From an uncultured Defluviitaleaceae bacterium (lineage in GTDB: Bacteria; Bacillota; Clostridia; Lachnospirales; WRAX01), in the NCBI GenBank assembly GCA_964583165.1, contig CAZOVK010000001.1, forward strand, positions 60,025-124,024: a stretch of DNA of 64,000 bases. The letters run 5' to 3'. This document shows, piece after piece, positions 1-64,000 of the stretch. A program made the translations under genes and the position numbers. Under the pieces are notes generated by a model that did not search any database, had not been told where the DNA came from, and saw only the letters and a program-made list of their open reading frames with translations. How positions within the stretch are numbered: position 1 is the first letter of the stretch; each line of letters starts with the position of its first letter.

Positions 1-1133
1 CTTGAGTCTTCAGGATTCCAGATGTTGCCGGGGTTGCGCCCGAAGAGCGCGTAGTGTTTCTCCGAATAGATGATACTGCCGTCCAATAGGTTATACTCAA
101 AGATGACGCTATTACTGCGTTCAAGGATAAATCGATATCGTTTTTCGCTTAATAGCAGTTGAGCGTTATAGTTGGCTATGTTCTTGCGCTCGCTTAACAA
201 CAGATAGGTTATCAGCACAAATACCGCCACCAACACGCCCACTATCTGTAAGACAAGTTGTAAGCCGCTTTCATAAATCGTCTGTGTTGTCGCGTCAATC
301 ACGCGGGTAGGAATCGTGACGAACAGATACCACCCTTCAACACCGGCCGGTGTATAGTAAGACAGGCGCGTGCCACCGTTGTATTTATAGATGGCGTAGT
401 CACTTTGGCGTTCGCCCATATCCTTGATTATCTCATTGGCTGAATAGTTGTCGGTAAATTCGAGGGCGTTTAAGTCGTCAAAGAAATTGCTGTGAACCGT
501 GGGCATATTCAAGTTGTCTGAGAAAGCGAGATAGTCGCCCTTTATGTCAATCAATTCATAATAACCCTGACCGCCGTAAAGCGATACATTCAAAACACGT
601 GAAATATCCTGCGTAAACACTGAACCGCGAACGGCACCGATACTTTCGCCATTTTTAATGACAGGGCAGACAAACGAAACACTCGGCATCGCATCAAGGT
701 CTGACGGGGTAACGGGGGTTATGAATGCCTCTGTGCCCAAAAGCCGGTCTAAGTAGCCACTGTTCGTAATGTCAAGTGTATGTCCGTCAGTCGTTAAACT
801 CGTGCCGTCACTAAAATCAAACGCCATCCGAAAAAAGTTGTAATTCCTTGTCATTTCTCTTAAAACTCGCATGGGTTCATCGCCGTGTAAGTCGTCAAAG
901 TCGGCCATGACAGCCGCTACAGACCGCATCTGTGAGAGCTTCGAGTGTGCGTATTCCATAACCAGACCCGTTGATGTGCGTGTTACCTCACTTACGCGCT
1001 CTAAACCTATCTCACGTTGGCCTTGCTCCGTGCGTTCGGCAAAAAGGTACACAATCAGGACCAGTGCTATTACGATAAAAACGCCAAAAGCCGACGTAAC
1101 TAAAACCTTCGTCCTGCTTAATCCTTTGCCCAT
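1..1133 (-). CDS. Sensor protein, N-terminal part only (TM anchor, Cache-like extracytoplasmic domain, second TM, start of a PAS-like domain); output domain lies outside the window
   Basis: Absent from the ORF track because it runs off the left edge. Reverse-strand ATG at 1133 (MGKGLSRTKVLVTSAFGVFIVIALVLIVYLF...) follows GGTGAG. The frame stays open to position 1. A second hydrophobic segment (LQIVGVLVAVFVLITYLLL) is followed by RYRFILERSNSVIFEY. Confidence 0.55.
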   Translation of the reverse strand, partial: MGKGLSRTKVLVTSAFGVFIVIALVLIVYLFAERTEQGQREIGLERVSEVTRTSTGLVMEYAHSKLSQMRSVAAVMADFDDLHGDEPMRVLREMTRNYNFFRMAFDFSDGTSLTTDGHTLDITNSGYLDRLLGTEAFITPVTPSDLDAMPSVSFVCPVIKNGESIGAVRGSVFTQDISRVLNVSLYGGQGYYELIDIKGDYLAFSDNLNMPTVHSNFFDDLNALEFTDNYSANEIIKDMGERQSDYAIYKYNGGTRLSYYTPAGVEGWYLFVTIPTRVIDATTQTIYESGLQLVLQIVGVLVAVFVLITYLLLSERKNIANYNAQLLLSEKRYRFILERSNSVIFEYNLLDGSIIYSEKHYALFGRNPGNIWNPEDS

Positions 1134-1251
1134 ACGCTCACCGCCTTAATAACGATATTACCCGACTATATTATATCGGAAAAGTTTTGATTTGTAAATC
1201 CCACTTGAATTCTTTTTTGACTGCGTACAAAATATTAGACTACCCTCGGTC

Positions 1252-1277
1252 AAAAAAAGGGCGGTCATTGACCGCCC
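1252..1277 (-). terminator. Intrinsic terminator downstream of floA
   Basis: GGGCGGTC/GACCGCCC 8-bp stem with a 3-nt loop, followed on the minus strand by a T7 run (plus-strand A run 1252-1258). Confidence 0.75.
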
Positions 1278-1289
1278 ACTGAATACTGC

Positions 1290-2285
1290 TTATTTCGGTT
1301 TCACTGCGGCTTCAATCGTTGAGCCGCTCAACCCTTCGCGCATCTTCGTATCGGCTATCATGTTTTGCATCTTGTAGTAGTCCATTGCGCCCAGATTGCC
1401 GTCATTGAGCGCCTTGGCAATAGCGAGCGGGACGGCGGCTTCGGCTTCGACAACCTTCGCGCGCATTTCTTGAACATGGGCCTTCATCTCTTGCTCATGG
1501 GCAATAGCTGTGGCGCGGCGTTCCTCGGCCTTGGCTTGTGCTATTTGTTTGTCGGCTTCTGCCTGTTCAATCTGGAGTTGTGCGCCTATGTTGCGCCCTA
1601 CATCGATGTCGGCGATATCTATTGAAAGAATCTCAAACGCCGTACCGTTGTCTAGCCCCTTAGAGAGCACGGTTTTAGAAATCATATCGGGGTTTTCGAG
1701 CACCTGTTTGTGTGTCGAAGCGGAACCTACGGTTGTGACGATACCCTCACCGACACGCGCGATAACCGTTTCTTCGCCGGCACCGCCGACCAGTTTCGAG
1801 AGGTCAGCGCGGACGGTTACACGCGCGATAACCTTGACTTCAATACCGTTAATGGCGATTGCAGAAATCCAGGGTGTTTCAATGACTCGTGGTGTGACGC
1901 TGATGCGAACGGCTTCAAATACGTCACGCCCCGCTAGGTCAATGGCGGCGGCGCGTTCAAACGTGAGTTCGAGTTTAGCGCGTTGAGCCGCGATTATCGC
2001 GTCAACAACATTGTCAACACGACCGCCCGACAGATAGTGTGATTCAAGCTGGTTCAGTGTCGCGTCTACGCCTGCCTTAGTCGCCTTTATAAGCGGCTTA
2101 ATAATCTTTTCGGGGCGAACGCGACGCAACCTCATACCGACAAGGCTGAAAATACTGACTCTGACTCCCGCCGACACGGCAGAAATCCAGAGCCCAACGG
2201 GGACAAAGCTGAGGAACACGGACAACAGCGTGACAACTACGGCTATTGTCAGAATAATGGTGATAAGCAGATACGGGTCTAACAT
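1290..2285 (-). CDS. floA: Flotillin-like protein FloA (SPFH/YqfA family)
   Basis: N-terminal TM, SPFH core and Ala/Glu-rich C-terminal region ([21 protein letters not shown]) typical of FloA. AAAGGAG RBS lies 8 nt upstream. Sits directly downstream of nfeD, as in Bacillus yqeZ-yqfA. Confidence 0.85.
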
Positions 2286-2308
2286 AGTGATTAGCTCCTT
2301 TCATATTA

Positions 2309-2800
2309 TCAGTTTGATTGTGGCTCTTCTTCGTGGCGCGCTTGTGTTTGAGAAACAATAATCTTGCCCTCGCGTACCTCTACGACCTTGACATAACTCT
2401 TCTCAGGGATGTACTGACCGTTTGAGTGAACCTCTAAGACATTGCCCGAAAAATTCACATTACCGACAGGGCGTAGGCTCGTTACGGCGATACCCTCTCT
2501 GCCTAAGAGGTTAGAATAATCCGTTACCTTTTCGGTTTTGAGTGTTTCATTGAGAATCAGACGTCCGTAGAGTTGGCTGTTCTTAATATACCGCAAGAAC
2601 ACGACAACAACAACGCCCACGCCTACGATTTCGGCCAGAACCAGAACATACCCATAAGGCATGAACACGGCCGTAATAACGCAGGCAACAGCCATACTGA
2701 TGATACCCGCCGCGCCAAAGACCGAAAACCCCGGCGCGATACCTTCGGCAATCATCAGGGCAGTACCCGCGATGAGTAAAAGAATGATTACAAAGAGCAT
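2309..2800 (-). CDS. NfeD-family membrane protein (partner of FloA)
   Basis: Internal ATG at 2800 follows GGAGGGG (atgaggaggggttaaacATG). Hydrophobic N-terminal half plus a C-terminal OB-like NfeD segment (VTSLRPVGNVNFSGNVLEVHSNGQYIPEKSYVKVVEV). The longer track ORF to 2989 has no RBS and overlaps the divergent gene. Confidence 0.75.
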   Translation of the reverse strand: MLFVIILLLIAGTALMIAEGIAPGFSVFGAAGIISMAVACVITAVFMPYGYVLVLAEIVGVGVVVVVFLRYIKNSQLYGRLILNETLKTEKVTDYSNLLGREGIAVTSLRPVGNVNFSGNVLEVHSNGQYIPEKSYVKVVEVREGKIIVSQTQARHEEEPQSN

Positions 2801-2954
2801 GTTTAACCCCTCCTCATAGCTCTTACACCAGTGTAACACAGTTTGGTTCATTTTCAAGAACCTTTTATAAATATTAACGTGCCCAGCTTTTGCATAGTCT
2901 GATACATTATTTTTGCGCATAAATTCTTGTAATGAGATTTTTGGAGGCTTTATT

Positions 2955-3821
2955 GTGGTTACTAAATTAGTGGCAGAGATAGGTTGCAACCATTGCGGCG
3001 ACGTGAGGATAGCAAAACAGCTTATAACGGCGGCGGCTGTGTTTGCGCGGGCTGATGTGGTGAAGTTTCAAAAGCGGAACCCGCGCGAGTTATTGAGTTT
3101 CGGCGAATATAACCGCCCACACCCGAACCCCGAGCACGCTTACGGCGCGACATACGGCGAACACCGCGAGTTTCTGGAGTTCTCGGCTAAAACACACAGA
3201 GAGTTGTCAGAATTTTGTGATGACATGGGCATAGAATATGCGTGTTCTGTTTGGGACAATACGAGCGCTTCTGAAATTGCGGAGATAAACCCTTCTTACA
3301 TAAAGATACCGTCACCCAAGAACGCCGATATGGGGCTTATTGGTTGGTTAATAGACAACTATGACGGGAAAATTCACGTTAGTTTGGGCATGACAACGCG
3401 TAGTGAGGAAGAAAGGCTTATCGAGTGCTTTGAAAAGGCGGGGCGACTGAGGGATTTAACGATTTACGCCTGTACTTCGGCATATCCTGTGGCGTTTTCT
3501 GATATTTGTTTGTTGGAGATTAGGCGGTTGGTTGATACCTACGGCGGTATGGTTGATGCAATAGGTTTTTCGGGTCATCATAACGGTATCGCGGTGGATA
3601 TAGCGGCGGCTACTTTGGGCGCTTCGGTCATTGAGCGGCATTTTACACTTGACCGAACATGGAAAGGCACTGACCATGCCGCATCATTAGAGCCTGACGG
3701 TTTGAGAAAGCTCAAACGTGATTTGGATAATACGGCACTCGCGCTCACGTATAAGCCCGCCGAGTTGCTGGAGTGTGAGATGCCGAGCTATAAAAAGCTC
3801 AAAGGGGGCGGAAACGTATGA
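2955..3821 (+). CDS. N-acylneuraminate(-9-phosphate) synthase family protein (NeuB/NANS-like), lacking a C-terminal SAF domain
   Basis: GTG at 2955 lies 7 nt after GGAGG. Motifs VAEIGCNH, VKFQKR, CTSAYP, GFSGHH and ERHFTLDRTWKGTDHAASLEP are present. The stop overlaps the next gene (ATGA). Confidence 0.75.
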   Translation: MVTKLVAEIGCNHCGDVRIAKQLITAAAVFARADVVKFQKRNPRELLSFGEYNRPHPNPEHAYGATYGEHREFLEFSAKTHRELSEFCDDMGIEYACSVWDNTSASEIAEINPSYIKIPSPKNADMGLIGWLIDNYDGKIHVSLGMTTRSEEERLIECFEKAGRLRDLTIYACTSAYPVAFSDICLLEIRRLVDTYGGMVDAIGFSGHHNGIAVDIAAATLGASVIERHFTLDRTWKGTDHAASLEPDGLRKLKRDLDNTALALTYKPAELLECEMPSYKKLKGGGNV

Positions 3822-4477
3822 AGCATATCGCGCTCATACCCGCGAGGGGCGGGAGTAAAACGATACCGCTTAAAAACATCAGACCGTTTCGCGGCAGACC
3901 GCTGATTTATTGGGTTCTTGACGCGGCTTGCGCCTGTTCGGGTTTAGACGCGGTGTATGTGAGCACGGACAGTGATTTGATAGCGGAAGTCGCGCAGGCA
4001 CATAGCCCACAAGTTCGGATATTCAACCGCGCCGCCGAAACAGCGACGGACACGGCTAGTACTGAAAGTGCCATGCTGGAGTTCGCGAAAGCTTTTGAGT
4101 TCGAGAAAATGGTGTTGATTCAAGCAACCATGCCGTTTTTGAGCGCGACGCATCTGTCACGCGGGCTGGAGCTCATGGAACAAGGTTTTGACTCCGTTTT
4201 AAGCGTTGTTCGCATGAAACGCTTTGTCTGGAACGAAAACGGCGGGGCGGTTGAGCCACTCAATTATGACCCCCAAAACCGCCCGCGCCGTCAAGATTTT
4301 AACGGTGTGTTGATTGAAAACGGTTCTTTTTATATCACTTCGCGGGAAAGATTATTGCAAACGAAATGCCGTTTGAGCGGGCGCGTTGCGGCTGTTGAAA
4401 TGCCCGAATATACATTCACAGAGCTTGACGAGCCGCAAGATTGGGTGACGCTGGAAAATTTGTCTAGTTTTCGTTAA
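3818..4477 (+). CDS. neuA: Acylneuraminate cytidylyltransferase (CMP-sialic-acid-type synthetase)
   Basis: N-terminal IALIPARGGSKTIPLKNI motif of the CMP-NeuAc/KDO cytidylyltransferase fold. Translationally coupled to the upstream synthase. Confidence 0.75.
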   Translation: MKHIALIPARGGSKTIPLKNIRPFRGRPLIYWVLDAACACSGLDAVYVSTDSDLIAEVAQAHSPQVRIFNRAAETATDTASTESAMLEFAKAFEFEKMVLIQATMPFLSATHLSRGLELMEQGFDSVLSVVRMKRFVWNENGGAVEPLNYDPQNRPRRQDFNGVLIENGSFYITSRERLLQTKCRLSGRVAAVEMPEYTFTELDEPQDWVTLENLSSFR

Positions 4478-4889
4478 GACGGCGGCTCTTGTATAACCTA
4501 AACCAATAAAACAGGCTGATTAACACCGAACAGATACACGTGACCCAACCGCGAAATGTGTCGGTGAGCATACCGCCCTCAAACAGCGGTTCACTTATAT
4601 GGCGCAGGTTGAGCACGAACATAACGACCGCGCACGCGCTCATAATGCCAAAGATAATGTTCATGCGAGGGTGCCCGACATACACATCATTTAACGTCAT
4701 TATGGTAAGAACGATAAGAAATGAGATATACAGCCCAATCAACGCGCCGTTAAACGTACTCGCCCAGATGATGCCGAAATCGCGGAGAAACATATCAAAC
4801 AAGATATACACCATCAGAAAGATGTACCCCGCAGTGCAGGCATTGCCGCGCACGAGTTTCTGGCGCTCGTCAAAATCAAAGTTTTTCAT
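4464..4889 (-). CDS. Multi-pass membrane protein of unknown function, co-transcribed with the XRE regulator
   Basis: 141-aa ORF with about 4 hydrophobic segments. Its start overlaps the stop of the upstream HTH gene. Confidence 0.5.
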   Translation of the reverse strand: MKNFDFDERQKLVRGNACTAGYIFLMVYILFDMFLRDFGIIWASTFNGALIGLYISFLIVLTIMTLNDVYVGHPRMNIIFGIMSACAVVMFVLNLRHISEPLFEGGMLTDTFRGWVTCICSVLISLFYWFRLYKSRRLNEN

Positions 4890-5091
4890 TGTTCCCTACC
4901 TCCCAGAATAATTCGTCCAGCGTTCGACCCAGCGCGTGGCAAATTGCGCGGCAAAGCTTGATTGTGGGGTTATATTCACCCAGTTCGATTAGGTTAATCG
5001 TCTGGCGCGAAACACCCACGGCATCGGCTAGTTGCTGTTGTGTCAAATCGAGCGCCGCACGCGCCGACTTCATTTTCAGATTCTTTGGCAT
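4876..5091 (-). CDS. XRE-family helix-turn-helix transcriptional regulator
   Basis: LTQQQLADAVGVSRQTINLIELGEYNPTIKLCRAICHALG is a canonical HTH_3 pattern. GAGGTGG RBS is present. Confidence 0.85.
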   Translation of the reverse strand: MPKNLKMKSARAALDLTQQQLADAVGVSRQTINLIELGEYNPTIKLCRAICHALGRTLDELFWEVGNNEKL

Positions 5092-5174
5092 CTGACCACC
5101 TCTGGCATATTATATGATATAAATATATAAATGTCAAGTATAATATATATTAAATATGCGATAGACGACAATAC

Positions 5175-5196
5175 AAAACCGCCTCACGGCGGTTTT
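5175..5196 (-). terminator. Intrinsic terminator after the DUF1232 gene
   Basis: AAAACCGCC-tcac-GGCGGTTTT hairpin, flanked by a T-rich tail on both strands. Confidence 0.6.
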
Positions 5197-5204
5197 GTAT
5201 TGTG

Positions 5205-5573
5205 TTATTTGATTATAGCTTGCACTATCAACCATATGACCAAGAGCCAAATCAACACGATTGGTAGGGCGTAGTACCACTTTTTGGGTTTCCCGCTTGC
5301 CCACATGCCCTCGGCTTCTTTTTGGCATTCGGCGAAGACTTCGGGAGGTATCATGTTCAGCGTAAGCGCGATAAGCGCCGGAAGCAGAATAATGTCGTCC
5401 AGAAGCCCCAAAACGGGTATGAAATCGGGTATAAAGTCGATGGGGGAGAGGGCGTAAACGATTGTGAACGCCGCCAAGACTTTGGCTAAAAGCGGCGTTT
5501 CTTTGCGCTTCATAGCTAGAAAAACAGCGGGTATGTCGGTTTTGAGTTTCTTAGCGCGTTCCTTTAAGTTCAT
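5205..5573 (-). CDS. YkvA/DUF1232-family membrane protein
   Basis: Motif YALSPIDFIPDFIPVLGLLDDIILLP is characteristic of DUF1232. AAGGGGA RBS is present. Confidence 0.75.
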   Translation of the reverse strand: MNLKERAKKLKTDIPAVFLAMKRKETPLLAKVLAAFTIVYALSPIDFIPDFIPVLGLLDDIILLPALIALTLNMIPPEVFAECQKEAEGMWASGKPKKWYYALPIVLIWLLVIWLIVQAIIK

Positions 5574-5600
5574 AATTATCCCCTTATTTTTAGGAGCGGA

Positions 5601-6872
5601 TTATCTGCGTTTTTGTAACTCGTTGACCGCCTTGACCACACCATATTTCCCGTGTTCAAACGTAAGCGCCCCTTGCATGTAGACGATAAACGGCTCGCGC
5701 ATGGGCGCATCTGCCGACAGTTCTATGCTCGCGCCCGAAGTGAACGCCCCCGCCGCCATGATAACGGGGCAATCGTAACCGGGCATATCCCAACCTTCGG
5801 GGGTCACAAACGCGTCAACTGGCGCGGCGGCTTGAATACCACGGCAGAAAGCCGTGACGGCTTCGGGGTTACCCAACTTTATGGCTTGAACAATATCAGC
5901 GCGTATGTCTTTACTGTGCGGGAGGGTTTCAAAGCCCAGACGTTCGCACACAGCCGCCGCATAAACGGCCGTCTTCACCGCGGCGGCCGTGACTGTCGGG
6001 GCGATAAACAAACCCTGAATCATCTTAGGCGTAACACCCAGCCCGGGGCCGACCTCCGCGCCCAGACCGGGGGCTGTTAGTCGGTAGGCGGCGTTTTCTA
6101 CGTATTTGCGCTTGCCTGCGATATATCCGCCGACAGGCGCAAGACCGCCGCCCGGGTTCTTGATTAGTGAGCCGACAACCAAATCGGCGCCCACATCAGA
6201 CGGTTCAATGGTTTCGACAAACTCACCATAACAGTTATCCACCATTATGATGACATCTTTATCGATTGAGCGTATAAAGTCAATGGCATCCTTTATATCC
6301 GTGACCGATAAGGATTTACGCCACTTATAACCCTTTGAACGCTGAATCGAAACCAGCTTCACGCCATCTTCAAGAGCGGTTTTAACAGCCTCAAAGTCTA
6401 ACATGCCGTCTTCTGTGAGTTCGGTTTGTTTATAATAAATGCCATGTTCAGAAAGACTACCCGCTGTTTCTCGTATGCCGATTACCCCTTGAAGCGTGTC
6501 ATAGGGCGCCCCCGTTACGCAAAGCAGGGTGTCGCCGTGGCGTAGATTCCCGAATAGCGCGACAGACAGGGCGTGTGTGCCCGATACGATTTGTGGGCGC
6601 ACAAGCGCGGCTTCTGTGTGGAATACGTCGGCGTAAATGCTCTCGAGCGTATCACGCCCCGCGTCATTGTAGCCGTAACCTGTTGTATACGCGAAATGTG
6701 ATTCTGACAGGCGGTTTTTCTGCATGGCAGATAGGACTTTCAGTTGATTTATACTCGCGATTTCGTCAATACTGTCAAACTTGTCCTTACATTCGACCAA
6801 AACCTCGGCGCAAAGCTTTGCGATTTGAGGTTCTATGCCGAATGTGTTGACCCAAATATCCGTTAAACTCAT
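5601..6872 (-). CDS. PLP-dependent 'aluminium resistance' / methionine gamma-lyase-family protein (YnbB-like)
   Basis: 423 aa. The N-terminal region and the SIQRSKGY lysine segment match my recollection of this family. Overlaps the miaA stop, a common miaA-ynbB arrangement in Firmicutes. Confidence 0.7.
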   Translation of the reverse strand: MSLTDIWVNTFGIEPQIAKLCAEVLVECKDKFDSIDEIASINQLKVLSAMQKNRLSESHFAYTTGYGYNDAGRDTLESIYADVFHTEAALVRPQIVSGTHALSVALFGNLRHGDTLLCVTGAPYDTLQGVIGIRETAGSLSEHGIYYKQTELTEDGMLDFEAVKTALEDGVKLVSIQRSKGYKWRKSLSVTDIKDAIDFIRSIDKDVIIMVDNCYGEFVETIEPSDVGADLVVGSLIKNPGGGLAPVGGYIAGKRKYVENAAYRLTAPGLGAEVGPGLGVTPKMIQGLFIAPTVTAAAVKTAVYAAAVCERLGFETLPHSKDIRADIVQAIKLGNPEAVTAFCRGIQAAAPVDAFVTPEGWDMPGYDCPVIMAAGAFTSGASIELSADAPMREPFIVYMQGALTFEHGKYGVVKAVNELQKRR

Positions 6873-7798
6873 ACTCTCTCCAGTGATTCAATGATTTGAG
6901 CGGCGATTGCGTCCGCGTCTTTGTAATTGCGTATGTCTAGCCACATGCCGCGCATTTGACCGCCGAACCATGTGAGTTGGCGTTTTGCCATGTGGCGCGT
7001 GTTGATTTTAATGTCGTAAATGGCTTGTTCTAGCGTGATTTCGCCGTCTAAATATGCCCAAACCTCTTTATAACCGATACCGCGCATACTGGTTAGACTT
7101 CTCGCGTAACCCATTGATTTTAACCGCGCCACTTCGTCAATCAGACCGTTTTCGAGCATCTTGTCAACACGTATTTCTATTCGTTCATAGAGCTTTTGCC
7201 TGTCGTCTGTGAGGATGAAAACCGCGTAGTCGGTTTTGGCTTCGCGTGCGCGTTCTTTTGCGTTGTGGGATGAAATGGGTTTGCCCGTAAGTTTGTGATA
7301 CTCTAAGGCGCGAATTACGCGTTTGACGTTGTTTTCGTGAATGGCGCGGGCTGAAATAGGGTCAACCTCTGCCAGACGCGCGTGTAAAGCGGCGTTGGAG
7401 TGCTCCTCGGCGAATGCCCAAAGTTCGGCGCGGTAATCATGGTCAGTGTCCATCTCTACGAATTGGTTGGCTTTGATGAGGGCATTCAAATAAAAACCTG
7501 TGCCGCCCGCTATAATCGGTTGTTTGCCGCGTGTACGAATGTCCTTGATAGCTTCTTCGGCGCGGGCGCAAAAATCGAAGGCTGAAAACGGCGTGTCGGG
7601 CGTGATTTCGTCCATTAAGTAATGCGGAATGCCATCTTGCTCTGAAAGCGTGGGCTTCGCTGTTCCTATGTCCATGAATTTGTAAATCTGCATTGAATCG
7701 GCTGATATTATCTCGCCGCCTAAGCGTTTTGAAAGCGCGATTGCGACGGCGGTTTTGCCTGTGGCTGTAGGCCCTGCTATTACAATGTTTGGTAGCAT
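6869..7798 (-). CDS. miaA: tRNA dimethylallyltransferase
   Basis: P-loop IVIAGPTATGKTAVAI, ISADSMQIYKFMDIGTAKP and the conserved C-terminal TRHMAKRQLTWF. Confidence 0.92.
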   Translation of the reverse strand: MLPNIVIAGPTATGKTAVAIALSKRLGGEIISADSMQIYKFMDIGTAKPTLSEQDGIPHYLMDEITPDTPFSAFDFCARAEEAIKDIRTRGKQPIIAGGTGFYLNALIKANQFVEMDTDHDYRAELWAFAEEHSNAALHARLAEVDPISARAIHENNVKRVIRALEYHKLTGKPISSHNAKERAREAKTDYAVFILTDDRQKLYERIEIRVDKMLENGLIDEVARLKSMGYARSLTSMRGIGYKEVWAYLDGEITLEQAIYDIKINTRHMAKRQLTWFGGQMRGMWLDIRNYKDADAIAAQIIESLERV

Positions 7799-7799
7799 G

Positions 7800-9611
7800 T
7801 TATGTCCTCAAAAACTTGCGCTCGATTTCGGCGCGTGTGATTTCTATGATAGTGGGGCGGCCGTGTGGGCATGTGAACGGGTTCTCCAGCGTCAGCAGTT
7901 CCTTAATCAAGGCTTCGCTCTCTTGGTAACTCATATGGGCGTTGCCTTTGACGGCGGCCTTGCATGATAGCATAGCGAGCTTCTCAACGCGCACATCATA
8001 CGTATTGGCCGAATCTTTGGGGCTTCGCGTGAGCATGTCTATGATTTCGTTCACGAAGCCAAAACCCGCGGGTTCGTCAAAGACTATGGGCACAGCCCTT
8101 AGCGCAAATGTATTATAGCCAAAATGTTCTATCTCAAAGCCCAGCGCGGTCAGCAATTCTTCGTTCTCGGTGAGGGCGGCGGCTTCTCTGTCTGTGAGTT
8201 CAAGCGCAACGGGCATTAGGAGCGGTTGTGACAGTTGTTGCTTTGACTTGAACGCGTCTGTGAACCGCTCGAATAAGATACGTTCGTGGGCGGCGTGTTG
8301 GTCTATCATATACATTGAATCGTCTTGGGTGAAGAGCCAATAAGTACCGAAAAGTTGACCGATTATGGTTGGGTGGCTAAAGTGGGCGCGGGCGGCTTTT
8401 TCGGTGGCCGGTTTGAGGGTAACCTCCGGTGAATTCGCCCTGTCAGCTAAAGCCGACTGTTCGGGCGGGTGGTCAGCTAGAGCCGACAGTGTTGACGAGT
8501 CGTGCAATACAATACGTTCGAGGTTGATTGTGGGTTTCGTGTGTGTGGGTTCTATAGTCATTACCGAAAACGCGTCTATCTGCTCGGTTTTGGTGATGGG
8601 CGCGAGTTTCACTGAGGGCACGGCAATGACGCGCTCAAGCGCACTTTGAACGGCGGCGTATACGGCGTTGTAAGCGGCGTGTTCGTCAGAGAACCGTATG
8701 TGCAGTTTCGCGGGATGGACGTTTACGTCGATTGCCGACGGGTCAATGTCTAGGTACAGCGCAAAAACGGGGAAGCGCCCCGCAAAAATACGCGTTCTGT
8801 AAGCGTCTTCAACGGCATGGGTTAGGATTTCTGACTTTATCATGCGGCGGTTTATGAAGAAGTGGTACAGCCCGCGATTGCCACGTGTTTGGGTGGGTTC
8901 GCTGACGAAACCCGTTATGCGAAAGCCGTCTTGGGTGTAGTCAACATCTCTCAGGTTTTGGGCGACCTCGCGCCCATAAACGGACGAAAAAGCCGAGCGC
9001 GGACTATGCCCCGCCGTGCGAAACATCTCTGAGCCGTTCAGTGTATACGTGTACTGGATATTGAAGTTACATAGTGCGTGCTGTTTCACGGCTTCGGAAA
9101 TAAGCGCGTTTTCGGCGGCGGGCTTTTTGAGGAATTTCCGCCGAGCGGGCACGTTGTAGAAGAGGTTACGGACTGCAAAACTCGTGCCGACATTACAAGC
9201 CGCGCTTGACACGCTGTCAAAACGCCCGCCTTCAATCAGAACGCGCGTTCCGTTATTTTCTTGCGCCGTGCGCGTAAGCATTTCTACTTGTGAAACACCC
9301 GCGATACTCGATAACGCCTCTCCGCGAAAGCCCATTGTAAGTATTGTTTCTAAATCGTCAATGGATGTAATCTTACTCGTCGCGTGGCGCAAAAACGCCG
9401 TTTCTGCCTGTTCGCGCGGGATGCCCGAGCCGTTGTCTGTTACGCGGATGAGGTATTCGGCGGCTTCGGCTGAAATGCGCGTGGCCCCGCCGTCAACGGC
9501 ATTGTCTAACAGTTCCTTTATGACTGACGCGGGGCGTTCTATGACCTCGCCCGCCGCGATTTTGTCTATCAAATGTGAATCAAGTACGCGAATTTCGGGT
9601 ATTTTAGTCAC
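7800..9611 (-). CDS. mutL: DNA mismatch repair protein MutL
   Basis: N-terminal GHKL ATPase motifs (IAAGEVIERPASVIKELLDNAVDGGA, DNGSGI) and the C-terminal endonuclease region (DQHAAHERILFE). Confidence 0.93.
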   Translation of the reverse strand: MTKIPEIRVLDSHLIDKIAAGEVIERPASVIKELLDNAVDGGATRISAEAAEYLIRVTDNGSGIPREQAETAFLRHATSKITSIDDLETILTMGFRGEALSSIAGVSQVEMLTRTAQENNGTRVLIEGGRFDSVSSAACNVGTSFAVRNLFYNVPARRKFLKKPAAENALISEAVKQHALCNFNIQYTYTLNGSEMFRTAGHSPRSAFSSVYGREVAQNLRDVDYTQDGFRITGFVSEPTQTRGNRGLYHFFINRRMIKSEILTHAVEDAYRTRIFAGRFPVFALYLDIDPSAIDVNVHPAKLHIRFSDEHAAYNAVYAAVQSALERVIAVPSVKLAPITKTEQIDAFSVMTIEPTHTKPTINLERIVLHDSSTLSALADHPPEQSALADRANSPEVTLKPATEKAARAHFSHPTIIGQLFGTYWLFTQDDSMYMIDQHAAHERILFERFTDAFKSKQQLSQPLLMPVALELTDREAAALTENEELLTALGFEIEHFGYNTFALRAVPIVFDEPAGFGFVNEIIDMLTRSPKDSANTYDVRVEKLAMLSCKAAVKGNAHMSYQESEALIKELLTLENPFTCPHGRPTIIEITRAEIERKFLRT

Positions 9612-9629
9612 CTCAGTGAGATATCTTCA

Positions 9630-10451
9630 TTAAAGTTTGCGCGCAATATACAGAGCGTGCCCACAAGTTTCAAGCAAAGCTGGGTCTTCGGCGGTTTGGT
9701 TAATCAAGCCGATAATGGTTTGGAAGAGCGGCGGGTTTGATTCTGACAGCTCGTATAGCTTTGCTTCGCGGTTATAACCAAAGCTTCTTATTGAGCGGAG
9801 CAGAACCTTTGTAAAGGCCGTGTCTGCAAACAACTGTTCAAGTTCGGCCGAGGTCGGGTAATAACCTTCTTGAAAGCCGACAGCGGCGTTGTTGTGGAAT
9901 TTGCCTGTTTCAAACACGTCAGTTAGATTGTCGGCGTTAACTTGGTTGGGGAAATACAGACAGCGCGAGAACACGCCGACAGCGCCCGTCAAGTAGGGTA
10001 TGAAGCTTGCGAAAACCAGACCGCCAGATTTTAAGACGCGTTTCACTTCGCTTAGGCATTGTACGCGCTCGCGGTTTTCCAGTAGGTGATAAAGAGGGCC
10101 GAAGAGGATTATCGAATCGAAGCTCTCGTCAGCATAACGGCTTAAATCCAAGGCGTTGACTACGTCTATGCCTTGAAGTGGCGGGAGATTGTTATCTTCG
10201 ATATAGGACTTCGCCTGTTCCAACAACCTCTCTGACAAGTCGGCCAAAGTCACTTTGAAGCCACGCTTTGCCAATTCTATAGAATATCTGCCCGCGCCGC
10301 CCCCTAAATCTAAGATTGAGTCAGATTCTTTCAAGTGTTCTAAGAGGACGGAGAAAGCTATTTCAAACTCCAACCGCCCTTCGGGATTCATGAGTCGATT
10401 TTGTTCGTCAAAAACAGCGTAGTAGGCCTTGATTTTCTCAAAGTCTGTCAA
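9630..10451 (-). CDS. Class I SAM-dependent methyltransferase
   Basis: Motif I ILDLGGGAGRYSIELAKRGFKVTLADLS and post-I/II motifs. Located between mutS and mutL. Confidence 0.8.
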   Translation of the reverse strand: MTDFEKIKAYYAVFDEQNRLMNPEGRLEFEIAFSVLLEHLKESDSILDLGGGAGRYSIELAKRGFKVTLADLSERLLEQAKSYIEDNNLPPLQGIDVVNALDLSRYADESFDSIILFGPLYHLLENRERVQCLSEVKRVLKSGGLVFASFIPYLTGAVGVFSRCLYFPNQVNADNLTDVFETGKFHNNAAVGFQEGYYPTSAELEQLFADTAFTKVLLRSIRSFGYNREAKLYELSESNPPLFQTIIGLINQTAEDPALLETCGHALYIARKL

Positions 10452-10474
10452 TATATCCCCCCTAATGGTAATAT

Positions 10475-12877
10475 TTACCCGTTCAAATCTCCCAACAATT
10501 CAAACGACCGCGCCGTCACAGCCGACGGTAAGCCCGCAATTTGGGCTACGTGAATGCCGTAACTTTTGTCTGCGCCGCCGCGTTTGATTTTGTAGAGAAA
10601 GACAATCTCGTGACCGTCTTCTGCGACAGTGACCGAATAGTTCACAACGCCGTCCACGTGTCCTTCCAGCGCCGTTAGTTCGTGGTAGTGAGTGGCGAAC
10701 ATGGTTCTTGCGCCGATTGGCGTTGGCTTTACGATATGTTCAAGCACAGCCCACGCAATCGCCAGACCGTCATACGTACTTGTTCCACGCCCGATTTCAT
10801 CGAGAATCAATAGGCTTTTGGGCGTGGCATTGTTGAGGATGTTCGCAACCTCGCTCATCTCAACCATGAACGTACTGCGCCCCGTGCTCAAATCGTCATG
10901 CGCCCCGATACGCGTGAAGATGCGGTCAACAACGCCTATTCGCGCAGAATCGGCGGGCACGAAACTGCCCATTTGAGCAAGAATCACAATGTCAGCCGTT
11001 TGGCGCATGTAGGTTGACTTGCCGCCCATGTTCGGGCCTGTCAGAATCATCAAACGGTTCGTGGTTCTGTCTAAGTTAGCGTCATTCGGTATAAAACTAT
11101 GCGCGTTCAGGCGTTCAAGAACGGGGTGACGCCCGCCAATGATACTGATGACCTCAGAATTGTCAACAACAGGTCGGCAGTAGTTGTTTTGTATAGCTAC
11201 TTCAGCCAAACCAGCGAGCACATCGAGTTTCGCAACAGCTTCAGCCGTGCGCCTTATTCTCGCGCTCTCTGCTTTCAACCTGTTCAAGAGTTCACCGAAC
11301 AGCCTCATTTCTATCTCGGTTATCTGCTCGTCGGCTGACAAAATTTTGCGTTCGAGTTCTTTCAACTCAATTGTCGTAAAGCGTTCGCCCGTCGCGACAG
11401 TCTGTTTGCGCTGGTAATAATCGGGTACGTTCGCAAGGTTAGCGTTCGACACCTCGATAAAATACCCGAACACCTTGTTAAACTTAAATTTTAGATTCCG
11501 AATGCCCGTCTTTTCGCGCTCTCGTTGTTCTAGTTCGAGTAACCATGTTGTGCCGTCAGCCTTGATGCTTCGGTATTCGTCCAGTTCTTTGCTATAACCC
11601 GCCTTGATGTAACCGCCTTCGCGCAAGTTCGCCGAAGGTTCGTCCATTATGGCGATTGTAATGAGCGATTTCACGTCCGCCAGCCCGTCTATATGCTCGT
11701 GAGCTTCACGCCCAAGCGCAGACATCAGCCCCGCCGATACTAGTTTTACGGCAGGCATAACCGCTATCGAGTTTTTGAGAGCAAGCACGTCACGCGCGTT
11801 AGCATTGCCGAACGTGACTTTAGCGAGTTGACGCTCAATATCGCTCACCGAATTAAGCAAATGCCGCAAGTCAGAACGAAGCACTGTTTCACGCGTGAGT
11901 TCTTCTACCGCGTCTAGTCGCGCGTCTATTGTGTCAACGTCTAAAAGCGGGCGGGTGAGCCATGAACGAAGTAACCTTGCGCCCATCGGTGTTTCTGTCA
12001 TATCTATTACATGAAGGAGCGAACCCTCACGCTTGCCGCCCCAAATAGTTTCTAAAATCTCAAGATTTCGAAGCGCGGTAGTGTCCAGTTCAAGAAAATC
12101 GCGGTTTCCCGCGCGTTTTATGCCCGTTATGTTATCTACGCGGCCTTTGTTCATCTCCGTCAAATACGCAAGCAAACCACCTGCCGCCATTATGCAAACA
12201 TCATGGTCGGCAATGCCAAAGCCGTTTAGGTCAGTCACGCCGAATTGTATACAAAGGGCGCGTTTGGCTGTTTTAAGGTCGAAATTCCAGTCGCCGTATT
12301 TCGAGAGCGTGAATTTGCCCGTTGGTTCAACGTTTATCTTGTTGTTGTCTTCGGGGATGACGAGTTCAGCGGGGGATAGCCGCGCCAGTTCGTCCGCGAG
12401 TGCCTTCTCCGTTTCAAGCGCCGTCACGTTGAACATACCCGTCGTTATATCGGCATACGCTAGCCCAAAAAGCCGCCCGACACTCACAACGGCGGCTATT
12501 GTGTTATTACGTTCAGGGGGCAGAGCGGATGTGTCGGTGACCGTGCCGGGCGTGACAATCTTTACGACATCACGCCGAACAAGCGTTTTTGTGCTCTTCG
12601 CGTCTTCAACCTGTTCGCATATAACAACCTTCAAACCGTTATCAACGAGTTTCTGTATGTAACCTTGCGCGGAGTGGTGAGGCACGCCACACATCGGCGC
12701 ACGCTCGCCCTGACCACAATCGCGACCCGTCAGCGCAATGTTCAGAACCTTCGACGCAAGAATCGCGTCGTCAAAAAACATCTCATAAAAATCGCCCAAG
12801 CGGAAAAAGATGATGTAATTCTTATACTGTTCTTTAACACGCTTGTATTGCTCCATCATGGGAGTAAGTTCAGCCAC
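10475..12877 (-). CDS. mutS: DNA mismatch repair protein MutS (short C-terminus)
   Basis: N-terminal TPMMEQYKRVKEQY..FYEMF mismatch-binding motif, Walker A GPNMGGKST and DEIGRGTSTYDG. Ends soon after IAGLP, so the usual C-terminal extension seems absent. Confidence 0.93.
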   Translation of the reverse strand: MAELTPMMEQYKRVKEQYKNYIIFFRLGDFYEMFFDDAILASKVLNIALTGRDCGQGERAPMCGVPHHSAQGYIQKLVDNGLKVVICEQVEDAKSTKTLVRRDVVKIVTPGTVTDTSALPPERNNTIAAVVSVGRLFGLAYADITTGMFNVTALETEKALADELARLSPAELVIPEDNNKINVEPTGKFTLSKYGDWNFDLKTAKRALCIQFGVTDLNGFGIADHDVCIMAAGGLLAYLTEMNKGRVDNITGIKRAGNRDFLELDTTALRNLEILETIWGGKREGSLLHVIDMTETPMGARLLRSWLTRPLLDVDTIDARLDAVEELTRETVLRSDLRHLLNSVSDIERQLAKVTFGNANARDVLALKNSIAVMPAVKLVSAGLMSALGREAHEHIDGLADVKSLITIAIMDEPSANLREGGYIKAGYSKELDEYRSIKADGTTWLLELEQREREKTGIRNLKFKFNKVFGYFIEVSNANLANVPDYYQRKQTVATGERFTTIELKELERKILSADEQITEIEMRLFGELLNRLKAESARIRRTAEAVAKLDVLAGLAEVAIQNNYCRPVVDNSEVISIIGGRHPVLERLNAHSFIPNDANLDRTTNRLMILTGPNMGGKSTYMRQTADIVILAQMGSFVPADSARIGVVDRIFTRIGAHDDLSTGRSTFMVEMSEVANILNNATPKSLLILDEIGRGTSTYDGLAIAWAVLEHIVKPTPIGARTMFATHYHELTALEGHVDGVVNYSVTVAEDGHEIVFLYKIKRGGADKSYGIHVAQIAGLPSAVTARSFELLGDLNG

Positions 12878-12890
12878 ATTAACCCCCTAT

Positions 12891-14243
12891 TTAAGCCTTG
12901 TGCCCGAAAAGGCATGTGGGCTTCTCGCTGTCTATTATTACTGTAAAAAGCTTGCCCACGTCACATCTTTGACCCTCAAATTGAACAAGCGTATTGTCGT
13001 CTGTGCGCCCCTCTAACGCGCCATTGTCTGTAGGCTTAAAGCGTTCGGCAAGCACAAGTTGTGTTGTGCCGACCATTTCGCGCTGGTGTTCGAGGGCGGC
13101 GGGTGTGAGTGTTTCAATGAGCCGCCCGAAACGCTCCGTCACGACCTCTTGCGGCACTTGTTCGGGCATGGCGGCGGCTTTTGTGCCCACACGCTTTGAG
13201 TATTGAAAGGTGAACGCGCTGGTGAATCGCGCTTCACGGCACAAACTCAATGTATCTTCAAAGTCTTCTTCCGTTTCACCGGGTAGCCCTACTATTAAAT
13301 CCGTTGTTATACTGATATTAGGCACAATCTTTCTTGCGCGTTCGATTATGCCCAAGAAATGTTCACGCGTATATCCGCGGTTCATGGATTTTAAAATCTT
13401 GTTCGAGCCGCTTTGAACGGGCAGGTGCAGGTGTTTGCAGACTTTCGGTTCACGCGCCATGACATCCAAAACATCGTCTGTCAAATCGCGCGGGTGACTG
13501 GTCATAAAGCGTATGCGCTCTAAGCCCTTAACTGCCGCGACACGTGTCAAAAGTTCTGCAAACGTGATGGGCGTATCCAGCCCCTTGCCGTATTTGTTAA
13601 CGTTCTGCCCTAACAACATGACCTCAACAACGCCGTCTGCCACGAGTTCCTCAACGTGTTCGACGACCGTTTCGGGCGCGGCGCTCCGTTCACGCCCGCG
13701 CACATAAGGCACGACACAATATGAGCAGAAATTGTCACAACCATACATGACATTCACGCCGCTCTTAAACGAAAACTCGCGCACTGCGGGCAAATCCTCA
13801 AAATCGGTGTCGTCATGTGATTCCCAAACGTCGATTATCTGGTCACGACTCGATAAACGCCTCGTTATAAGTTCGGGCAGTTTGTGTATGTTAAACGTAC
13901 CGATTACTATGTCAACGAATCTATACTTAGCGCGTATGGTTTCAATAACGTGCTGTTGTTGTGTCATACAACCGCAGACTATAAGCATGGTTTCTTTTCC
14001 GTCTTTTTGACGCGTTTCTTTCAGTTTCTTGATGTTGCCGATATGACCGAAGACCTTGTTTTCGGCGTTCTCGCGCACACAACATGTATTGATGATGATA
14101 ATATCGGCGTCAGACTCTATCTCTGTCGCGTTCATGCCCAAACCGCGCAATAACCCCGAAATCTTTTCGGAGTCATGCGCGTTCATCTGGCAACCCATTG
14201 TTTCTACGTGGTATTTCTTACCGAACATAAGTTCGTCTGTCAT
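12891..14243 (-). CDS. miaB: tRNA-i6A37 methylthiotransferase MiaB
   Basis: UPF0004 N-domain (ETMGCQMN), radical-SAM CDNFCSYCVVP and a TRAM C-terminus. The preferred start is ATG 14243, overlapping the gpmI stop as TAATG. The track ORF extends to 14273. Confidence 0.88.
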   Translation of the reverse strand: MTDELMFGKKYHVETMGCQMNAHDSEKISGLLRGLGMNATEIESDADIIIINTCCVRENAENKVFGHIGNIKKLKETRQKDGKETMLIVCGCMTQQQHVIETIRAKYRFVDIVIGTFNIHKLPELITRRLSSRDQIIDVWESHDDTDFEDLPAVREFSFKSGVNVMYGCDNFCSYCVVPYVRGRERSAAPETVVEHVEELVADGVVEVMLLGQNVNKYGKGLDTPITFAELLTRVAAVKGLERIRFMTSHPRDLTDDVLDVMAREPKVCKHLHLPVQSGSNKILKSMNRGYTREHFLGIIERARKIVPNISITTDLIVGLPGETEEDFEDTLSLCREARFTSAFTFQYSKRVGTKAAAMPEQVPQEVVTERFGRLIETLTPAALEHQREMVGTTQLVLAERFKPTDNGALEGRTDDNTLVQFEGQRCDVGKLFTVIIDSEKPTCLFGHKA

Positions 14244-15787
14244 TAGATTATACTCTCTTTCCATTCGGCGCATTTTTCTAAGCCCATAAGCTTCGCCACA
14301 GTCGCGGCAATGTTTGCAAGCCCAAAGTTGCCCTCCGAAACTTTTACATCGGTGTTATATATGATGAAAGGTACGGGGTTCAGCGTATGCGCCGTTTTCG
14401 GTGCGCCTTTCTCTATCATTTCATCGGCGTTGCCGTGGTCAGCCGTGACGACCAAAATTGCGCCCGCTTCTTTGACAGCCGCGATAATACGCGCAAGACA
14501 GAGGTCAACGGCTTCTACGCCAATCACTGTGGCTTCAAAGTTGCCTGTATGCCCAACCATGTCGCCGTTCGGGAAGTTCGCGCGGATAAAGCCGTATTCG
14601 CCCGACTGAATCGCGGCGATAACCCTATCCGTAATCTCGGCGCACTTCATCCACGGGCGTTCGTCAAAACTTATGCGGTCAGACGGGATTTCTTCAAACA
14701 CTTCAAGTTCTTCGCTGAATTTCTCGTTGCGGTTGCCGTTCCAGAAGTAGGTCACGTGACCGTATTTCTGTGTTTCTGACACGGCGTATTGCTTCACGCC
14801 CTGTTTAACCAGAAACTCGCTCAGCGTATGGCGTATTTGCGGCGGCTCAACCAAGAAACGCGCGGGAATCTTAGCGTCACCGTCATACTGGAGCATACCC
14901 GCAAACATCACATTCGGCTTGTAGTCGCGCGCAAATTTGTCTAACTCGGGGTTATCGAACGCGCGCGAAATCTCCTGCGCCCTGTCGCCGCGGAAGTTAA
15001 AGAGTATGACAGAATCTCCGTCAACCATCTTGCCCACGGGTTCGCCGTTCTCCGAAATCACAAAAGGCGGTAAATCTTGGTCATTACAATCGTGTTCGGC
15101 GCGAAGAGTGTTAATCGCTTCCGTTGCGTTCGCGAAAGCTTGCTCCTTGCCGCAAACATGTGTCTGCCAGCCCTTTTCAACCATGCCCCAGTCGGCCTCA
15201 TACCTGTCCATAGTGACCTTCATACGCCCGCCGCCCGAAGCTATCTTAGCGTCAAAGTTGCCGTCATTCAGTTCTGCCAGCGTCTTTTCCAAATCGGTCA
15301 CATATTCTAACGCACTTCTCGCGGGCACGTCGCGCCCATCTAAAAGAATGTGAATGCGGACGCGCTTCGCGCCCTCGGTTTTCGCCTGATTAAGCATTGC
15401 CTTCAAGTGGTCAATATGAGAATGCACATTGCCGTCAGACAGAAGCCCTATAAAATGCAATGTTGTTTGTTTTTCTTTCACATTGCCAACCAGTTCAACC
15501 CATGCCGCGCTCTTATACATTGCGCCACTCGCGATACTCTCGTTGACAAGCTTCGCGCCCTGCGAATAAATCTGTCCACAACCAATGGCGTTGTGCCCGA
15601 CCTCTGAATTGCCCATGTCGTCATCAGACGGAAGCCCAACAGCCGTGCCGTGGGCCTTGAGTTGCGTATGAGGGGCGCTCGCAAGCAAGAAATCTAAGTT
15701 GGGCGTTCTTGCCGCCGTCACGGCATTACCCTTGTCAGCCGCGTGAATGCCAATACCATCCATAACTATCAAAACTACAGGTTTCAT
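14243..15787 (-). CDS. gpmI: 2,3-bisphosphoglycerate-independent phosphoglycerate mutase
   Basis: MKPVVLIVMDGIG.., MGNSEVGHNAIG and ADHGNADEM motifs; 514 aa. Confidence 0.93.
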   Translation of the reverse strand: MKPVVLIVMDGIGIHAADKGNAVTAARTPNLDFLLASAPHTQLKAHGTAVGLPSDDDMGNSEVGHNAIGCGQIYSQGAKLVNESIASGAMYKSAAWVELVGNVKEKQTTLHFIGLLSDGNVHSHIDHLKAMLNQAKTEGAKRVRIHILLDGRDVPARSALEYVTDLEKTLAELNDGNFDAKIASGGGRMKVTMDRYEADWGMVEKGWQTHVCGKEQAFANATEAINTLRAEHDCNDQDLPPFVISENGEPVGKMVDGDSVILFNFRGDRAQEISRAFDNPELDKFARDYKPNVMFAGMLQYDGDAKIPARFLVEPPQIRHTLSEFLVKQGVKQYAVSETQKYGHVTYFWNGNRNEKFSEELEVFEEIPSDRISFDERPWMKCAEITDRVIAAIQSGEYGFIRANFPNGDMVGHTGNFEATVIGVEAVDLCLARIIAAVKEAGAILVVTADHGNADEMIEKGAPKTAHTLNPVPFIIYNTDVKVSEGNFGLANIAATVAKLMGLEKCAEWKESII

Positions 15788-15860
15788 TCAATCACTCCTA
15801 TATAATAAATCCATTATTCTTATATTATCAACAAAATGTGTGTTTGTAAAGCATGGTGGG

Positions 15861-15900
15861 GAAAAACATTGCGGCAGACCTTGTAGTCTGTCGCAATGTT
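15861..15900 (-). terminator. Intrinsic terminator of the sbcDC operon
   Basis: 15-bp stem AACATTGCGGCAGAC / GTCTGTCGCAATGTT (one G-U pair) with a 6-nt loop, followed on the minus strand by TTTTT. Confidence 0.8.
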
Positions 15901-15902
15901 TT

Positions 15903-18623
15903 CTATAGAATAATGCGTTGCTCAATCTCTTCTTTCATGCGCTCAACATGGGTTATAACGCCTACAAGCAGGCGTTCGTCGGGCAGGCTGAACAGAATTT
16001 CCATGACTTGAACGAGTGTGTTTGAATCGAGTGAGCCAAAGCCTTCGTCAAGGAAGAAGAAGTCAAGCCGAGTGCCGCTCCCTATCTGTATTTTAGCCGA
16101 CAGCGACAACGCAAGGCACAAACTCACCATAAATGTTTCTCCGCCCGACAGTGACGCGGGGTTTCTGACCGATTGACTGAACCTGTCGCGAATGACAAAA
16201 TCCAAGTCGGACAGTTCAAGCCCATATCGCCCGTTCGTCATCGCTGACAGTCTTTTCGACGCGTCTTGCGCGATGTATTCGAGGTTGCGGCGTGACAGAT
16301 ACTCAATAAACGCGTTGCCTTTGAAAACGCCATCTAAATCTGCAAGCAAGCCCAGACGTTTATCCAGCGACTTTTTCTCGTTTTTCCACACGTTGACCTG
16401 TTCAAGCATGTTTTCGTATTGCTCCAAGCGGTCTTTTAGTTGTGCGGTTTCGCCGATTATGGCCGTTAAGTTCGCGTCGAGTTTCTCAAGCGCCGTCGTT
16501 GTTTCGTTATAACGTGCTCTGACATCTTGTTCGTCGCGTTCGGTCTGTTTCTGCTCTAATTCCGTGATTATGCCCTTGACTTCGCTTAACTCGCTGTCAT
16601 AACGGGCCACTTCATCAGACATTGCTTTACGCTTTTCGGGCGCATATCTGCCAATCAAATCTTTGAGCGAAACCCCCACAAAGTCAGCAGAGATTGCGTA
16701 AAGATTGGCTTTCAGTCGCTCAACGGCATCACGCTGGCTTTGCCCCAAGGCCTCCATGACAGAAATCTCGGTTGTTGTTTGGTTGTAATTCTTTTCGTGT
16801 TCGCGCCGCGTCATTTCTGCCACATTTATTTGATGGGTGAGTTTGTTATCCTCATCAATAAGCTTTGCTAACTGTTGGTCTTTCTTGGCTCGGGCGGCTG
16901 AAAGCGCCTTTATGGGCTTAGATTGCGGCGGTTGATTCTCAGGTACACCCAACTCGCCCGCAAGCTCTGTATACTCGGCATACAGCAATTCATAATGCTC
17001 GGTCAAATCATGGATAAGTTTTGCCGTTTCTGACTTTTGCGCTTCGAGCTGTTTGGCGCGTTCGTTGTAAGCCGCTTCAAAAGCCGATAGCTTCTGCGCG
17101 TTCTCGTTCTGATTGCGTGTTTCGGCTTCTAATGTCTTTGATTCGCGCTTTTCCTGTAGTTTTCTGGCTTCTAGTCGCTTCTTCTTATCTGCCAAAGCCG
17201 TATCAGCCGATTCAGCGGGTTTCGGGTGGTGGGTTGAGCCACAAACAGGGCAAGCCGCGCCGTCTTTAAGCCCAATGGCAATCGCCGCCGCTTGGTTTTG
17301 AGCCGTTAACTCATTAACGTGATGTTCCAGTGCTTCGATTTCAAGACGCAAAGCCGCCAAAAGTCGCGCCCGCTCATCGATGGCTTTCGTCATTTCAACA
17401 TATTTTTCACGTGTTTCTTCTATTATATTGTACTCTTTTACAAGCCTCGCGCCTTCAGCCGATGCCGCCTTCTCCTTCGCTTGTGCGTCAACAAGTCCCT
17501 TTTGTGCGTCAAGCAACTGGGTTTCAAGAACGAGCGCCCGCGTCAACTTTTCGCGGAAGCTTGAATCTACGCCCAATGCCGCCTGCTGTTCTCGCAAGGA
17601 CTTTTGCTCGTCTTGCAAAATCGCAAGTTGTTGTTCGGCCGCCGCGACGGCCTGTTTCTGGCTCTCCTGTTGCGCTTTCTTGCGCCTATATTCGTCACGG
17701 CTTTTTTCTAGCGCATTGTTCTGCTCGGTGATTTCACTGAGAATCCCCGCGGCGCTTTCGGCGTTGGCGTGTTCGGCGCGTAGGGCTTCGATTCTGTCGC
17801 GGTCTTGTAGAAGCGCATTCAACCGCTTTTTCGCAACGCCAAGCCGCGTCAGTGTATCTAGCGCGACATAGAGAACGCGCCGTACTTCCTCCAGCCGATT
17901 TCTGTTTGCGAGTGCTTGTTGTTGTTCAATACTCAGGGCTTCTATGCGTTCTTGTGTTGCCTTGATGTTTTCGGGCGTGGCGAAGGCGTATTGTTCCAGA
18001 CGTTGTGAGAGTAGTGCTGTTTTTGATTCTGCCTTTGATTTGGCTTCGCTTATACGCTTTCGTAGTTTGTCGCCATATTCCGTAAGGTGGAAGATACGCT
18101 GTAGAATCTGATTTCGGTCAGCACCTTTAAGTGTGAGAAATTCAGCGAAACGCCCTTGCGGGAGCATGACCGTGCGCGTGAAGTCTTCGTATGTAAGCCC
18201 GATATGCGCTTCAATTGCCTTATTTGTTTCGGTTTTTTTGCTGTCAGAAGATATTTCAATCTTCCCGTCTTTATACACGCCGAATCTCACTGCGCTTTGG
18301 CGGAAGGCAGGTGGGGTTTTGCGGCGGTCCATCTTAAACTCGCGCTCAATTCTGTATGTACGCAATTCGCCGTCATAATTCAGCTCGAATGTGAACGCGA
18401 CAAAAGCAGAATCTTTTGTTAGGCTGATAAACTGCCCCTCGGTGTTCTTCCCGTAGCGTGGCACAGCGCCGTATAGAGCCAGCGTTATCGCGTCAGTGAG
18501 TGTGCTCTTGCCGCTACCTGTCGGCCCGAAGATGCCGAAAAGCCCGCGAAAGGCCGAAAAATCCCATTCGTGGCGGTCGGCGAAACAGCCTATGCCCTCA
18601 ACTGTCAGTTTCAGCGGTTTCAT
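15903..18623 (-). CDS. sbcC: SbcC-family DNA double-strand break repair ATPase (Rad50-like)
   Basis: Walker A FGPTGSGKST, a long coiled coil with a CPVCGS zinc hook, and signature SGGETFMVSLCLALSL plus FFLDEGFGSLD. ATG 18623 follows GGGAGGTGA. Confidence 0.85.
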   Translation of the reverse strand: MKPLKLTVEGIGCFADRHEWDFSAFRGLFGIFGPTGSGKSTLTDAITLALYGAVPRYGKNTEGQFISLTKDSAFVAFTFELNYDGELRTYRIEREFKMDRRKTPPAFRQSAVRFGVYKDGKIEISSDSKKTETNKAIEAHIGLTYEDFTRTVMLPQGRFAEFLTLKGADRNQILQRIFHLTEYGDKLRKRISEAKSKAESKTALLSQRLEQYAFATPENIKATQERIEALSIEQQQALANRNRLEEVRRVLYVALDTLTRLGVAKKRLNALLQDRDRIEALRAEHANAESAAGILSEITEQNNALEKSRDEYRRKKAQQESQKQAVAAAEQQLAILQDEQKSLREQQAALGVDSSFREKLTRALVLETQLLDAQKGLVDAQAKEKAASAEGARLVKEYNIIEETREKYVEMTKAIDERARLLAALRLEIEALEHHVNELTAQNQAAAIAIGLKDGAACPVCGSTHHPKPAESADTALADKKKRLEARKLQEKRESKTLEAETRNQNENAQKLSAFEAAYNERAKQLEAQKSETAKLIHDLTEHYELLYAEYTELAGELGVPENQPPQSKPIKALSAARAKKDQQLAKLIDEDNKLTHQINVAEMTRREHEKNYNQTTTEISVMEALGQSQRDAVERLKANLYAISADFVGVSLKDLIGRYAPEKRKAMSDEVARYDSELSEVKGIITELEQKQTERDEQDVRARYNETTTALEKLDANLTAIIGETAQLKDRLEQYENMLEQVNVWKNEKKSLDKRLGLLADLDGVFKGNAFIEYLSRRNLEYIAQDASKRLSAMTNGRYGLELSDLDFVIRDRFSQSVRNPASLSGGETFMVSLCLALSLSAKIQIGSGTRLDFFFLDEGFGSLDSNTLVQVMEILFSLPDERLLVGVITHVERMKEEIEQRIIL

Positions 18624-19803
18624 CCGCGTCACCTCCCATCAGCTCAAGAAGTAAATCACACAGTTCGGTAGACGGCGCGAAGTGCTTCTTTTGGGTGTAA
18701 AAATCCGTAAATTCTTCAATTATACTACGTTGGACAAAAACATCTGCCTCTTTGGTGTCGGTTATAGAGCTTGTTGTAAACGCGATGTCAACGATACTGT
18801 CAGATGCCGCGAAAAGCTCGTCACGTTCTGACGGTTCAAGTGTTCTGTCGAGCGTAAGTGTCAGATATATGTAGGCGTTTGGGTTTTGTTTCATCTGTTC
18901 AACAGCTGATTGAATCGTGTCGGCTTTGATGCTCGCGATGGGTTTTGTGTTTTGAAGATACAGCTTGTCCAAATACGAAACGCCTGTTGATGTAATATCC
19001 GCGATATACACACATTTCGCGTTAGTGGCTTCTGACAGCGAGTAGGGGAGGGGCGAACCCGAATAATATGAATGCTCGGTAGATGTAGGAATCCGCTGTG
19101 CACGGTGCAAATGCCCCATGGCGATATAATGGCACGGTGGGAAGATGTCAGCGTCAACAGTCAGCGCATTGCCGAAGATTAACATGCGTTCCGAATCGGA
19201 GGACATGCCGCCGCGTACAAACAAATGCCCCGCGATAATGTTGACGGTATCTGCCGTAAATTGTGTGCTCAATTCCGCTAGGGTTGAAGTCAGTAAAGTG
19301 TTCAAACCCGCCTGCATATCACTTTCTGACGCGCTGTCAGAAAACAATTGCTTCATGCGACTTTCGTTTATGTATGGCAACGTGACCAAACAAAGCGTTT
19401 CATCACCTACGCGAAGTTTAATATACCCCTCACCCGCGCCTATACAATGCGGGCTGTCAGAATAGTCCGCAGCTCCCTGAACCGTGCCGATTATATATAT
19501 CCCACGTGGGGCGGCGAGTGGCAAACATGCCGTGAGTTTCTCGGGCGAATCGTGATTGCCCGCAATGACGATAACAACCGCGCCCGCTTCGCTCAAACGG
19601 CTGACAGCCGAAAAGAAAAGCTTTTCGGCTGCCGTAGACGGGTTATATACATCAAAGACATCACCACAGACAAGAACCGCGTCAACGGACTTGGATGTGA
19701 CAATCTGCGCGAGCTCATCAACAAACCGCATCTGCTCATGAAGGCGAGAGAATCGCCCTAATGTCTTGCCTAAATGCCAGTCTGATGTATGGAGGATTCT
19801 CAT
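18598..19803 (-). CDS. sbcD: SbcD/Mre11-family exonuclease
   Basis: Calcineurin-like phosphoesterase motifs ILHTSDWHLG, GDVFD, GNHD and MGHLH. Overlaps sbcC. Confidence 0.88.
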   Translation of the reverse strand: MRILHTSDWHLGKTLGRFSRLHEQMRFVDELAQIVTSKSVDAVLVCGDVFDVYNPSTAAEKLFFSAVSRLSEAGAVVIVIAGNHDSPEKLTACLPLAAPRGIYIIGTVQGAADYSDSPHCIGAGEGYIKLRVGDETLCLVTLPYINESRMKQLFSDSASESDMQAGLNTLLTSTLAELSTQFTADTVNIIAGHLFVRGGMSSDSERMLIFGNALTVDADIFPPCHYIAMGHLHRAQRIPTSTEHSYYSGSPLPYSLSEATNAKCVYIADITSTGVSYLDKLYLQNTKPIASIKADTIQSAVEQMKQNPNAYIYLTLTLDRTLEPSERDELFAASDSIVDIAFTTSSITDTKEADVFVQRSIIEEFTDFYTQKKHFAPSTELCDLLLELMGGDADETAETDS

Positions 19804-20573
19804 AGCCCAATTCTTTCCTTTATGAGAGCGGCGGCGGCTTCGTCGAGAATGACGGTTACATCGCGGTGAAGTTGGATAGCGCTGGCGGGGACTTGTGGCA
19901 CTATGTCGCCGAAGAGCGCGTCAGCTATGATTTGGGCCTTTTTCGCGCCGTTAGCGAGGAGTACCAGCTTCTTCGCTTGGAGGACAGAGCCGATACCCAT
20001 TGTGAGGGCGTGTTTGGGCACGTCATCGGGTGTTGCGAAATAACGCGCGTTGGCTTCGATTGTGCTTTCGGTAAGGGAAACACGGTGAGCAAAGCGCGGG
20101 AATGAATCGGCGGGCTCGTTGAAGGCCAGATGACCGTTTAGCCCGATACCCAAAAGTTGAATATCGATACCACCCGCGTCTGCTATGCGTTGTTCATATG
20201 TCGCGCATTCGCTCTCGTAGTCTGATACTTCGCCGTTTAAGACGTTCACCTTCGCTTCGTCAACATTAACGTGGTTGAACAACTGAACGTGCATGAAATA
20301 GTAGTAACTCTGGTCATTCTCACGCTTAATCGGGTAGTATTCGTCAAGGTTGAATGTCGTGACCTTTGAGAAATCTACCTTGCCCGCCTTGTAGAGCTCA
20401 ACTAACGCGGCATATGTGCCCTCGGGCGTGCCGCCTGTCGCGAAACCCACGACAGAATCGGGCTTCATAGCGATTTGGTCGGCGAACAGTTGAGCCGCCG
20501 CTTTGCTCATTGCTTCATAATCCTTTGTGATGATAAACCTAACCCCATGTTTCACTAAATCCACAAAAAACAC
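19800..20573 (-). CDS. nagB: Glucosamine-6-phosphate deaminase
   Basis: ITKDYEAMSKAAA.., GFATGGTPEG and LLGIGLNGHLAFNEP motifs. The start is uncertain: GTG 20573, or GTG 20564 with better spacing to AGAGGG. Confidence 0.85.
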   Translation of the reverse strand: MFFVDLVKHGVRFIITKDYEAMSKAAAQLFADQIAMKPDSVVGFATGGTPEGTYAALVELYKAGKVDFSKVTTFNLDEYYPIKRENDQSYYYFMHVQLFNHVNVDEAKVNVLNGEVSDYESECATYEQRIADAGGIDIQLLGIGLNGHLAFNEPADSFPRFAHRVSLTESTIEANARYFATPDDVPKHALTMGIGSVLQAKKLVLLANGAKKAQIIADALFGDIVPQVPASAIQLHRDVTVILDEAAAALIKERIGL

Positions 20574-20592
20574 CCTCTCTAAACTGTATCGA

Positions 20593-21270
20593 CTATTTAT
20601 AGTATTCGGAAAGTTCCATCGGCTGAACCCAAACGCCGTTTTTATCGAACACGCGCATGTTGCCGCCGGAGATTTCGTCTATAAGTATGCACTTGCCGTT
20701 GTGTATACCGAATTCAAATTTGATGTCAAAGAGTGTAAGACCTTTAGCCGCGAAGTCTTCTTCAATGATTTTGGCTATCGCCTGTGTTTGGGCTTTGATG
20801 TCTTCATACATATCCGGCGTCATAAGACCGAGAACGGCGAGCGCGTCCTTTGTTATCGGCGGGTCAAGAAGCGCGTCATTTTTTAGAGTCATTTCAACAA
20901 AGTAGTTTAAGTCTGTGCCCGCTTCAACATATTGACCGTAACGCTTAACAAAACTGCCGGTGGCTTTTAGGCGGCAAACGACCTCAAGCCCCTTGCCAAA
21001 GACAGTCGCGGGTAGAACCTCCATAGTCACGGCTTCCAAATCGGAGCCTACATAGTGCGTGGGAATGCCCCGGCTGTTCAACATTTCAAAATAATACTTG
21101 CTCATTACGAGTGACGCGCGCCCAAGACCCAAAATGGTCAGCCCCACGCTGTTTTCGCCCGGGTCAAACACGCCGTCTTTGCCTGTCGCGTCGTCCTTCA
21201 ATTTTAATAGGTAGTTGCCCGAGTCGAGCCGGTAAACATTCTTGGTCTTGCCTGTGTAGATTAGTTGCAT
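20593..21270 (-). CDS. purC: Phosphoribosylaminoimidazole-succinocarboxamide (SAICAR) synthase
   Basis: [11 protein letters not shown].., [15 protein letters not shown] and [11 protein letters not shown] patterns. AAAGGAG RBS is present. Confidence 0.88.
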
Positions 21271-21429
21271 GTTTCGCTCCTTTTGCCGCTAGATTTGGTA
21301 ATATTGGCTTCTTTACATCCTTTTTCAAATGTATTATAATCCTAAAGGTGTCAAAAATCAAGGTAAACACTGAATAAAAAGAAGTGGCAAAAAAGGTGTT
21401 TATGTAGTTTAGAATGCTAGGAGGCACAC

Positions 21430-22572
21430 ATGCGGCTTTTAGGAGCACAGGCATTTGGCGTAAGATTACCTATAGTTAAACCGGGCGATGACTTGGCGGC
21501 TATGGTAGCGGAGTATGTGACGGCGGCAAAGCCGGAACTGAAAAATGACGATGTAGTGGGCGTGACTGAGGCGGTTGTCGCTAAGGCACAAGGCAATTAT
21601 GCCGAGCTTCAAGACATTGCGACTGACGTTAAGGCGAAATTCGGTGACGCTACGGTTGGTGTAGTTTTCCCGATTTTGAGCAGAAACAGATTCTTAAATA
21701 TCCTAAAGGGGATTGCGGCAGGGGCGAAAGAGGTTGTTGTACTCGTTTCTGCACCGTCGGATGAAGTGGGCAATCCCGTTATGGAACCTGACGATATAGA
21801 TAAACTGGATGATATGACATTCCCGATGACGGCGGCTGATTTCCGTAAGGCGACAGGTGGGTATGTTCACCCGTTTACGGGCGTTGACTATCTTGAACTG
21901 TATGAAAATGCTTCAAATAACATCAAGGTGTTCGTATCACCTGACCCACGTGATATTTTGAAACTCACAGATAACATTATCGCGGCGGATATTCATAACC
22001 GTATGAGGACGAAGAAGCGCTTAGAGAGAGCGGGCGCGAAACTTGTCTATACATTGTCGGATATTTTGAGCACACCGCAGAATAACTCGGGCTTTAACCC
22101 CGATTATGGCGTGTTGGGTTCGAATATGAGCACGCAAAGCAGGTTGAAGTTGTTCCCGCGCGATACAGAGCAGTTTATAGCCGCTTTGGAGCAGGCGTTT
22201 ATGAAACGTCTGGGCTTTAGCCCCTTGCTTCTTGTTTATGGTGACGGCGCGTTCAAAGACCCTGCTTGTTCTATATGGGAACTCGCCGACCCGGTAGTTT
22301 CCCCCGCGCATTCGGCGCGTTTGGGCGGTCAGCCTAACGAGATTAAGTTGAAGTATGTGGCTGATATGGCGCAGGGTGATGCGAAAGAGGCTGTTGAGTC
22401 AGCCATTAAGACGAAGCACGAGAACACTGACGCTATGATTAGCGAAGGCACAACTCCACGTAAGTATGCGGACTTAATCGGTAGCCTTTGTGACCTGATG
22501 AGCGGCAGTGGCGACAAGGGTACGCCCGTTATTGTTATCAGCGGGTATTTCGACGACTATACGGTACAGTAA
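21430..22572 (+). CDS. F420-0:gamma-glutamyl ligase (CofE)-like family protein, function uncertain
   Basis: The N-terminal GVRLPIVKPGDDLAAMV resembles the CofE-like fold start. AGGAGG RBS is present. Assignment is from memory only. Confidence 0.5.
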   Translation: MRLLGAQAFGVRLPIVKPGDDLAAMVAEYVTAAKPELKNDDVVGVTEAVVAKAQGNYAELQDIATDVKAKFGDATVGVVFPILSRNRFLNILKGIAAGAKEVVVLVSAPSDEVGNPVMEPDDIDKLDDMTFPMTAADFRKATGGYVHPFTGVDYLELYENASNNIKVFVSPDPRDILKLTDNIIAADIHNRMRTKKRLERAGAKLVYTLSDILSTPQNNSGFNPDYGVLGSNMSTQSRLKLFPRDTEQFIAALEQAFMKRLGFSPLLLVYGDGAFKDPACSIWELADPVVSPAHSARLGGQPNEIKLKYVADMAQGDAKEAVESAIKTKHENTDAMISEGTTPRKYADLIGSLCDLMSGSGDKGTPVIVISGYFDDYTVQ

Positions 22573-22609
22573 AACGGGTAAGGGCGGCGTCGGGCTTTGC
22601 CCGCCGCCA

Positions 22610-22626
22610 CCCCCACCCGCCCACCC
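22610..22626 (-). other. Canonical G-quadruplex motif on the minus strand (C-rich on plus)
   Basis: The minus strand reads GGGTGGGCGGGTGGGGG: four G runs of 3 or more separated by 1-nt loops. It partly overlaps the 3' arm of a GC-rich hairpin (about 22583-22613). Confidence 0.6.
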
Positions 22627-22721
22627 TAAGTTACTCGCGCCGCGGCGCTCATGGCGATTCAAGGTTACGTCCGCGGAACGGAAATCGGAGGAGTGGCATA
22701 CCTTCAATTGGGTATGGTTTT

Positions 22722-22814
22722 ACCGCCTTTAGGCGGTGTATTCTTTAAGCAAGACCGCCTTTAGGCGGACGCATTTTACGATAAACACACAAACCGCCTT
22801 ATATGGGCGGTTTT
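22722..22814 (+). repeat. Three tandem CCGCC-loop-GGCGG hairpins (terminator/REP-like family)
   Basis: ACCGCCtttaGGCGGT (22722-22737), CCGCCtttaGGCGG (22755-22768) and AAACCGCCttatatgGGCGGTTTT (22791-22814, with a T tail). The same core recurs at 27200-27243. Confidence 0.7.
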
Positions 22815-22839
22815 ACTTCTTTATTCACAAAACTATCTG

Positions 22840-22869
22840 TTGACAAAGCCAATTAAGAAATACTATAAT
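22840..22869 (+). promoter_or_regulatory. Sigma-A-type promoter of tig
   Basis: TTGACA (22840-22845), 18-nt spacer, TATAAT (22864-22869), about 28 nt upstream of the tig ATG. Confidence 0.7.
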
Positions 22870-22897
22870 TATACGATACCAAATCTAGGAGGACATT

Positions 22898-24214
22898 ATG
22901 GCAAATTTTGAGATACTAGAGGGCAACAAGGCGCAGTTGACGCTGTTTGTTGACGCCGCGCGCTTTGAAGAAGGCATACAGCAAGCTTATTTGAAAAATC
23001 GCGCGAAGATTACTATGCAGGGTTTCCGCCCGGGCAAGGTTCCGCGCAAGATGATAGAGATGCGTTACGGCAAAGAGTTTTTCTATGACGAAGCGATTGA
23101 TTTTGTATTCTCGCCCGTTTATGCGGCGGCAGTTTTAGAGCATAATCTTAAAGTGGTTTCTACGCCAGAACTCACGAACATGAACGTGGACGATAACGGC
23201 GCTCTCACGCTTGTTGTGAACGTAATTCTACGACCTACGCCCGTTGTTAATAACTACAAGGGGCTTACCTATAAACCGTATTCAGTGGAAGTGACAGAAG
23301 AAGAGATTTTGGCGGAGATTAACAAGGCGCGAGATAAGAATGCGCGTATCACAACTGTTGAAGGCAGAGCTATTGAGAACGGTGACACGGCTGTTATTGA
23401 TTTCGCGGGCTTCATTGACGAAGAGGCGTTTGACGGTGGCGCGGGTGTTGATTTCGAGCTTACTATCGGTTCACATACGTTTATTGACACGTTTGAAGAC
23501 CAGTTAATCGGTAAGAACGTCGGCGAATCTACGGACGTTTTCGTGCGCTTCCCGGACGATTATCGCGCTGAACACCTCGCGGGCAAGGAAGCGCGTTTTG
23601 CCGTTTCGATTAAGGAAATTAAGTGTAAGGAACTGCCGGAACTGAACGACGACTTTGCCGCCGATGTGTCGGAGTTTGACACACTAGACGCATACAAGGC
23701 CGATGTAGCCAAGAAGATTTCTGAACAGAAACAGAAGGAAAAGGAAAACAACGAAGAGAACCAAATCATGATTAAGCTGTTGGGCGAGCTTGTTTGTGAC
23801 GTGCCGGCGGTTATGATTGAGAACCAAATCGACGCAATGATTAACGACATGAAGAGCCGTATCGAGCGTCAGGGTATCGATTTCGAGATGTTCATGCAAT
23901 ACACGGGCCGTGACATGCAGAGTCTGCGTGAGCAGTATCGCTCAGAAGCGACAACAAATGTCAACCTTCGCCTTGCGCTTGAAGAAGTGGCGCGTATGGA
24001 AGGCATTGAGATTTCAGACGATGAGTTCGACGCTGAAATCGAACGCGCAGTTGTTATGTACGGCATGGACAAGGAAACGCTTCTTGCAAACCTTGGCAAC
24101 ACAGAAAAAGAAAACATCAAGACGGACTTAAAGGTTCAAAAAGCGGTAAAGATAGTTATTGACAATGCCGTAGCCGTAGAAGGCGAAGAAGCCGCTACAG
24201 CTTCAGAGGAGTAA
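22898..24214 (+). CDS. tig: Trigger factor
   Basis: N-terminal ribosome-binding signature [13 protein letters not shown], a central FKBP-like domain, and tig-clpP-clpX synteny. Confidence 0.93.
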
Positions 24215-24231
24215 GCTTTTTGGAGGTAAAC

Positions 24232-24825
24232 ATGAGTTTAGTACCCTATGTAATCGAACAGACCAGCCGCGGCGAGCGCTCATATGATATTTTCTCGCGG
24301 CTTCTCAAGGACCGCATCATATTTTTGGGCGAAGAAGTAACAGACACCAGCGCGTCATTGGTTATAGCCCAGCTTTTGTTCCTTGCGGCAGAATCACCCG
24401 ACAAGGACATTAGCCTCTACATCAACAGCCCCGGGGGTTCGGTAACGGCGGGTCTGGCCATCTATGACACAATGAAGTTTATCGCGCCTGATGTATCCAC
24501 TATTTGTGTGGGCTTGGCGGCCAGTATGGGTAGTTTCTTACTTGCCGGTGGCACAAAGGGCAAGCGTTTCGCGCTCCCGAACTCTGAAATACTGATTCAC
24601 CAGCCGTCAGGCGGCGCGCGCGGTCAGGCTTCTGACGTGCATATCCATGCCGAACACCTGCTTTATACTAAGCAGAAGCTGAACAAGATGTTGTCGGAGA
24701 TGACGGGTCAGCCCGTTGAACGCATAGAGCGTGACGCTGACCGCGACCGTTATATGACAGCCGAACAGGCCATGGAATACGGCTTAATTGATTCAGTTAT
24801 TACGAAGGCGCAAAAAGCCAAGTAA
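24232..24825 (+). CDS. clpP: ATP-dependent Clp protease proteolytic subunit
   Basis: [19 protein letters not shown] and the catalytic region [18 protein letters not shown] 24232 lies 6 nt after GGAGG. Confidence 0.96.
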
Positions 24826-24832
24826 GATAGAG

Positions 24833-24850
24833 TTGGGGCACAGGCCCCAA
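24833..24850 (+). terminator. Hairpin between clpP and clpX (weak terminator or attenuator)
   Basis: TTGGGGC-acag-GCCCCAA 7-bp stem, followed by ttctaatttcc (a modest T tail). Confidence 0.45.
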
Positions 24851-24900
24851 TTCTAATTTCCGATATTTAGTCTTTTTTTCTTAATATACGAGGTGAAAGA

Positions 24901-26217
24901 ATGCCATCAAAGAAAGACGGCGGCAGAACCATACACTGTTCATTTTGCGGTAAATCACAGGATATGGTGAAGCGCTTTATCGCGGGTGTGAACGCATACA
25001 TCTGTAATGAATGTGTTGACCTATGCTCCGAGATTCTGTATGAAGACTTGCACGACGACAGGCTCGAGGACTTCTATGAGCGCGAGATAAGCGTCAAAGA
25101 GGGCGGTGTGAAAATACTAAAACCCGCCGAGATAACGAAATACTTAGACGAATATGTCATCGGTCAACAAAGCGCGAAACGTGCCTTGGCTGTTGCCGTA
25201 TACAATCACTATAAGCGCATCACTATGAGCAAGAATGACGGCGTTGAGCTGGCGAAGAGCAATATTTTGCTTCTGGGGCCGACAGGTGTGGGTAAGACCT
25301 TCTTAGCCCAGACACTAGCGCGTATGCTCGAAGTACCGTTCGCGATAGCTGACGCGACGAGTTTGACAGAGGCCGGTTATGTAGGCGAAGATGTGGAAAA
25401 TATTCTGCTTCGCTTGATTCAAGCCGCCGATTTTGACATAAAGCGCGCTGAAACGGGCATTATCTACATCGATGAAATCGACAAGATTTCACGCCGTTCA
25501 GACAACCCGTCTATAACGCGCGACGTTAGCGGCGAGGGTGTTCAGCAGGCGCTTTTGAAGATTTTAGAGGGTACGGTTGCGAACGTACCGCCGCAAGGTG
25601 GGCGCAAACACCCACACCAAGACTTCATACAGATTGACACGTCTAATATTCTGTTCATCTGTGGTGGGGCGTTCGGCGGGCTTGAAAAGATAATCGAACA
25701 GCGCATGAACAAGCGCACAATCGGTTTTGGCGCGTCCGTTCACTCAAAATCAGACAAACTGGGCATTGACATGCTTCAAGAAGTCCAGTCACAGGATTTG
25801 GTGAAGTACGGGCTTATCCCTGAGCTTATCGGGCGTTTGCCTGTTGTTGTAACACTGGCGAGCCTTGACGAAAAAGCACTCATGAAGATTCTCGTAGAGC
25901 CTAAGAATGCGCTCACGAAACAATATCGTTACCTGTTTGAACTCGATGACGTTCAGTTAGAGTTTGAAGACGACGCGTTGCGTGAAGTCGCGAAGCTTGC
26001 GATTGAGCGCGAAACGGGCGCGCGTGGTTTGCGCTCTATAATTGAAGCGTTCATGCTCGATATAATGTATGAGATACCCGAAGACAGCACGATTGAAAAG
26101 TGCATCATAACTAAAGAAGCTGTCAAAGGTTCGGGTAAGCCCATCTACATTTTCAATGAGAATAAAGAAGCCCAAAGTTTAGCCGGAAAGCGTGCCAAAA
26201 AGAACAACGCTTCTTAG
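24901..26217 (+). CDS. clpX: ATP-dependent Clp protease ATP-binding subunit ClpX
   Basis: N-terminal zinc ribbon CSFCGK..CNECV, Walker [17 protein letters not shown] and a GARGLR sensor. Confidence 0.96.
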
Positions 26218-26252
26218 CAGGCGAATCAAAGTTTGCATAGGGGGCGGGATTT

Positions 26253-27170
26253 ATGCAAAACTTACTGGATAGAGCAATAGATTTCGCAAAACCACTCATC
26301 GCGCGGGGCGTAGTCGCGGATTATATCCCCGAACTAGCCCACGCGGATGGGCGGTTGTTAGGCATTGCGGCGGCGTGTGATAACGGCGCGATTTTTGAAG
26401 CGGGGGATTCACGCGCAAAATTCACCATGCAGAGTGTGTCGAAGGTACTTATCTTGACAGCGGCGCTTTTAGAGTGTGGAGAGGCAAGCGTTTTCACGCA
26501 TGTGAGCCTTGAACCCACGGCTGATGCGTTTAACTCGATTGTGAATCTTGAAATGAAGAACCAACACAGACCGCTGAACCCGTTCATTAACTCGGGCGCG
26601 ATTCTGTTGACCACACTACTTAAAGGCGATACGTCCGTTAAGCGGTTTTCGCGCGTATTGGATTTGGCGCGTGCCATGTCCAATGATGCTGATTTGACCA
26701 TAAACGAGAGCGTCTATCTGTCTGAAAAGGCGACAGGCGCACGCAATCGCGCGCTTGCTTATTATATGGCAAGCACGGGCGTTATTGAGGGCGACGTTGA
26801 GGACATTCTTGATTGCTATTTTCGTATTTGCTCAATAGAGGTTGACTGTGTGATTCTCGCGAAAATGGCGTATGCCATAGCTCAGAACGGGATAGTGCAT
26901 GAAACCGGCGAACGGTTGTTTGACGAACGCACGGGAAAAATCGTGAAAACCATCATGTCGCTTTGCGGCATGTATGACGAGAGCGGGGAGTTTGCGTTAC
27001 GCGCGGGCATACCTTCTAAAAGCGGTGTTGGCGGTGGCATCATGAGCGCCGTTCCGGGGCGTTTCGGGCTGGCAACATTCGGCCCCGCGCTTAACGAGAA
27101 GGGCTCGTCTATAGGTGGGCTTGAAGCGCTGTCGTTTGTGAGCCGCGAAATGGATTTGGGGATATATTAG
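26253..27170 (+). CDS. glsA: Glutaminase A
   Basis: YIPELA.., FTMQSVSKV (serine-lysine catalytic motif) and PSKSGVGGGI patterns. Confidence 0.88.
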   Translation: MQNLLDRAIDFAKPLIARGVVADYIPELAHADGRLLGIAAACDNGAIFEAGDSRAKFTMQSVSKVLILTAALLECGEASVFTHVSLEPTADAFNSIVNLEMKNQHRPLNPFINSGAILLTTLLKGDTSVKRFSRVLDLARAMSNDADLTINESVYLSEKATGARNRALAYYMASTGVIEGDVEDILDCYFRICSIEVDCVILAKMAYAIAQNGIVHETGERLFDERTGKIVKTIMSLCGMYDESGEFALRAGIPSKSGVGGGIMSAVPGRFGLATFGPALNEKGSSIGGLEALSFVSREMDLGIY

Positions 27171-27199
27171 AATTTCCCTTCAATCACGCATATTGACAC

Positions 27200-27243
27200 T
27201 GCCGCCTTTAGGCGGCATTTAGCCAGACCGCCTTCAGGCGGTC
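27200..27243 (+). repeat. Two tandem CCGCC-loop-GGCGG hairpins after glsA
   Basis: TGCCGCCtttaGGCGGCA (27200-27217) and GACCGCCttcaGGCGGTC (27226-27243), with the same core as 22722-22814. Confidence 0.7.
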
Positions 27244-27274
27244 ACATTTCGGAGAAAACTTAGGGGTTGGACGC

Positions 27275-27823
27275 ATGAAGAGTGCCACATCAACGGCGGC
27301 GTTTGCGCTGTTTTTGGTTGTATTCGCCTTATATATCATTATTTTAGACAAGCTTGTTTATATGCTGAGCGTCATGTTATTACTTATTGCCTTGGCGCTT
27401 TTTTGTGAAGTCATTTGGCAAAATGAAAATAAGAAATTCATAAGGCGCATTGTCCAGACGGGGTTTGTCGGGCTTTTGATTGGCATAATTATAACGGCGA
27501 ATACATACGGTATCAATAACTACGGCTCAATGGAGTTGGTGTCGTCGGTTATAGGCAAACTGCGTGTTTTGAACGGCAACTCTGATATTGCTCTGATTTC
27601 TGATGGTAAGTATGTGACAATGAACAACACGAACACAGATTCAGACATCTATATAACAGCCCCCGGTAACGGCGAATCGGCAACGATAGCCCTTCTACAG
27701 CAGAACTACGCCGAAACCGTCATGATTGACGAATCTGGCGAGGTTACATCGGGTGGCGAGCGCATTACGACAGTCAAGATTATGCAATACACAGACTATG
27801 ACCTCGTTTTTATAAAACACTAA
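27275..27823 (+). CDS. Hypothetical membrane-anchored protein
   Basis: 182-aa ORF with 3 N-terminal hydrophobic segments and a polar C-terminal domain. No family recognised. Confidence 0.4.
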   Translation: MKSATSTAAFALFLVVFALYIIILDKLVYMLSVMLLLIALALFCEVIWQNENKKFIRRIVQTGFVGLLIGIIITANTYGINNYGSMELVSSVIGKLRVLNGNSDIALISDGKYVTMNNTNTDSDIYITAPGNGESATIALLQQNYAETVMIDESGEVTSGGERITTVKIMQYTDYDLVFIKH

Positions 27824-27918
27824 AAAATCATCAGACTTTATCCGCGCTGTGCCGTTTATCATTACAAGAAACAACAAGTGAGCGGCAGAACCGCTTACAA
27901 CAATAGGAGGGGCTTTAT

Positions 27919-28260
27919 ATGAATAAGTCTTCAACAGGTTTAAGCGAAAATATCGCGAGTTTCATCGCCTATCTCGGCGCGTTTGTCACAGGGATAATCT
28001 TTCTTATAGTTGAGAAAGAAAACAAAGTTGTGCGCTTCCACGCTCTGCAGTCTACGGTTTTGTTTGGTGCATTAGGAATCATCACATGGCTTACCGGCGG
28101 CGTTTTCGGCTGGATTCCGCTTATAGGCGGCATGGCTGATTGGATTTTAAGAACCATTTCCTTCATCGCTTGGGTATACCTTTGCTACACAGCGTTCGCA
28201 GGCAAGCTCATTAAAGTGCCGTTCATCGGCGAAGCTGCTTGGAATTATGTAAACAAATAA
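27919..28260 (+). CDS. DUF4870-like small membrane protein
   Basis: IAYLGAFVTGIIFLIVEKENKVVRFHALQS matches the DUF4870 signature as I recall it. GGAGG RBS is present. Confidence 0.55.
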   Translation: MNKSSTGLSENIASFIAYLGAFVTGIIFLIVEKENKVVRFHALQSTVLFGALGIITWLTGGVFGWIPLIGGMADWILRTISFIAWVYLCYTAFAGKLIKVPFIGEAAWNYVNK

Positions 28261-28277
28261 TTAACTTTTTCTCCTTT

Positions 28278-28299
28278 ACCCCGCTTGCGGGGTTTTTTT
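28278..28299 (+). terminator. Intrinsic terminator
   Basis: ACCCCG-cttg-CGGGGT hairpin followed by T7. Confidence 0.75.
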
Positions 28300-28351
28300 G
28301 TTGACATTTCGGGTTTATAATGGTAACTTATAGAAAAAGACGGAGAATACT

Positions 28352-29632
28352 ATGCCTACAACTGAACGCAACACCGCCGCCACCGCTTTGAGAGCGGTTG
28401 AGGATGGCGGTTATAATAATCTGGTTTTGAAGAATTTGCTTGCGGACACAACACTTTCGCGCGAACAGCGCGGCTTTGTCACGGAGGCCGTCAACGGCGC
28501 GTTGCGCTGGATGATTTATCTTGACTATTGCATTGACCGTTTCGCGTCGCGAAAGACAGAGGAAATGGACGCGGAAGTCCGCTCGGTACTGCGTGTCGGC
28601 GCGTATGAACTTTTATTTATGAACAGCCCGGCGTATGCCGTGATAAACGAGTACGTAGAATGTATTAAAGCGGGTAAGGTCGCGTATCTCGCGGGTTTCG
28701 CGAACGCAATCTTGCGAAACATCGAGCGCAACAAGGGGAAAATCGCACTGCCGAACCCCGAAACCGAACCGACGCGTTATCTGTCGGTGAAATACGCCCA
28801 TCCCGTTTGGCTCGTGGAATTATGGTTCAAACATTATGGCGCGGATATTACGGAACAGATTCTTAAAGCAGACCAAGAAACGCCACGTGGCGTTAATATT
28901 TGTATAAACACCCTGAAAACAGACGCAGTCGCACTCACGCAAGAGCTTCAAGCGGCGGGTGTCCGCGTTGAGGCGACCGAAAACGCGCTGACACTCTCCC
29001 GCGCTTCTGATATAGCGGGTATTTCGGCGTTTAGGGCGGGAATGTTTCACGTTATGGATAATTCGGCTATGGAAGCGGTTAGGCTCGCGAATCCACAACC
29101 GGGCGAAACCGTTCTCGATATGTGCGCCGCCCCCGGCGGGAAGGCGTTTATGAGCGCCATTATGATGAACAATACAGGCTTAATCATCGCGCGTGACATT
29201 CACCCACATAAGATTAGGCTTATTGAACAAGGCGCGGCGCGGCTCGGCCTCAAAAACATCAAAGCCGCCGTCCACGACGGTACAATCCCTGACAGAGAAC
29301 TCTTTGGCTCAATGGATTTGGTGATTCTCGACGCGCCATGCTCGGGGTTAGGGCTTTGCCGCAAGAAGCCCGACATCAAGTTAAAAAAACAGCCTGACAA
29401 CCTAAAGCAACTCGTCACGCTCCAGCGTCAATTGCTCATGCAAGCCGCCATGTACCCCAACCACAACGGGCGCATACTCTACGCGACTTGCACGCTGAAT
29501 AAAGAAGAAAACGAACAAAACATAGAATGGTTCACAGCAACGAACCCGTTCACAAAAACCGCCGAACGCACGATTTTACCCACAGGCGGAGCGGACGGTT
29601 TCTATATGGCTCTGTTGGAGAAAAGGAACTGA
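28352..29632 (+). CDS. rsmB: 16S rRNA (cytosine967-C5)-methyltransferase RsmB
   Basis: NusB-like N-domain plus the Nol1/Nop2/Sun catalytic domain (LDMCAAPGGK, ILDAPCSGLG, YATCTL). Confidence 0.88.
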   Translation: MPTTERNTAATALRAVEDGGYNNLVLKNLLADTTLSREQRGFVTEAVNGALRWMIYLDYCIDRFASRKTEEMDAEVRSVLRVGAYELLFMNSPAYAVINEYVECIKAGKVAYLAGFANAILRNIERNKGKIALPNPETEPTRYLSVKYAHPVWLVELWFKHYGADITEQILKADQETPRGVNICINTLKTDAVALTQELQAAGVRVEATENALTLSRASDIAGISAFRAGMFHVMDNSAMEAVRLANPQPGETVLDMCAAPGGKAFMSAIMMNNTGLIIARDIHPHKIRLIEQGAARLGLKNIKAAVHDGTIPDRELFGSMDLVILDAPCSGLGLCRKKPDIKLKKQPDNLKQLVTLQRQLLMQAAMYPNHNGRILYATCTLNKEENEQNIEWFTATNPFTKTAERTILPTGGADGFYMALLEKRN

Positions 29633-30666
29633 TGGACAAGATAGACCTACTGGGGTTAGGCAAAACAGAATTAACCGAACTGACAGCGACTTTGGGCGCG
29701 AAAACTTACGCCGCGAAGCAGATTTTTGCGTGGCTTCACAAGTCGCTTTGCGCGGACGTTTCGGGCTTTACGAACCTGTCGAAGGATTTACGCGCGAAAC
29801 TGGACGATATGGCGTTCATTCAGAACGCGAAGATTGAAAAAATCATGCGTTCCGATGATGGGAATACGGCGAAATACTTGCTGAATTTAGACGGAAGCAC
29901 TATAATAGAGAGTGTGTTTTTGCGCTTTGGCTACGGGAACACTGTTTGTGTATCGACACAAGCGGGTTGCCGTATGCGTTGTGCGTTTTGTGTGTCGGGG
30001 CAGGGGTTCATGCGAAACCTTCGAGCTTCTGAGATACTAGCGCAGATTTATGCAATAGCGCGTGACACGAACGAGCGCATCAGCCATGTTGTGTTAATGG
30101 GCGCGGGTGAACCGCTTGATAACTACAATGAAGTGTTGAAATTCATGAAACTCATAACAGACGCGGACGGATATGGCTTGTCGGCGCGTCACATCACGCT
30201 GTCAACATGCGGGATAACGCCGAACATATATGCGCTTTCAAAGGAGAACTTGCCTATAACATTGGCGCTAAGTCTTCACGCGCCGAATGATGATATTAGA
30301 AAGAAACTACTCCCAATAGCCAAGGCGTACCCACTTGACGGTGTTCTGGAAGCCTGCAAGGCATACGCAGACACGACAAAACGGCGTGTTACGTTTGAAT
30401 ATATTTTACTCGACGGTATAAACGCAGAAGCAAAACACGCTTCAGAATTGGCGCGGCGGTTGAAGGCGCTCAATATCCCGATTCATGTGAACCTCATACC
30501 ATTCAACTCGGGCAGTGGTTCGTTCAGAAAGCCCGCCCCGCGCGTGATTGAAGGCTTCAAACAGGAACTTCAGAAACACAAGATAGAAACGACAATAAGA
30601 CAATCGCAGGGCGCTGACATTGCGGCGGCTTGCGGACAGCTCAAAGCGGAATTTAATGAGGTGTAA
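29632..30666 (+). CDS. rlmN: 23S rRNA/tRNA (adenine-C2)-methyltransferase RlmN
   Basis: Radical-SAM GCRMRCAFCVSG, MGAGEPL and C-terminal AACGQL. ATG 29632 overlaps the rsmB stop (TGATG). The track ORF start at 29527 is rejected. Confidence 0.92.
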   Translation: MDKIDLLGLGKTELTELTATLGAKTYAAKQIFAWLHKSLCADVSGFTNLSKDLRAKLDDMAFIQNAKIEKIMRSDDGNTAKYLLNLDGSTIIESVFLRFGYGNTVCVSTQAGCRMRCAFCVSGQGFMRNLRASEILAQIYAIARDTNERISHVVLMGAGEPLDNYNEVLKFMKLITDADGYGLSARHITLSTCGITPNIYALSKENLPITLALSLHAPNDDIRKKLLPIAKAYPLDGVLEACKAYADTTKRRVTFEYILLDGINAEAKHASELARRLKALNIPIHVNLIPFNSGSGSFRKPAPRVIEGFKQELQKHKIETTIRQSQGADIAAACGQLKAEFNEV

Positions 30667-30667
30667 A

Positions 30668-31399
30668 ATGCAGGGTTTTGGGATTACGGACGTTGGCAAG
30701 ACGCGCGAGAACAACGAGGACGCGATTTTTCTGACGAACGCGCCGATTGGGGTTTTGCCGAACTTGTTCATTGTCGCGGACGGCATGGGTGGTCATAACG
30801 CGGGGGAAGTGGCGAGCCGCCTATGTGTGGACTTCATCACGGACTATGTGAGGGACTATGAACCGCGCACCAACGATTCGCGCGGAGTGCTTGAGCTGTT
30901 ATCCGACGCTATCAAACACGCGAATATCGGCATTTTCATGAACTCCGCGAGTCTGCCCGAGCGCTTTGGCATGGGCACAACGGTAACATTGTGTACGATA
31001 ATCGGCGAAACGGCGCATTATGCGCACGCGGGCGACAGCCGCCTTTATGCGCTGGCTGACGAACTCGTTCAAGTCAGCGAAGACCACACAGCGGGTAATG
31101 AGCTGCTCAAACAGAAGCGCATAACGCCCGAACAGGCGGCGACCGACCCCATGTGCCAGATGTTAGTAAGAGCCGTGGGCACTGAAGATGATATAGAGGT
31201 AGAAACGGGCACGGTTTCGGGCGCGAGGGCGTTTTTACTCTGCTCCGACGGTCTGACGAATATGCTTTCTGATAAGGAAATTCAATCGATAGTGGAATCG
31301 AACAGCGAGCCGCACCAAAAATTAGCGGCACTTGTAGACACCGCCAACGAAAAGGGCGGTCATGACAATATCTCGGCGATACTGATTGTAGGGGTGTAG
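30668..31399 (+). CDS. PP2C-family Ser/Thr phosphatase (Stp/PrpC)
   Basis: TDVGKTRENNEDA, VADGMGGHNAGEVAS and GGHDNISAILI motifs. Start is ATG 30668. Confidence 0.88.
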   Translation: MQGFGITDVGKTRENNEDAIFLTNAPIGVLPNLFIVADGMGGHNAGEVASRLCVDFITDYVRDYEPRTNDSRGVLELLSDAIKHANIGIFMNSASLPERFGMGTTVTLCTIIGETAHYAHAGDSRLYALADELVQVSEDHTAGNELLKQKRITPEQAATDPMCQMLVRAVGTEDDIEVETGTVSGARAFLLCSDGLTNMLSDKEIQSIVESNSEPHQKLAALVDTANEKGGHDNISAILIVGV

Positions 31400-31400
31400 A

Positions 31401-33443
31401 GTGATACTCAACAAAGGAAAACTAATAGCTAACCGCTATGAAATACAAGAACTCATCGCGCAGGGCGGCATGAGCATGGTTTACCGCGCTCTTGACACCA
31501 TGCTGAACAGAAGCGTCACATTTAAGGTGTTAAAAGAAGAATTTCTGACGGACAATGAGGTTACGACGCGATTTAGGCGTGAGGCGCGTTCGGTTGCGCG
31601 GCTGTCACACCCGAATATTGTGAACGTGTTTGATGTGGGCGCGGAGAATGACGTTAATTACATTGTAATGGAATACGTTGACGGGATGACACTCAAAGAC
31701 CTAATCGCGAAGAGTGCGCCGTTTAACGACATCAGCGTATTGAGCGTGACGGTTCAGATAGCCGCCGCGCTCTCACACGCGCATAAAAACGGTATTATTC
31801 ACCAAGACATTAAGCCCCAGAACATCATGGTCACGCGTGGCGGTGATGTCAAGGTCATGGACTTCGGCATTGCGCTCACAGTGGGCACATCAGGCGGAGG
31901 GGCGGCTTACGGCTCTGTTCATTATGTGTCGCCTGAGCAGGCAAGGGGCGCGGAGGTTGATTTCCGCACAGACTTGTATTCTTTGGGTATTGTCATGTAT
32001 GAAATGGCGACGGGGGCATTGCCATATTCGGGCACGAACCCAATAGCCGTTGCGCGAAAGCACATCATGGAGCCACTGCCCGACATCACGGCACTAAACC
32101 CCAATATCGCGACAACAACACTGGAGATTATCGCGAAACTGACGCAAAAAGACCCCAACAACCGCTTCCCGTCTGCCGAAGCGTTGGCTGTGGAGATAAA
32201 ACGCGCACTCGCGCGGCTCACGGGCAAGAGTGGGTATGAGGAACTCGACTATCATTCAAGCGTTTATGATACAATGAAGTTGAGCACGGGTGATATTGAA
32301 GACGAAGAATATGACGAAGAGGACGAGGATTTCGCGGACGAAGAGATTGACTACGGCGCGGGGCGAACGCCCGAACGCACGGCGGTTTTTGCGGCGATAG
32401 CCACGGCTCTTGTCATCATAATAATCGCGTCATTCTTGCTTATACCGAGGTTATTCGGCAAGCCCGAAGCAAAGGATTTGGTAGAAGTCCCGAATATTAA
32501 GGAAACAACCACCGAGAAAGCCACAACAAGGCTCGAAAACCTAGGGCTTAAACTCGACATAATCGGCGAGCAGTATTCCGAAACGGTTGACGAGGGCTAC
32601 ATCATAGCCCAGAATTACGAACCCGGTGGTATGATTCCGCTCGGTGAGTCAGTGGGTGTGCTTGTAAGTCTGGGCACCAGACAATTTCAGATGATTGACT
32701 TGACGGGTAAAACGAGCGCAGATGCGAAGAAGAAAATCGCGGACGAGAACTTGCCGTTTGAGGTCATTGAAGATTATGAGTACAGCTCGACAGTGCCCAT
32801 TGAGGTCATTATACGCCAAGAACCCGCTGTGGGCGAGTGGCTCAAACCGGGCGAAAAGGTCTACATCTTCATCAGCAAAGGCCCCGAACTGACGACAACG
32901 CGTGTTCCCAACGTGTTAGGGCTTTCAGAATCGGCGGCTAAGGAGAAGCTTTTGGCGGCGGGGCTTAAAATCGGCGCAGTGAATACCGATTATTCGTCTA
33001 AGTATGAAAAGGGCTTAGTCTGCTTTCAAGCATCTGACCCCGACAAAGAGGTTGTGACAGGTACAATCGTGGGCATAACGATAAGTATCGGTCCCGCGCC
33101 CGTTACGCCAACGCCATCCGCTTCTGATGTGCCGACAGATACAGAAACACCAAACATAGATAATCCGACTGATAACCCCGATGACACGACGGATAACCCC
33201 GACACCAACGCGCCTAAGAGAAAGACACTCACTATCTCCCCACCGCTGGACGAGGGCATTGAATCCGTTCACATTCGCCTTGTGCGCGTGGACGGCAGCA
33301 GTTACTTTGACGTATATTCATTCCAAGTCAACGCCGAGGACTTCCCGCTCAATCTTGACGTGTTCGGCTTCGGCAAAGAGGAGTATATCCTTTTCGTTGA
33401 CGGCGTGTCGCGCGGCTCACAAGTCGTTGACTTTACGGAGTAG
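31401..33443 (+). CDS. Ser/Thr protein kinase with PASTA repeats (PknB/PrkC-like)
   Basis: Hanks kinase motifs (HQDIKPQNIM, DFGIA, SPEQA), a TM segment, three PASTA-like repeats, a Pro/Thr/Asp-rich linker and an extra C-terminal beta-rich domain. Confidence 0.9.
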   Translation: MILNKGKLIANRYEIQELIAQGGMSMVYRALDTMLNRSVTFKVLKEEFLTDNEVTTRFRREARSVARLSHPNIVNVFDVGAENDVNYIVMEYVDGMTLKDLIAKSAPFNDISVLSVTVQIAAALSHAHKNGIIHQDIKPQNIMVTRGGDVKVMDFGIALTVGTSGGGAAYGSVHYVSPEQARGAEVDFRTDLYSLGIVMYEMATGALPYSGTNPIAVARKHIMEPLPDITALNPNIATTTLEIIAKLTQKDPNNRFPSAEALAVEIKRALARLTGKSGYEELDYHSSVYDTMKLSTGDIEDEEYDEEDEDFADEEIDYGAGRTPERTAVFAAIATALVIIIIASFLLIPRLFGKPEAKDLVEVPNIKETTTEKATTRLENLGLKLDIIGEQYSETVDEGYIIAQNYEPGGMIPLGESVGVLVSLGTRQFQMIDLTGKTSADAKKKIADENLPFEVIEDYEYSSTVPIEVIIRQEPAVGEWLKPGEKVYIFISKGPELTTTRVPNVLGLSESAAKEKLLAAGLKIGAVNTDYSSKYEKGLVCFQASDPDKEVVTGTIVGITISIGPAPVTPTPSASDVPTDTETPNIDNPTDNPDDTTDNPDTNAPKRKTLTISPPLDEGIESVHIRLVRVDGSSYFDVYSFQVNAEDFPLNLDVFGFGKEEYILFVDGVSRGSQVVDFTE

Positions 33444-33446
33444 GTT

Positions 33447-34337
33447 ATGGAAGAAATTTGCAGGGGCAGAATTGAGAAGGGTGTAGGCGGGCTTTATTGG
33501 GTGAACACGGCGCAGGGCATTTTCGAGTGCCCCGCGCGTGGGTTGTTCCGCTTGCAGGGTGAAACCCCGCTTGTGGGCGATTTTGTGCAACTCGAATCGC
33601 TAGATTTAACGAATATGACGGCATATATATATGACATCGAACCGCGCAAGAATGAACTCTTGCGCCCACGCGTCGCAAATGTGGACATAGCCGTTGTCAC
33701 GATTGCGGCGGCGAAACCCGCGCCGAACCCCATGCAGTTAGACAAACTGCTGATTCTGTGCGCCCACTATAACGTAGAAATATTGTTGTGCGTAAACAAG
33801 ATGGATTTAGTGAAGAAAGCAGGGCGCGAACTCATAGAAAGTTATGAGCGCGCGGGCTTTAGAATGATTTGTGTATCTTCAAAAACAGGCGAAAACATAG
33901 ACGCGCTCAAAGACAAACTCGTGGGGCGTGTGTCGGTCTTTGCGGGGCCGAGTGGGGTAGGGAAGTCGAGTGTTATCAACGCGATTATGCCGGGCAAGAA
34001 CCTAGCCACATCAGAAATCAGCCGCAAAATCGAGCGCGGCAAGCATACCACGCGCCATACCGAACTGATGCGGTTTGACGAAAACAGCTATATAGTGGAC
34101 GCGCCGGGCTTTACGTCACTCGATTTAAGCGGCATTGAGCCAGAGAAATTGCCTAAGCTTTACCCCGAGTTTGCACCTTTCGCGGGCGGGTGTTATTATG
34201 CGGATTGTTTGCATGTGAGCGAGCACGATTGCGCCGTCAAGAGCCATGTTGGGGCAGAAGTACCCACCGCTCGGTATGAGCGTTACCTTAGTATATTAGA
34301 AGAACTCCAAACAATAGAGAGGGAAAAATGGGATTAA
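33447..34337 (+). CDS. rsgA: Ribosome small subunit-dependent GTPase A
   Basis: Circularly permuted GTPase (NKMDL .. GPSGVGKSS) and a C-terminal zinc cluster (CYYADCLHVSEHDC). Confidence 0.9.
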   Translation: MEEICRGRIEKGVGGLYWVNTAQGIFECPARGLFRLQGETPLVGDFVQLESLDLTNMTAYIYDIEPRKNELLRPRVANVDIAVVTIAAAKPAPNPMQLDKLLILCAHYNVEILLCVNKMDLVKKAGRELIESYERAGFRMICVSSKTGENIDALKDKLVGRVSVFAGPSGVGKSSVINAIMPGKNLATSEISRKIERGKHTTRHTELMRFDENSYIVDAPGFTSLDLSGIEPEKLPKLYPEFAPFAGGCYYADCLHVSEHDCAVKSHVGAEVPTARYERYLSILEELQTIEREKWD

Positions 34338-35008
34338 CGAAAATCTGTTTGTCGCCGTCAATACTCGCGGCTGACTTGGGCGATTTGCATAGTGAACTGA
34401 AGATATTGGCTGACAACGGCGTGCCGTATGTTCATATAGATGTTATGGATGGGCATTTCACGCCCAACTTGACGTTTGGCGTGCCTGTTGTGAAGTCTTT
34501 GCGCGCAAAAAGCGATTTGGTCTTTGACGTACATCTGATGATAACAAACCCGCTTGATTTCGTGAAGCCGTTCGCAGATGCGGGCGCGGACATTATCACG
34601 TTTCACCTTGAGGCCTGTGAAAGTGCCGAGATTGTGCGCGAAGTTATAATGAAAATACGTTCGTTTAATAAGCGCGTAGGTCTAAGCATCAGCCCCGCCA
34701 CACCGATTGAAAACGCGTTGCCTTTTTTAGCGGAAATAGACATGTTGTTGGTTATGAGCGTTGTCCCCGGTTTCGGCGGTCAAAGTTTCATGCCCAACAG
34801 CCTCGACAAAATCAAAACAGCGCGGGCATTCGCGACAGAACACAACCTAAATCTTGACATAGAGGTAGACGGCGGTATAACAACAGAGAACGTATCATCA
34901 GTCATAAAAAACGGCTGTAACATAATAGTAGCGGGTTCGTCCGTGTTCAAAACGGGTAAAACGGCTCTGAATATAAAGGCGTTTCACGATATTTTTCAGT
35001 TGGGGTGA
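34328..35008 (+). CDS. rpe: Ribulose-phosphate 3-epimerase
   Basis: SPSILAADL.., HIDVMDGHFTPN, VMSVVPGFGGQSF and VDGGI motifs. Confidence 0.92.
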   Translation: MGLTKICLSPSILAADLGDLHSELKILADNGVPYVHIDVMDGHFTPNLTFGVPVVKSLRAKSDLVFDVHLMITNPLDFVKPFADAGADIITFHLEACESAEIVREVIMKIRSFNKRVGLSISPATPIENALPFLAEIDMLLVMSVVPGFGGQSFMPNSLDKIKTARAFATEHNLNLDIEVDGGITTENVSSVIKNGCNIIVAGSSVFKTGKTALNIKAFHDIFQLG

Positions 35009-35012
35009 AAAG

Positions 35013-35591
35013 ATGAACTATTGCAAGAAGTGTTTCAAGATTTTTGAAGAAGAAGCGGACTTTTGCCCGTCTTGCGGCGAGCCCTTCCCTAAGGCTGAGA
35101 GCACGGGCAGTGACCTGTCGCGTCGTATGGCAGAACTAGACAGCGCCATAGAGAGCCGCAAAGCGGCGGAAATACCGATAAGCCAGCCGAATGTAACACC
35201 GGCGCCGCCATATGCGCCGACAGAACCTGCGCCTTACGCGCCAACGCCATCGCCCTATACATCAACACCCACGCCGCCGCCTTTCAATCCATCCGCGCCG
35301 CCCTATCAACACATGCCGCCGTACTACCCGGCTTCGCCAGAAACCCCCGTTGTCGGCACGGCTAAGCGCGTCATACTCACGCTTTTGAGCGTTTTCTTCG
35401 CGCCTGTCGGTGTTATCGCGGGCATAGTCTTTTTGTCGGCTAAAACCCGTGAAGAACGCGTGTTCGGTCAGACGCTTTTGACAATCGGCGTGGCGGAGTT
35501 TCTGATGGTTGCGCTACTGTGTTGTGGGATTATACTTTTCGCCCAGAACGCTTCTTACATGCTTTATGATATGTTCGGTGCTTTCTATTGA
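35013..35591 (+). CDS. Zinc-ribbon, proline-rich membrane protein
   Basis: N-terminal CKKC..CPSCG ribbon, a Pro/Ala/Tyr-rich repeat region and two C-terminal TM segments. Confidence 0.5.
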   Translation: MNYCKKCFKIFEEEADFCPSCGEPFPKAESTGSDLSRRMAELDSAIESRKAAEIPISQPNVTPAPPYAPTEPAPYAPTPSPYTSTPTPPPFNPSAPPYQHMPPYYPASPETPVVGTAKRVILTLLSVFFAPVGVIAGIVFLSAKTREERVFGQTLLTIGVAEFLMVALLCCGIILFAQNASYMLYDMFGAFY

Positions 35592-35592
35592 T

Positions 35593-36165
35593 ATGGAGTT
35601 ACCCGTCCGGTTCATCCAGAATATTGGGCGGCTTGTCTGTCATAGACTGCCTGAACGCTCGTTCTTAATAGCGGGCTTGCAGTTGCCCGTCTGTGCGCGC
35701 TGTACGGGGATTTTCGCGGGGGTATTTGTCGCGGGGCTTATTCTTTTGCTGTTTCGGCGAGGTGGCAATAAGCCGTTCGGTATTGCGACGGTCGTTTTGC
35801 TGTGCTTGGGTTTTTGCGCCGTTGGTTTTGACGGCGTTAGTTCATACTTAGGGATACGCGAAACAAACAACCTCATTCGCGTAATCACAGGCATAATGCT
35901 CGGTGTGAGTTTGCCGCCGCTTTATGTATTACTCAAAAACTACAAAACCGATGGCGAAAACGCTGTCACGATTATCAAACGCCCGATTGAGGTAATACTT
36001 TCATGGGGCATAACAGCCGCGTTTATCAGCATTTCTGCGCTTATGGGCGGGAGTTTCTTTACGTGGCTTTTGCTTTCGTTAGTAATTGATTGCGCGATTG
36101 TTACGATTTATTGCGCGATACCCTATTTTTTGTGGGCGAAATTTAAGAAAATTGGATTGAATTAG
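35593..36165 (+). CDS. DUF2085-family membrane protein
   Basis: CHRLPERSF...LPVCARCTGIFAG is the DUF2085 signature. ATG 35593 is preferred over the overlapping track start. Confidence 0.65.
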   Translation: MELPVRFIQNIGRLVCHRLPERSFLIAGLQLPVCARCTGIFAGVFVAGLILLLFRRGGNKPFGIATVVLLCLGFCAVGFDGVSSYLGIRETNNLIRVITGIMLGVSLPPLYVLLKNYKTDGENAVTIIKRPIEVILSWGITAAFISISALMGGSFFTWLLLSLVIDCAIVTIYCAIPYFLWAKFKKIGLN

Positions 36166-36186
36166 GCATAGCCTTTCATATATAAT
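36157..36186 (+). promoter_or_regulatory. Sigma-A-type promoter of the asp23-DAK2 operon
   Basis: TTGAAT (36157-36162), 18-nt spacer, TATAAT (36181-36186). Confidence 0.6.
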
Positions 36187-36225
36187 AGTCGTAGTTGTAA
36201 AAGCTACCCGGAGGTGTAAAGATTT

Positions 36226-36585
36226 ATGGCGGCTAAGATTAAGAACGAATTAGGCATAATCACCATACAGGACGAGGTAATAGCGAACTTGGCGGGGCTT
36301 GCGGCAATGGACTGCTACGGCGTGGTGGGCATGGCGGCGAAGGACATGCGTGACGGGCTTGTGAAGCTTCTAAAGCTCGATTCGCTGTCACGCGGGATTG
36401 CGTTACATGTGAACGAGAGCGGCGTGAGTGTTGACATGCACATCATCGCCGAATACGGCACGAACATCCCCGCGATTGTCGAATCGCTCGTAGAAACCGT
36501 GAAGTACAGACTGGAAGAAACATTGGCTATCCCTGTGAACCGCGTGGTCGTGTTCGTAGACGATGTCAGGGTAAACAACAATTAA
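36226..36585 (+). CDS. Asp23/Gls24-family envelope stress (alkaline shock) protein
   Basis: The pattern I..EVIANLAGLAAMDCYGVVGM and a 119-aa size. Conserved pairing with the DAK2 gene. Confidence 0.85.
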   Translation: MAAKIKNELGIITIQDEVIANLAGLAAMDCYGVVGMAAKDMRDGLVKLLKLDSLSRGIALHVNESGVSVDMHIIAEYGTNIPAIVESLVETVKYRLEETLAIPVNRVVVFVDDVRVNNN

Positions 36586-36600
36586 GCAGGAGGCCAGACG

Positions 36601-38238
36601 GTGAAAAGCATTAACGGAAACACACTTAAACAAATGATTTTCGCGGGCGCTAACGCTCTGACCGAACGCCGCGACGATGTGGACGCGCTTAACGTGTTCC
36701 CTGTGCCGGACGGCGACACGGGCACAAATATGTCACTGACAGCAATGGCGGCGGCGCAAGAAGCCGGTCGCGCTGAGGATACGGCACAGGCTGTATCGAA
36801 GGCCCTATCGCAAGGCGCGTTGCGGGGCGCCAGAGGCAACAGCGGCGTTATCCTGTCACAGTTATTCCGCGGGTTCGCTAAGGGTTTAGAGCATGTAGAT
36901 GTGATACACGCGGCAGATTTGGTACGCGCGTTGAATCGCAGCGTAGAAACGGCATACAAGGCGGTCATGAAGCCCAAAGAGGGGACAATCCTAACTGTGG
37001 CAACTGCCATAGCCAACGAAGCCGAGGACAAGGCCGCCGAAACAGACGAGGTTGACGAGATTCTGGCCGCCGCGATTTGGGCGGGTAATGAGATGCTGAA
37101 AAGGACAACGGACATGTTACCGGCATTAAAGCAAGCGAATGTTGTTGACGCGGGCGGTCAGGGTTATCTAATCTTCCTTCAATCCGCTTATGAGGTTCTC
37201 ACGGGCAAAACCGTGGTCGAAATAGCCACATCCAGCCCTGCGCAAGTCAGAACGCTGACCCCAGCCGCAGAATCAAACGCCGAAATCAAGTTTGGCTTCT
37301 GCACGGAGTTGTTTGTAGGCGTTAAGGACTTTGACAAGGCTGAGGAACTCTCTGTTTTCCTTGAAGAAATGGGCGACTCGGTCGTTCTTGTCTGTGATGA
37401 GGACGCGATTAAGATACACGTACACACGAATGAACCGGGCAAGGTCGTAAATCATGCCCTAGCTATAGACGGTTTCAGTCTTATGAACATAAAGATTGAA
37501 AACATGCACATTCAACATTCAGAAATGAGCGTAGGCGCAAAACCCGCCGCTCAAACACCCGCAACACCTGTTGAAATGAAAGATATCGGTTTCGTGACCG
37601 TATCTATCGGCGCGGGGTTAGACGAGCTGTTCTTAAATTTGGGCGCTGATAAGATTATCCAAGGCGGTCAGACAATGAACCCGAGCGCGGAAGACATAGT
37701 AGCCGCTGTGAACGCCGTGAATGCGCATGATGTTATCATCTTCCCGAACAACCCGAACATCATTTTGACGGCGAACCTTGCCGCGACAATGGTAACGGGC
37801 AAAACCGCCCACGTTGTCCCCACTCGCTCCGTACCGCAAGGTATCACAGCGCTGTGCCATTACACCCACCAAAAGGACGCGGCGGGTAATGTCGAAGAAA
37901 TGACAGAAGCCGCCAAAATGGTAGCCACGGGTCAGGTTACAACAGCCGTGCGTGATTCTATGGCAGATAACAAGGTGATTAAACAAAACGACATAATCGG
38001 GCTGACAGACGGTAAGATAACAGCCGTTGAGAGCACGCCTACAGCCGCCGCCCTTGCGCTCATTAAGGGTATGGTCACGGATGAAACCGAGATAATCACG
38101 ATTTTCTATGGTGCAGACACACCCGAGAGTGAAGCAGAAGCCCTCATGGCACAGGTGAACGAGCTTTACGGCGACATAGAAACGGAACTGCAATCGGGCG
38201 GACAACCGCTTTACTACTATATAATCGCTGTTGAGTAG
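36601..38238 (+). CDS. DAK2 domain-containing protein (YloV-like)
   Basis: VFPVPDGDTGTNM, RGNSGVILSQ and the C-terminal YloV-type domain. GTG start follows GGAGG. Confidence 0.85.
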   Translation: MKSINGNTLKQMIFAGANALTERRDDVDALNVFPVPDGDTGTNMSLTAMAAAQEAGRAEDTAQAVSKALSQGALRGARGNSGVILSQLFRGFAKGLEHVDVIHAADLVRALNRSVETAYKAVMKPKEGTILTVATAIANEAEDKAAETDEVDEILAAAIWAGNEMLKRTTDMLPALKQANVVDAGGQGYLIFLQSAYEVLTGKTVVEIATSSPAQVRTLTPAAESNAEIKFGFCTELFVGVKDFDKAEELSVFLEEMGDSVVLVCDEDAIKIHVHTNEPGKVVNHALAIDGFSLMNIKIENMHIQHSEMSVGAKPAAQTPATPVEMKDIGFVTVSIGAGLDELFLNLGADKIIQGGQTMNPSAEDIVAAVNAVNAHDVIIFPNNPNIILTANLAATMVTGKTAHVVPTRSVPQGITALCHYTHQKDAAGNVEEMTEAAKMVATGQVTTAVRDSMADNKVIKQNDIIGLTDGKITAVESTPTAAALALIKGMVTDETEIITIFYGADTPESEAEALMAQVNELYGDIETELQSGGQPLYYYIIAVE

Positions 38239-38246
38239 GTGAAATT

Positions 38247-39008
38247 ATGGAAACTTTCCCGATATTGGAGTTTGACGAAGACAAGGATGCGTTCATACGC
38301 CCCGAGCGCGTGTTGAGCCGTTTAGATGTATCGGAACATTGCGTACTGTGCTTCTTTGGTGAAGCGATTGAGAAACTGCTGGAAGAGTATCCACATAGGG
38401 TTTTGGCGCATTATCACGCGGGTTCAATACGCCTACCGCTCTATGAATTAGACTATAACGGTCAGCGCATTGCGCTTATGTTGGCGGATGTTGGCGCGCC
38501 TGTTGCGGCTTCACAGATTGAAGAACTCACGGCGTGGGGTTGCCGCAAGTTTATATGTTGCGGGGCTTGCGGCGTGTTACAAAAGGATATTGCTGTCGGG
38601 CATCTGATAGTCCCAACAGTCGCCGTCCGTGATGAGGGCACGTCCTACCACTATGCCGCGCCCTCGCGGGAGATGAACGCGAACCCGCGTGTTGTGGCGG
38701 TGATTGAGGAAGCGTTGGCGGAACAGGGCTTGCCGTACATTAAGGCGAAAACCTGGACAACAGACGCATTTTACCGCGAAACGGCTAAGAAGATAAAACA
38801 GCGCAAGGACGAGGGCTGCGTGACTGTCGAAATGGAATGCTCGGCATATATTGCCGTTGCGGACTTCCTTGGCGTTGACTTTGGGCAGATTTTGTTCGCG
38901 GGTGATAGTTTGGCGGGTGATGTCTGGGATTCCCGCAGGTATAATGACAGAACCAGCCCACGGGAAAAGCTCCTGCGGACTGCATTACAGGTTTGTTTGA
39001 AACTATAG
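38247..39008 (+). CDS. Nucleoside phosphorylase-family protein (PNP_UDP type)
   Basis: The C-terminal catalytic segment CVTVEMECSAYIAVA resembles uridine/purine nucleoside phosphorylases. Confidence 0.6.
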   Translation: METFPILEFDEDKDAFIRPERVLSRLDVSEHCVLCFFGEAIEKLLEEYPHRVLAHYHAGSIRLPLYELDYNGQRIALMLADVGAPVAASQIEELTAWGCRKFICCGACGVLQKDIAVGHLIVPTVAVRDEGTSYHYAAPSREMNANPRVVAVIEEALAEQGLPYIKAKTWTTDAFYRETAKKIKQRKDEGCVTVEMECSAYIAVADFLGVDFGQILFAGDSLAGDVWDSRRYNDRTSPREKLLRTALQVCLKL

Positions 39009-39014
39009 GTGTTT

Positions 39015-40337
39015 ATGGATTTATTCGAGTATCAGGCACAGCAACATATGAAGCAAAACGCGCCACTCGCGGCGCGGATGCGCCCACGGACGCTTGACGA
39101 ATTTGTGGGGCAAACGCATATTGTAGGGGCCAATACGTTACTACGCCGCGCAATCACGGCGGACAGGCTCTCATCGGTCATACTCTACGGCCCGCCCGGC
39201 ACAGGCAAAACCACGCTCGGGCGGATTGTCGCGAACACGACAAAGAACGCCTTCATGCAACTGAACGCGACAACGTCGGGCGTGAAGGACATTAAAGCGA
39301 CGGTCGAAGAAGCGCGAAACCTTCTTGGGCGCGAACGCCGCCGCACAATCGTCTATATAGACGAGATTCACCGCTTTAACAAGTCACAGCAAGACGCGTT
39401 ACTGCCACACGTAGAGGACGGCACGCTTATTCTCATGGGCGCGACGACAGAAAACCCCTACTTTGAGGTCAATAACGCGTTGTTGTCGCGCTCGATTGTG
39501 TTCGAGTTCTCCCGTTTGTCGCAGAGCGATATAGAAAAGCTGTTACGCCGCGCATTGACCGACACGGAGCGCGGCTTGGGTAATATGAAGATAGAAATAG
39601 AAGACGAAGCCGTTTCTTTCCTTGCGGATATGGCAGACGGTGACGCGCGGTCAGCCCTAAACGCCATTGAACTCGCCGCCCAAACCACAGAACCCACTAC
39701 AGACGGCATAATTCACATAGATATGGCCGTGGCGCAAGAGTGTATTCAACGCCGCGCCCTCGGTTATGACCGTGACGGCGACAACCATTACGACACAATC
39801 AGCGCATTCATCAAGTCTATGCGCGGCTCTGACCCCGATGCGGCGGTTTATTACCTAGCGCGTATGATTCACGCAGGAGAAGACCCGCGGTTCATAGCGC
39901 GGCGTATAGTCATTTGCGCGGCGGAGGACGTGAGCCTAGCCGACCCACACGCGCTTCTTGTGGCGCAAGCCGCTGCCGATGCCGTGAATTTCATAGGTAT
40001 GCCCGAAGGGCGCATTATTCTAGCAGAAGCCGCCATTTATGTGGCATGTGCCCCCAAAAGCAATTCAGCGAGTACCGCGATTGACAATGCGCTTGAATAT
40101 GTCAGAACCCGCTATATCTCGGGCGTGCCGCGCCACTTAAAGGACGCGAGTTACGCAAACGCGGGAAAACTCGGCAACGGCATAGGTTATAAATATGCTC
40201 ACTTATACCCCGGGCACTACGTGAAACAACAGTATTTACCCGACGAACTGGTAGGCACAGTCTTTTATGAGCCTTCACAGAACGGCATAGAGAAACGTAT
40301 TTCTGAATATCTGGAGAAAATCAAGCAATGGCAATAG
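39015..40337 (+). CDS. rarA: Replication-associated recombination protein A (MgsA/RarA)
   Basis: [34 protein letters not shown] and the C-terminal MgsA domain (YDTISAFIKSMRGSDPDAA). ATG 39015 is preferred to GTG 39009. Confidence 0.9.
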   Translation: MDLFEYQAQQHMKQNAPLAARMRPRTLDEFVGQTHIVGANTLLRRAITADRLSSVILYGPPGTGKTTLGRIVANTTKNAFMQLNATTSGVKDIKATVEEARNLLGRERRRTIVYIDEIHRFNKSQQDALLPHVEDGTLILMGATTENPYFEVNNALLSRSIVFEFSRLSQSDIEKLLRRALTDTERGLGNMKIEIEDEAVSFLADMADGDARSALNAIELAAQTTEPTTDGIIHIDMAVAQECIQRRALGYDRDGDNHYDTISAFIKSMRGSDPDAAVYYLARMIHAGEDPRFIARRIVICAAEDVSLADPHALLVAQAAADAVNFIGMPEGRIILAEAAIYVACAPKSNSASTAIDNALEYVRTRYISGVPRHLKDASYANAGKLGNGIGYKYAHLYPGHYVKQQYLPDELVGTVFYEPSQNGIEKRISEYLEKIKQWQ

Positions 40338-42247
40338 CGACACTAGAAAAAACAGCGGACAAGACGATATCTGAATATAACATGCTCAAGCCGGGGGATT
40401 CTGTTCTTATCGGACTGTCGGGCGGGGCGGATTCCGTCGCGCTCTTTCACTATTTATGCGGTTTGCGTGAGAAAATGGGTTTAACGCTCATAGCGGGGCA
40501 TATAAATCATATGTTACGCGGTGAAGACAGCTTTAATGATGAAGAGTTTTGCCGCGAATTATGCGCGCGGTGTAACGTGGAGTTTATGTTTTTTCGCGCG
40601 AACTGCAAGTTGTGGGCAGAGAATACGCGTGTTTCTATAGAAACGGCGGGGCGTAACATGAGGCGCTTGTTTTTGGGCGAGTGGGCGAGAAACCACAACG
40701 CAAGAGTTGCGCTGGCTCATAACCAGAACGATAACGCCGAAACCATGTTCATGAGGCTTTGCCGTGGCACGGGCACTACGGGGCTGTCGGGTATTGCGCC
40801 CGTTTCTGAAAATATCGTGCGCCCTCTAATCTTCGTCCCGCGTGAGCGGATTATCGAGTATTTGACAAGGCAGGGACTCACCTATCGTGATGATGACACT
40901 AACGCCGACACTGTTTATACACGCAACTATATAAGGCACGAAATCATACCGCGGCTGACCGAACGCCTAAACCCCAACCTACTGAACGGTTTGACCGACA
41001 TGGCGCGTATGTTCGGCGAAGAAAACGACTACCTTGAACAGCTCGCGTCTGAAGCGTTTAGGTCTAGCGTAAAAACGGGCGTGGGTTATGCGTCGGTGAA
41101 CGTAACGACAATCGCCCCGTTTCACCCCGTTATTAAACGCCGCGTCATACGTATGGCAATCAGCCAAATATGGGGGCACAACAACGACTACGGCATGACA
41201 CATATCGAAGCCGTTATGTCGCTGTTTGATAAACAATCGGGTAAGTACGTAACCTTACCTTACAACCTCATAGCCGAAAGATTACAAAGCGCCGTGGTGT
41301 TACGCCGCCGTGAACAGGCATTCGCGCCGTTTTCCCAAGAAATCAGGTTAGACACACCGATACACCTTGCCGAAACAGACGAAACAATAATTATTTCAAG
41401 AAGAAAAAATATTGCAAATTATGTCTGTACAAACTATTTTAGTAATGATAAAATAAGAAATGGTTTATATCTACGCAACCGCCGCGACGGCGATACGGTA
41501 AAAATCGTCGGGGTAGGGCGGCGAAAGCTTAAAGACGTGTTTATAGACAAAAAGATTCCGCGCCATGAGCGTGACGCAATACCGCTTGTAACGGACGGCG
41601 ACAGTGTCGTTTGTGTTCGGGGCATACTCACAAGCGCAGAATACCATATAGGAGTGGATACGGCTGATGTACTTTATGTGCACACGAATAAAATATCCCG
41701 GGGGGACAATATAATGAAAGAACAGGTAACGGAGCTGATAGCAACAGAGGTCGTAAGGGCGCGTGTCGAAGAACTCGCCGCGCAGATTTCTAAGGATTTT
41801 GAGGGCGAAACGCTCATGCTCATCTGTGTGTTAAAGGGCGGCGTAATGTTTATGACAGAACTGGCGAAAAACTTGAAGCTTCAAACGGAGTTTGGGTTTT
41901 TAGACATCTCAAGTTACGGCGCAAGCACCATATCAAGCGGCAACCCCGTTTTGGGCAGAGATTTGGATATGGACTTAACGGGCAAGAACGTCCTGTTGGT
42001 TGAGGACATTATAGACACGGGGCGCACGCTCGCCAAACTCGTTGAGCATATAAATACGAAGAACCCTAAACAACTAAAGCTCATCACACTTCTGGACAAG
42101 CCGGCGCGGCGCGTGGTTTTTAACCTACACCCCGATTATATTGGTTTCTCCATACCCGATGAGTTTGTAGTAGGTTATGGGCTTGACTATGACCAGCGTT
42201 ACCGCAACCTGCCGTATATCGGTACATTGCGCTTTATAGAAGAATAA
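40328..42247 (+). CDS. tilS: tRNA(Ile)-lysidine synthase fused in frame to hypoxanthine phosphoribosyltransferase (TilS/Hpt)
   Basis: N-terminal PP-loop GLSGGADS (TilS). The C-terminal 177 aa is an Hpt domain (VLKGGVMFM, LLVEDIIDTGRT). There is no stop between them. An internal ATG at 41714 follows GGGGGA. Confidence 0.85.
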   Translation: MAIATLEKTADKTISEYNMLKPGDSVLIGLSGGADSVALFHYLCGLREKMGLTLIAGHINHMLRGEDSFNDEEFCRELCARCNVEFMFFRANCKLWAENTRVSIETAGRNMRRLFLGEWARNHNARVALAHNQNDNAETMFMRLCRGTGTTGLSGIAPVSENIVRPLIFVPRERIIEYLTRQGLTYRDDDTNADTVYTRNYIRHEIIPRLTERLNPNLLNGLTDMARMFGEENDYLEQLASEAFRSSVKTGVGYASVNVTTIAPFHPVIKRRVIRMAISQIWGHNNDYGMTHIEAVMSLFDKQSGKYVTLPYNLIAERLQSAVVLRRREQAFAPFSQEIRLDTPIHLAETDETIIISRRKNIANYVCTNYFSNDKIRNGLYLRNRRDGDTVKIVGVGRRKLKDVFIDKKIPRHERDAIPLVTDGDSVVCVRGILTSAEYHIGVDTADVLYVHTNKISRGDNIMKEQVTELIATEVVRARVEELAAQISKDFEGETLMLICVLKGGVMFMTELAKNLKLQTEFGFLDISSYGASTISSGNPVLGRDLDMDLTGKNVLLVEDIIDTGRTLAKLVEHINTKNPKQLKLITLLDKPARRVVFNLHPDYIGFSIPDEFVVGYGLDYDQRYRNLPYIGTLRFIEE

Positions 42248-42316
42248 TAAGCCTGAGGGAACGTAGGGGCGCGTACCGCGTTCGTTACAACCCCAAGGCA
42301 TTAGGAAGGAGCTTTC

Positions 42317-44305
42317 ATGAAGTACGCAAAAAGCATGAGCATCTATGTCATCATATTTGCTTTCATCATTCTTGCCGTTATCGCGCTCAAGATGGCGAAC
42401 CCGCTGACGGTTGAAACGCCTTACTCATATTCTGATTTAGTGCGTGATTTAGAGGCGAACCGCGTTAAAAAGGTTGAGCTTATCGGCGACCCCGATACGG
42501 TTTTCGCGGCAACGGCGGCTATTGCGCTTAAAACGGGCGACACCACATCAACAGAGAGCAACATCAAAACCGTTGAAGTCCTAGACGTCGCGGGATTCAT
42601 GGAGAAAATGAATGAATACGCGGCAAAGAACACCGATTTGGTTATCACAACCAAACTTCCGCCCAAAACAAACGCGCTGTTAAGCCTTATAACGCCGTTT
42701 ATCTTTCTGATTGTAGCCATTTTCATCATGGTGTTCATGGTTCAAACGATGCAAGGCGCGGGTGGTAATGGGCGCGGCGTGATGAACTTTGGTAAGAGCA
42801 AGGCACGTGTCAGCACAGACGAGAAGAAGCGCGTCACGTTTGAGCAAGTCGCGGGGCTTGACGAAGAAAAGGCAGAGCTTGCCGAAATAGTTGAGTTTTT
42901 GAAAGCGCCCAAAAAATTTACTGACATTGGCGCAAGAATACCTAAGGGCGTTCTGCTTGTAGGCCCTCCGGGTACGGGTAAAACCTATCTCGCGCGTGCT
43001 TGCGCGGGTGAAGCGGGCGTGCCGTTCTTTAGTATCTCTGGTTCTGACTTCGTTGAAATGTTCGTCGGCGTGGGCGCGTCACGCGTACGCGATTTGTTTG
43101 AACAGGCGAAAAAGAACAGCCCCTGTATCATCTTCATTGACGAAATTGACGCGGTTGGGCGCAGACGTGGCGCGGGCTTAGGCGGCGGTCACGACGAGCG
43201 CGAACAGACATTAAACCAATTGCTCGTTGAAATGGACGGTTTCGGCGTAAACGAGGGCATCATCATTGTCGCGGCGACAAACCGCCCCGACATACTTGAC
43301 CCGGCGCTATTACGTCCGGGGCGTTTTGACAGACAAGTAACCGTGGGCATACCCGACGCGAAAGGGCGCGAGGGCGTTCTCCGTGTTCATGCCAAGGGCA
43401 AACAGATTGCGGCTGAGGTAGACCTAAGACTGGTCGCCCAAACCACACCCGGTTTCACACCCGCCGATTTGGAGAATCTATTAAACGAAGCCGCACTGTT
43501 GGCGGCGCGTCACGACAAAACACAAATAGATATGACCGATTTGCGTCAAGCGCTCATAAAGGTTGGCGTAGGTACAGAGAAAAAGAGCCGCGTGGTTTCT
43601 GACCGCGACAGACGTATTACCGCTTACCACGAAGCCGGTCACGCGATTCTGCACGAGGTTCTGCCACAGCTTGAACCCGTTCACATCGTGTCCGTAATAC
43701 CGACGGGGCGTGGAGCGGCGGGTTATACCATGTGGTTGCCGGGTGACGATAACAGCCACATAACGAAGAAGTTCCTGCAAGAAACGATAGTGGCCATGCT
43801 GGGCGGTCGCGCCGCCGAATTCCTTGTGATAGAAGACATCACAACAGGCGCCTCAAACGACATCGAACGCGCAACAAAAATGGCGCGTAACATGGTCACG
43901 AAGTTCGGTATGTCAGACGTGCTGGGGCCGATTCAGTTCGGCGATGACAACGACGAGGTATTTATCGGGCGCGATTTGGCGCATTCACGCAACTATGGCG
44001 AGGGTATCGCTAGTATGATAGACAGCGAAATCAAACGTATTGTTGACGATGCCTACCGCGAAGCCATCGAAATCCTCAGAAAGTATATGGACATAGTGCA
44101 TTCCTGCGCCGAGCTTTTGATTAAGAATGAGAAAATCACGGGTGATGAGTTCCGCGCTTTGTTCGGCGACAACCTACCCGATAAGTTGGTACCGCGCAAG
44201 GTCAACTTCATGGCTGAACCGTCAATAGACATTGCGCCTGAGCTTCCGAACACAGACACAACACCTGAAAACAAAGGCGGAAAGGACGATTATGCAGGGG
44301 TATAA
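42317..44305 (+). CDS. ftsH: ATP-dependent zinc metalloprotease FtsH
   Basis: Two TM segments, AAA+ [18 protein letters not shown], and zinc motif HEAGHA. Confidence 0.96.
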
Positions 44306-44711
44306 CTGCATAATCGTATACAGCCCCGACACACAAAATATTCTGTTCTGCAAGCGCGAAAAAGAGCCGTATTTAGGGTTATACAATCTCGTTGGCGGCA
44401 AGATTGAGCCAAATGAGAACGGAATAGACGCGGCGTATCGCGAATTGAGTGAAGAAACAGGCATTACACGCGCCGATATAACACTCACGCATGTAATGAC
44501 CTTCACCTATCCGCTTCAAGACTGTTATGTAGAGGTTTATGGCGGTCGCCTAAAGGCGACTTTGTCGCTGGTGCGCGAAGCCCATGAACTGACGTGGTTA
44601 CCCGCTGACGGTGAGTACTTCGATATGAGAAAGTATGCGGGTGAGGGCAATATCGGGCATATGATTGAACAAGTGAAGATGTACCGAGATACGATACTGG
44701 GGCGGCTTTAG
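44292..44711 (+). CDS. NUDIX hydrolase
   Basis: Nudix box GGKIEPNENGIDAAYRELSEETGI. ATG 44292 is preferred; the track start lies inside ftsH. Confidence 0.75.
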   Translation: MQGYNCIIVYSPDTQNILFCKREKEPYLGLYNLVGGKIEPNENGIDAAYRELSEETGITRADITLTHVMTFTYPLQDCYVEVYGGRLKATLSLVREAHELTWLPADGEYFDMRKYAGEGNIGHMIEQVKMYRDTILGRL

Positions 44712-44721
44712 CCGCCCTTTT
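44700..44721 (+). terminator. Intrinsic terminator overlapping the NUDIX stop codon
   Basis: GGGCGGC-ttta-GCCGCCC followed by TTTT. Confidence 0.7.
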
Positions 44722-44745
44722 GTAATATCGCCCGTATTATAACGG

Positions 44746-45159
44746 TCATTCGAGCCAAAAAATCATCTGCTCCATAATCAGCCCGACAGCGAACCAAACA
44801 GGCGCGTAGTCGAGACGTATAACACCGTTTATATTAAGCCGAGCCTTGCTGTAGTCCCAAGGGCATATGCCAAAGTGTTTGAGAAGACTCCCCGTGATAT
44901 ACTCCGCCGCAAAGATACAAATAACATAAACACCCCCCCGAAAAATCAGCGGATACGGAGCGACCAAACGCGCAATAGGGCCCAGAAACGCCGCCAGCCC
45001 ATATATAAAAAACATCCAAATACTCGTGTTGGCGACAAGTCTGAAATCGCGCTTTATGGCCGAACCCAAACCTGTCCACACGACCTCCATACACCAACCG
45101 AGCATACCGAAAAGCATAAATTGAATAATCATATTCTTATATTTGTCAAACACGCGCAC
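44746..45159 (-). CDS. Small multi-pass membrane protein ('putative ABC-transporter type IV' family-like)
   Basis: 137 aa with 4 hydrophobic segments. The FGMLGWCMEVVWTG motif resembles that family as I recall it. Confidence 0.45.
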   Translation of the reverse strand: MRVFDKYKNMIIQFMLFGMLGWCMEVVWTGLGSAIKRDFRLVANTSIWMFFIYGLAAFLGPIARLVAPYPLIFRGGVYVICIFAAEYITGSLLKHFGICPWDYSKARLNINGVIRLDYAPVWFAVGLIMEQMIFWLE

Positions 45160-45223
45160 AAAAATGTTAGTAAAATCATGAAACGCGCAAACCGAAAATC
45201 AAGCATATAATACAGTAGGCTTT

Positions 45224-45508
45224 TTGGATAGGGGCGGTATTATGTTTTTCGACAGCCAAATGAACGCATTATTGTCAATGGATTTATTGAGGTGTCTTAG
45301 CCAAGGCAATATGACCCTGTTGCAGTTTAACGCGATACAAGATATTTTGATTCGGCTCAATATACCCTACGCCGTTGAATTCACAAGCGGCACGCGCAAG
45401 GACACGCCGCAGATTGTGTTAAATATCTATATTAACCCTGTGACAAGCATAGTTTTCACCATTGACTTAGGTCAAGGTGGCAACGGGCAAGCGTCGTCTA
45501 GTGTCTAG
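45224..45508 (+). CDS. Hypothetical small protein
   Basis: 94-aa ORF (possible start ATG 45242). No recognisable family; coding status uncertain. Confidence 0.3.
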   Translation: MDRGGIMFFDSQMNALLSMDLLRCLSQGNMTLLQFNAIQDILIRLNIPYAVEFTSGTRKDTPQIVLNIYINPVTSIVFTIDLGQGGNGQASSSV

Positions 45509-45578
45509 TTTCTTTTTGTCGTGACAAACCTTATGTGTTGTATTATAATGTAAGCAAATGACGCAATCGGGGTGTTTT

Positions 45579-46463
45579 ATGTATAGAGATTTTATTGACT
45601 TACGGGAGAAGGCGAGAAAAACGGCGGGTGGCACGGTCTGTGTCGCGGCGGCGGCCGACAGAGATGTGTTGGAAGCTATCGCCATAATGGAGCGCGAGGG
45701 CATCGGACAAGCCATACTCGTTGGCGACAAGGAAGCTATTTCGAGGCTTTGCGGTGAACTGGGTATAAAGAAGGCCGAAATCGTTGAAGCCGAGAACGAT
45801 ATTGACGCGGCGCAAAAGGCTGTTGAGATAGTCAAAAGCGGACGCGCACAGGTTCTGATGAAAGGTTTAGTCAATACGGCCGATTTTATGCGCGCTGTTT
45901 TGAATGGCGAAAACGGTTTGAGAACGGGGCGACTTATCAGCCATTTGGCGGCGTATGAAGTGCCCGGGCGTGAGAAGCTTTTGTTTTTGACCGACGGGGG
46001 CATGAATATTGCGCCTGATTTGGAGCAAAAAAAGCAGATTCTCGAAAATGCCATGGATTTGTTGGCGCGTATGGGTATTGAAGAGCCCAAAGTGGCTGTT
46101 CTGTCAGCGAATGAGAAGCCGTCACCTAAGCTGGTATCCAGTGTTGACGCGGCAGAGCTTGTGAAAATGCGCGAAGACGGTATCATCACGCGTGGCATAA
46201 TCGAGGGGCCGATTGCGCTTGATGTGGCGATAAGCCCCATGGCCGCTAAACATAAGGGCATAACAAGCCGCATAACGGGCGACGTTGACATCTTTTTAGT
46301 CCCCAATATCGACGCGGGCAATATCTTCGGGAAAACCCTCACATATTTCGCAAACGCGAAAATGGCGGGGCTAATTCTCGGCGCAAGCGCACCCATCGTA
46401 CTGACCAGCCGCTCGGATTCAGCCGAAGCGAAGTTTAACGCGATTGTCTGGGCGTTGGCATAG
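45579..46463 (+). CDS. Phosphate acyl(butyryl/acetyl)transferase, PTA/PTB family
   Basis: VAAAADRDVLEA.., LMKGLVNTADFMRAVL and GASAPIVLTSRSDS motifs. ATG 45579 follows GGGGTG. There is no adjacent acyl kinase gene. Confidence 0.8.
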   Translation: MYRDFIDLREKARKTAGGTVCVAAAADRDVLEAIAIMEREGIGQAILVGDKEAISRLCGELGIKKAEIVEAENDIDAAQKAVEIVKSGRAQVLMKGLVNTADFMRAVLNGENGLRTGRLISHLAAYEVPGREKLLFLTDGGMNIAPDLEQKKQILENAMDLLARMGIEEPKVAVLSANEKPSPKLVSSVDAAELVKMREDGIITRGIIEGPIALDVAISPMAAKHKGITSRITGDVDIFLVPNIDAGNIFGKTLTYFANAKMAGLILGASAPIVLTSRSDSAEAKFNAIVWALA

Positions 46464-46523
46464 TTTGAGAAACCGCTTTAACGTGGTATTATATACAGTA
46501 TCTTCATTATAATCGGGGTTTTT

Positions 46524-47414
46524 ATGTTTGGGATTGAGGATTTTCGGGCGTATTTGCACAAGCGAGGGCGTTCGCCGAACACATCTGACGCATACACGCG
46601 CGACGTGGCGAACTTTCTGGATTATCTCTACGAAAGTGGAGTTGACACGTCAAACGCAGTGAATGTCACGCGTACAGGTGTTTTGTCTTACATACTGCAT
46701 TTGCAGATAGAACAGCGTAGCCCTGCGTCTGTGTCGAGGGCGTTGGCGGCGATTAAGACGTTTTCTCGTTATGCCGTTGACAGCCGCGCGGGGGAGGTTG
46801 ACTTTGCGGCAGACATACAGCTACCACGTATTGACGCGAAAACGCCGACGGTTCTGACGGTTGATGAGGTGTTTAAGCTGATAAACTTCCCCGCGCAAAC
46901 GCCCGTAGATTTGCGCGACCGCGCAATGCTTACGTTGTTGTATGCTTGTGGGTTAAAGGTTACAGAAATGATACAGCTAGAAATCACGGACATTTACTCG
47001 ACTATGCAGTATGTTCGTTGCGGTGTTATGGGGCGATTGATTCCGTGTGCTTCGATTGCGTTTGAAGCCGTTGAGGAATATCGGGTGTTGCGTGATTCAA
47101 TCGCGCGTGATGATACGAAAAAGCTTATTTTAAGCGCGGCAGGCAAGCCCCTAACACGGCAAGGCGTTTGGAAACTGCTCAAACACCGCGCCGAACAATC
47201 AGAACTGGGTAATGCCGTAACGCCCAACGCGCTTAGAACGGCTTGTGCGCGTCACATGCTCGAAAACGGCGCGGAGGTTTCTGTTTTGCGCGAATTTCTG
47301 GGGCTGTCGTCAAAGGACGGCGCGTTACTCTCTATCAGCGCGGCGGGCGCAAAGATGCGTGACGTTTATAACAACAATCATCCACTTTCGGTTAGGGGTT
47401 TTAGCTTTGATTAG
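46524..47414 (+). CDS. XerD-like tyrosine-recombinase-fold protein with degenerate active site (probably non-catalytic)
   Basis: SAM-like N-domain (FRAYLHKRGRSPNTSDAYTRDVANFLDYL) and a recombinase-fold C-domain. Aligned by eye to XerD, Arg-I is K (GLKVTE), HxxR is NALR, LGH is LGL and the nucleophilic Tyr region is LLSISAA. Confidence 0.7.
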   Translation: MFGIEDFRAYLHKRGRSPNTSDAYTRDVANFLDYLYESGVDTSNAVNVTRTGVLSYILHLQIEQRSPASVSRALAAIKTFSRYAVDSRAGEVDFAADIQLPRIDAKTPTVLTVDEVFKLINFPAQTPVDLRDRAMLTLLYACGLKVTEMIQLEITDIYSTMQYVRCGVMGRLIPCASIAFEAVEEYRVLRDSIARDDTKKLILSAAGKPLTRQGVWKLLKHRAEQSELGNAVTPNALRTACARHMLENGAEVSVLREFLGLSSKDGALLSISAAGAKMRDVYNNNHPLSVRGFSFD

Positions 47415-48015
47415 TTTTGTACGCGGCGAGGTTGACTCAGTCGGCGACGGCTTCGCGGTTATTGACACGGGTGGCATTGGGTATAAGCTCAACATCACAA
47501 ATAGAACGGCCGCCACACTTGTTATCGGAGAAGTTGTGAAACTACAAACGTATATGTATATAAAGGAAGACGCTCTCGCGCTCTTTGGCTTTGAAAACGG
47601 TGACGAACTCGAGATGTTCACCATGTTACTGGGCGTGACGGGCATCGGCCCCAAGCTGGCGCTGGCGCTTTTGGGGTTCGCCACACCGTCACAGCTTATC
47701 ATGCAGATTGTTACGGAAGACACGGACGGTTTAGCCAAAGCCCAAGGCGTGGGCAAGCGCACGGCACAGCGCATTGTTATGGAACTAAAGGACAAACTCA
47801 AAAAACGAGACTTGGCGGCACTCACGGCGATAAAACCGCAAATAACGCTCGATAACCCATCAGCGGGCAAGAAACAAGACGCGCTCGACGCGCTGATTGC
47901 CTTAGGGTACAAGAAAGCCGAGGCCGCCGACGTACTCGCTGAACTCCCGTTTGACGGGCTTAACACAGAAGATTATATAAAACTCGCTCTGAAGAAAATA
48001 ATTTCTAAACGATAG
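47407..48015 (+). CDS. ruvA: Holliday junction DNA helicase RuvA
   Basis: (M)ISFVRGEV.., GIGYKLNI, and HhH motifs [14 protein letters not shown] and [13 protein letters not shown] 47407 overlaps the upstream stop. The longer track ORF is rejected. Confidence 0.9.
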
Positions 48016-48023
48016 GGAATAGA

Positions 48024-49037
48024 ATGGATAGAAGAATAATCACGACAGAATACCGCGACGAGGACTACGCCGCCGAACATGGGGAGCAAGCCACGGCCTT
48101 GCGCCCGCCGTCTTTTGATGAATACATAGGGCAAGAGCGCATCAAGGAACAGCTTAAAATCTATATCGCCGCCGCGAAATTGCGGAAGGAGCCGCTCGAC
48201 CATGTGCTTTTGTATGGCCCGCCCGGTTTGGGTAAGACTACACTCGCGAACATCATAGCGCATGAAATGGGTGTGAACATCAAAACCACATCAGGCCCCG
48301 CGATAGAACGCGCGGGCGATATGGCGGCGATATTGAACGAGATGCAAAAGGGCGACATACTCTTTGTTGACGAGATACACCGTTTGAACCGCATCATCGA
48401 AGAGGTGCTCTATCCCGCAATGGAGGACTTCGCGCTCGATATAATGATAGGCAAAGGCCCCGGGGCGCGTTCTGTCCGCTTAGATTTGCCGCCGTTCACG
48501 CTCGTTGGAGCGACGACGCGTTATGGGCTTCTGTCCGCGCCCTTGCGTGACCGTTTTGGCGTAATCTCGCGATTAGAGCCATATGCCGTGCCACAGTTGG
48601 CACAGATTATCACGCGTTCATGCGCGGTGTTCGACATACCGATTGACCCAAGCGGGTCAGAGGAACTCGCCCGCCGTTCGCGTGGTACACCACGTATCGC
48701 CAACCGCCTGTTGCGCCGCGTGCGTGACTTCGCGCAGGTCAAGTTTGACGGAGCGATAACGCTTGAAGTCGCAAATGTCGCGCTCGATTCTCTCGAGGTA
48801 GACAAAATGGGGCTGGATATTTCTGACAGAAACTTACTGATGTCTATGATTGAGAAATACAGCGGGGGGCCTGTCGGGCTTGAAACACTCGCTGTTTCAA
48901 TCGGCGAAGATGTGTCAACAATTGAAGATGTAATGGAACCCTATCTTATTCAACTGGGTTTTATCAACCGTACCCCACGCGGGCGTGTTGTCACCGATTC
49001 CGCGTACAGATATTTAGGCTTAACAGAAAGAGGCTAG
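48024..49037 (+). CDS. ruvB: Holliday junction DNA helicase RuvB
   Basis: [30 protein letters not shown] and [17 protein letters not shown]. Confidence 0.96.
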
Positions 49038-49040
49038 ACA

Positions 49041-49847
49041 ATGGATAACGAGAACATGTATAACGAAGAGATGCCGCAAGTTGAGAAACAGAAGCCAATG
49101 GGCGTTTTCACGAGTATCACCGCGCTGTTTTTCTCGCCCATTAAGCTCATGGAGAATTTGAAGAAAAACCCAAGGCTCGGAGCGCCGTTTTTGTTCTTTC
49201 TTGTGGCGGGGCTGGTTATGGGCTTTCTCGCTGTGCCGTACAGCGAAATCACCATGGTTGGGCAACAGCAAATCATTCTCGAACGCTACGGCAGAGAATA
49301 CTATGACTTCATGCAAAGCGCCATGAGCATGAGCCAACAAATGGGCGGCGGCGCGGGCGCGGCTATCACGACTATATCGGGCGCGCTCGGTGGTGTTGTG
49401 GGTATCGCGACTATGGCGTTTATTGTGGCGACCTTGTATTTTCTGGTTGCGAAAATAGCAAAAAGCAGTATCACTTATAAGCAGACGTGTTCGGCTTTCC
49501 TATACATCTTCATGATACAGGCGATAGGCAATGCGCTGTCGATACTTATGAGTGTTTTACTGTATACGCCGCTTAATGTGTTTACACTAGCCATGCTCAT
49601 GCCAGACGGCAATTTGTTGAACCCGACGTTTAACATACTTTCGGCAATCGGCATCTTCCCGATTTGGATGTCTATACTCATATTTATCGCACTTATGAAG
49701 GTTGGCGAACTGTCTAAGACAAAGGCGGGCGTTATTGCGGTCTTGGGTTATGTTATCATGGTGGTTTATGAAGCTGTTGTCACGCCCATGATAGCCCTGC
49801 AGAGCCTTGATTTTTCTTATAATTTGATAAGCAATATGGGGCGTTGA
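49041..49847 (+). CDS. Yip1-like multi-pass membrane protein
   Basis: 268 aa with 5 hydrophobic segments after a polar N-terminus. Family call is from topology and general resemblance only. Confidence 0.5.
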   Translation: MDNENMYNEEMPQVEKQKPMGVFTSITALFFSPIKLMENLKKNPRLGAPFLFFLVAGLVMGFLAVPYSEITMVGQQQIILERYGREYYDFMQSAMSMSQQMGGGAGAAITTISGALGGVVGIATMAFIVATLYFLVAKIAKSSITYKQTCSAFLYIFMIQAIGNALSILMSVLLYTPLNVFTLAMLMPDGNLLNPTFNILSAIGIFPIWMSILIFIALMKVGELSKTKAGVIAVLGYVIMVVYEAVVTPMIALQSLDFSYNLISNMGR

Positions 49848-49860
49848 CAGAGGTGATTCT

Positions 49861-51483
49861 ATGAACGACCAAATCTATGTGTTTGGGCATCAAAACCCCG
49901 ACACCGACAGCGTCTGCAGCTCTATTGCATACGCCGCACTCAAAAGACATTTGGGCTACACCAACGTATATCCTTATATACTGGGCAAGATAAATCGCGA
50001 AACAGCGTTCGCGCTGGAGTATTTTGGTGTCGAAACACCACCGCTGCTTGATGATGTACGGATTAAGTTGAGTGACATAGAACTTTACCACCCGAAACCA
50101 CTCATGCCTGAAGAACCCATCAAGAACGCGTGGTTAGAACTCACTGAGGGTACGGGCAACGGCTCACGTTTGTTACCGGTTGTTGACGAAAGCAAGCGCG
50201 TAATCGGGCTGATGTCACTGAACGATATAGCCAATATCTTCATGGAGGTTCTCGACGACGATTTATACACGCATTATGAGATTCTGTTTGATAATGTGTT
50301 GAAGATTCTGGGCGGCACAGTCCAGTCGGGGGCTTATAACTACCGCCGTGTGGAAGGCGCCTTCTATATTGGCTCTGACATACCGATTGATGAGAAGGTC
50401 ACCGACAAGGACATCATTATAACGGGTTCCTTAGAAAACGCCATGAGGGCGGCTTATGTTCAGAAGGCGGGGGCGGTTATTCTCACAAACGGTGTGAAAG
50501 CAGAGGGGTTAGAGTACGCCAAAACCGCCATTGTGACATGCGAACACCCGATGTTTAAGACAATCGCGTATATCAAGCAGAGTATATCCGTCGGCAGTAT
50601 CATGAAAATGGGCGGAATGGTGCGTTTTTCTGATGACAATTTTCTTGAAGACATCATCGACATGATGAAAACGTCGAGCCACAGAAACTTCCCTGTCATT
50701 AAGAAAGACGGTACACTCTACGGCATAATTTCGCGGCGCCATCTTCTGGAACGCCGCGCGAAAAACGTGATACTCATTGACCACAATGAGCGAAGCCAGT
50801 CTGTTGAGGGGCTAGAAACCGCGAATATACTGGAGATTATCGACCACCACCGCGTGGCGGACATACAGACTGACGCGCCTCTCTACATACGCGCCGAACC
50901 AGTAGGTTGTACCGCGACTATCATCAAGAAGATGTATTTAGAAAATAACGTCCGCATACCAAAAGACATGGCGGGGCTTCTGCTCTCGGCGATTCTGTCT
51001 GACACACTCATGTTCTCATCGCCGACATCAACGACCGAAGACCGCATGGCCGCCGAGTTTTTGGCGGGTATCGCAGGCGTTGACATAGATGAGTATGGGC
51101 ATAAGATGTTCTTAGTGGCCACGAGCCTTGACGGCTTTTCGGTTGACGAGATTCTGGGCATGGACAGAAAGCGTTTCACGTTCGGTAGCCACATAGCCTT
51201 CATCTCACAAGTCAACACGCTGGACTTCTCGGGCATTATAAACCGCGAACAAGAGTTCATGTCGCGCATGGAGGAGTTTTGTCATATCAACGCCGCCGAC
51301 CTAGCGATACTCATGATAACGAATATCGAACAGGGCGGCTCCGAGATGCTCATAGCGGGCAAACACCGCGAAACGGCCTGCACGGCCTTCGGGATGGACT
51401 GGAACGAAACGAGTATCTACCTACCGGGCATCATCTCACGCAAGAAACAGGTCATACCAAAACTCACACATATAGTATCATAG
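49861..51483 (+). CDS. ppaC: Family II (DHH/DHHA2) inorganic pyrophosphatase with inserted CBS domains
   Basis: VFGHQNPDTDSVCS, a CBS pair in the middle, DHNE, IIDHHR and a DHHA2 C-domain (FISQVN). Confidence 0.85.
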   Translation: MNDQIYVFGHQNPDTDSVCSSIAYAALKRHLGYTNVYPYILGKINRETAFALEYFGVETPPLLDDVRIKLSDIELYHPKPLMPEEPIKNAWLELTEGTGNGSRLLPVVDESKRVIGLMSLNDIANIFMEVLDDDLYTHYEILFDNVLKILGGTVQSGAYNYRRVEGAFYIGSDIPIDEKVTDKDIIITGSLENAMRAAYVQKAGAVILTNGVKAEGLEYAKTAIVTCEHPMFKTIAYIKQSISVGSIMKMGGMVRFSDDNFLEDIIDMMKTSSHRNFPVIKKDGTLYGIISRRHLLERRAKNVILIDHNERSQSVEGLETANILEIIDHHRVADIQTDAPLYIRAEPVGCTATIIKKMYLENNVRIPKDMAGLLLSAILSDTLMFSSPTSTTEDRMAAEFLAGIAGVDIDEYGHKMFLVATSLDGFSVDEILGMDRKRFTFGSHIAFISQVNTLDFSGIINREQEFMSRMEEFCHINAADLAILMITNIEQGGSEMLIAGKHRETACTAFGMDWNETSIYLPGIISRKKQVIPKLTHIVS

Positions 51484-51526
51484 GTTCACTCTATCGTATT
51501 TCATAAATAAGAAAAGGGGGATAATA

Positions 51527-52195
51527 ATGAAAGCGTTTTGCGTTAAGGTTCTCACGGGTATACATGGTGTCGTGCGGCGTATTCAATATAACGCGCCTGT
51601 CGTGCTGACGTTCGCGATTGTGTCGTTTATCGTGCTTCTCGTCAGCATGATGACTAAGGGCGCGAGTACCCACCTACTGTTTTCTGTGTATCGCGCGCCG
51701 TTGACCGACCCGTTCACGTATGTGCGTTTCTTCGGTTACGCTCTCGGTCACGCAGACTTCGACCACTTTTTCAATAACATCATCATTATACTGCTCGTAG
51801 GGCCGATGCTTGAGGAGAAATACGGCTCAAAACGGCTTGCGCTCATGATTGCCGTAACCGTGCTTGTGTCGGGCATACTGTTCTTCATTGTGAACGGAGC
51901 GAATGCGGCGCTTTTGGGCGCTTCTGGCGTGGTGTTTATGATGATTATATTGAGTTCGTTCGTGAATCTGTCAAAGGGGCGGATACCGCTTACGCTTCTG
52001 TTATGCGTTATCGTATTTATCGGGCGTGAGGTTATGGCCGGTGTTATGCTCCAAGACAATATAAGCCGCATGACACATATCGCGGGCGGTCTTTGCGGCG
52101 CGGGCTTGGGGTTCTGGTTTAACCGCAAGAAGCTTTTCCCCGACAAAACAGAGATTAAAGAGGAGGAAATTACAGTTGTTAAAGATGAAGCTTGA
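51527..52195 (+). CDS. Rhomboid-family intramembrane serine protease
   Basis: Six hydrophobic segments, a GASGVVF catalytic serine motif and a downstream H in the HIAGGLCG helix. Confidence 0.75.
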   Translation: MKAFCVKVLTGIHGVVRRIQYNAPVVLTFAIVSFIVLLVSMMTKGASTHLLFSVYRAPLTDPFTYVRFFGYALGHADFDHFFNNIIIILLVGPMLEEKYGSKRLALMIAVTVLVSGILFFIVNGANAALLGASGVVFMMIILSSFVNLSKGRIPLTLLLCVIVFIGREVMAGVMLQDNISRMTHIAGGLCGAGLGFWFNRKKLFPDKTEIKEEEITVVKDEA

Positions 52196-52439
52196 TGATT
52201 TCTTGTATGAAATCAAGACAGAATTAGAAGCCTACGAGCTGGAAAACGATATGGGCAACGAATGGGAACGCCGCTTTCTGTTGTGGTGTGACAGCCCACG
52301 CGGGAAGAAAGACGTCAGCGAGGTTGACGGAGTGCGTTACATCAAGCTCAAAGACGAGAGCGAGATATTTGAAATGGTAGACAACTATGTTGTTGCTGTT
52401 GAAGACGGCGATACAGAAGAATATTGGAAGGCATTTTAA
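52176..52439 (+). CDS. Hypothetical small acidic protein
   Basis: 87-aa ORF overlapping the rhomboid stop. No family recognised. Confidence 0.35.
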   Translation: MLKMKLDDFLYEIKTELEAYELENDMGNEWERRFLLWCDSPRGKKDVSEVDGVRYIKLKDESEIFEMVDNYVVAVEDGDTEEYWKAF

Positions 52440-52451
52440 GGGGGTGGCGAA

Positions 52452-53405
52452 TTGCCCAAGGCAGAGATTAAAAAGGTTATATTGATAGTAGAATTGGTTG
52501 TTATCGGTGCGGTGTTGATTCTATGCGGCTTAGACTCGTTCTACACAGTGAATGAACAACAACAGGCTGTTGTCGTTCAGTTCGGCAAGGCGATTGGCGT
52601 TAACGGCGCGGGGCTTCACTTTAAGGTTCCGTTTATTCAACAGGTTATACCCGTGAACATGACAACAAACGGCATGGAATTTGGCTATAAGAATGTGGAA
52701 GGCGAATCCATGAGTGTTGAAAGCGAAAGCTTCATGATAACGGGTGATTTCAACTTCGTCAGCGTCGATTTCTATGTTGAGTGGAAGGTCAGCGAGCCTA
52801 TCGCATTCACATATAACAGCGAAGACCCCGTGGGTTTGTTGAAAAACATCCTACAGAGCGAGGCGCGTAATGTCGTCAGTTCTTACAATGTTGATGACGT
52901 ACTCACGACAGCCAAATCAGAGATTCAGGCGCGTGTCAAAGAGGGCGTAGTCAAGAAGTTAGAAGACTACAACATCGGTATCATGGTTCAAAACATCAGC
53001 ATCCAAGACGCGGAGCCGCCGACAAGCGAGGTTATCGCCGCGTTCAAGAACGTAGAAAACGCAAAACAACAGAAAGACACAGAAATCAACGTTGCAAATA
53101 CATACAACAACGAGGTCATACCGCGTGCCCGTGCCGAAGCCGACCGCATCATCAAGGACGCCGAAGCCGTCAAAGAAGCCCGCGTGAACGAAGCCAACGG
53201 TCAAGTGGCGCGTTTCAACGAGATGTTCAACGAATACAGCCGCAACAAAGACATTACGCGTATGCGCATGTATCTTGAAACAATGGAACAGATAATGCCT
53301 GACTTAAAGGTTCTTATTGACAGCGGCAACATCACAAAAATTATGGACATAAACGGTAACGCCGCGAATCAAGCAGAAGTAGGGGGTGTAGTCGGTGGCG
53401 AATAA
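52452..53405 (+). CDS. hflK: SPFH/band-7 protein, HflK-like
   Basis: N-terminal TM, an SPFH core and a coiled-coil tail. TTG start follows GGGGTGG. Paired with hflC. Confidence 0.78.
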   Translation: MPKAEIKKVILIVELVVIGAVLILCGLDSFYTVNEQQQAVVVQFGKAIGVNGAGLHFKVPFIQQVIPVNMTTNGMEFGYKNVEGESMSVESESFMITGDFNFVSVDFYVEWKVSEPIAFTYNSEDPVGLLKNILQSEARNVVSSYNVDDVLTTAKSEIQARVKEGVVKKLEDYNIGIMVQNISIQDAEPPTSEVIAAFKNVENAKQQKDTEINVANTYNNEVIPRARAEADRIIKDAEAVKEARVNEANGQVARFNEMFNEYSRNKDITRMRMYLETMEQIMPDLKVLIDSGNITKIMDINGNAANQAEVGGVVGGE

Positions 53406-54255
53406 ACTGGGAATATTTTTGATTGTACTGTTCGTTGGGGCTATCGTGTTCATGTCGGCTGTAGTGAGCGTACCCGAGGACAAAGCGGTTTGTGTTAAGC
53501 GTTTCGACAAGATTATTCAGATTTATGACCAGCCCGGGCTTGCGTTCAAGGTTCCGTTCCTTGACACGACGACAGAGTTACCGCGCAACGCCCTTGTCTA
53601 TAACCTAAGTCCATCAGACGTGCTCACCATGGACAAAAAGGCAATGACCATATCGAGTTACACGGTATGGCAGATAACCGACCCGCTTAAATTCCTTCAA
53701 GAAGTCGTGACTGTCAACGAAGCCGAGCGCCGCCTAGACGCATCTGTCTATAACTCCGCGAAGAACCTCCTTAGCTCACGCACCCAAACTGACGCGATTT
53801 CGTCACGCCGCACAGATTTAGACGTGAAAATCAGCGAGCAAGTCCGAGAGCAGATGACACGTTATGGCATCAACGTAATCGACATACAAATCAAGCAATT
53901 CGACCTGCCCCAAGACAACAAACAAGCAGTCTATACGCGTATGATTTCAGAACGCGCCCAAATGGCGGCTAAATTCATGGCCGAGGGCAAGGAAGAGGCC
54001 GAGAAGATAAGAAACACAGCCGACAAAGAGAGTGTCCTCATTCTGTCACAAGCCAAGGCACAGGCAGAGCTTCTCAAAGCCGAGGGCGAGAGCAAGTACA
54101 TGCAAATTCTGTCGTCTGCCTACACAGGGGCCGACCGCGCCGAGTTCTACGAATTCCTACGCTCAATGGACGCGCTTAAAGTGGCTATGACAGGTGATAA
54201 GACACTCGTGTTACCGCTCGATTCACCGCTTACGAAATGGTTTTATGGGTATTGA
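53395..54255 (+). CDS. hflC: SPFH/band-7 protein, HflC-like
   Basis: N-terminal TM, an SPFH core and a conserved C-terminal L..L....L.LP.DSP pattern. Overlaps hflK. Confidence 0.78.
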   Translation: MANKLGIFLIVLFVGAIVFMSAVVSVPEDKAVCVKRFDKIIQIYDQPGLAFKVPFLDTTTELPRNALVYNLSPSDVLTMDKKAMTISSYTVWQITDPLKFLQEVVTVNEAERRLDASVYNSAKNLLSSRTQTDAISSRRTDLDVKISEQVREQMTRYGINVIDIQIKQFDLPQDNKQAVYTRMISERAQMAAKFMAEGKEEAEKIRNTADKESVLILSQAKAQAELLKAEGESKYMQILSSAYTGADRAEFYEFLRSMDALKVAMTGDKTLVLPLDSPLTKWFYGY

Positions 54256-54276
54256 TATAGAATGGTTTAGACAGAT

Positions 54277-54312
54277 AGCGGCGGGTTTTCACCCGCCGCT
54301 ATTTGTGTATTT
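54277..54312 (+). terminator. Intrinsic terminator after hflC; marks the start of falling GC
   Basis: AGCGGCGGG-ttttca-CCCGCCGCT 9-bp stem followed by atttgtgtattt. Confidence 0.8.
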
Positions 54313-54341
54313 GAGTGTCTTTGAGAAACCACTATTATTTA

Positions 54342-55445
54342 TCAAACAACGGCAGGCTTTAATTCAAAACTCAGCGTACCCCGCTCAACGCCATTAACAA
54401 TAAGCGTAATTGAATGAACGCCCGGATAATGCTTTCTTACACTAACGTCAGCAAAAGAATGTTTTCTTGTGTAAAGTTTCTTCTCGTTTTCTTTTAATAC
54501 GACCTCTGATATTTTGAAAATCTTCCTGTTTGATTTTCCGTTTGCCTTGACATAATCAACGCCATATTCGAGCCGCACTTTTGTTTCTGCCTTCGAAGAA
54601 ATCGAAAATGAGAACGTGATTTCTTCCCCGATTGAAATAGATGTCGCCAATAAAGCAAAATCTTCAACATCTATGGGTGTAACGTCAAGGTATCCAAAAA
54701 GAGCAAGCGCATCTCGGTTGCCCTTTTTAAGCAAGGTTCTGCAACCATGCTTCACGACCCAATCGGTATCTTCGTTTTTACCGTACCATTCCCATGCGAG
54801 TTGCAAAACCAAATCGGGGTGTGTTTTAGAAATGTCGTTAAGGTTATTGGCTACACTCTTTCTGACATGTATTGACGGGTCGGCCTTTAACTCCGAAAGT
54901 ATCGGCAGTATAGGGGTAGGGTCTTTCTTAAAGCTATTCAACGCCTGCCCCCACGGAAGGGCAGGGCGACAGCCCTCACAGCTAAGCCTCCGTACATGCT
55001 CGCTTTCATGCTTAGACCAAGCAATCATTTGCGCCACCATGCGCTGCTCATTGTTAATGATAAACGACCTAACGGCAAGCTCCGAAGACGCATATTGAGT
55101 ATATCTCGCCAATGCGCCCATAGATACCTCCCAATCAGCCTCACCTTGCCCATAAATTTCTACAAAAACAGGGAAGAAGGCGACAAAACCGTCCAACCAG
55201 TCACCATAGTTCATAGCCACTTTATCAATAATGCCAATGGCTTCACTATAATCTGAAGGTAAGAATTTGCCTAGGTTCAAACCTATTTGCGCAATCCTAT
55301 CCTTTAGCTCTAAACCGTTCCAATGCTCGTCTAACGTCGATTTCAGAAACTCGTCCACTTGAAACGCGTGATAAACTGCCTGTATATCCACGGCGACTCT
55401 GCGGAGTGATTCATAATTATATCTATTCTTTATCAAATCAGGCAT
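54342..55445 (-). CDS. DNA alkylation repair (AlkD-like HEAT-repeat) family protein
   Basis: HESEHVRRLSCEGCRPALPWG, DPSIHVRKSVANNLNDISK and WVVKHGCRTLLKKG match the 'DNA alkylation repair enzyme' family pattern. ATG 55445 follows AGGAGGG. GC is noticeably lower than the core. Confidence 0.7.
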   Translation of the reverse strand: MPDLIKNRYNYESLRRVAVDIQAVYHAFQVDEFLKSTLDEHWNGLELKDRIAQIGLNLGKFLPSDYSEAIGIIDKVAMNYGDWLDGFVAFFPVFVEIYGQGEADWEVSMGALARYTQYASSELAVRSFIINNEQRMVAQMIAWSKHESEHVRRLSCEGCRPALPWGQALNSFKKDPTPILPILSELKADPSIHVRKSVANNLNDISKTHPDLVLQLAWEWYGKNEDTDWVVKHGCRTLLKKGNRDALALFGYLDVTPIDVEDFALLATSISIGEEITFSFSISSKAETKVRLEYGVDYVKANGKSNRKIFKISEVVLKENEKKLYTRKHSFADVSVRKHYPGVHSITLIVNGVERGTLSFELKPAVV

Positions 55446-55576
55446 ACGGATTGCCCTCCTTCTACATTCGATTCTGATAACCCTAGCGCTAGCCAATACC
55501 TCCAATATCCTTATAAATCCATACTAAAACCTTATCAAAAACTGTGATTATTCGTTAATTCAGTTCAGATAAACTT

Positions 55577-55605
55577 AATGTAGCATGATTGGGGGCACAA
55601 GTCAA
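55577..55605 (-). promoter_or_regulatory. Sigma-A-type promoter reading toward the AlkD-like gene
   Basis: The minus strand reads TTGACT, 17-nt spacer, TACATT. Confidence 0.55.
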
Positions 55606-55640
55606 GTTTTGCTGGCAGACGTGGCGAATCATGTATGTTA

Positions 55641-56144
55641 CTAATGCCAGTATAATGGAAGCCCTGCTCCTGTAAGTATACAAAACATTATTAAGGTCGT
55701 AATAGATATTGTTATGTAATATAATAACCTCCACATTTTAGTAATATAAATCTGAAAAGTTCCTAATGTAAAGACCAAACAAACAGCCAAAACTATAATC
55801 AAATGCCAAGTTGGATGGTAAAAATAATACGAATCTGGCGGGAACCAATTATCAAGTATCTCCCACCCGTTTTCTTTTTTGGGCGTGAGCAAGCTATTGG
55901 TGACAGAAAAAATCACACACCAAGCTACTGTGCTACAAAGACGACACAATACTACTTCTCCGAAAGATTTAAATGAGGTCAGCGAATGATTAATTGCTCT
56001 TTGTTTATTTATACCCAGAATTATTACGATAAGAATACTTTCGACTACAAAATAGAGCAAGAAATAAACGCCGACTTCGAGCATACCACAAAGAAGAAGT
56101 GTAAATAAATACATACAACACCCCATAAAAGAATAATTTCTCAT
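55641..56144 (-). CDS. Orphan multi-pass membrane protein (island cargo)
   Basis: 167-aa AT-rich ORF with 5 hydrophobic segments and a Trp/Tyr-rich loop (NWFPPDSYYFYHPTWH). No family recognised. Confidence 0.45.
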   Translation of the reverse strand: MRNYSFMGCCMYLFTLLLCGMLEVGVYFLLYFVVESILIVIILGINKQRAINHSLTSFKSFGEVVLCRLCSTVAWCVIFSVTNSLLTPKKENGWEILDNWFPPDSYYFYHPTWHLIIVLAVCLVFTLGTFQIYITKMWRLLYYITISITTLIMFCILTGAGLPLYWH

Positions 56145-56515
56145 ATACTTCGAAAGCTGCCAAGTTCAGCCCGACAGCTTTCGATAAAATGAATAGTACC
56201 CATTGTATTGGTTAGCGTCCGAAATCTATACAGGGATTTGAACCCTCATGCTTACCAAGATGCAATGAATCAAAGCAGTTTCTTACTCACAGTATATCAT
56301 CCGAATGAAACTCCGTCAAATCCATTTAGTCGCCAAACCAATATCAGTACCTCTGGTGAATATCCGTGCCTCACGTCGCCCGCCAGACTTATGAGCGAGA
56401 AAGTTCAATAACTTTTCAGCAAACTTATCGATAATTATGGCATACATTGCGATATTCCCGGTGCTTAGGGGTGTGAGCTTATGAAGAAAGAAAAACGGGC
56501 TTTTATGCCACATGA

Positions 56516-56728
56516 GAAATTGCATATAATGATGATATAATCGACTGTTTTGTGAATTCAGTTTATTTGTTTGATGACAAGCTTATTATTACCTATAATT
56601 TGACAAATGAAAAATCCGAACTCGAGGGCTCGGATTTAACGTTCTTGTACGCGTTGAATACGGGCGAGTGTTCGCCTATGACACACTCAAATGGAGATGA
56701 GGGGCGACTGTCTGTACTCTTGACTTAA
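56516..56728 (+). pseudogene. C-terminal remnant of a large serine recombinase gene
   Basis: An open frame without a start reads ..IIDCFVNSVYLFDDKLIITYNLTNEKSELEGSD.. This matches the conserved C-terminal tail (I..FV..IYLYDDK..ITFN) of phage/ICE serine recombinases as I recall it. Possible further fragments lie in other frames at 56412-56515. No catalytic domain is present. Confidence 0.5.
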
Positions 56729-56970
56729 TGCTTGATTGTGGTTACTGTTTATAGCTATTAAAGTCAAGGGACATTGTCAGTACTTACAAAGCTGTAATTT
56801 TCTTAAAATGTCTTATTTTTTTGCAACTGCAAACAAAGTAAAAGCAACGTCAATTTTTCCGACGTACTACGTGTCTTGTGTTCGCATTGTCTCCATAATT
56901 AGTAAAACACTACTGCCGAGTATAGCCTACAATCAAACGGTTTGCACAAACAGCAAACTTATCTAGTTGG

Positions 56971-57570
56971 TTAGGTTTTGCGAACTATATTTAACAAAAA
57001 GATAAAATCCTCTTTTCCGCTCCCTGTATATAATTCATCCGTGGTAATCTGGATTCTTTTATTTACAATAATTATTGAATGTATCGTTTCATTCGTGCTG
57101 ACTGAACGCACTATCCCTTCATATACTTTGTATCCGAAAAACTGTAGCATCGGATTCATGTAAGTCATATGGTTAGATATATAAATGTATCCTACAAGGA
57201 TCATTAAAAATAACAATACAAAGACATCTACAATATTATTTAGAGTTAATCCCAGACATGACAAGAGATAAATAGATATGTAATTAAAGTAAACACTTCC
57301 TGTCTGGTCTTCTACACTAACGATTTCATAGTAATGTGTACCACCATCTTTTTTAATGATAACTTTCAAATATAGACATGACACCACGCACAACAGTATC
57401 AGAATAATAATCGCATAATCATTTACTTCATCAAAGTATTTTGCTGTTATCAATTTCGACAACGAAAACACAAAACGCCCGCCATCTGTACAGCGCTCCA
57501 GTACATTCTTAATCACTAATAATATATATAACGGAACATAAGAAGAAATAAATAACAATATTCTTCTCAA
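56971..57570 (-). CDS. Four-TM membrane protein with a ~65-aa C-terminal soluble tail; putative membrane partner of the KwaB-like gene (KwaA-like role)
   Basis: TTG start at 57570 follows AAAGGGGGGAATAA. TM segments lie at about residues 4-24, 52-72, 93-110 and 113-131, then NHMTYMNPMLQFFGYKVYEGIVRSV... Co-directional with and immediately downstream of 57671-58537. Confidence 0.6.
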   Translation of the reverse strand: MRRILLFISSYVPLYILLVIKNVLERCTDGGRFVFSLSKLITAKYFDEVNDYAIIILILLCVVSCLYLKVIIKKDGGTHYYEIVSVEDQTGSVYFNYISIYLLSCLGLTLNNIVDVFVLLFLMILVGYIYISNHMTYMNPMLQFFGYKVYEGIVRSVSTNETIHSIIIVNKRIQITTDELYTGSGKEDFIFLLNIVRKT

Positions 57571-57670
57571 TTATTCCCCCCCTTTATACCTGCTTGGTAT
57601 TCCTGAATTGCAGATGCAATCATTTTGTTGCTTGTCAACGCATCTATAACATAGTGCCTTAAAAGCAAGT

Positions 57671-58537
57671 TTAAAATTTCTGGTATATCTTTTTTACACG
57701 ATAAATTATAACGCCTTCCGTAGATGTTATGAGAGTTAAACCAAATTCATTAATTATATTCGGTACTTCTGCTGTTTTTTTGGCAACTTCATCGAATCCT
57801 TTTGCCAGAATCACTTTTGTCAATCGTTTCAAATATCTGCCGTCAGATTCACAATCATCTACAAACTGAGCTGGATCTGCTAGTAATCCACTATCGCAGA
57901 TCATCTGAGAATTAGCATGTAATATCTTTATGAATACATCACTATATGCAAATATTGAGTTAAATATATTCCGATTGAAAACATAATAAGTGTCTCCAAG
58001 CAAAAACGCATCAACAGATGAATTTATCGTAATGATTTCATCCCTAAAGGGCTTTAACAATCCACCTGATAACACATATTTTTGGCTTGTCCTATATGCG
58101 GTTGATTGATGGGTGTACTTTTTGAATATATACAAAGACTTACCTTGAACATCGACCTGAATAACCATGAAATCAATTTTAGACAAATCCGTGTTTTTTG
58201 ATACTACGTTATCATCAGTGTATTTTATTGTTATTTGGCTTAGGACTTCATCACTGTGAATAACATCACTCTTGTCTACCATTTGTGTAGAATCGTCGAC
58301 AGATATATCCAAGTCGTAAGCATCTAAAGTCCTTTTTTCGATTTCGTTAATTATAAGGGTAAGAGAATCAATAATAACAGATTTGGCATCTTCAATTTCT
58401 GTTTTTAACATCTTCCCTCTGTATCGCTGTTTGCGATTATTATTTTGATCTACCAACATAATGTTTATTTCTGCCGTATTATCTTCTACGGCTTGGTTAA
58501 TAACACTTAGCTCTATTTTTAGTTCATCTTTCTCCAT
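57671..58537 (-). CDS. KwaB-like (DUF4868-like) soluble protein, zero-frame product; a -1 frame extension reaches 57567
   Basis: ATG 58537 follows TGGGGG. The segment DFMVIQVDVQGKSLYIFKKYT..LLKPFRDEIITINSSVDAFLLGDTYYVFNRNIFNSIFAY resembles the DUF4868 core as I remember it. The zero frame stops at 57671, 100 nt before the next gene. Confidence 0.6.
   Translation of the reverse strand: MEKDELKIELSVINQAVEDNTAEINIMLVDQNNNRKQRYRGKMLKTEIEDAKSVIIDSLTLIINEIEKRTLDAYDLDISVDDSTQMVDKSDVIHSDEVLSQITIKYTDDNVVSKNTDLSKIDFMVIQVDVQGKSLYIFKKYTHQSTAYRTSQKYVLSGGLLKPFRDEIITINSSVDAFLLGDTYYVFNRNIFNSIFAYSDVFIKILHANSQMICDSGLLADPAQFVDDCESDGRYLKRLTKVILAKGFDEVAKKTAEVPNIINEFGLTLITSTEGVIIYRVKKIYQKF
57689..57695 (-). other. 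A_AAA_AAG heptamer in the zero frame (candidate -1 frameshift site or homopolymer indel)
   Basis: The minus strand reads cgt gtA AAA AAG ata. The -1 frame continues KKDIPEILNLLLRHYVIDALTSNKMIASAIQEYQAGIKGGNN and stops at TGA 57569-57567, overlapping TTG 57570-57568. Confidence 0.5.
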
Positions 58538-58679
58538 TCGGATGCCCCCATTCATCTTCTAAAGTAGCACTTGTCGTTAATCTTAGTGAAATGACAACTT
58601 CTCTATATTGCCGTCATCACCTAGAAGCCAAGTTCTCTGTATCTTTCAAAACTCACAGCAACAGGAATATTTCAGCAAT

Positions 58680-58708
58680 ATTGTACACTAAGAATCTAAA
58701 AATGTCAA
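58680..58708 (-). promoter_or_regulatory. Near-consensus sigma-A promoter of the KwaB-like/membrane operon
   Basis: The minus strand reads TTGACA (58708-58703), 17-nt spacer, TACAAT (58685-58680), about 140 nt upstream of ATG 58537. Confidence 0.7.
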
Positions 58709-58901
58709 ATGTTTTGCTAGACGTCACTTTTCTATAATATTGTGTGTATTCGTAATCATAATAATTAACGCTCTCTTGTATTCAGGAAGTATTGTCTGTA
58801 TTTCGTAGGCATTCGTTTTTGTTCTATATTATTAACACAATGACAGTCACAAAGCTACACTTTGTTTTAACCACACTTACGAGCATATATTATTACCCAG
58901 A

Positions 58902-58931
58902 AGCCCCAGAGAATAAAATTTCTCTCGGGCT
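58902..58931. other. 12-bp imperfect hairpin in the divergent intergenic region
   Basis: AGCCCCAGAGAA-taaaat-TTCTCTCGGGCT (11 of 12 paired). There is no clear T tail on either strand. It lies directly 3' of a 32-codon minus-strand ORF (MDCRKKKFTDEAEMLENQRVVLVQLLSVSLMS). Confidence 0.4.
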
Positions 58932-59095
58932 TTCATGACATTAAACTCACTGAAAGGAGTTGAACCAACACAACCCGCTGATTTTCAAGCATTTCTGCCT
59001 CGTCAGTGAATTTTTTCTTGCGACAATCCATTGTATTATCGAAATGCTTATCTACTCGAGTTGGGATATGATTTATTTATCCTTAACTATAAGAG

Positions 59096-59368
59096 GTGAA
59101 TGCCATTGATGTAAGCGAACTAGATGTGTCATGTTTTAATGGCTGTTACAGAGATTTGGTTGAACTGATTGGGCATGACAATACGCTGATTCTTTACAGA
59201 GCTTATGCGGGTCAGTATGTTTCGTTTCCGAAGAAACTACTGGCAGACAGCTTTGTACATGAGCAGATTATCAAGGAATACAACAGCGTGAATGCCAAAG
59301 AACTAGCCAGAAAGTACGGTTATACATACAGCTGGATTATGAAGCTGATTAAAAAACTAAAAGACTGA
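59096..59368 (+). CDS. Mor-family transcription activator-like protein
   Basis: DLVELIGHDNTLILYRAYAGQYVSFPKK plus the C-terminal HTH-like NAKELARKYGYTYSWIMKLIKK resemble Mu Mor-family proteins. The GTG start has a poor RBS, so the exact start is uncertain. Confidence 0.55.
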   Translation: MNAIDVSELDVSCFNGCYRDLVELIGHDNTLILYRAYAGQYVSFPKKLLADSFVHEQIIKEYNSVNAKELARKYGYTYSWIMKLIKKLKD

Positions 59369-59380
59369 GGAGAGATTGTT

Positions 59381-59734
59381 ATGGCTAACAAGAGCTTTAT
59401 GTTGGCAAAACCCCTTGAAGCCGAAGAAGCCTTTGAGTATTTGAGAGCTAACCTGCGCTCCACAAAGGTTACATCCATTACCTATGACCCCAACATGAAA
59501 CGTGTTGACATAGGTGGGCGTTACCACAACTATCAATTGAGTTTTTATGGCAATCAAGTGACAGTTGCAACAAAGATTGTTCAGAAATGGTCTTACATAA
59601 TCATTGCATGTGCCGTTACTGGGCTGTTCCTCTTTATACCATTCATTATTGCTATAGTGATAGCCTTTATCGCAAACTCCGAGATTTCGGAACTAACTAC
59701 CCTTTTCCAGCAAACCCTCAATATGAAGCAATAG
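59381..59734 (+). CDS. Hypothetical C-terminally membrane-anchored protein
   Basis: Strong RBS GAGGAGAG. A 70-aa polar N-domain precedes a long hydrophobic segment (WSYIIIACAVTGLFLFIPFIIAIVIAFIA). Confidence 0.5.
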   Translation: MANKSFMLAKPLEAEEAFEYLRANLRSTKVTSITYDPNMKRVDIGGRYHNYQLSFYGNQVTVATKIVQKWSYIIIACAVTGLFLFIPFIIAIVIAFIANSEISELTTLFQQTLNMKQ

Positions 59735-59744
59735 GGCGATACAG

Positions 59745-59778
59745 TCTCAACCTCATTGGCGGGGTTGGGACTTTTTTT
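59745..59778 (+). terminator. Intrinsic terminator of the Mor-like operon
   Basis: TCTCAACC / GGTTGGGA 8-bp stem (one G-U pair) with a 10-nt loop, followed by cTTTTTTT. Confidence 0.7.
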
Positions 59779-59968
59779 GAGAAGAATCTAGGTATTCATT
59801 CGCCACTACAAAATCTTGGATATTCAACGGAAATTACAGGTAGTGACGAAGTAACGGGCATTTTTAAACTTTCCCCATTCACATACGCCACCACTCTATT
59901 TTTTATTTTTTTCGTTACTTCAGTACTACTTCACTATTGTACTTTTAGTTACATTCAATATTTGCTTC

Positions 59969-60005
59969 AAAAAAAGATAATGACAGTGGTTAACCTATCA
60001 TTATC
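59969..60005 (-). terminator. Probable terminator of the minus-strand DpnD-DUF1643 operon
   Basis: GATAATGA / TCATTATC 8-bp arms around a 14-nt loop containing GGTTAACC, followed on the minus strand by T7. It begins 16 nt after the last stop codon. Confidence 0.5.
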
Positions 60006-60021
60006 CCTTTTGCAACTTCAA

Positions 60022-60159
60022 TTACTTACGACGAACAGTTTTGCTAGTCTTTGTGGCTGTATAGAGCGTAACCCCTAACAAAGCTCCCTTTGTGAACATC
60101 TCCACAAAACCAACTGTTGCACTAGCTGTTGCCAATGACGCTATCCATACACTTAACAT
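60022..60159 (-). CDS. 45-aa hydrophobic peptide with a basic tail
   Basis: MLSVWIASLATASATVGFVEMFTKGALLGVTLYTATKTSKTVRRK. Its ATG overlaps the stop region of the preceding 30-codon ORF (ATGTTAA). Confidence 0.4.
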   Translation of the reverse strand: MLSVWIASLATASATVGFVEMFTKGALLGVTLYTATKTSKTVRRK

Positions 60160-60245
60160 GAAGCAACAACCCTTGAAGTAAATAGCATATCCATCCCATA
60201 CAATGCCACTAGAGCAAACGCAATACCACACAGAAAATAGACCAT
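60153..60245 (-). CDS. 30-aa hydrophobic peptide
   Basis: MVYFLCGIAFALVALYGMDMLFTSRVVASC. ATG 60245 lies 6 nt after GGGAG. Below the 60-aa cutoff of the ORF track. Confidence 0.4.
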   Translation of the reverse strand: MVYFLCGIAFALVALYGMDMLFTSRVVASC

Positions 60246-60275
60246 TATATCTCCCTCTGGAATGTTAATCACTTT

Positions 60276-60641
60276 CTAATCCCTCAAATCATCTAGCCAA
60301 TGCATAGGGGTTATTGCCATTGGAATGAATACATTTATACCAAACTCGTTGTTTCTTAGAAGTAGTGCGTTTACATATGCCATCTGCTCGCACTCTACAA
60401 TGCTTACATATTCGGGCAAGGCTACATCCAAGCAGACATTCAAAGCAATAGCGTCATCTATATCCCGAACATTTTGTAACACCAATACAAAGCCACCATC
60501 AGCCCTGTCTACATCACGAGTTGAGCCGTAGTTGTCGTCTAGTGCAATTACAATATTCAGAATGACTTGAAAGACTTCATTGGGAATATAGTCCTTGATT
60601 TCTTCAAGTTCAGCAACAGTTCCTACCTTATATATAGCACA
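60276..60641 (-). CDS. Hypothetical ~120-aa protein lacking a canonical start at its 5' end
   Basis: The frame is open from 60641 (..IYKVGTVAELEEIKDYIPNEVFQVILNIVIALDDNYGSTRDVD..), but the first ATG/GTG/TTG is TTG 60485. An RBS-preceded ATG at 60642 is out of frame, just before a (TA)4 tract. Confidence 0.4.
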   Translation of the reverse strand, partial: CAIYKVGTVAELEEIKDYIPNEVFQVILNIVIALDDNYGSTRDVDRADGGFVLVLQNVRDIDDAIALNVCLDVALPEYVSIVECEQMAYVNALLLRNNEFGINVFIPMAITPMHWLDDLRD

Positions 60642-60710
60642 TCACCCAACCTCTCATTGGAAAAGAAGTCCACATCATATTCCTATTACCTTAGAACGAG
60701 GCTATTATTT

Positions 60711-61253
60711 CTAGTTGCCGTTACCTTCGGGAGCTTCTGATTTCTTGTCAAATAGGTATTCTGGCAATACAAACTTTTCTAGCAACCAATGTTCCCGAAT
60801 CTGAGGAGCAAGTGGATGAAAGCCATATTCACCGTTTACGCTCTGAATGTGATACAGCTTGTCGGCAAATGGTTTGAGCTTCTCAATCAAGCTTAGTTGC
60901 ACAAGCCTGACTTTCTTGTTATTCTCGCCGATTTTACCCCATGAGATGATTACCTTTTGGGAGCGTTCGGCTGATTTAAGGATTTGCTCAAGATTGGCGG
61001 AATCTAGTGCAATATCTCCTTTGGTGTCTAGCTTTGCAGAAATCTGGCTTGTCATATTGAGTATATCAACACCGCCTAGCCCTAACTTGGACAAATGATT
61101 GATTATGTACATTGTTGTGTAATCAAGCGCAACTGTATCAGCCATGCTGGGGTTTGTCATAATTATGTTTGCGATGGGCTTCTTATCATCCCACACCTTT
61201 CTGAGCAGATATCTATGTGTTCTGTCGTTACTGAAGATAGCTTCGGTTTTCAA
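60711..61253 (-). CDS. DUF1643-family protein
   Basis: FSNDRTHRYLLRKVW..IIMTNPSMAD..YGFHPL matches the DUF1643 signature (YRY.L.R.W, NPS.AD, HPL) as I recall it. TTG start without a clear RBS, so the start is uncertain. Confidence 0.7.
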   Translation of the reverse strand: MKTEAIFSNDRTHRYLLRKVWDDKKPIANIIMTNPSMADTVALDYTTMYIINHLSKLGLGGVDILNMTSQISAKLDTKGDIALDSANLEQILKSAERSQKVIISWGKIGENNKKVRLVQLSLIEKLKPFADKLYHIQSVNGEYGFHPLAPQIREHWLLEKFVLPEYLFDKKSEAPEGNGN

Positions 61254-61342
61254 AACATTTTTGTCGGTTACTATAGTTCATTCCCCCACTCATTTTGATT
61301 ATTCTTTAGCAAATCCAATTAGCAGATTTGCAAATACATGAA

Positions 61343-61519
61343 TCAGACATCGGCTACTTTTCTTGCATTGAATGTTACGCCTTGAAAGTCGCCACTGTCC
61401 AAAATTACATGCTCATCATGATACTGTTGTTCGGCTATGCGGAGTGCTTCTTCTGTTGATTCAGCTTCAATAACGAGCATTCCGGCAAGTGTTTCTTTAA
61501 TCTCAACCGTAAACTTCAT
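61343..61519 (-). CDS. DpnD/PcfM-like small protein
   Basis: The 58-aa ORF is below the track cutoff: MKFTVEIKETLAGMLVIEAESTEEALRIAEQQYHDEHVILDSGDFQGVTFNARKVADV. AGGAG RBS is present. The pattern (MKF.VEI.E.L...V.VEA...EEA......Y....I.LD..DF) fits DpnD/PcfM. Confidence 0.6.
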   Translation of the reverse strand: MKFTVEIKETLAGMLVIEAESTEEALRIAEQQYHDEHVILDSGDFQGVTFNARKVADV

Positions 61520-61735
61520 TTGAACCTTCTCCTTTCTTGTATGGTTTGGAATCGAAACTTAAAAAAGCTTGACTATCATGCGATTGATTCAAGTAAATAA
61601 TATATTCTTGTGATGTTGTTAGGTACTATTTATATGAACTAATGTGTATATTTGAATGCTATTCCTCAACTATTGATTGTTATTGCAAAACGCATGACTG
61701 GACAGGAATAGGGCGTTATGCGCAATATAATTGCA

Positions 61736-61760
61736 ATATTGACAAAAATATTGTCATTAT
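61736..61760. promoter_or_regulatory. Operator-like inverted repeat in the divergent control region
   Basis: ATATTGACAA-aaata-TTGTCATTAT (9 of 10 symmetric), containing a TTGACA hexamer. An adjacent palindrome GCAAT-ATA-ATTGC (61722-61734) contains TATAAT. Confidence 0.4.
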
Positions 61761-61962
61761 TTCCGATCTACTGTTTATCCTTGTCGCATATAATAGTTAA
61801 GAGATGATTTCGATCCTTGCTAATATCCCGATTTTTCGGTCAGTGCTTTGACAAGAGAATACATCATCAGTGGTTAATATCGCTTTTATATCTAGCACTG
61901 GATTAAGCAGTCAACTTTTATACTATATATAAAACCATATAACAAGAATAGGGGAAAAAATT

Positions 61963-63756
61963 ATGCGTCTAATAATCAACAAGAGCAAACATGTATCGAC
62001 ACAATCTTCTACCACAACAACCGCTTCGACAGCTGGATCTAATGCGATGACTCAGGTTAAGCCCAAGCCATCAACTGGTTTATCGAGAACTTGCTCCAAA
62101 TGTCCAAAGCTCAAGCAGATGCTGGGATTGCAACTGAACAATCAACTTACAAGGCATGATTGGGAATTGGCTGTACGTTTACTTGTTGACAACGGATACA
62201 TTGCTCTTGCACGAGAGTTTTCACGCTTGTCATCAAAACATGACTTTAACAGCGAGAACTGGATTGACAGTTTGTTATCAAGAGATTATATTTACCCAGT
62301 GACTTGTGTTTCTCTAGGTTGTACAAAATTCAATGTGGGGAAATGCTGCGAACAGATTAAGTATAACGAGAGTAAAGCAATTATAAATTCACCAAATGAG
62401 CACATTAGGAGCAAAAGAGACTTTAACAAGACGTAGGCTTTTCATACAATGACAATGGGGTACTGAAGGGTTTGAATGCCAATCAGTTTATACCTCACAT
62501 CTTGGCAAACTTCGATAGTGCAATTAATAACAACAGTGTGTATTATATATATCTGAACGATTGTTGGAGAAGTGAAGAATTAAGCTTTATTCGTAGAATT
62601 CTAATGCGGTTTTTCGATTCGTTTGAGCGTGACCAATGGAACGAGCAGTATGAACGCAAGTACTTGCACCAGTTACCGCTTTGCGCCCCCAAGACAGAGA
62701 ACCTAAGTGACGGCACCAAATATCTTAATCTAACCAATGGACTGTATGATCTTGATAAAATGGCTTTGGTTAAGCATGACAAGGGAATCTTCTCAACCGT
62801 TCACATCCCCATCGCTTACAACAGGAACGCAGAATGTCCTATATTCATGCATTTCTTGGATGATATATTTGAAGGTGATAAGGAACTTATCAAGCTCGTT
62901 CAAGAAATCATGGGGTATTGCTTGTGCCAATCATCACAAGCCCAGAAGTTCTTTATCTTTCTAGGCGGAGGAGCTAACGGCAAGTCGCTATTGTGCAATG
63001 TGATTGCGTCTATGGTCGGTAAAGATAATGTTAGTAGTGTATCTTTGAGACAGCTTAGCGGACAGTTTGACACGTCTGATATGGTGGGGAAACTGGTTAA
63101 CATTTCCACAGAAAACGAGATGAACGGGATGAAAGTCGACACCGAAATTCTCAAAGCTATATCTGCGGGTGACAAAATCAATGTTCAGCGAAAATACAAA
63201 GACGCTTTTACGACTACAATTACCGCTAAACTTATCTTTGCCGTTAACCAGCTCCCAAACTCCCAAGACACCACAGAAGCTTTTTTCCGCAGACTGATTA
63301 TTGTCCCCTTCAACAGAACCTATGTTGAAGAACACGCCAATGAATATCTGGGAAAAATTGACACAACACTAGAACCAAGGATTCTCAAAGAGCGTGAAGG
63401 CATTCTCAATTTCGCGCTTCAAGGTTATGAGAGGTTAAAAGCAAGCGGTTTCTATTTTACTAAAGCTAGCAAGTCACTCGATATTTTAGATGAATACCAA
63501 CAAGCACTGAATCCAATTCAAATGTTTGTTGACGAATGTATAGAGGAGTTCTCAAGACCCCTCGAAAAAAACAGCAATAGGATTGCGTTAGACGAGCTGT
63601 ATGAGTGTTATGGTTGTACCACAGTTCAATTATGAATACAAGCTCTTTGACTCTATTATGTACTTTTCTTTACAAATTAGTTCAAAAACTGGAGATATAT
63701 TGTTATTGTATAATGGAATTGCTATATTATCATGTTACCATTTTACACCTCTTTGA
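61963..63756 (+). pseudogene. Phage/plasmid primase, P4 family (D5-type NTPase), split across three reading frames
   Basis: ORF 62472-63635 has the P4-family C-terminal helicase-primase pattern (Walker A GGGANGKS, VNISTE, FRRLIIVPF). Its frame is open back to 62427 and overlaps ORF 61963-62436 by 10 nt in the -1 frame. A third frame (63592-63756) continues past the 63635 stop. Confidence 0.65.
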
Positions 63757-63849
63757 TCTTACTTCAAGGAAAATCCCTATATATATTAGCAAATTTTATT
63801 TCAACTGTAATGCGTCAAGTGTATTAAGTTTTGACTATATGTTAAAACA

Positions 63850-63875
63850 AGGCAGCCAAAGCCGCCTAGATTTTG
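63850..63875. terminator. Possible bidirectional terminator hairpin
   Basis: AGGCAGC-caaa-GCCGCCT (one mismatch), followed by agaTTTT on the plus strand and TTGTTTT on the minus strand. Confidence 0.45.
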
Positions 63876-64000
63876 GGTATATCATAGAGTATGGCAATCT
63901 GGCTATGCAATCGATGCATGCTAGATTATGTATCGCAGGTAATTACGTTTTGAATTGTCCGATAATATGCGCGTCAACTCTATAGTATCTGTCAAAAATA

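What the first reader, a model, noticed from the sequence alone, without database searches (positions are those of the whole stretch)
54301..64000. Low-GC accessory island: a decayed integrative element whose right end lies beyond the window
Spot counts of single 60-nt lines give about 60% GC at 53.1 kb and about 37% at 57.0 kb. The drop begins after the hflC terminator and is sharp after 55.5 kb. Content switches from housekeeping genes to a serine-recombinase tail fragment, a P4-type primase, a Mor-like activator, DpnD/PcfM-like and DUF1643-like genes, orphan membrane proteins and small peptides. This set resembles phage-satellite or ICE-type modules that carry defence cargo. No intact integrase, tRNA target or flanking direct repeat is visible inside the window.
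Basis: partly seen in the sequence, partly recalled or inferred. Interest (0 to 1): 0.55.

Follow-up and report, generated by a model that had tools for sequence, protein, structure and literature searches.

The report
Decayed genomic island carrying Kiwa defence
The last 9.7 kb of the window is foreign, low-GC DNA: the broken remains of a cassette-type mobile element (related to the staphylococcal SCC elements) that brought in a Kiwa anti-phage system, now itself damaged. This is real and tidy, but an ordinary kind of genomic island.

Summary
GC falls from 0.50 (1-54,300) to 0.43 (54,301-55,500) and 0.37 (55,501-64,000). Tetranucleotide similarity to the bulk drops from 0.76-0.93 to 0.24-0.45, and coding density from 93% to about 60%.

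The gene calls also hold: a serine-recombinase tail, a P4-type primase_Cterm helicase, Mor, DpnD/PcfM and DUF1643. Together they form a Kiwa anti-phage cassette in kwaB-kwaA order, 71% nt identical to cassettes on other Clostridia mobile elements.

Relatives of the helicase lie directly upstream of a large serine recombinase in all three informative contexts. One of those elements abuts rlmH and carries a Ccr-like recombinase and DUF960. The closest known kind is therefore an SCC-like cassette (Ccr recombinase, Cch2 helicase, DUF1643), not a prophage, PICI or ICE.

The copy is decayed:
- The helicase is frameshifted and lacks its C-terminal domain.
- kwaB has a 1-nt deletion.
- A conserved backbone gene lacks a start codon.
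- Only a 26-aa recombinase remnant is left.

I could not reach the right end or an empty site. Verdict: a new member of a known kind, of modest interest.

The parts
54268..54309 (+). hflC terminator hairpin; left compositional edge of the island
   Evidence: Inverted repeat I5 with 19-nt arms, 89% complementary. GC3 falls from 0.60 (hflC) to 0.36 in the next gene.
54342..55445 (-). alkC-like DNA alkylation-repair glycosylase (HEAT repeats), intact; atypical composition; probably separately acquired
   Evidence: Pfam DNA_alkylation 9.3e-6 and HEAT. Thousands of homologues of 364 aa at 70-78% identity, named AlkC or 'DNA alkylation repair protein' in Bacteroidales, Treponema, Peptococcaceae and Eubacteriales. 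GC 0.434, GC3 0.359. Absent downstream of hflC in all fetched relatives.
55641..56144 (-). 167-aa membrane protein with 4 hydrophobic segments; no family match
   Evidence: No hit in Pfam, PADLOC or PHROGs. Hydropathy scan. GC 0.34.
56522..56728 (+). Remnant of the extreme C-terminus of a large serine recombinase gene; the rest of the gene is missing
   Evidence: AYNDDIIDCFVNSVYLFDDKLIITYN matches AYQRNIIDCFVNSVYIFDDRFVVNFN, the end of a zinc-ribbon/coiled-coil serine recombinase on Subdoligranulum plasmids, at 61.5% over 26 aa (E = 2e-5). No upstream recombinase sequence was detectable.
56971..57570 (-). kwaA, the Kiwa membrane sensor subunit; 199 aa, apparently intact
   Evidence: PADLOC KwaA 1.8e-26 across 13 KwaA models. 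NCBIfam KwaA 7e-19, below the equivalog cut-off. 72% aa identity over the full length to the KwaA (PF28043) of L010-L013.
57567..58537 (-). kwaB, the Kiwa DNA-binding effector (DUF4868), disrupted by a 1-nt deletion at 57,689-57,695. The zero frame stops at 57,671; the conserved last 40 aa are encoded in the -1 frame (57,689-57,567), ending in a TGA that overlaps the kwaA start
   Evidence: Pfam KwaB 3.5e-18 and PADLOC KwaB 2.8e-18. Over 90 homologues are 322-325 aa against 288 here. Protein and DNA alignments show AAA-GAG-GAT in relatives and AAA-AA-GAT here. The restored product would be 323 aa.
58680..58708 (-). Promoter-like site upstream of kwaB (TTGACA-17-TACAAT)
   Evidence: 11 of 12 consensus matches. 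This is a pattern match only.
59096..59368 (+). Mor-family transcription activator
   Evidence: Pfam Mor 1.2e-9. PHROGs late transcriptional activator. 36% identical to the Mor of the L007 element.
59381..59772 (+). 117-aa membrane-anchored ORF co-directional with mor, followed by a strong terminator hairpin (59,743-59,772)
   Evidence: ORF, hydropathy and terminator with 12 pairs plus a T-run. No family match.
60273..60587 (-). Conserved acidic ~105-aa backbone protein of unknown function. It lacks a start codon at the expected position; the first ATG/GTG/TTG is at 60,485
   Evidence: Homologous to the 120-aa and 121-aa genes of the L005 and L007 elements (tblastx; translations; alignment A3). 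No Pfam or PDB match.
60711..61253 (-). DUF1643 protein, one of the three small conserved ORFs of SCC elements
   Evidence: Pfam DUF1643 1.1e-23 over the full profile. phrog_3230. 38% identical to the DUF1643 of L007. Its SCC association is stated in PMC7581432.
61343..61519 (-). DpnD/PcfM-like small protein
   Evidence: Pfam PF14207 1.4e-12.
62092..63635 (+). Cch2/PriRep5-type self-loading SF3 helicase ('P4-family primase C-terminal' type); a pseudogene. The N-terminal ~115 aa are in frame 1 (62,092-62,433), the rest in frame 3 (62,427-63,635), and the last ~76 aa (the C-terminal domain) are missing
   Evidence: TIGR01613 primase_Cterm 4.9e-62. D5_N plus DUF5906. PDB 7OLA (SaPI5 PriRep5) 1.9e-36. 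tblastn with 109 homologues shows the frame split and the missing tail. The homologues are 460-640 aa.
63636..64000 (.). AT-rich (GC 0.30-0.33) non-coding stretch, then the last 18 codons of a convergent minus-strand gene (stop at 63,943-63,945) with a terminator-like hairpin at 63,850-63,867. No recombinase follows the helicase here
   Evidence: Translations, terminator scan, and no homology to helicase tails or recombinases.

Best explanation
**What it is.** The segment from about 54.3 kb to beyond 64.0 kb is horizontally acquired DNA. It lies downstream of the hflKC operon in a Clostridia chromosome whose nearest available relatives are Defluviitaleaceae or Clostridiales MAGs.

**Core of the island.** The stretch from about 56.9 kb to at least 63.6 kb is the disabled remnant of a cassette-type integrative element. 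This family is built like staphylococcal SCC pattern-2 elements. A large serine recombinase integrates and excises the element, and a Cch2/PriRep5-type self-loading SF3 helicase would replicate the excised circle. Small conserved genes (DUF1643, Mor, a ~105-120-aa acidic protein) accompany them, and a variable arm holds cargo.

**Cargo.** Here the cargo is a two-gene Kiwa anti-phage system in kwaB-kwaA order. In working Kiwa systems, KwaA tetramers in the membrane sense phage attachment or DNA entry. KwaB then binds the incoming DNA through DUF4868 and blocks replication and late transcription.

**State of this copy.**
- The helicase gene is frameshifted and has lost its origin-binding C-terminal domain.
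- No recombinase gene follows it.
- A 26-aa recombinase tail survives 6 kb to the left. It may mark a second, older cassette layer that also holds alkC and a membrane protein.
- A backbone gene has lost its start codon.
- kwaB carries a 1-nt deletion that removes its conserved last 40 residues.

**Shown versus inferred.** Shown: the composition break, the homologies, the gene disruptions, and the architecture of relatives. Inferred: that this copy once integrated by a serine recombinase, that it cannot now move by itself, and that Kiwa is inactive.
For: - **Foreign origin.** Composition and k-mer break. Coding density falls from 93% to 59-64%.
- **Kiwa.** Pfam KwaB 3.5e-18 and PADLOC KwaA 1.8e-26. 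The cassette alone, without flanks, is 71% nt identical to kwaB-kwaA cassettes on integrase/relaxase elements L010-L013.
- **Backbone.** The helicase is TIGR01613 primase_Cterm and matches SaPI5 PriRep5 (7OLA) at 1.9e-36. PMC7581432 states that SCC pattern 2 comprises Cch2 (Primase_Cterm/D5_N), CcrC, and DUF950, DUF960 and DUF1643.
- **Relatives.** Helicase homologues P0024, P0018 and P0030 each lie 0.2-2.5 kb upstream of a 522-658-aa serine recombinase at the element/host junction.
  - L007 also has DUF1643, Mor and the 121-aa gene.
  - L005 has DUF960, abuts rlmH, and its recombinase scores 381 bits against CcrB and 377 bits against CcrC.
- **Decay.** Helicase frame split and missing tail. 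kwaB deletion. Missing start codon. Recombinase remnant. The 54 kb of core DNA shows no comparable fragmentation.
- **Function of the lost parts.** The PriRep5 C-terminal domain is needed for origin binding, ATPase and helicase activity (PMC9371898). The C-terminal region of KwaB is DUF4868, which carries the DNA contacts and dimer-dimer contacts (PMC11785009).
Against: - No recombinase is present in the window, so the link to serine-recombinase elements rests on relatives whose helicases are only 38-44% identical.
- Gene order differs from those relatives: mor is inverted, and DpnD is present instead of RadC.
- DUF950 and DUF960 are absent, and the site is not rlmH.
- The right boundary and the sequence beyond 64,000 are unknown. 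An intact recombinase could lie further right.
- No close relative was available to show an empty site.
- The single-base frameshifts could be assembly errors, although the 3' truncation of the helicase cannot be.
- No attachment sites were identified.
Confidence: 0.62

Rival explanations
1. This is an intact, still mobile element. Its recombinase and remaining modules lie beyond the window, and the frameshifts in kwaB and the helicase are sequencing or assembly errors.
For: - Low GC continues to the last base.
- Both frameshifts are single-base events in A-rich contexts.
- The source is a draft contig of 176 kb.
Against: - The helicase lacks about 76 C-terminal residues, and no homologous sequence exists in any frame downstream. 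This is a deletion, not a base-calling error.
- A convergent gene and terminator follow it, where relatives have the recombinase.
- The backbone gene has no start codon.
- The 54 kb of core DNA is 93% covered by long ORFs with no sign of frequent indel errors.
Confidence: 0.12
2. This is a recombinase-less SCC-like cassette or composite island. It cannot move alone but is still excised and mobilised in trans by a serine recombinase encoded elsewhere in the genome, as shown for tandem SCC-like defence cassettes in staphylococci.
For: - PMC11470126 reports that Ccr recombinases mobilise tandem SCC-like cassettes that lack their own recombinases and are enriched in defence genes.
- The SCC-like backbone is present here.
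- The recombinase tail remnant suggests more than one cassette layer.
Against: - No attachment-site repeats were found.
- No recombinase gene exists anywhere in the 64-kb window.
- The replication helicase is broken.
- Nothing here tests excision.
Confidence: 0.15
3. This is a phage satellite (PICI/SaPI-like), prophage or ICE remnant.
For: - The helicase's best structural relative is the SaPI5 PriRep5 replication initiator.
- Mor is a phage late activator family.
- DpnD/PcfM occurs on conjugative elements.
- Distant helicase relatives (up to 37% identity) are common in viral contigs.
Against: - The island ORFs scanned gave no PHROGs or Pfam hit to capsid, terminase, small terminase, tyrosine integrase, repressor pair, relaxase or type IV secretion genes.
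- There is no DNA match in 50,697 phage or 72,556 plasmid records.
- The closest helicase relatives (38-48% identity) are in chromosomal serine-recombinase cassettes, not in viral contigs.
Confidence: 0.08
4. This is not a mobile element at all. It is an ancestral low-GC, poorly expressed region of this lineage.
For: No empty-site comparison was possible, and no attachment sites were found.
Against: - A GC difference of 13 points and a collapse in tetranucleotide similarity.
- Genes with their closest relatives on mobile elements of other taxa.
- Synteny with relatives ends at hflC.
Confidence: 0.03

Closest known systems
Staphylococcal cassette chromosome (SCC/SCCmec), pattern 2 (CCPol-MP-Cch2, CcrC, DUF950/DUF960/DUF1643), and SCC-like or enterococcal cassette chromosomes
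   Same: - A Cch2-type helicase with the Primase_Cterm/D5_N domain, and a DUF1643 gene.
- In relatives of the helicase, a large serine recombinase sits directly downstream of the helicase at the host junction.
- One relative (L005) abuts rlmH, has DUF960, and has a recombinase scoring 377-381 bits against the CcrB and CcrC models.
- Variable cargo that includes defence genes, and possible tandem or composite layering.
   Different: - No recombinase in the window, only a 26-aa tail.
- The site is downstream of hflC/alkC, not rlmH.
- No CCPol, MP, DUF950 or DUF960.
- Mor and DpnD/PcfM are present.
- The host is a Clostridia lineage, not Staphylococcus.
- Helicase identity to any retrieved relative is at most 48%.
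- The copy is degraded.
Kiwa anti-phage system (KwaA/KwaB; Doron et al. 2018; mechanism in PMC11785009)
   Same: - A two-gene cassette: a multi-pass membrane KwaA of about 200 aa and a DUF4868 KwaB of about 320 aa.
- It is carried on a genomic island, as are over 50% of Kiwa loci.
   Different: - The gene order is kwaB then kwaA, shared with its clade (L010-L013). From my own knowledge, the E. coli O55:H7 system is kwaA-kwaB.
- Both proteins score below NCBIfam's E. coli-centred equivalog cut-offs.
- kwaB here has a 1-nt deletion that truncates the last 40 residues.
SaPI/PICI phage satellites (PriRep5-type replication initiator)
   Same: The helicase shares the NTD plus SF3 ATPase architecture of PriRep5 (7OLA, E = 1.9e-36). 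The logic of a small island that replicates after excision is also shared.
   Different: There is no tyrosine integrase, Stl-type repressor, packaging or capsid-remodelling genes. The relatives use serine recombinases.

Membership tests
Kiwa defence system | KwaB with a DUF4868 (PF16162) domain | tested here: met
   Pfam 66.7 bits against a cut-off of 26.3. PADLOC KwaB 2.8e-18. 65-68% identity to over 90 KwaB proteins.
Kiwa defence system | Adjacent KwaA integral membrane protein (4 TM helices plus a C-terminal barrel) | tested here: met
   13 PADLOC KwaA models, best 1.8e-26, aligned over residues 3-177 of 199. 72% identity to the PF28043 KwaA of L010-L013. A crude hydropathy scan resolves 3 peaks, with the last one probably a merged pair.
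Kiwa defence system | Both genes intact; each is essential for defence (PMC11785009) | tested here: not met
   kwaB has a 1-nt deletion. The zero-frame product is 288 aa and lacks the conserved last 40 aa. It would count as met only if this is a sequencing error or is rescued by -1 slippage.
Kiwa defence system | Protects against phage or conjugation | not testable with these tools
   This needs plaque or conjugation assays.
SCC-type cassette chromosome element | Ccr-type large serine recombinase gene(s) | tested here: not met
   Only a 26-aa C-terminal remnant at 56,522-56,599. There is no recombinase elsewhere in the 64 kb. It is present in the relatives L005, L007 and L101/L102.
SCC-type cassette chromosome element | Cch or Cch2 self-loading helicase | tested here: met
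   TIGR01613 primase_Cterm 209 bits against a cut-off of 108.7. D5_N plus DUF5906. 7OLA 1.9e-36. The gene is a pseudogene. Direct comparison with a staphylococcal Cch2 sequence was not possible.
SCC-type cassette chromosome element | Small conserved ORFs DUF950 (SaUGI), DUF960 and DUF1643 | tested here: inconclusive
   DUF1643 is present. DUF950 and DUF960 are not detected in the window. DUF960 is present in the relative L005.
SCC-type cassette chromosome element | Integration at the 3' end of rlmH (orfX), with flanking att repeats | tested here: not met
   The left neighbours are hflC and alkC. No rlmH homologue exists in the window and no att-like repeats were found. The relative L005 does abut rlmH.
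PICI/SaPI phage satellite | Tyrosine integrase, repressor module and phage-packaging or interference genes | tested here: not met
   The island ORFs scanned gave no such Pfam or PHROGs hit.
ICE/IME | Relaxase with or without a type IV secretion system | tested here: not met
   No such hit among the island ORFs scanned. Only DpnD/PcfM is present. The part beyond 64,000 is unseen.

The most novel reading that the evidence does not exclude
Clostridia harbour a previously undescribed family of SCC-related cassettes: a Ccr-like serine recombinase, a Cch2-like helicase, DUF1643/DUF960, Mor and an unannotated acidic ~120-aa protein. Some sit at rlmH, others at other sites, and they shuttle defence systems such as Kiwa. 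The window copy is a recombinase-less member that is still mobilised in trans. As a further twist, the kwaB deletion created an in-phase A_AAA_AAG heptamer, so that a fraction of ribosomes could restore full-length KwaB by -1 slippage.
Probability: 0.15. Interest if true: 0.5.

Novelty: new member of a known kind. Interest (0 to 1): 0.3.

Why it matters
- It is a clean, worked example of defence cargo (Kiwa) riding on cassette-type serine-recombinase elements outside the staphylococci. In the open-access literature I searched, the DUF1643/DUF960 with serine-recombinase backbone is discussed only for Staphylococcus.
- It shows how such islands erode once fixed: the replication, recombination and defence genes are all hit.
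- For annotation, it turns an 'orphan membrane protein' and a 'hypothetical' into a named defence system, and it flags three pseudogenes.
- It does not open a new biological question by itself.

Tried and rejected
**Extending the contig to the right**
- Exact-protein look-ups of five window proteins and of the 100%-identical database entries P0001 and P0110 all returned 'not on record'.
- The cluster look-up gave only a contig length of 176,036 bp and no accession.

**Empty-site comparison**
- The GTDB scan with the helicase found nothing.
- HflC scans of GTDB genomes and JGI metagenomes gave relatives only 49-80% identical, with no conserved synteny downstream of hflC.

**Other searches that led nowhere**
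- megablast of the island against phage and plasmid records: no match.
- Long direct or inverted repeats, att sites, and iterons near the helicase: only chance-level matches.
- Rfam on the island: nothing.
- Recombinases of relatives against the window by tblastn: no hit. The tail was confirmed only through a Subdoligranulum plasmid recombinase.
- The ~105-120-aa backbone protein against PDB (including any SaUGI entries) and Pfam: no match.
- The viral-contig scan with a helicase profile: only distant relatives, up to 37% identity.

**Readings considered and rejected**
- That the kwaB-kwaA order is unique to this locus. It is shared by the whole clade.
- Prophage, PICI and ICE readings, for lack of any hallmark gene.

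Full report
**1. The observation**

The window averages 0.50 GC up to the hflC terminator (1-kb windows: mean 0.500, sd 0.022, min 0.430). It falls to 0.43 over 54,301-55,500 and to 0.37 over 55,501-64,000, where the 1-kb maximum is 0.419.

The first is a local high rather than the background.

Tetranucleotide correlation with the bulk is 0.76-0.93 for each 2-kb block of the first 54 kb and 0.24-0.45 for the last five blocks. The best single change point is near 55,150 (t = 17.8). GC3 already drops from 0.60 (hflC) to 0.36 in the first gene after the terminator.

ORFs of at least 100 aa cover 93% of the core (median 302 aa) but only 59-64% of the island (median 180 aa). There is no tRNA anywhere in the window.

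**2. What is encoded**

From left to right:

| Coordinates | Strand | Feature |
|---|---|---|
| 54,342-55,445 | - | Intact alkC-like HEAT-repeat alkylation-repair glycosylase |
| 55,641-56,144 | - | 167-aa membrane protein with no family |
| 56,522-56,728 | + | Short recombinase remnant |
| 56,971-57,570 | - | kwaA |
| 57,567-58,537 | - | kwaB |
| 59,096-59,368 | + | mor |
| 59,381-59,734 | + | 117-aa membrane-anchored ORF, followed by a terminator |
| 60,022-60,231 | - | 69-aa hydrophobic ORF |
| 60,273-60,587 | - | Conserved ~105-aa acidic protein |
| 60,711-61,253 | - | DUF1643 |
| 61,343-61,519 | - | DpnD/PcfM |
| 62,092-63,635 | + | Split helicase gene |
| 63,636-64,000 |. | 365 nt of AT-rich DNA; its last 58 nt are the end of a convergent minus-strand gene with its own terminator-like hairpin |

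The recombinase tail is only 26 significant residues, AYNDDIIDCFVNSVYLFDDKLIITYN. These match the extreme C-terminus of a zinc-ribbon/coiled-coil large serine recombinase on two Subdoligranulum plasmids (E = 2e-5 against 7.3 Gb). Nothing upstream of it resembles a recombinase.

**3.

The 199-aa 'orphan membrane protein' matches 13 PADLOC KwaA models (best 1.8e-26). Its upstream neighbour matches Pfam KwaB/DUF4868 at 66.7 bits against a cut-off of 26.3.

More than 90 database proteins are 52-68% identical to KwaB. In the contexts I fetched (Proteiniclasticum sp. QWL-01 and three metagenome contigs), the same kwaB-then-kwaA order is found. There the cassette sits on tyrosine-integrase/relaxase elements beside Macro-domain and BREX genes. 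Only the two-gene cassette is shared with the window (71% nt identity over 57,063-58,492), not its flanks. Kiwa is therefore a discrete cargo module.

Kiwa and the 167-aa membrane gene are also the lowest-GC genes of the island (0.31-0.34), against 0.40-0.42 for the backbone genes. This marks the island as a mosaic.

The published mechanism (PMC11785009) is as follows:
- KwaA tetramers and KwaB dimers form a membrane supercomplex.
- KwaA senses membrane perturbation at phage attachment or conjugation.
- KwaB binds the entering DNA through DUF4868 and blocks replication and late transcription.
- Both genes are essential.
- Over half of Kiwa loci are on mobile elements.

**4. What kind of element it is**

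The helicase is of the 'P4-family primase C-terminal' type:
- TIGR01613 at 209 bits against a cut-off of 108.7.
- D5_N plus DUF5906, with a GxGxNGKS Walker A motif.
- Its best solved relative is the SaPI5 replication initiator PriRep5 (7OLA, 1.9e-36).

Its closest database relatives are only 38-48% identical. In every context long enough to judge, the helicase gene lies just upstream of a 522-658-aa large serine recombinase that abuts host genes:
- **L005/L006:** helicase, two small ORFs, recombinase.
- **L007/L008:** helicase, recombinase.
- **L101/L102:** helicase, 80-aa ORF, recombinase, then radC-mreBCD. L101 also has an IS110 insertion between helicase and recombinase.

A fourth contig ends too early to judge.

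L007 also carries DUF1643, Mor and a 121-aa gene, all homologous to window genes. L005 carries the 120-aa gene and DUF960, begins directly after rlmH, and has a recombinase that aligns end to end with the CcrB and CcrC models (381 and 377 bits).

According to PMC7581432, the conserved backbone of SCC elements is:
- the Ccr serine recombinase(s);
- a Cch or Cch2 helicase, where Cch2 has the Primase_Cterm/D5_N domain and is related to SaPI5 Rep;
- three small ORFs with DUF950, DUF960 and DUF1643.

The window element therefore works like, and is probably derived from, an SCC-like cassette. It is not a prophage, satellite or ICE. The island ORFs scanned gave no capsid, terminase, tyrosine integrase, relaxase or secretion hit, and there is no DNA match in the phage or plasmid collections.

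It fails formal SCC membership on three tested features: no recombinase, not at rlmH, and no DUF950 or DUF960. I file it as SCC-like, not as an SCC.

**5. Evidence of decay**

(a) *Helicase.* tblastn with 109 homologues puts their residues 1-120 on frame 1 (62,092-62,445) and residues from about 107 onward on frame 3 (62,427-63,548). The gene is therefore split by one frameshift near 62,427-62,436. A median of 76 C-terminal residues have no counterpart in any frame. In PriRep5 this C-terminal domain recognises the origin and is required for ATPase and helicase activity (PMC9371898).

(b) *kwaB.* The gene stops at 288 aa, where homologues have 322-325. Protein and DNA alignments show that one base has been lost: relatives read AAA GAG GAT and the window reads AAA AA GAT. 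The conserved last 40 residues (DIPEILNLLLRHYVIDALTSNKMIASAIQEYQAGIKGGNN, 90% identical to relatives) follow in the -1 frame, down to a TGA that overlaps the kwaA TTG start.

(c) *Backbone gene.* The conserved ~105-aa gene is open but has no ATG, GTG or TTG where its homologues start.

(d) *Recombinase.* Only a recombinase tail remains. Where relatives have the recombinase, the window has AT-rich non-coding DNA and a convergent gene.

The core 54 kb shows long uninterrupted ORFs of up to 909 aa. A generally error-prone assembly is therefore unlikely, and the 3' truncation cannot be a base-calling error. The two single-base frameshifts remain unverified at read level.

**6. Layers and boundaries**

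The recombinase remnant reads rightward and ends 240 nt before kwaA. In the relatives, the recombinase is the last gene before the junction. This is consistent with two layers:
- an older remnant at about 54.3-56.8 kb (alkC, the membrane protein and the recombinase tail);
- a second cassette from about 56.9 kb, with Kiwa as its cargo arm.

Tandem or composite SCC-like cassettes rich in defence genes are documented in staphylococci (PMC11470126). This layering is inference only. No att-like repeats were found, and serine recombinases leave only a 2-bp crossover (established knowledge), so their absence is uninformative.

alkC is 70-78% identical to proteins annotated in Bacteroidales, Treponema and Peptococcaceae. 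HflC finds nothing closer than 66% over more than 190 aligned residues (80% on one 124-residue fragment). So alkC is itself likely a transferred gene.

The p222-hflK-hflC synteny is kept in the nearest relatives and ends at hflC. This agrees with a left edge at the hflC terminator, but those relatives are distant.

**7. What could not be done**

The source contig (176,036 bp, NCBI) could not be retrieved. The right end is therefore unknown, as is the presence of a recombinase further right. No close relative was available for an empty-site test.

**8. Verdict**

In more precise terms, it is a decayed SCC-like serine-recombinase cassette (or a composite of two) that delivered a kwaB-kwaA Kiwa defence system, now probably inactivated, next to hflKC in a Clostridia chromosome.

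It is a new member of known kinds (a Kiwa system, and an SCC-like cassette or defence island). It is useful for annotation and a small pointer to SCC-related cassettes in Clostridia, but not surprising to a specialist. Interest is 0.3.

Noticed in passing
window 57,689-57,695 (minus strand): The 1-nt deletion in kwaB leaves the sequence gtA AAA AAG ata, the classical -1 slippery heptamer A_AAA_AAG in the correct phase. A -1 slip there would read V-K-K-D-I-P-E and yield a full-length 323-aa KwaB. I saw no obvious downstream stimulatory hairpin by eye. This is most likely a coincidence of a plain inactivating deletion.
   Followed up: partly
L005 2,269-13,711 (ENA ERZ724031 NODE_104; also L006): This is an element of about 11-13 kb that starts directly after rlmH (PF02590). 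It carries an N6/N4 methyltransferase, RadC, DUF960, a Cch2-like helicase and a recombinase scoring 381 bits (CcrB) and 377 bits (CcrC). It is an SCC-like cassette at the canonical SCC site in a metagenome-derived genome whose host organism I did not identify.
   Followed up: partly
L010-L013 8,001-9,577 (for example Proteiniclasticum sp. QWL-01, CP120965.1): The Kiwa clade related to the window has the gene order kwaB-kwaA, with a 3-nt gap between the genes. It rides on tyrosine-integrase plus relaxase mobilisable elements, next to a Macro-domain gene, a Y-family polymerase gene and BREX (brxA/B/C). The identical KwaB is listed in 92 index blocks of the collection.
   Followed up: partly
window 54,342-55,445: The alkC-like glycosylase is 70-78% identical to proteins annotated in several phyla (Bacteroidales, Treponema, Peptococcaceae, Eubacteriales). 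This is far more conserved than the flanking housekeeping HflC is to its nearest relatives, and its GC3 is 0.36 against 0.60 for the core. This suggests recent horizontal spread of the repair gene.
   Followed up: partly
window 60,273-60,587; L005 5,980-6,342; L007 7,766-8,131: A conserved, strongly acidic protein of about 105-121 aa is shared by the window element and two recombinase cassettes. It has no Pfam or PDB match. Its position among small SCC-type ORFs and its acidity make a DNA-mimic or anti-defence role conceivable, but nothing tests this.
   Followed up: partly
window 63,943-64,000 (minus strand), terminator-like hairpin at 63,850-63,867: The last 18 codons (…IFDRYYRVDAHIIGQFKT*) of a gene enter from beyond the right edge, convergent with the truncated helicase. 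The gene is unidentified.
   Followed up: no
L009 (Subdoligranulum variabile plasmid OY725836.1, about 3,900-4,950 in the record): The serine recombinase used to identify the window's tail fragment is itself split across two reading frames in an unannotated plasmid record.
   Followed up: no
L101 10,664-11,908: An IS110-family transposase is inserted between the helicase and the serine recombinase in one copy of a related cassette. It is absent in the otherwise collinear L102. Both cassettes end next to radC-mreBCD-minC.
   Followed up: no

What the first reader, a model, noticed from the sequence alone, without database searches (positions are those of the whole stretch)
56971..58708. Kiwa-like two-gene module with inverted gene order and an atypical membrane partner: best candidate for a novel defence variant
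The low-GC island carries a self-contained minus-strand unit. It has a near-consensus promoter (TTGACA-17-TACAAT), a soluble 288-aa protein (323 aa with the -1 extension) and a 199-aa four-TM protein. The distal two thirds of the soluble protein (DFMVIQVDVQGKSLYIFKKYT...LLKPFRDEIITINSSVDAFLLGDTYYVFNRNIFNSIFAY) match my recollection of the DUF4868 domain of KwaB. Published Kiwa is KwaA (about 200 aa, 4 TM) followed by KwaB (DUF4868). Here the order is reversed, the two genes appear translationally coupled, and the membrane protein has an extra ~65-aa soluble tail. This is either a divergent Kiwa subtype or DUF4868 recruited to a different membrane effector. The location, as cargo of a decayed mobile element next to a recombinase remnant, is typical of defence genes.
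Basis: partly seen in the sequence, partly recalled or inferred. Interest (0 to 1): 0.8.

Follow-up and report, generated by a model that had tools for sequence, protein, structure and literature searches.

The report
Frameshifted Kiwa (kwaB-kwaA) defence operon
This is an ordinary member of the known Kiwa anti-phage system, in the kwaB-then-kwaA gene order normal for its Firmicute branch, and its kwaB gene is broken by a one-base frameshift, so it is a routine annotation, not a new kind of defence.

Summary
On the minus strand there is a near-consensus promoter (58708-58680), a DUF4868 gene (58537-57671, 288 aa) and a 199-aa four-TM gene (57570-56971). A -1 shift or a one-A insertion at an A6 run (57695-57690) extends the first gene to 323 aa, and its TGA then overlaps the TTG start of the second.

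Both proteins are canonical Kiwa components.
- The soluble protein passes Pfam KwaB. It reaches full profile length after repair, and its model matches only KwaB structures.
- The membrane protein hits 13 PADLOC KwaA models. It aligns end to end with E. coli KwaA (PDB 9mrg), and its model matches only KwaA structures (TM 0.70).
- The "extra" C-terminal tail is the normal cytoplasmic beta-barrel of KwaA.

The kwaB-to-kwaA order really is the reverse of the order annotated on two Emticicia plasmids. However, all 55 related loci that carry both genes have it. A paper on S. thermophilus lists it for the Kiwa of strain 90730, which gave 4-5 logs of phage protection.

The only individual feature here is the frameshift. 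It removes the two most conserved C-terminal helices of KwaB and uncouples kwaA. It is a recent inactivating mutation or a homopolymer sequencing error. Novelty and interest are low.

The parts
58680..58708 (-). Sigma-70-type promoter-like site, TTGACA-17 nt-TACAAT. It lies about 140 nt upstream of the kwaB start.
   Evidence: 11 of 12 matches, the best site in the region. It is a consensus match only, and transcription is not shown.
57671..58537 (-). kwaB as it reads in the deposited sequence: 288 aa plus stop. It holds the N-terminal Rossmann-like domain and most of DUF4868. The last 5 residues (IYQKF) are out of frame.
   Evidence: Pfam PF16162 KwaB 3.5e-18, profile positions 1-167 of 186. 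PADLOC KwaB PDLC00231 2.8e-18. PHROG 11123 8.6e-30. Identical to P0122, 288 aa. The start at 58537 fits the N-termini of homologues.
57690..57695 (-). A6 homopolymer run, the site of the frameshift. In the 0 frame it reads GT[A AAA AAG].
   Evidence: Adding one A restores a 323/329-aa protein. That protein covers the Pfam profile 1-186 of 186 at 79 bits and aligns with relatives to their ends. Facklamia L014 has the intact 'aaa aaa gat' at these codons.
57567..57689 (-). The 3' end of kwaB in the -1 frame: 40 codons (DIPEILNLLLRHYVIDALTSNKMIASAIQEYQAGIKGGNN) plus a TGA that overlaps the kwaA start.
   Evidence: This stretch holds the most conserved KwaB segment of the clade and is undecayed. 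The same TTGA/GTGA stop-start overlap occurs in L001-L004.
57576..57585 (-). Shine-Dalgarno-like AAAGGGGGGG, 5 nt upstream of the kwaA TTG start.
   Evidence: Read directly from the sequence. Function is inferred.
56971..57570 (-). kwaA: 199 aa, TTG start, four TM helices plus a cytoplasmic beta-barrel. The gene is intact.
   Evidence: 13 PADLOC KwaA models, best 1.8e-26. PDB KwaA 9mrg_A at 2e-6 over the full length, and 5.5e-9 with the clade profile. NCBIfam KwaA 7e-19, below its cut-off. AF2 model pLDDT 76, with only KwaA chains as Foldseek hits. The TTG start is conserved in L001-L003.
56940..56958 (-). Weak terminator-like hairpin 13 nt after the kwaA stop. A second candidate lies at 56865-56847.
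   Evidence: 6-bp stem and a poor T tract. This is weak evidence only.

Best explanation
The module is a two-gene Kiwa anti-phage/anti-plasmid operon. It belongs to the branch common in gut Bacillota (Firmicutes), where kwaB precedes kwaA and its stop overlaps the kwaA start. It was brought in as a self-contained cassette near the end of a low-GC mobile element.

The mechanism is inferred by homology to the E. coli system and is not shown here. KwaA tetramers sit in the membrane through four TM helices. Their cytoplasmic beta-barrels dock KwaB dimers into a supercomplex. Membrane disturbance at phage attachment or DNA entry activates the complex. KwaB then binds the incoming DNA through DUF4868, stalls replication and blocks late gene expression.

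In this genome a one-base deletion in an A7 run (now A6) shifts the kwaB frame after residue 283. That removes the two C-terminal helices, which carry the most conserved motif of the clade, and ends translation 100 nt before kwaA. As sequenced, the system is most likely inactive or badly impaired. The lesion is very recent, because the downstream frame shows no decay. If the lesion is a homopolymer sequencing error, the operon is intact and presumably active.
For: Family membership of both proteins:
- Pfam KwaB scores above its cut-off.
- PADLOC KwaB and KwaA profiles match.
- Both proteins match solved Kiwa chains by sequence.
- AlphaFold models match only KwaA or only KwaB chains.

Clade-wide architecture:
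- 55 of 55 related loci have kwaB immediately upstream of kwaA on the same strand.
- The closest relatives show the same TTGA/GTGA overlap.

Cassette nature: only the two genes are shared with related loci, and no flanking genes are shared.

Mobile context:
- Mor-family activator, DUF1643, DpnD/PcfM-like protein and a D5_N/DUF5906 primase.
- A serine-recombinase remnant.
- A drop in GC content.

Frameshift:
- The repaired protein aligns to the end of all relatives.
- The missing segment holds invariant residues N290, L293, H295, V297, A300, L301, T302, M306, A308, A310, I311 and Y314.
- In the model it forms helices 282-302 and 304-319.

Mechanism and the need for both genes: PMC11785009. Activity of a kwaB-kwaA system in a Firmicute: PMC11514479.
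Against: - Nothing here shows expression or activity.
- The NCBIfam equivalog models for KwaA and KwaB score below their curated cut-offs: 68 against 100 bits and 45 against 200 bits. The proteins are therefore distant from the E. coli type, at about 14-21% identity.
- The KwaA-KwaB interface residues described for E. coli (for example H156, Y181 and F183) are not conserved in the pairwise alignment. Complex formation is therefore inferred from co-inheritance, not shown.
- The KwaB model superposes on solved KwaB with a TM of only 0.41-0.48. This is probably a difference in domain orientation.
- Whether the frameshift is real cannot be decided from a single assembly.
Confidence: 0.9

Rival explanations
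1. The frameshift is a homopolymer sequencing or assembly error. The real locus would be an intact, functional kwaB-kwaA operon encoding a 323-aa KwaB.
For: - The -1 frame downstream is perfectly preserved and close to its relatives.
- The lesion sits in a homopolymer run.
- kwaA and the promoter are intact.
- Several metagenomic relatives also show fragmented kwaB, which could partly be assembly noise.
Against: - An A6/A7 run is short for a systematic error in short-read data.
- The deposited protein set carries the truncated 288-aa product.
- No reads are available to check.
Confidence: 0.3
2. The interruption is functional. GT[A AAA AAG] is a dnaX-type -1 slippery heptamer in the correct phase. 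Ribosomal -1 frameshifting, or slipped-strand phase variation between A6 and A7, would then produce full-length KwaB at a low or switchable level and set the KwaB dose and kwaA coupling.
For: - A -1 slip at this heptamer yields exactly the orthologous C-terminus.
- From my own knowledge, A AAA AAG is slippery in bacteria that have a single tRNA-Lys(UUU).
Against: - No relative has an interrupted frame at this site, and most have no A run there at all.
- The downstream RNA is no more structured than shuffled sequence (z -0.76).
- No SD-like stimulator lies upstream.
- A6/A7 is short for a phase-variation tract.
Confidence: 0.04
3. One reading: DUF4868 recruited to a non-KwaA membrane effector, giving a new two-gene system.
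For: - The local Pfam copy gives no significant hit for the 199-aa protein.
- NCBIfam KwaA scores below its cut-off.
Against: - 13 PADLOC KwaA profiles match.
- The protein matches solved KwaA over its full length by sequence.
- Its model matches only KwaA chains, at TM 0.70.
- All homologues, including the window's own product P0001, carry the same precomputed Pfam family PF28043.
Confidence: 0.01

Closest known systems
Kiwa of E. coli O55:H7 RM12579 / ECOR strains (KwaA-KwaB supercomplex; PDB 9mrg, 9mrr, 9mrx, 9mtn, 9nyu; PMC11785009)
   Same: - Two adjacent, co-oriented genes with overlapping stop and start.
- KwaA of about 195-200 aa with four TM helices and a cytoplasmic beta-barrel made from ICL1 and the C-terminus.
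- KwaB of about 315-325 aa with an N-terminal Rossmann-like domain and a C-terminal DUF4868.
- Both match end to end by profile and by fold.
- Frequent carriage on mobile elements.
   Different: - Gene order is kwaB then kwaA here. It is kwaA then kwaB in the type system (my own knowledge) and in the annotated Emticicia plasmids, which were found here as relatives of the E. coli KwaB.
- Sequence identity is only about 14-21%.
- The E. coli interface residues are not conserved.
- The scores fall below the NCBIfam equivalog cut-offs.
- kwaB is frameshifted here.
Kiwa of Streptococcus thermophilus 90730 (St90730_688/689; PMC11514479)
   Same: - Firmicute host.
- Listed as (kwaB, kwaA) for consecutive forward-strand ORFs spanning 1553 bp. 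The repaired window module spans about 1568 bp.
- Found by PADLOC.
[quoted passage not shown]
   Different: It is intact, whereas the window's kwaB is not.
Uncharacterised kwaB-kwaA pairs of gut Bacillota (L001-L058; for example Proteiniclasticum sp. QWL-01, Blautia, Ruminococcus, Schaedlerella, Facklamia)
   Same: - Same order and the same tight junction.
- Up to 71% (KwaB) and 74% (KwaA) identity.
- NCBI already names one such KwaB 'Kiwa anti-phage protein KwaB-like domain-containing protein'.
   Different: The flanking genes differ in every case. Most relatives have an uninterrupted kwaB.
Split-KwaB Kiwa variants (PMC11785009)
   Same: KwaB is not encoded as a single uninterrupted ORF.
   Different: - Published splits separate the Rossmann-like and DUF4868 domains into two genes.
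- Here the break lies 40 codons from the end, inside DUF4868.
- The distal piece has no start codon of its own, so this is a frameshift and not a fission.

Membership tests
Kiwa defence system | KwaB carries the DUF4868 / KwaB-like domain (Pfam PF16162). | tested here: met
   66.7 bits against a gathering cut-off of 26.3, profile positions 1-167 of 186, as sequenced. After frame repair, 79 bits over 1-186 of 186. Five to six PADLOC KwaB models match.
Kiwa defence system | KwaB has a two-domain fold (Rossmann-like N-domain plus helical DUF4868) like the solved KwaB. | tested here: met
   The AF2 model has pLDDT 84. The six significant Foldseek PDB hits are all KwaB chains (E 1.4e-9 to 3.8e-8, probability 1.00, about 312-329 aligned columns). 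Global TM is only 0.41-0.48. The clade profile aligns 9-307 to 3-302 of the 315-aa E. coli KwaB at E 6e-4.
Kiwa defence system | KwaA is an integral membrane protein of about 200 aa with four TM helices. | tested here: met
   Hydropathy and model helices at 2-27, 49-73, 93-106 and 113-132. Thirteen PADLOC KwaA models match, the best at 1.8e-26.
Kiwa defence system | KwaA has a cytoplasmic beta-barrel formed by ICL1 and the C-terminus, which is the docking site for KwaB. | tested here: met
   Model strands at 79-88, 147-156, 162-170, 180-186 and 189-196. Foldseek 9mrx_A: TM 0.70 over 195 columns. Sequence alignment runs through the C-terminus. The barrel is described in PMC11785009.
Kiwa defence system | kwaA and kwaB are adjacent and co-oriented in one operon. 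| tested here: met
   Same strand, one promoter-like site, and a stop-start overlap after repair. Adjacency holds in 55 of 55 relatives. The order is the reverse of the type system. To my knowledge, order is not part of the PADLOC or DefenseFinder definition.
Kiwa defence system | Both genes are intact. Both are required for defence (PMC11785009). | tested here: not met
   kwaA is intact. kwaB is frameshifted at 57690-57695 and loses its last 40 residues. The feature would be met if the frameshift is a sequencing error.
Kiwa defence system | KwaA and KwaB assemble into a membrane complex. | not testable with these tools
   No multimer prediction or experiment is available. The E. coli interface residues are not conserved in the pairwise alignment. 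Strict co-inheritance is the only support.
Kiwa defence system | The system protects against phage infection or conjugation. | not testable with these tools
   The only evidence is by analogy: the S. thermophilus kwaB-kwaA pair is active, as are five Kiwa operons from Proteobacteria (four E. coli strains and Ralstonia mannitolilytica).
NCBIfam equivalogs KwaA (NF041622) and KwaB (NF041623) | The score reaches the curated equivalog cut-off. | tested here: not met
   KwaA scores 68.3 bits against 100, and KwaB 44.8 against 200. The proteins are homologues but lie outside the narrow E. coli-type equivalog. This explains the 'hypothetical protein' names given to relatives.
Split-KwaB Kiwa variant | KwaB is divided at the domain boundary into two genes, each translated on its own. 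| tested here: not met
   The break is at residue 283 of 323, inside DUF4868. The distal 40 codons have no start codon or SD of their own.

The most novel reading that the evidence does not exclude
The one-base interruption may be a regulatory device, not a defect. The in-phase slippery heptamer A AAA AAG would let a fraction of ribosomes shift -1 and make full-length KwaB, which would also restore translational coupling to kwaA. Alternatively, the A6/A7 tract would phase-vary. Either would give dose-limited or switchable Kiwa immunity.
Probability: 0.04. Interest if true: 0.5.

Novelty: new member of a known kind. Interest (0 to 1): 0.15.

Why it matters
It matters little beyond correct annotation. 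Three small points are useful.

(1) Kiwa exists in two fixed gene orders. The kwaB-kwaA order is invariant in a large clade dominated by gut Bacillota (55 of 55 loci), while the two Emticicia plasmids examined here carry kwaA-kwaB. The two papers read here do not discuss this. It might bear on subunit stoichiometry, since the E. coli complex has about two KwaB per KwaA, but that is speculation.

(2) NCBI's equivalog models miss this clade, so its KwaA members are labelled hypothetical. The deposited gene call for this kwaA also starts 18 codons too late and cuts into TM1.

(3) The locus is an example of a defence cassette caught just after inactivation, or of a homopolymer error, and should not be counted as an intact system without checking the reads.

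Tried and rejected
- Megablast of the island (55.5-62 kb) against plasmids gave no match.
- tblastn of the repaired KwaB against plasmids and phages gave no match. The clade is therefore not represented in those collections at that sensitivity.
- The viral-contig scan with KwaA found one locus only (L018).
- Exact look-ups of the window's proteins to name the host failed. Cluster look-up showed only that the window comes from an NCBI contig of 176,036 bp. The host remains an unnamed Bacillota-like genome, with a PASTA kinase, FtsH and a Bacillus-type SbcC.
- Rfam found nothing in the whole window and there are no tRNAs. No direct repeats that could mark att sites occur in 54-64 kb. The island's right end lies outside the window.
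- Pfam, PHROG and NCBIfam gave nothing for the recombinase fragment or for the 167-aa membrane ORF. The fragment was identified only by tblastn to a phage integrase.
- I looked for a frameshift-stimulating RNA structure downstream of the slippery site and found none.
- The Doron et al. 2018 paper could not be retrieved. The kwaA-then-kwaB order of the E. coli type system therefore rests on my own knowledge plus the annotated Emticicia plasmids.
- I considered whether the interruption is a 'split KwaB' variant and rejected it, because the break is in the wrong position and the distal piece has no start.
Full report
**What is there.**
The minus strand of 56.9-58.7 kb carries a compact unit.
- The best sigma-70-like site of the region, TTGACA-17-TACAAT with 11 of 12 matches, lies at 58708-58680.
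- An ORF runs 58555-57671, 294 aa from the first ATG. The ATG at 58537 gives 288 aa. That start matches the N-termini of homologues (consensus MxKDxxK) and the product as deposited in NCBI (P0122, 100% identical, same 176,036-bp contig).
- After a 100-nt gap, a 199-aa ORF runs 57570-56971. It has a TTG start preceded by AAAGGGGGGG.
- The unit lies in a low-GC stretch of 32-41%, which starts near 55.5 kb and runs to the window end. Upstream GC is 45-57%.

**Identity of the two proteins.**
The 288/294-aa protein is KwaB.
- It passes Pfam PF16162 (KwaB-like, DUF4868) at 66.7 bits against a cut-off of 26.3.
- It hits five PADLOC KwaB models over nearly its whole length.

The 199-aa protein is KwaA.
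- It hits thirteen PADLOC KwaA models, the best at 1.8e-26 over residues 3-177.
- It aligns 4-192 to 9-190 of the 195-aa E. coli KwaA whose structure is solved (9mrg; E 2e-6). With a profile of the clade the E-value is 5.5e-9.
- A profile of the clade's KwaB aligns 9-307 to 3-302 of the 315-aa E. coli KwaB (E 6e-4).

The structure predictions agree.
- The KwaA model (pLDDT 76) has four long helices and five strands. Two helices fall in residues 2-27, followed by 49-73, 93-106 and 113-132. The strands come from the intracellular loop and the C-terminus.
- Its only significant PDB matches are seven KwaA chains, the best being 9mrx_A at TM 0.70 over 195 columns.
- The repaired KwaB model (pLDDT 84) matches six KwaB chains and nothing else significantly (E about 1e-9). 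Global TM is only 0.41-0.48, probably because of domain orientation.

The Kiwa structure paper describes KwaA as four TM helices plus a cytoplasmic beta-barrel made of the intracellular loop ICL1 and the C-terminus (PMC11785009).

**The frameshift.**
- The 0 frame of kwaB stops at 57671.
- Reading one A of the A6 run at 57695-57690 twice continues the protein with DIPEILNLLLRHYVIDALTSNKMIASAIQEYQAGIKGGNN. The new stop is a TGA that overlaps the TTG start of kwaA as TTGA.
- The repaired protein covers the Pfam profile 1-186 of 186 at 79 bits. It aligns with relatives to their last residues.
- The restored segment holds the most conserved stretch of the clade, with twelve invariant positions between N290 and Y314. 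It forms the last two helices of the model.
- The four closest genomic relatives have the same TTGA/GTGA junction.
- Facklamia L014 has the intact 'aaa aaa gat' at the same codons. The lesion is therefore the loss of one A from an A7 run.
- The shifted frame shows no decay, so the event is very recent or is a homopolymer sequencing error. A single assembly cannot decide between these.
- If the lesion is real, KwaB lacks its C-terminal helices. The paper states that C-terminal regions contribute to KwaB oligomer contacts and that both genes are needed for defence.
- In that case translation also ends 100 nt before kwaA, so coupling is lost, although kwaA keeps its own SD-like sequence.

**Gene order.**
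I collected relatives from species-representative genomes (17 loci), viral contigs (1 locus) and metagenomes (40 loci). I scored them with HMMs built from alignments of the clade.
- All 55 loci that hold both genes have kwaB immediately upstream of kwaA on the same strand. None has the opposite order.
- The hosts named in the records are mainly Clostridia, Lachnospiraceae, Blautia, Ruminococcus, Schaedlerella, Eubacterium and Facklamia.
- By contrast, two Emticicia plasmids carry genes annotated kwaA then kwaB with a 4-bp overlap. They were found with the E. coli KwaB sequence.
- The inversion is thus real and is a fixed trait of a large clade, not a peculiarity of this locus.
- It is also in print. 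The S. thermophilus 90730 system is listed as 'Kiwa (kwaB, kwaA) 0688, 0689, 673224-674776' on the forward strand. It was found by PADLOC, and the cloned pair reduced plaquing of lactococcal phages sk1 and c2 by 5 and 4 logs (PMC11514479).
- NCBI already names a 69%-identical KwaB homologue as a KwaB-like domain protein.
- The NCBIfam equivalog models score below their cut-offs: 68 of 100 bits and 45 of 200 bits. This explains why KwaA relatives are labelled hypothetical.

**Context.**
- Nucleotide similarity to related loci is confined to the two genes, and none of the island's other ORFs has a match there. The pair therefore moves as a cassette.
- The island also encodes a Mor-family activator (59096-59368), a DUF1643 protein (60711-61253, minus strand), a DpnD/PcfM-like protein (61343-61519, minus strand) and a D5_N/DUF5906 primase (62472-63635).
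- At 56516-56647 (+) lies a 44-aa remnant that is 52% identical to residues 438-481 of a 524-aa phage large serine recombinase.
It fits the report that about half of Kiwa loci sit in mobile elements.

**How it most likely works.**
This is inferred by homology and not shown here. KwaA tetramers in the membrane dock KwaB dimers on their cytoplasmic barrels. Membrane disturbance at phage DNA entry or conjugation activates the complex. KwaB then binds the incoming DNA through DUF4868, stalls replication and prevents late transcription (PMC11785009). The E. coli interface residues H156, Y181 and F183 are not conserved in the alignment, so the details of docking may differ.

**Rival readings.**
- A sequencing error, meaning an intact system: about 0.3.
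- A functional interruption: about 0.04. GT[A AAA AAG] is, from my own knowledge, the dnaX-type -1 slippery heptamer, and it is in phase here. A -1 slip gives exactly the orthologous protein. However, no relative is interrupted there and most have no A run. The downstream RNA is no more stable than shuffled sequence (z -0.76).
- A non-KwaA membrane partner: refuted.

**Verdict.**
This is a new member of a known system in an arrangement that is already documented, and it is probably inactivated. Interest is low.

Noticed in passing
window 56516-56647 (+), open frame to 56725: C-terminal remnant of a large serine recombinase: 44 aa, 52% identical to residues 438-481 of the 524-aa integrase of Dulem virus 37 (Resolvase + Recombinase + Zn_ribbon_recom). 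No other part of the gene is left anywhere in the window.
   Followed up: yes
window ~55500-64000: Low-GC island (32-41%) with mobile-element genes: a Mor-family activator (59096-59368), DUF1643 (60711-61253, minus strand), a DpnD/PcfM-like protein (61343-61519, minus strand) and a D5_N/DUF5906 primase (62472-63635). No flanking direct repeats were found, and the right end lies beyond the window. The type of element (prophage remnant, satellite or ICE) is undetermined.
   Followed up: partly
window 55641-56144 (-): A 167-aa hydrophobic ORF at the left edge of the island, with no hit in Pfam, PHROGs or NCBIfam.
   Followed up: partly
window 57517-57570 (-): The deposited gene call for kwaA (P0001, 181 aa) starts at an internal GTG, codon 19, and removes most of TM1. 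The TTG start at 57570 is supported by the conserved N-terminus MRRI(L/M)LF and by the same TTGA junction in relatives.
   Followed up: yes
window 57689-57697 (-): The frameshift site reads GT[A AAA AAG] in the 0 frame. This is a classical -1 slippery heptamer in phase, and a -1 slip reproduces the orthologous KwaB C-terminus. No stimulatory structure was found and the feature is not conserved.
   Followed up: partly
L013, L027, L028, L056, L057 (kwaB) and L015 (kwaA): Several related loci have kwaB or kwaA broken into two or more frame fragments. L015 has kwaA fragments without kwaB. This is either recurrent decay of the cassette or errors in metagenome assemblies.
   Followed up: no
L004 (Prevotella MAG) and L016 (Methanobrevibacter MAG, 1690-bp contig): kwaB-kwaA of the Bacillota type lies on contigs binned to a Bacteroidota genome and an archaeal genome. 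This is either horizontal transfer or binning contamination. In L016 the kwaA match stops after about 26 residues.
   Followed up: no
L059 and L060 (Emticicia oligotrophica plasmids NC_018749 and NC_018742): Both plasmids of one strain carry a kwaA-kwaB pair directly downstream of a TolC-family gene. On one plasmid an HlyD-family gene also lies upstream, and on the other IS110 and IS3 transposases lie next to the pair. This looks like a duplicated module on two replicons.
   Followed up: no
window 22898-24214 and 24901-26217 (+): Two ORFs of identical length (438 aa) lie 700 bp apart on the same strand. They were not examined.
   Followed up: no

What the first reader, a model, noticed from the sequence alone, without database searches (positions are those of the whole stretch)
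57567..57697. A_AAA_AAG heptamer in frame: a -1 shift adds 40 protein-like codons ending in a TGA that overlaps the next gene's start
The zero frame reads cgt gtA AAA AAG ata tac cag aaa ttt taa and stops 100 nt before the membrane gene. The heptamer A_AAA_AAG (57695-57689) is in the X_XXY_YYZ register used by dnaX and IS3-family elements. The -1 frame reads KKDIPEILNLLLRHYVIDALTSNKMIASAIQEYQAGIKGGNN. This is non-repetitive and amphipathic, and it ends at TGA 57569-57567, overlapping TTG 57570-57568 as TTGA. That closes the otherwise unexplained 100-nt gap. The extension therefore looks like genuine coding sequence. Three readings are possible: programmed -1 frameshifting giving short and long isoforms, an inactivating A7-to-A6 mutation, or a homopolymer sequencing error.
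Basis: partly seen in the sequence, partly recalled or inferred. Interest (0 to 1): 0.6.

Follow-up and report, generated by a model that had tools for sequence, protein, structure and literature searches.

The report
One-base frame break in Kiwa kwaB
The "slippery" A_AAA_AAG site marks a one-base deletion (or base-calling error) that breaks kwaB, a known anti-phage defence gene that is a single uninterrupted gene in all 109 relatives found, so this is an ordinary broken gene and not programmed frameshifting.

Summary
The interesting interpretation is not supported.

- **What the genes are.** The two minus-strand genes form a Kiwa anti-phage operon: kwaB (58537..57567 once the frame is repaired) followed by kwaA (57570..56971).
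- **The extension is real coding sequence.** The 40 codons in the -1 frame are the genuine KwaB C-terminus. The Pfam KwaB domain runs straight across the break. This stretch is the most conserved part of the family.
- **Relatives are unbroken.** All 109 other homologues encode one continuous protein; the complete ones are about 316-328 aa, apart from three with N-terminal extensions.
- **The heptamer is not conserved.** Orthologues read GGA AAA GAG GAT, GGT AAA GAA GAT and similar at this site. No other family member breaks here.
- **No stimulator.** There is no upstream Shine-Dalgarno-like element, no downstream structure at a useful distance, and no Rfam match.
- **Origin of the site.** Losing one base from GTA AAA GAA GAT or from GTA AAA AAA GAT produces exactly the observed sequence.

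The lesion is therefore a very recent real mutation in a defence gene on a low-GC mobile island, which I favour slightly, or a consensus error. No reads and no second strain were available to decide between these. Weak unprogrammed slippage on the heptamer could restore a trace of full-length KwaB. Interest is low.

The parts
57689..58537 (-). kwaB, 5' part in the zero frame (283 codons, MEKDELK...IIYRVKK). As the sequence is written, this ORF runs on to TAA 57673-57671.
   Evidence: ORF list. Pfam PF16162 KwaB scores 79 bits against a cut-off of 26.3, plus PADLOC KwaB models. Identical to the 288-aa NCBI-derived protein P0001. The start at 58537 aligns with the orthologues' MKKDDIK.
57689..57695 (-). 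A_AAA_AAG heptamer, which is the site of the one-base frame break (an A6 run followed by G).
   Evidence: Sequence. The tblastn segments of all orthologues switch frame here. Orthologue DNA at this position is in frame and lacks the A_AAA_AAG heptamer in this register.
57671..57688 (-). Out-of-frame tail of the truncated product (IYQKF plus TAA). It is not homologous to anything in the family.
   Evidence: In alignment A1 only P0001 ends IYQKF. All the others continue with DIPE(L/I)LNLLLRHYVIDALT.
57567..57689 (-). kwaB, 3' part in the -1 frame: 40 codons plus TGA, encoding the conserved C-terminal helix and tail of KwaB.
   Evidence: The Pfam KwaB domain spans residues 124-308 of the repaired protein, covering profile positions 1-186 of 186, so it crosses the break. 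Near-invariant columns D290-Y320. pN is 0.05-0.10 with saturated synonymous sites against orthologues of 58-71% identity. Modelled helix 288-308 has pLDDT about 90, and the whole model matches solved KwaB structures end to end.
56971..57570 (-). kwaA, an intact 199-aa membrane protein. Its TTG start overlaps the kwaB TGA.
   Evidence: PADLOC KwaA models, best E 1.8e-26. It is 56-72% identical to orthologue KwaA (60-72% to the five closer ones); alignments span residues 1-192 of proteins 193-203 aa long. Three strong hydrophobic segments.
57576..57582 (-). G7 run. It encodes the conserved KwaB 'GG' and acts as the Shine-Dalgarno sequence for kwaA, 5 nt upstream of the TTG.
   Evidence: Junction comparison: orthologues have AAAGGAGG or AGAGGAGG at the same place. 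The run is in frame with the orthologues' KGG, so this G7 was read without a frame error.
58680..58708 (-). Promoter-like site TTGACA-17-TACAAT upstream of kwaB (consensus match only).
   Evidence: Best-scoring site in the scan, 11 of 12 positions. The total number of sites in the region is no higher than in shuffles.

Best explanation
The locus is a Kiwa anti-phage operon, kwaB followed by kwaA, carried on a low-GC mobile island in an uncultivated-type Clostridia genome. kwaB has lost one base at 57689-57695 relative to the single ORF found in every relative. The loss was either the G of GTA AAA GAA GAT or one A of GTA AAA AAA GAT.

I take this to be a real and very recent inactivating mutation. 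Ribosomes terminate six codons later. The product lacks the last conserved helix and the C-terminal tail of the DUF4868 domain. Termination 100 nt upstream also removes the stop/start overlap with kwaA that the operon normally has.

The A_AAA_AAG heptamer is a by-product of the deletion in a Lys-rich, AT-rich context. It is not an evolved recoding signal. At most it allows a small amount of unprogrammed -1 slippage, which would happen to restore full-length KwaB.

Shown: the gene identities, the exact break point, the conservation of the lost part, and the absence of the feature in relatives. Inferred: that the lesion is in the DNA and not only in the assembly, and that it causes loss of function.
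For: - **Gene identity.** KwaB and KwaA HMM matches. The repaired protein's model matches KwaB structures 9mrx_D, 9nyu_A and 9mtn over about 320 columns, E 3e-11.
- **Relatives are unbroken.** All 109 other homologues are single ORFs; the complete ones are about 316-328 aa, apart from three with N-terminal extensions. Only the window's own protein is truncated at this site.
- **Break point.** The frame switch lies exactly at the A-run.
- **The lost part is conserved.** The lost 40 aa are the most conserved stretch of the family. pN is 0.05-0.10 there against 0.17-0.26 upstream for orthologues of 58-71% identity, and 0.34 against 0.43 for the 39% relative, with synonymous sites saturated.
- **Assembly quality.** The window holds 49 homopolymer runs of 6 or more bases and 14 of 7 or more. 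The roughly 50 long, tightly packed ORFs of 1-54 kb show no other sign of a frame break, and five suspicious ORF overlaps turned out to be distinct intact genes. An A7 and a G7 inside kwaB itself are read in frame.
- **Context.** The gene sits on a 32-41% GC island carrying Mor, DUF1643, DpnD/PcfM and D5-type primase-helicase genes. By general knowledge, defence genes in such settings are often gained and lost.
- **Lesions elsewhere in the family.** Three other family entries have aberrant C-termini at other positions.
- **Published function.** Both kwaA and kwaB are needed for defence, and the KwaB C-terminal region mediates the dimer-of-dimers contact (bioRxiv 10.1101/2023.02.26.530102).
Against: - Nothing downstream of the break has decayed. 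The 40 codons are open and conserved, and kwaA is intact. A sequencing error would look exactly the same.
- The site is a homopolymer, the classic place for indel errors.
- The genome is a singleton. The nearest FtsH is 66% identical and the named relatives are MAGs. No second strain and no reads could be consulted.
- Loss of function from removing the last 40 residues is inferred from conservation, not tested.
Confidence: 0.52

Rival explanations
1. Sequencing or assembly error. The real genome has one more base in this run, kwaB is an intact 323-codon gene, and the Kiwa system works.
For: - The break lies in a homopolymer.
- The downstream frame is perfectly preserved and kwaA is intact.
- The source is probably a draft genome or MAG, given the 176-kb contig, the singleton lineage and MAG relatives.
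Against: - No other frame break is evident across about 60 genes and 49 homopolymer runs of 6 or more bases. By the rule of three, that puts the per-run error rate below about 6%.
- The harder A7 and G7 runs inside the same gene are read in frame.
Confidence: 0.36
2. Programmed -1 ribosomal frameshifting on A_AAA_AAG, of the dnaX or IS3 type, giving a short KwaB of 288 aa and a long KwaB of 323 aa in a set ratio.
For: - The heptamer is among the most efficient bacterial heptamers when stimulators are present, and it lies in the correct register (PMC4066793).
- The shifted product is exactly the family's full-length protein.
Against: - None of the 109 homologues has the two-frame arrangement, and the heptamer is absent from the orthologue DNA.
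- No SD-like sequence lies 10-14 nt upstream. The only downstream hairpin starts about 20 nt after the heptamer, beyond the zero-frame stop.
- The region folds no better than shuffled sequence (z = -0.82).
- No Rfam match at E up to 1 on either strand.
- Without stimulators, heptamers gave only 2.1-10 times a background of about 0.055% in E. coli reporters (PMC4066793).
- The short form would lack the most conserved part of the protein.
Confidence: 0.03
3. Phase variation. The A-run is a contingency tract that switches Kiwa on (A7) and off (A6) by slipped-strand mispairing.
For: The frame break lies in a homopolymer inside a defence gene. From general knowledge, some restriction-modification genes are switched this way.
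Against: - A run of 6-7 bases is short for a contingency tract; from general knowledge, 8 or more is typical.
- Orthologues have no tract here (AAA GAG, AAA GAA or AAA GAT), so it is not an evolved feature.
- Strain polymorphism could not be tested.
Confidence: 0.06
4. A functional 'split KwaB', with the protein made as two polypeptides. About 0.7% of Kiwa loci (70 of 9,797) have KwaB as two genes.
For: Split KwaB systems are described, 70 of 9,797 loci (bioRxiv 10.1101/2023.02.26.530102).
Against: - The described splits correspond to the Rossmann-like and DUF4868 domains.
- Here the break is at residue 283 of 323, at the start of the last helix.
- The only possible second ORF is 33 aa, starting at TTG 57668, with no Shine-Dalgarno sequence in front.
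Confidence: 0.01

Closest known systems
Kiwa anti-phage defence system (KwaA membrane protein plus KwaB DUF4868 protein; E. coli O55:H7, ECOR8 and ECOR49 systems; PDB 9mrx, 9nyu, 9mtn)
   Same: - Two-gene cassette.
- KwaB matches PF16162 and the PADLOC KwaB models. Its predicted fold matches solved KwaB over its full length.
- KwaA matches the PADLOC KwaA models and has multiple hydrophobic helices.
- It sits on a mobile island, as do more than half of published Kiwa loci.
   Different: - It is only about 15% identical to E. coli KwaB. There was no sequence-level PDB hit.
- The gene order is kwaB then kwaA, with a TTGA overlap, in this clade. The E. coli system is usually drawn kwaA then kwaB; that is from my memory and the paper did not settle it.
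- kwaB carries a one-base frame break, so as written the system is incomplete.
dnaX and IS3/IS911-type programmed -1 frameshift sites
   Same: Identical heptamer, A_AAA_AAG, in the X_XXY_YYZ register. A -1 shift yields a longer, biologically sensible product.
   Different: - No upstream SD-like element and no downstream stem-loop or pseudoknot.
- No conservation in orthologues.
- In dnaX the shift gives a shorter product with a defined role, and in IS elements it fuses two conserved ORFs in every copy. Here the two-frame layout exists in a single sequence.
Adventitious 'correction' of indels by slippage at A-rich heptamers (for example C_AAA_AAA in pDEST17, PMC1851650; reviewed in PMC5009743)
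   Same: A one-base deletion next to a run of A's could be partly suppressed by -1 slippage of tRNA-Lys, giving some correct-length protein.
   Different: - The published case was measured under strong over-expression in E. coli, at 25-60%.
- Nothing was measured here.
- Reporter values for heptamers without stimulators are well under 1%.

Membership tests
Kiwa defence system | KwaB protein with the DUF4868 / PF16162 domain | tested here: met
   Pfam KwaB E 6e-22, 79 bits against a cut-off of 26.3, covering profile positions 1-186 of 186 on the frame-repaired protein. Six PADLOC KwaB models match. Foldseek matches to KwaB structures at E 3e-11, probability 1.00.
Kiwa defence system | Adjacent KwaA integral membrane protein (four TM helices in the solved structure) | tested here: met
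   Thirteen PADLOC KwaA models match, best E 1.8e-26. It is 56-72% identical to the genes called PF28043 KwaA next to orthologous kwaB (60-72% for the five closer ones). A hydropathy scan finds three strong segments; a fourth did not reach my threshold.
Kiwa defence system | Both genes intact (a complete system) | tested here: not met
   kwaB is interrupted by a one-base frame break at 57689-57695. As written, the product lacks the last 40 conserved residues. kwaA is intact.
Kiwa defence system | Protection against phage or conjugation | not testable with these tools
   This needs a plaque or conjugation assay comparing the A6 allele with the repaired allele.
Programmed -1 ribosomal frameshift site (dnaX / IS3 type) | Slippery heptamer X_XXY_YYZ in the zero-frame register | tested here: met
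   A_AAA_AAG at 57695-57689, with codons GTA AAA AAG.
Programmed -1 ribosomal frameshift site (dnaX / IS3 type) | Stimulatory element: an SD-like sequence about 10-14 nt upstream and/or a stable structure 5-9 nt downstream | tested here: not met
   - The upstream 16 nt are UUAUAAUUUAUCGUGU.
- The nearest GGAAGG ends 18 nt upstream of the heptamer.
- The downstream hairpin begins about 20 nt after the heptamer, beyond the zero-frame stop.
- The fold has z = -0.82, and 40 of 200 shuffles fold as well.
- No Rfam match at E up to 1 on either strand.
Programmed -1 ribosomal frameshift site (dnaX / IS3 type) | The heptamer and the two-frame organisation are conserved among orthologues | tested here: not met
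   All 109 homologues are single ORFs. DNA from six distinct orthologues reads AAA GAG, AAA GAA, AAA GAT, AAA AAG or AAA AAA in frame. The shorter database entries are N-terminally cut or broken at other positions.
Programmed -1 ribosomal frameshift site (dnaX / IS3 type) | Both products are made at a reproducible ratio | not testable with these tools
   This needs a reporter assay or proteomics on a verified A6 template.
Split KwaB (two-gene KwaB) | A split between the Rossmann-like and DUF4868 domains, with each part a separately initiated gene | tested here: not met
   The break is at residue 283 of 323, at the start of the last helix. The second piece has no ATG and no SD; there is only a 33-codon TTG ORF.
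Homopolymer phase-variable (contingency) gene | A long mutable tract that is maintained in relatives and varies in length between cells or strains | tested here: inconclusive
   The tract is only A6 and orthologues have no tract, which argues against this reading. Length variation could not be examined, because no reads or sister strains were found.

The most novel reading that the evidence does not exclude
The A6 allele is real, and the deletion-created A_AAA_AAG heptamer lets ribosomes slip -1 often enough to make both a truncated KwaB and a full-length KwaB. Kiwa would then be kept at a low, possibly less costly, level. Alternatively the run toggles between A6 and A7 as an on/off switch for the defence system. 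Either would be the first reported case of recoding or phase variation controlling Kiwa.
Probability: 0.07. Interest if true: 0.5.

Novelty: new member of a known kind. Interest (0 to 1): 0.12.

Why it matters
It matters mainly for annotation. The 288-aa protein on record (P0001) is a truncated KwaB, and the 100-nt "gap" is coding sequence. The locus should be annotated as a frameshifted kwaB, or corrected if the reads show an error. Defence-system counts for this genome should treat Kiwa as possibly inactive.

It is also a clear example of how a one-base deletion in a Lys-rich, AT-rich gene can create a textbook slippery heptamer in the right register and so mimic programmed frameshifting. 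No new biology is implied unless reads confirm A6 and an assay shows substantial slippage.

Tried and rejected
- **Looking for the same DNA in other strains, to see the alternative allele.** Megablast against E. coli genomes, plasmids and phages found nothing. An exact 24-mer scan of genome, viral and metagenome contigs gave 0 hits. The search for related loci on genome contigs gave no confirmed locus.
- **Tracing the source record.** Exact-protein look-ups of P0001, KwaA and FtsH were not on record. The cluster look-up gave no accession. Sequencing technology and MAG status therefore remain unknown.
- **Sequence search of the PDB with the family profile.** No KwaB hit. Structure prediction followed by Foldseek was needed to find one.
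- **Searching the window for further frame breaks as a sign of a noisy assembly.** Five same-strand ORF overlaps turned out to be distinct intact genes: RsmB/RlmN, DUF2085, FtsH/NUDIX, XerD-like/RuvA and PurC.
- **Rejected: 'split KwaB'.** The position is wrong and the second piece has no start signal.
- **Rejected: transcriptional slippage.** From general knowledge, A6 is too short for appreciable RNA polymerase slippage. Not tested.
- **Searching the island for remnants of the genes that flank orthologous Kiwa cassettes.** Only kwaB and kwaA are shared.

Full report
**1. The observation**

On the minus strand the ORF 58555..57671 ends ...GVIIYRVKKIYQKF*. Its codons there read CGT GTA AAA AAG ATA TAC CAG AAA TTT TAA. 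The run is six A's (57695-57690) followed by G57689, so A_AAA_AAG sits in the X_XXY_YYZ register.

Reading from G57689 in the -1 frame gives 40 sense codons, DIPEILNLLLRHYVIDALTSNKMIASAIQEYQAGIKGGNN. The TGA at 57569-57567 overlaps the TTG start (57570) of the next ORF, 57570..56971. The zero-frame stop lies 100 nt before that gene. Every statement in the finding is correct.

**2. What the genes are**

With one base restored, the upstream protein matches Pfam PF16162 (KwaB) at 79 bits against a cut-off of 26.3. The match covers profile positions 1-186 of 186 and residues 124-308 of the protein, so it runs straight across the break at residue 289/290. Six PADLOC KwaB models also match.

The downstream 199-aa protein matches 13 PADLOC KwaA models, best E 1.8e-26. 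It has at least three strongly hydrophobic segments.

An AlphaFold2 model of the repaired protein has mean pLDDT 81. It matches the solved KwaB structures 9mrx_D, 9nyu_A and 9mtn over about 320 columns, at E 3e-11 and probability 1.00, despite only about 15% identity. A sequence-only search of the PDB had found nothing.

The locus is therefore a Kiwa anti-phage system. According to bioRxiv 10.1101/2023.02.26.530102, a KwaA tetramer in the membrane holds KwaB dimers, KwaB binds incoming phage DNA through DUF4868, and both genes are required for defence.

**3. Is the extension coding?**

Yes.

- A search of 5.8 billion protein clusters returned 110 proteins.
- The only 100% match is the truncated 288-aa protein from this same contig (P0001; NCBI, 176,036-bp contig).
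- The next hits are 71% identical or less. The complete ones are about 316-328 aa (three carry N-terminal extensions) and cover 96-98% of the repaired query.
- In the alignment, the segment after the break (D290 to Y320) is the most conserved part of the family, down to a relative of 39% identity. Only P0001 ends IYQKF.
- Codon-level comparison with five orthologues of 58-71% identity gives pN 0.05-0.10 in the extension against 0.17-0.26 upstream (0.34 against 0.43 for a sixth, 39% relative). Synonymous sites are saturated, with pS 0.67-0.98.
- tblastn of every orthologue gives two segments that change frame exactly at 57689-57695.

**4. Is the frame change a conserved, programmed feature?**

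No.

- Orthologue DNA at the site reads GGA AAA GAG GAT, GGT AAA GAA GAT, GGT AAA GAT GAT, GGT AAA AAG GAT or AAT AAA AAA GAA, always in frame.
- The shorter database entries are N-terminally cut. Three (P0095, P0104, P0105) have aberrant C-termini at other positions, and none breaks here.
- There is no SD-like element at a useful distance upstream.
- The only downstream hairpin starts about 20 nt after the heptamer, beyond the zero-frame stop.
- The 121-nt region folds no better than shuffled sequence (z = -0.82).
- Rfam has no match at E up to 1 on either strand.
- In E. coli reporters, heptamers without stimulators gave only 2.1-10 times a background of about 0.055% (PMC4066793).

A set ratio of isoforms is therefore not expected. 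A trace of accidental "correction" is possible. Much higher values were reported at C_AAA_AAA under over-expression (PMC1851650).

**5. Where the heptamer comes from**

The window sequence GTA AAA AAG AT can be derived by losing one base from GTA AAA GAA GAT, which encodes VKED; the family consensus is GKED. It can equally be derived from GTA AAA AAA GAT, which encodes VKKD. The slippery heptamer is thus a by-product of a deletion in a Lys-rich, AT-rich stretch. Any -1 shift at a one-base deletion automatically restores the frame.

**6. Real mutation or error?**

This cannot be decided without reads.

In favour of a real lesion:
- The window has 49 homopolymer runs of 6 or more bases and 14 of 7 or more, and none of 8 or more.
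- It has about 50 long, tightly packed ORFs with no other sign of a frame break. Five suspicious ORF overlaps proved to be distinct intact genes.
- An A7 (57781-57775) and a G7 (57582-57576) inside kwaB itself are in frame.

In favour of an error:
- The site is a homopolymer.
- Nothing downstream has decayed.
- The genome is a singleton from a poorly sampled Clostridia lineage. Its FtsH is at most 66% identical to anything else, and the named relatives are Clostridiales or Defluviitaleaceae MAGs.

I put a real recent mutation at about 0.5, an error at about 0.35, phase variation at about 0.06, programmed frameshifting at about 0.03, and a functional split at about 0.01.

**7. Consequences if the lesion is real**

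The truncated KwaB loses the confidently modelled helix 288-308 (MNGGIR-prefixed numbering of the model) and the conserved tail. In E. coli KwaB the C-terminal region forms the dimer-of-dimers contact. Loss of function is inferred, not shown.

In orthologues the kwaB stop overlaps or abuts the kwaA start: TTGA in L007, GTGA in L004, and gaps of 2-27 nt in the others. The SD for kwaA lies inside the KwaB 'KGG' codons. Premature termination 100 nt upstream would remove any translational coupling.

**8. Context**

From about 55.5 kb onward the GC content drops from about 48% to 32-41%. The region encodes a Mor-like activator, a DUF1643 protein, a DpnD/PcfM protein and a D5_N/DUF5906 primase-helicase. 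This is a mobile island, as for more than half of published Kiwa loci. The kwaB-kwaA cassette is the only part shared with the six orthologue contexts, whose flanks all differ.

**9. Verdict**

This is a new but ordinary member of the Kiwa family carrying a one-base frame break. The programmed-frameshift reading is not supported. Interest is low.

Noticed in passing
window 57567-57585 (minus strand); L001, L004, L005 and L007 junctions: The conserved C-terminal 'KGG' codons of KwaB (AAG GGG GGG here, AAA GGA GGA in orthologues) double as the Shine-Dalgarno sequence of kwaA. The kwaB stop overlaps the kwaA start as TTGA or GTGA in several members, so protein sequence and translation signal are constrained together.
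   Followed up: partly
window 56971-58537; loci L001-L012: In this KwaB clade the gene order is kwaB then kwaA in all six distinct contexts fetched. Their flanks are entirely different: Macro-domain gene, type I R-M, Dcm/Vsr, MatE and terminase neighbours. The two-gene cassette appears to move on its own.
   Followed up: partly
window 55500-64000: A low-GC island (32-41% against about 48% for the rest) carries a Mor-like activator (59096-59368), DUF1643 (60711-61253, minus), DpnD/PcfM (61343-61519, minus) and a D5_N/DUF5906 primase-helicase (62472-63635). It looks like an integrated satellite or phage-like mobile element. Its boundaries, integrase and att sites were not identified, and the window contains no tRNA gene.
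   Followed up: partly
window 56145-56970: An ORF-poor stretch of 826 nt lies directly downstream of kwaA. It contains three terminator-like hairpins on the minus strand (56958-56940, 56865-56847, 56637-56612) and only short ORFs with no Pfam or PHROG match. It could be decayed genes or regulatory DNA.
   Followed up: no
window 61963-63635: The 387-aa primase-helicase matches only the middle of long phage primase profiles (phrog_864 positions 227-575 of 1064). It is preceded by an unassigned 157-aa ORF 35 nt upstream. This may be a truncated or split primase, or simply a short architecture.
   Followed up: no
proteins P0095, P0104, P0105 (homologues, not in the window): Three other members of this KwaB clade have unrelated C-terminal tails that begin at different positions. 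This suggests sporadic frameshifts or assembly chimeras elsewhere in the family.
   Followed up: no
window 42317-44305 and the window as a whole: The host genome is a singleton. Its FtsH has no relative above 66% identity among 5.8 billion protein clusters, and the named relatives are Clostridiales or Defluviitaleaceae MAGs. The window comes from a poorly sampled Clostridia lineage.
   Followed up: partly
window 46524-48015: A XerD-like tyrosine recombinase gene (46524-47414) lies immediately upstream of ruvA. The long-start ORFs overlap by 170 nt, which is probably only an artefact of taking the first possible start codon.
   Followed up: no
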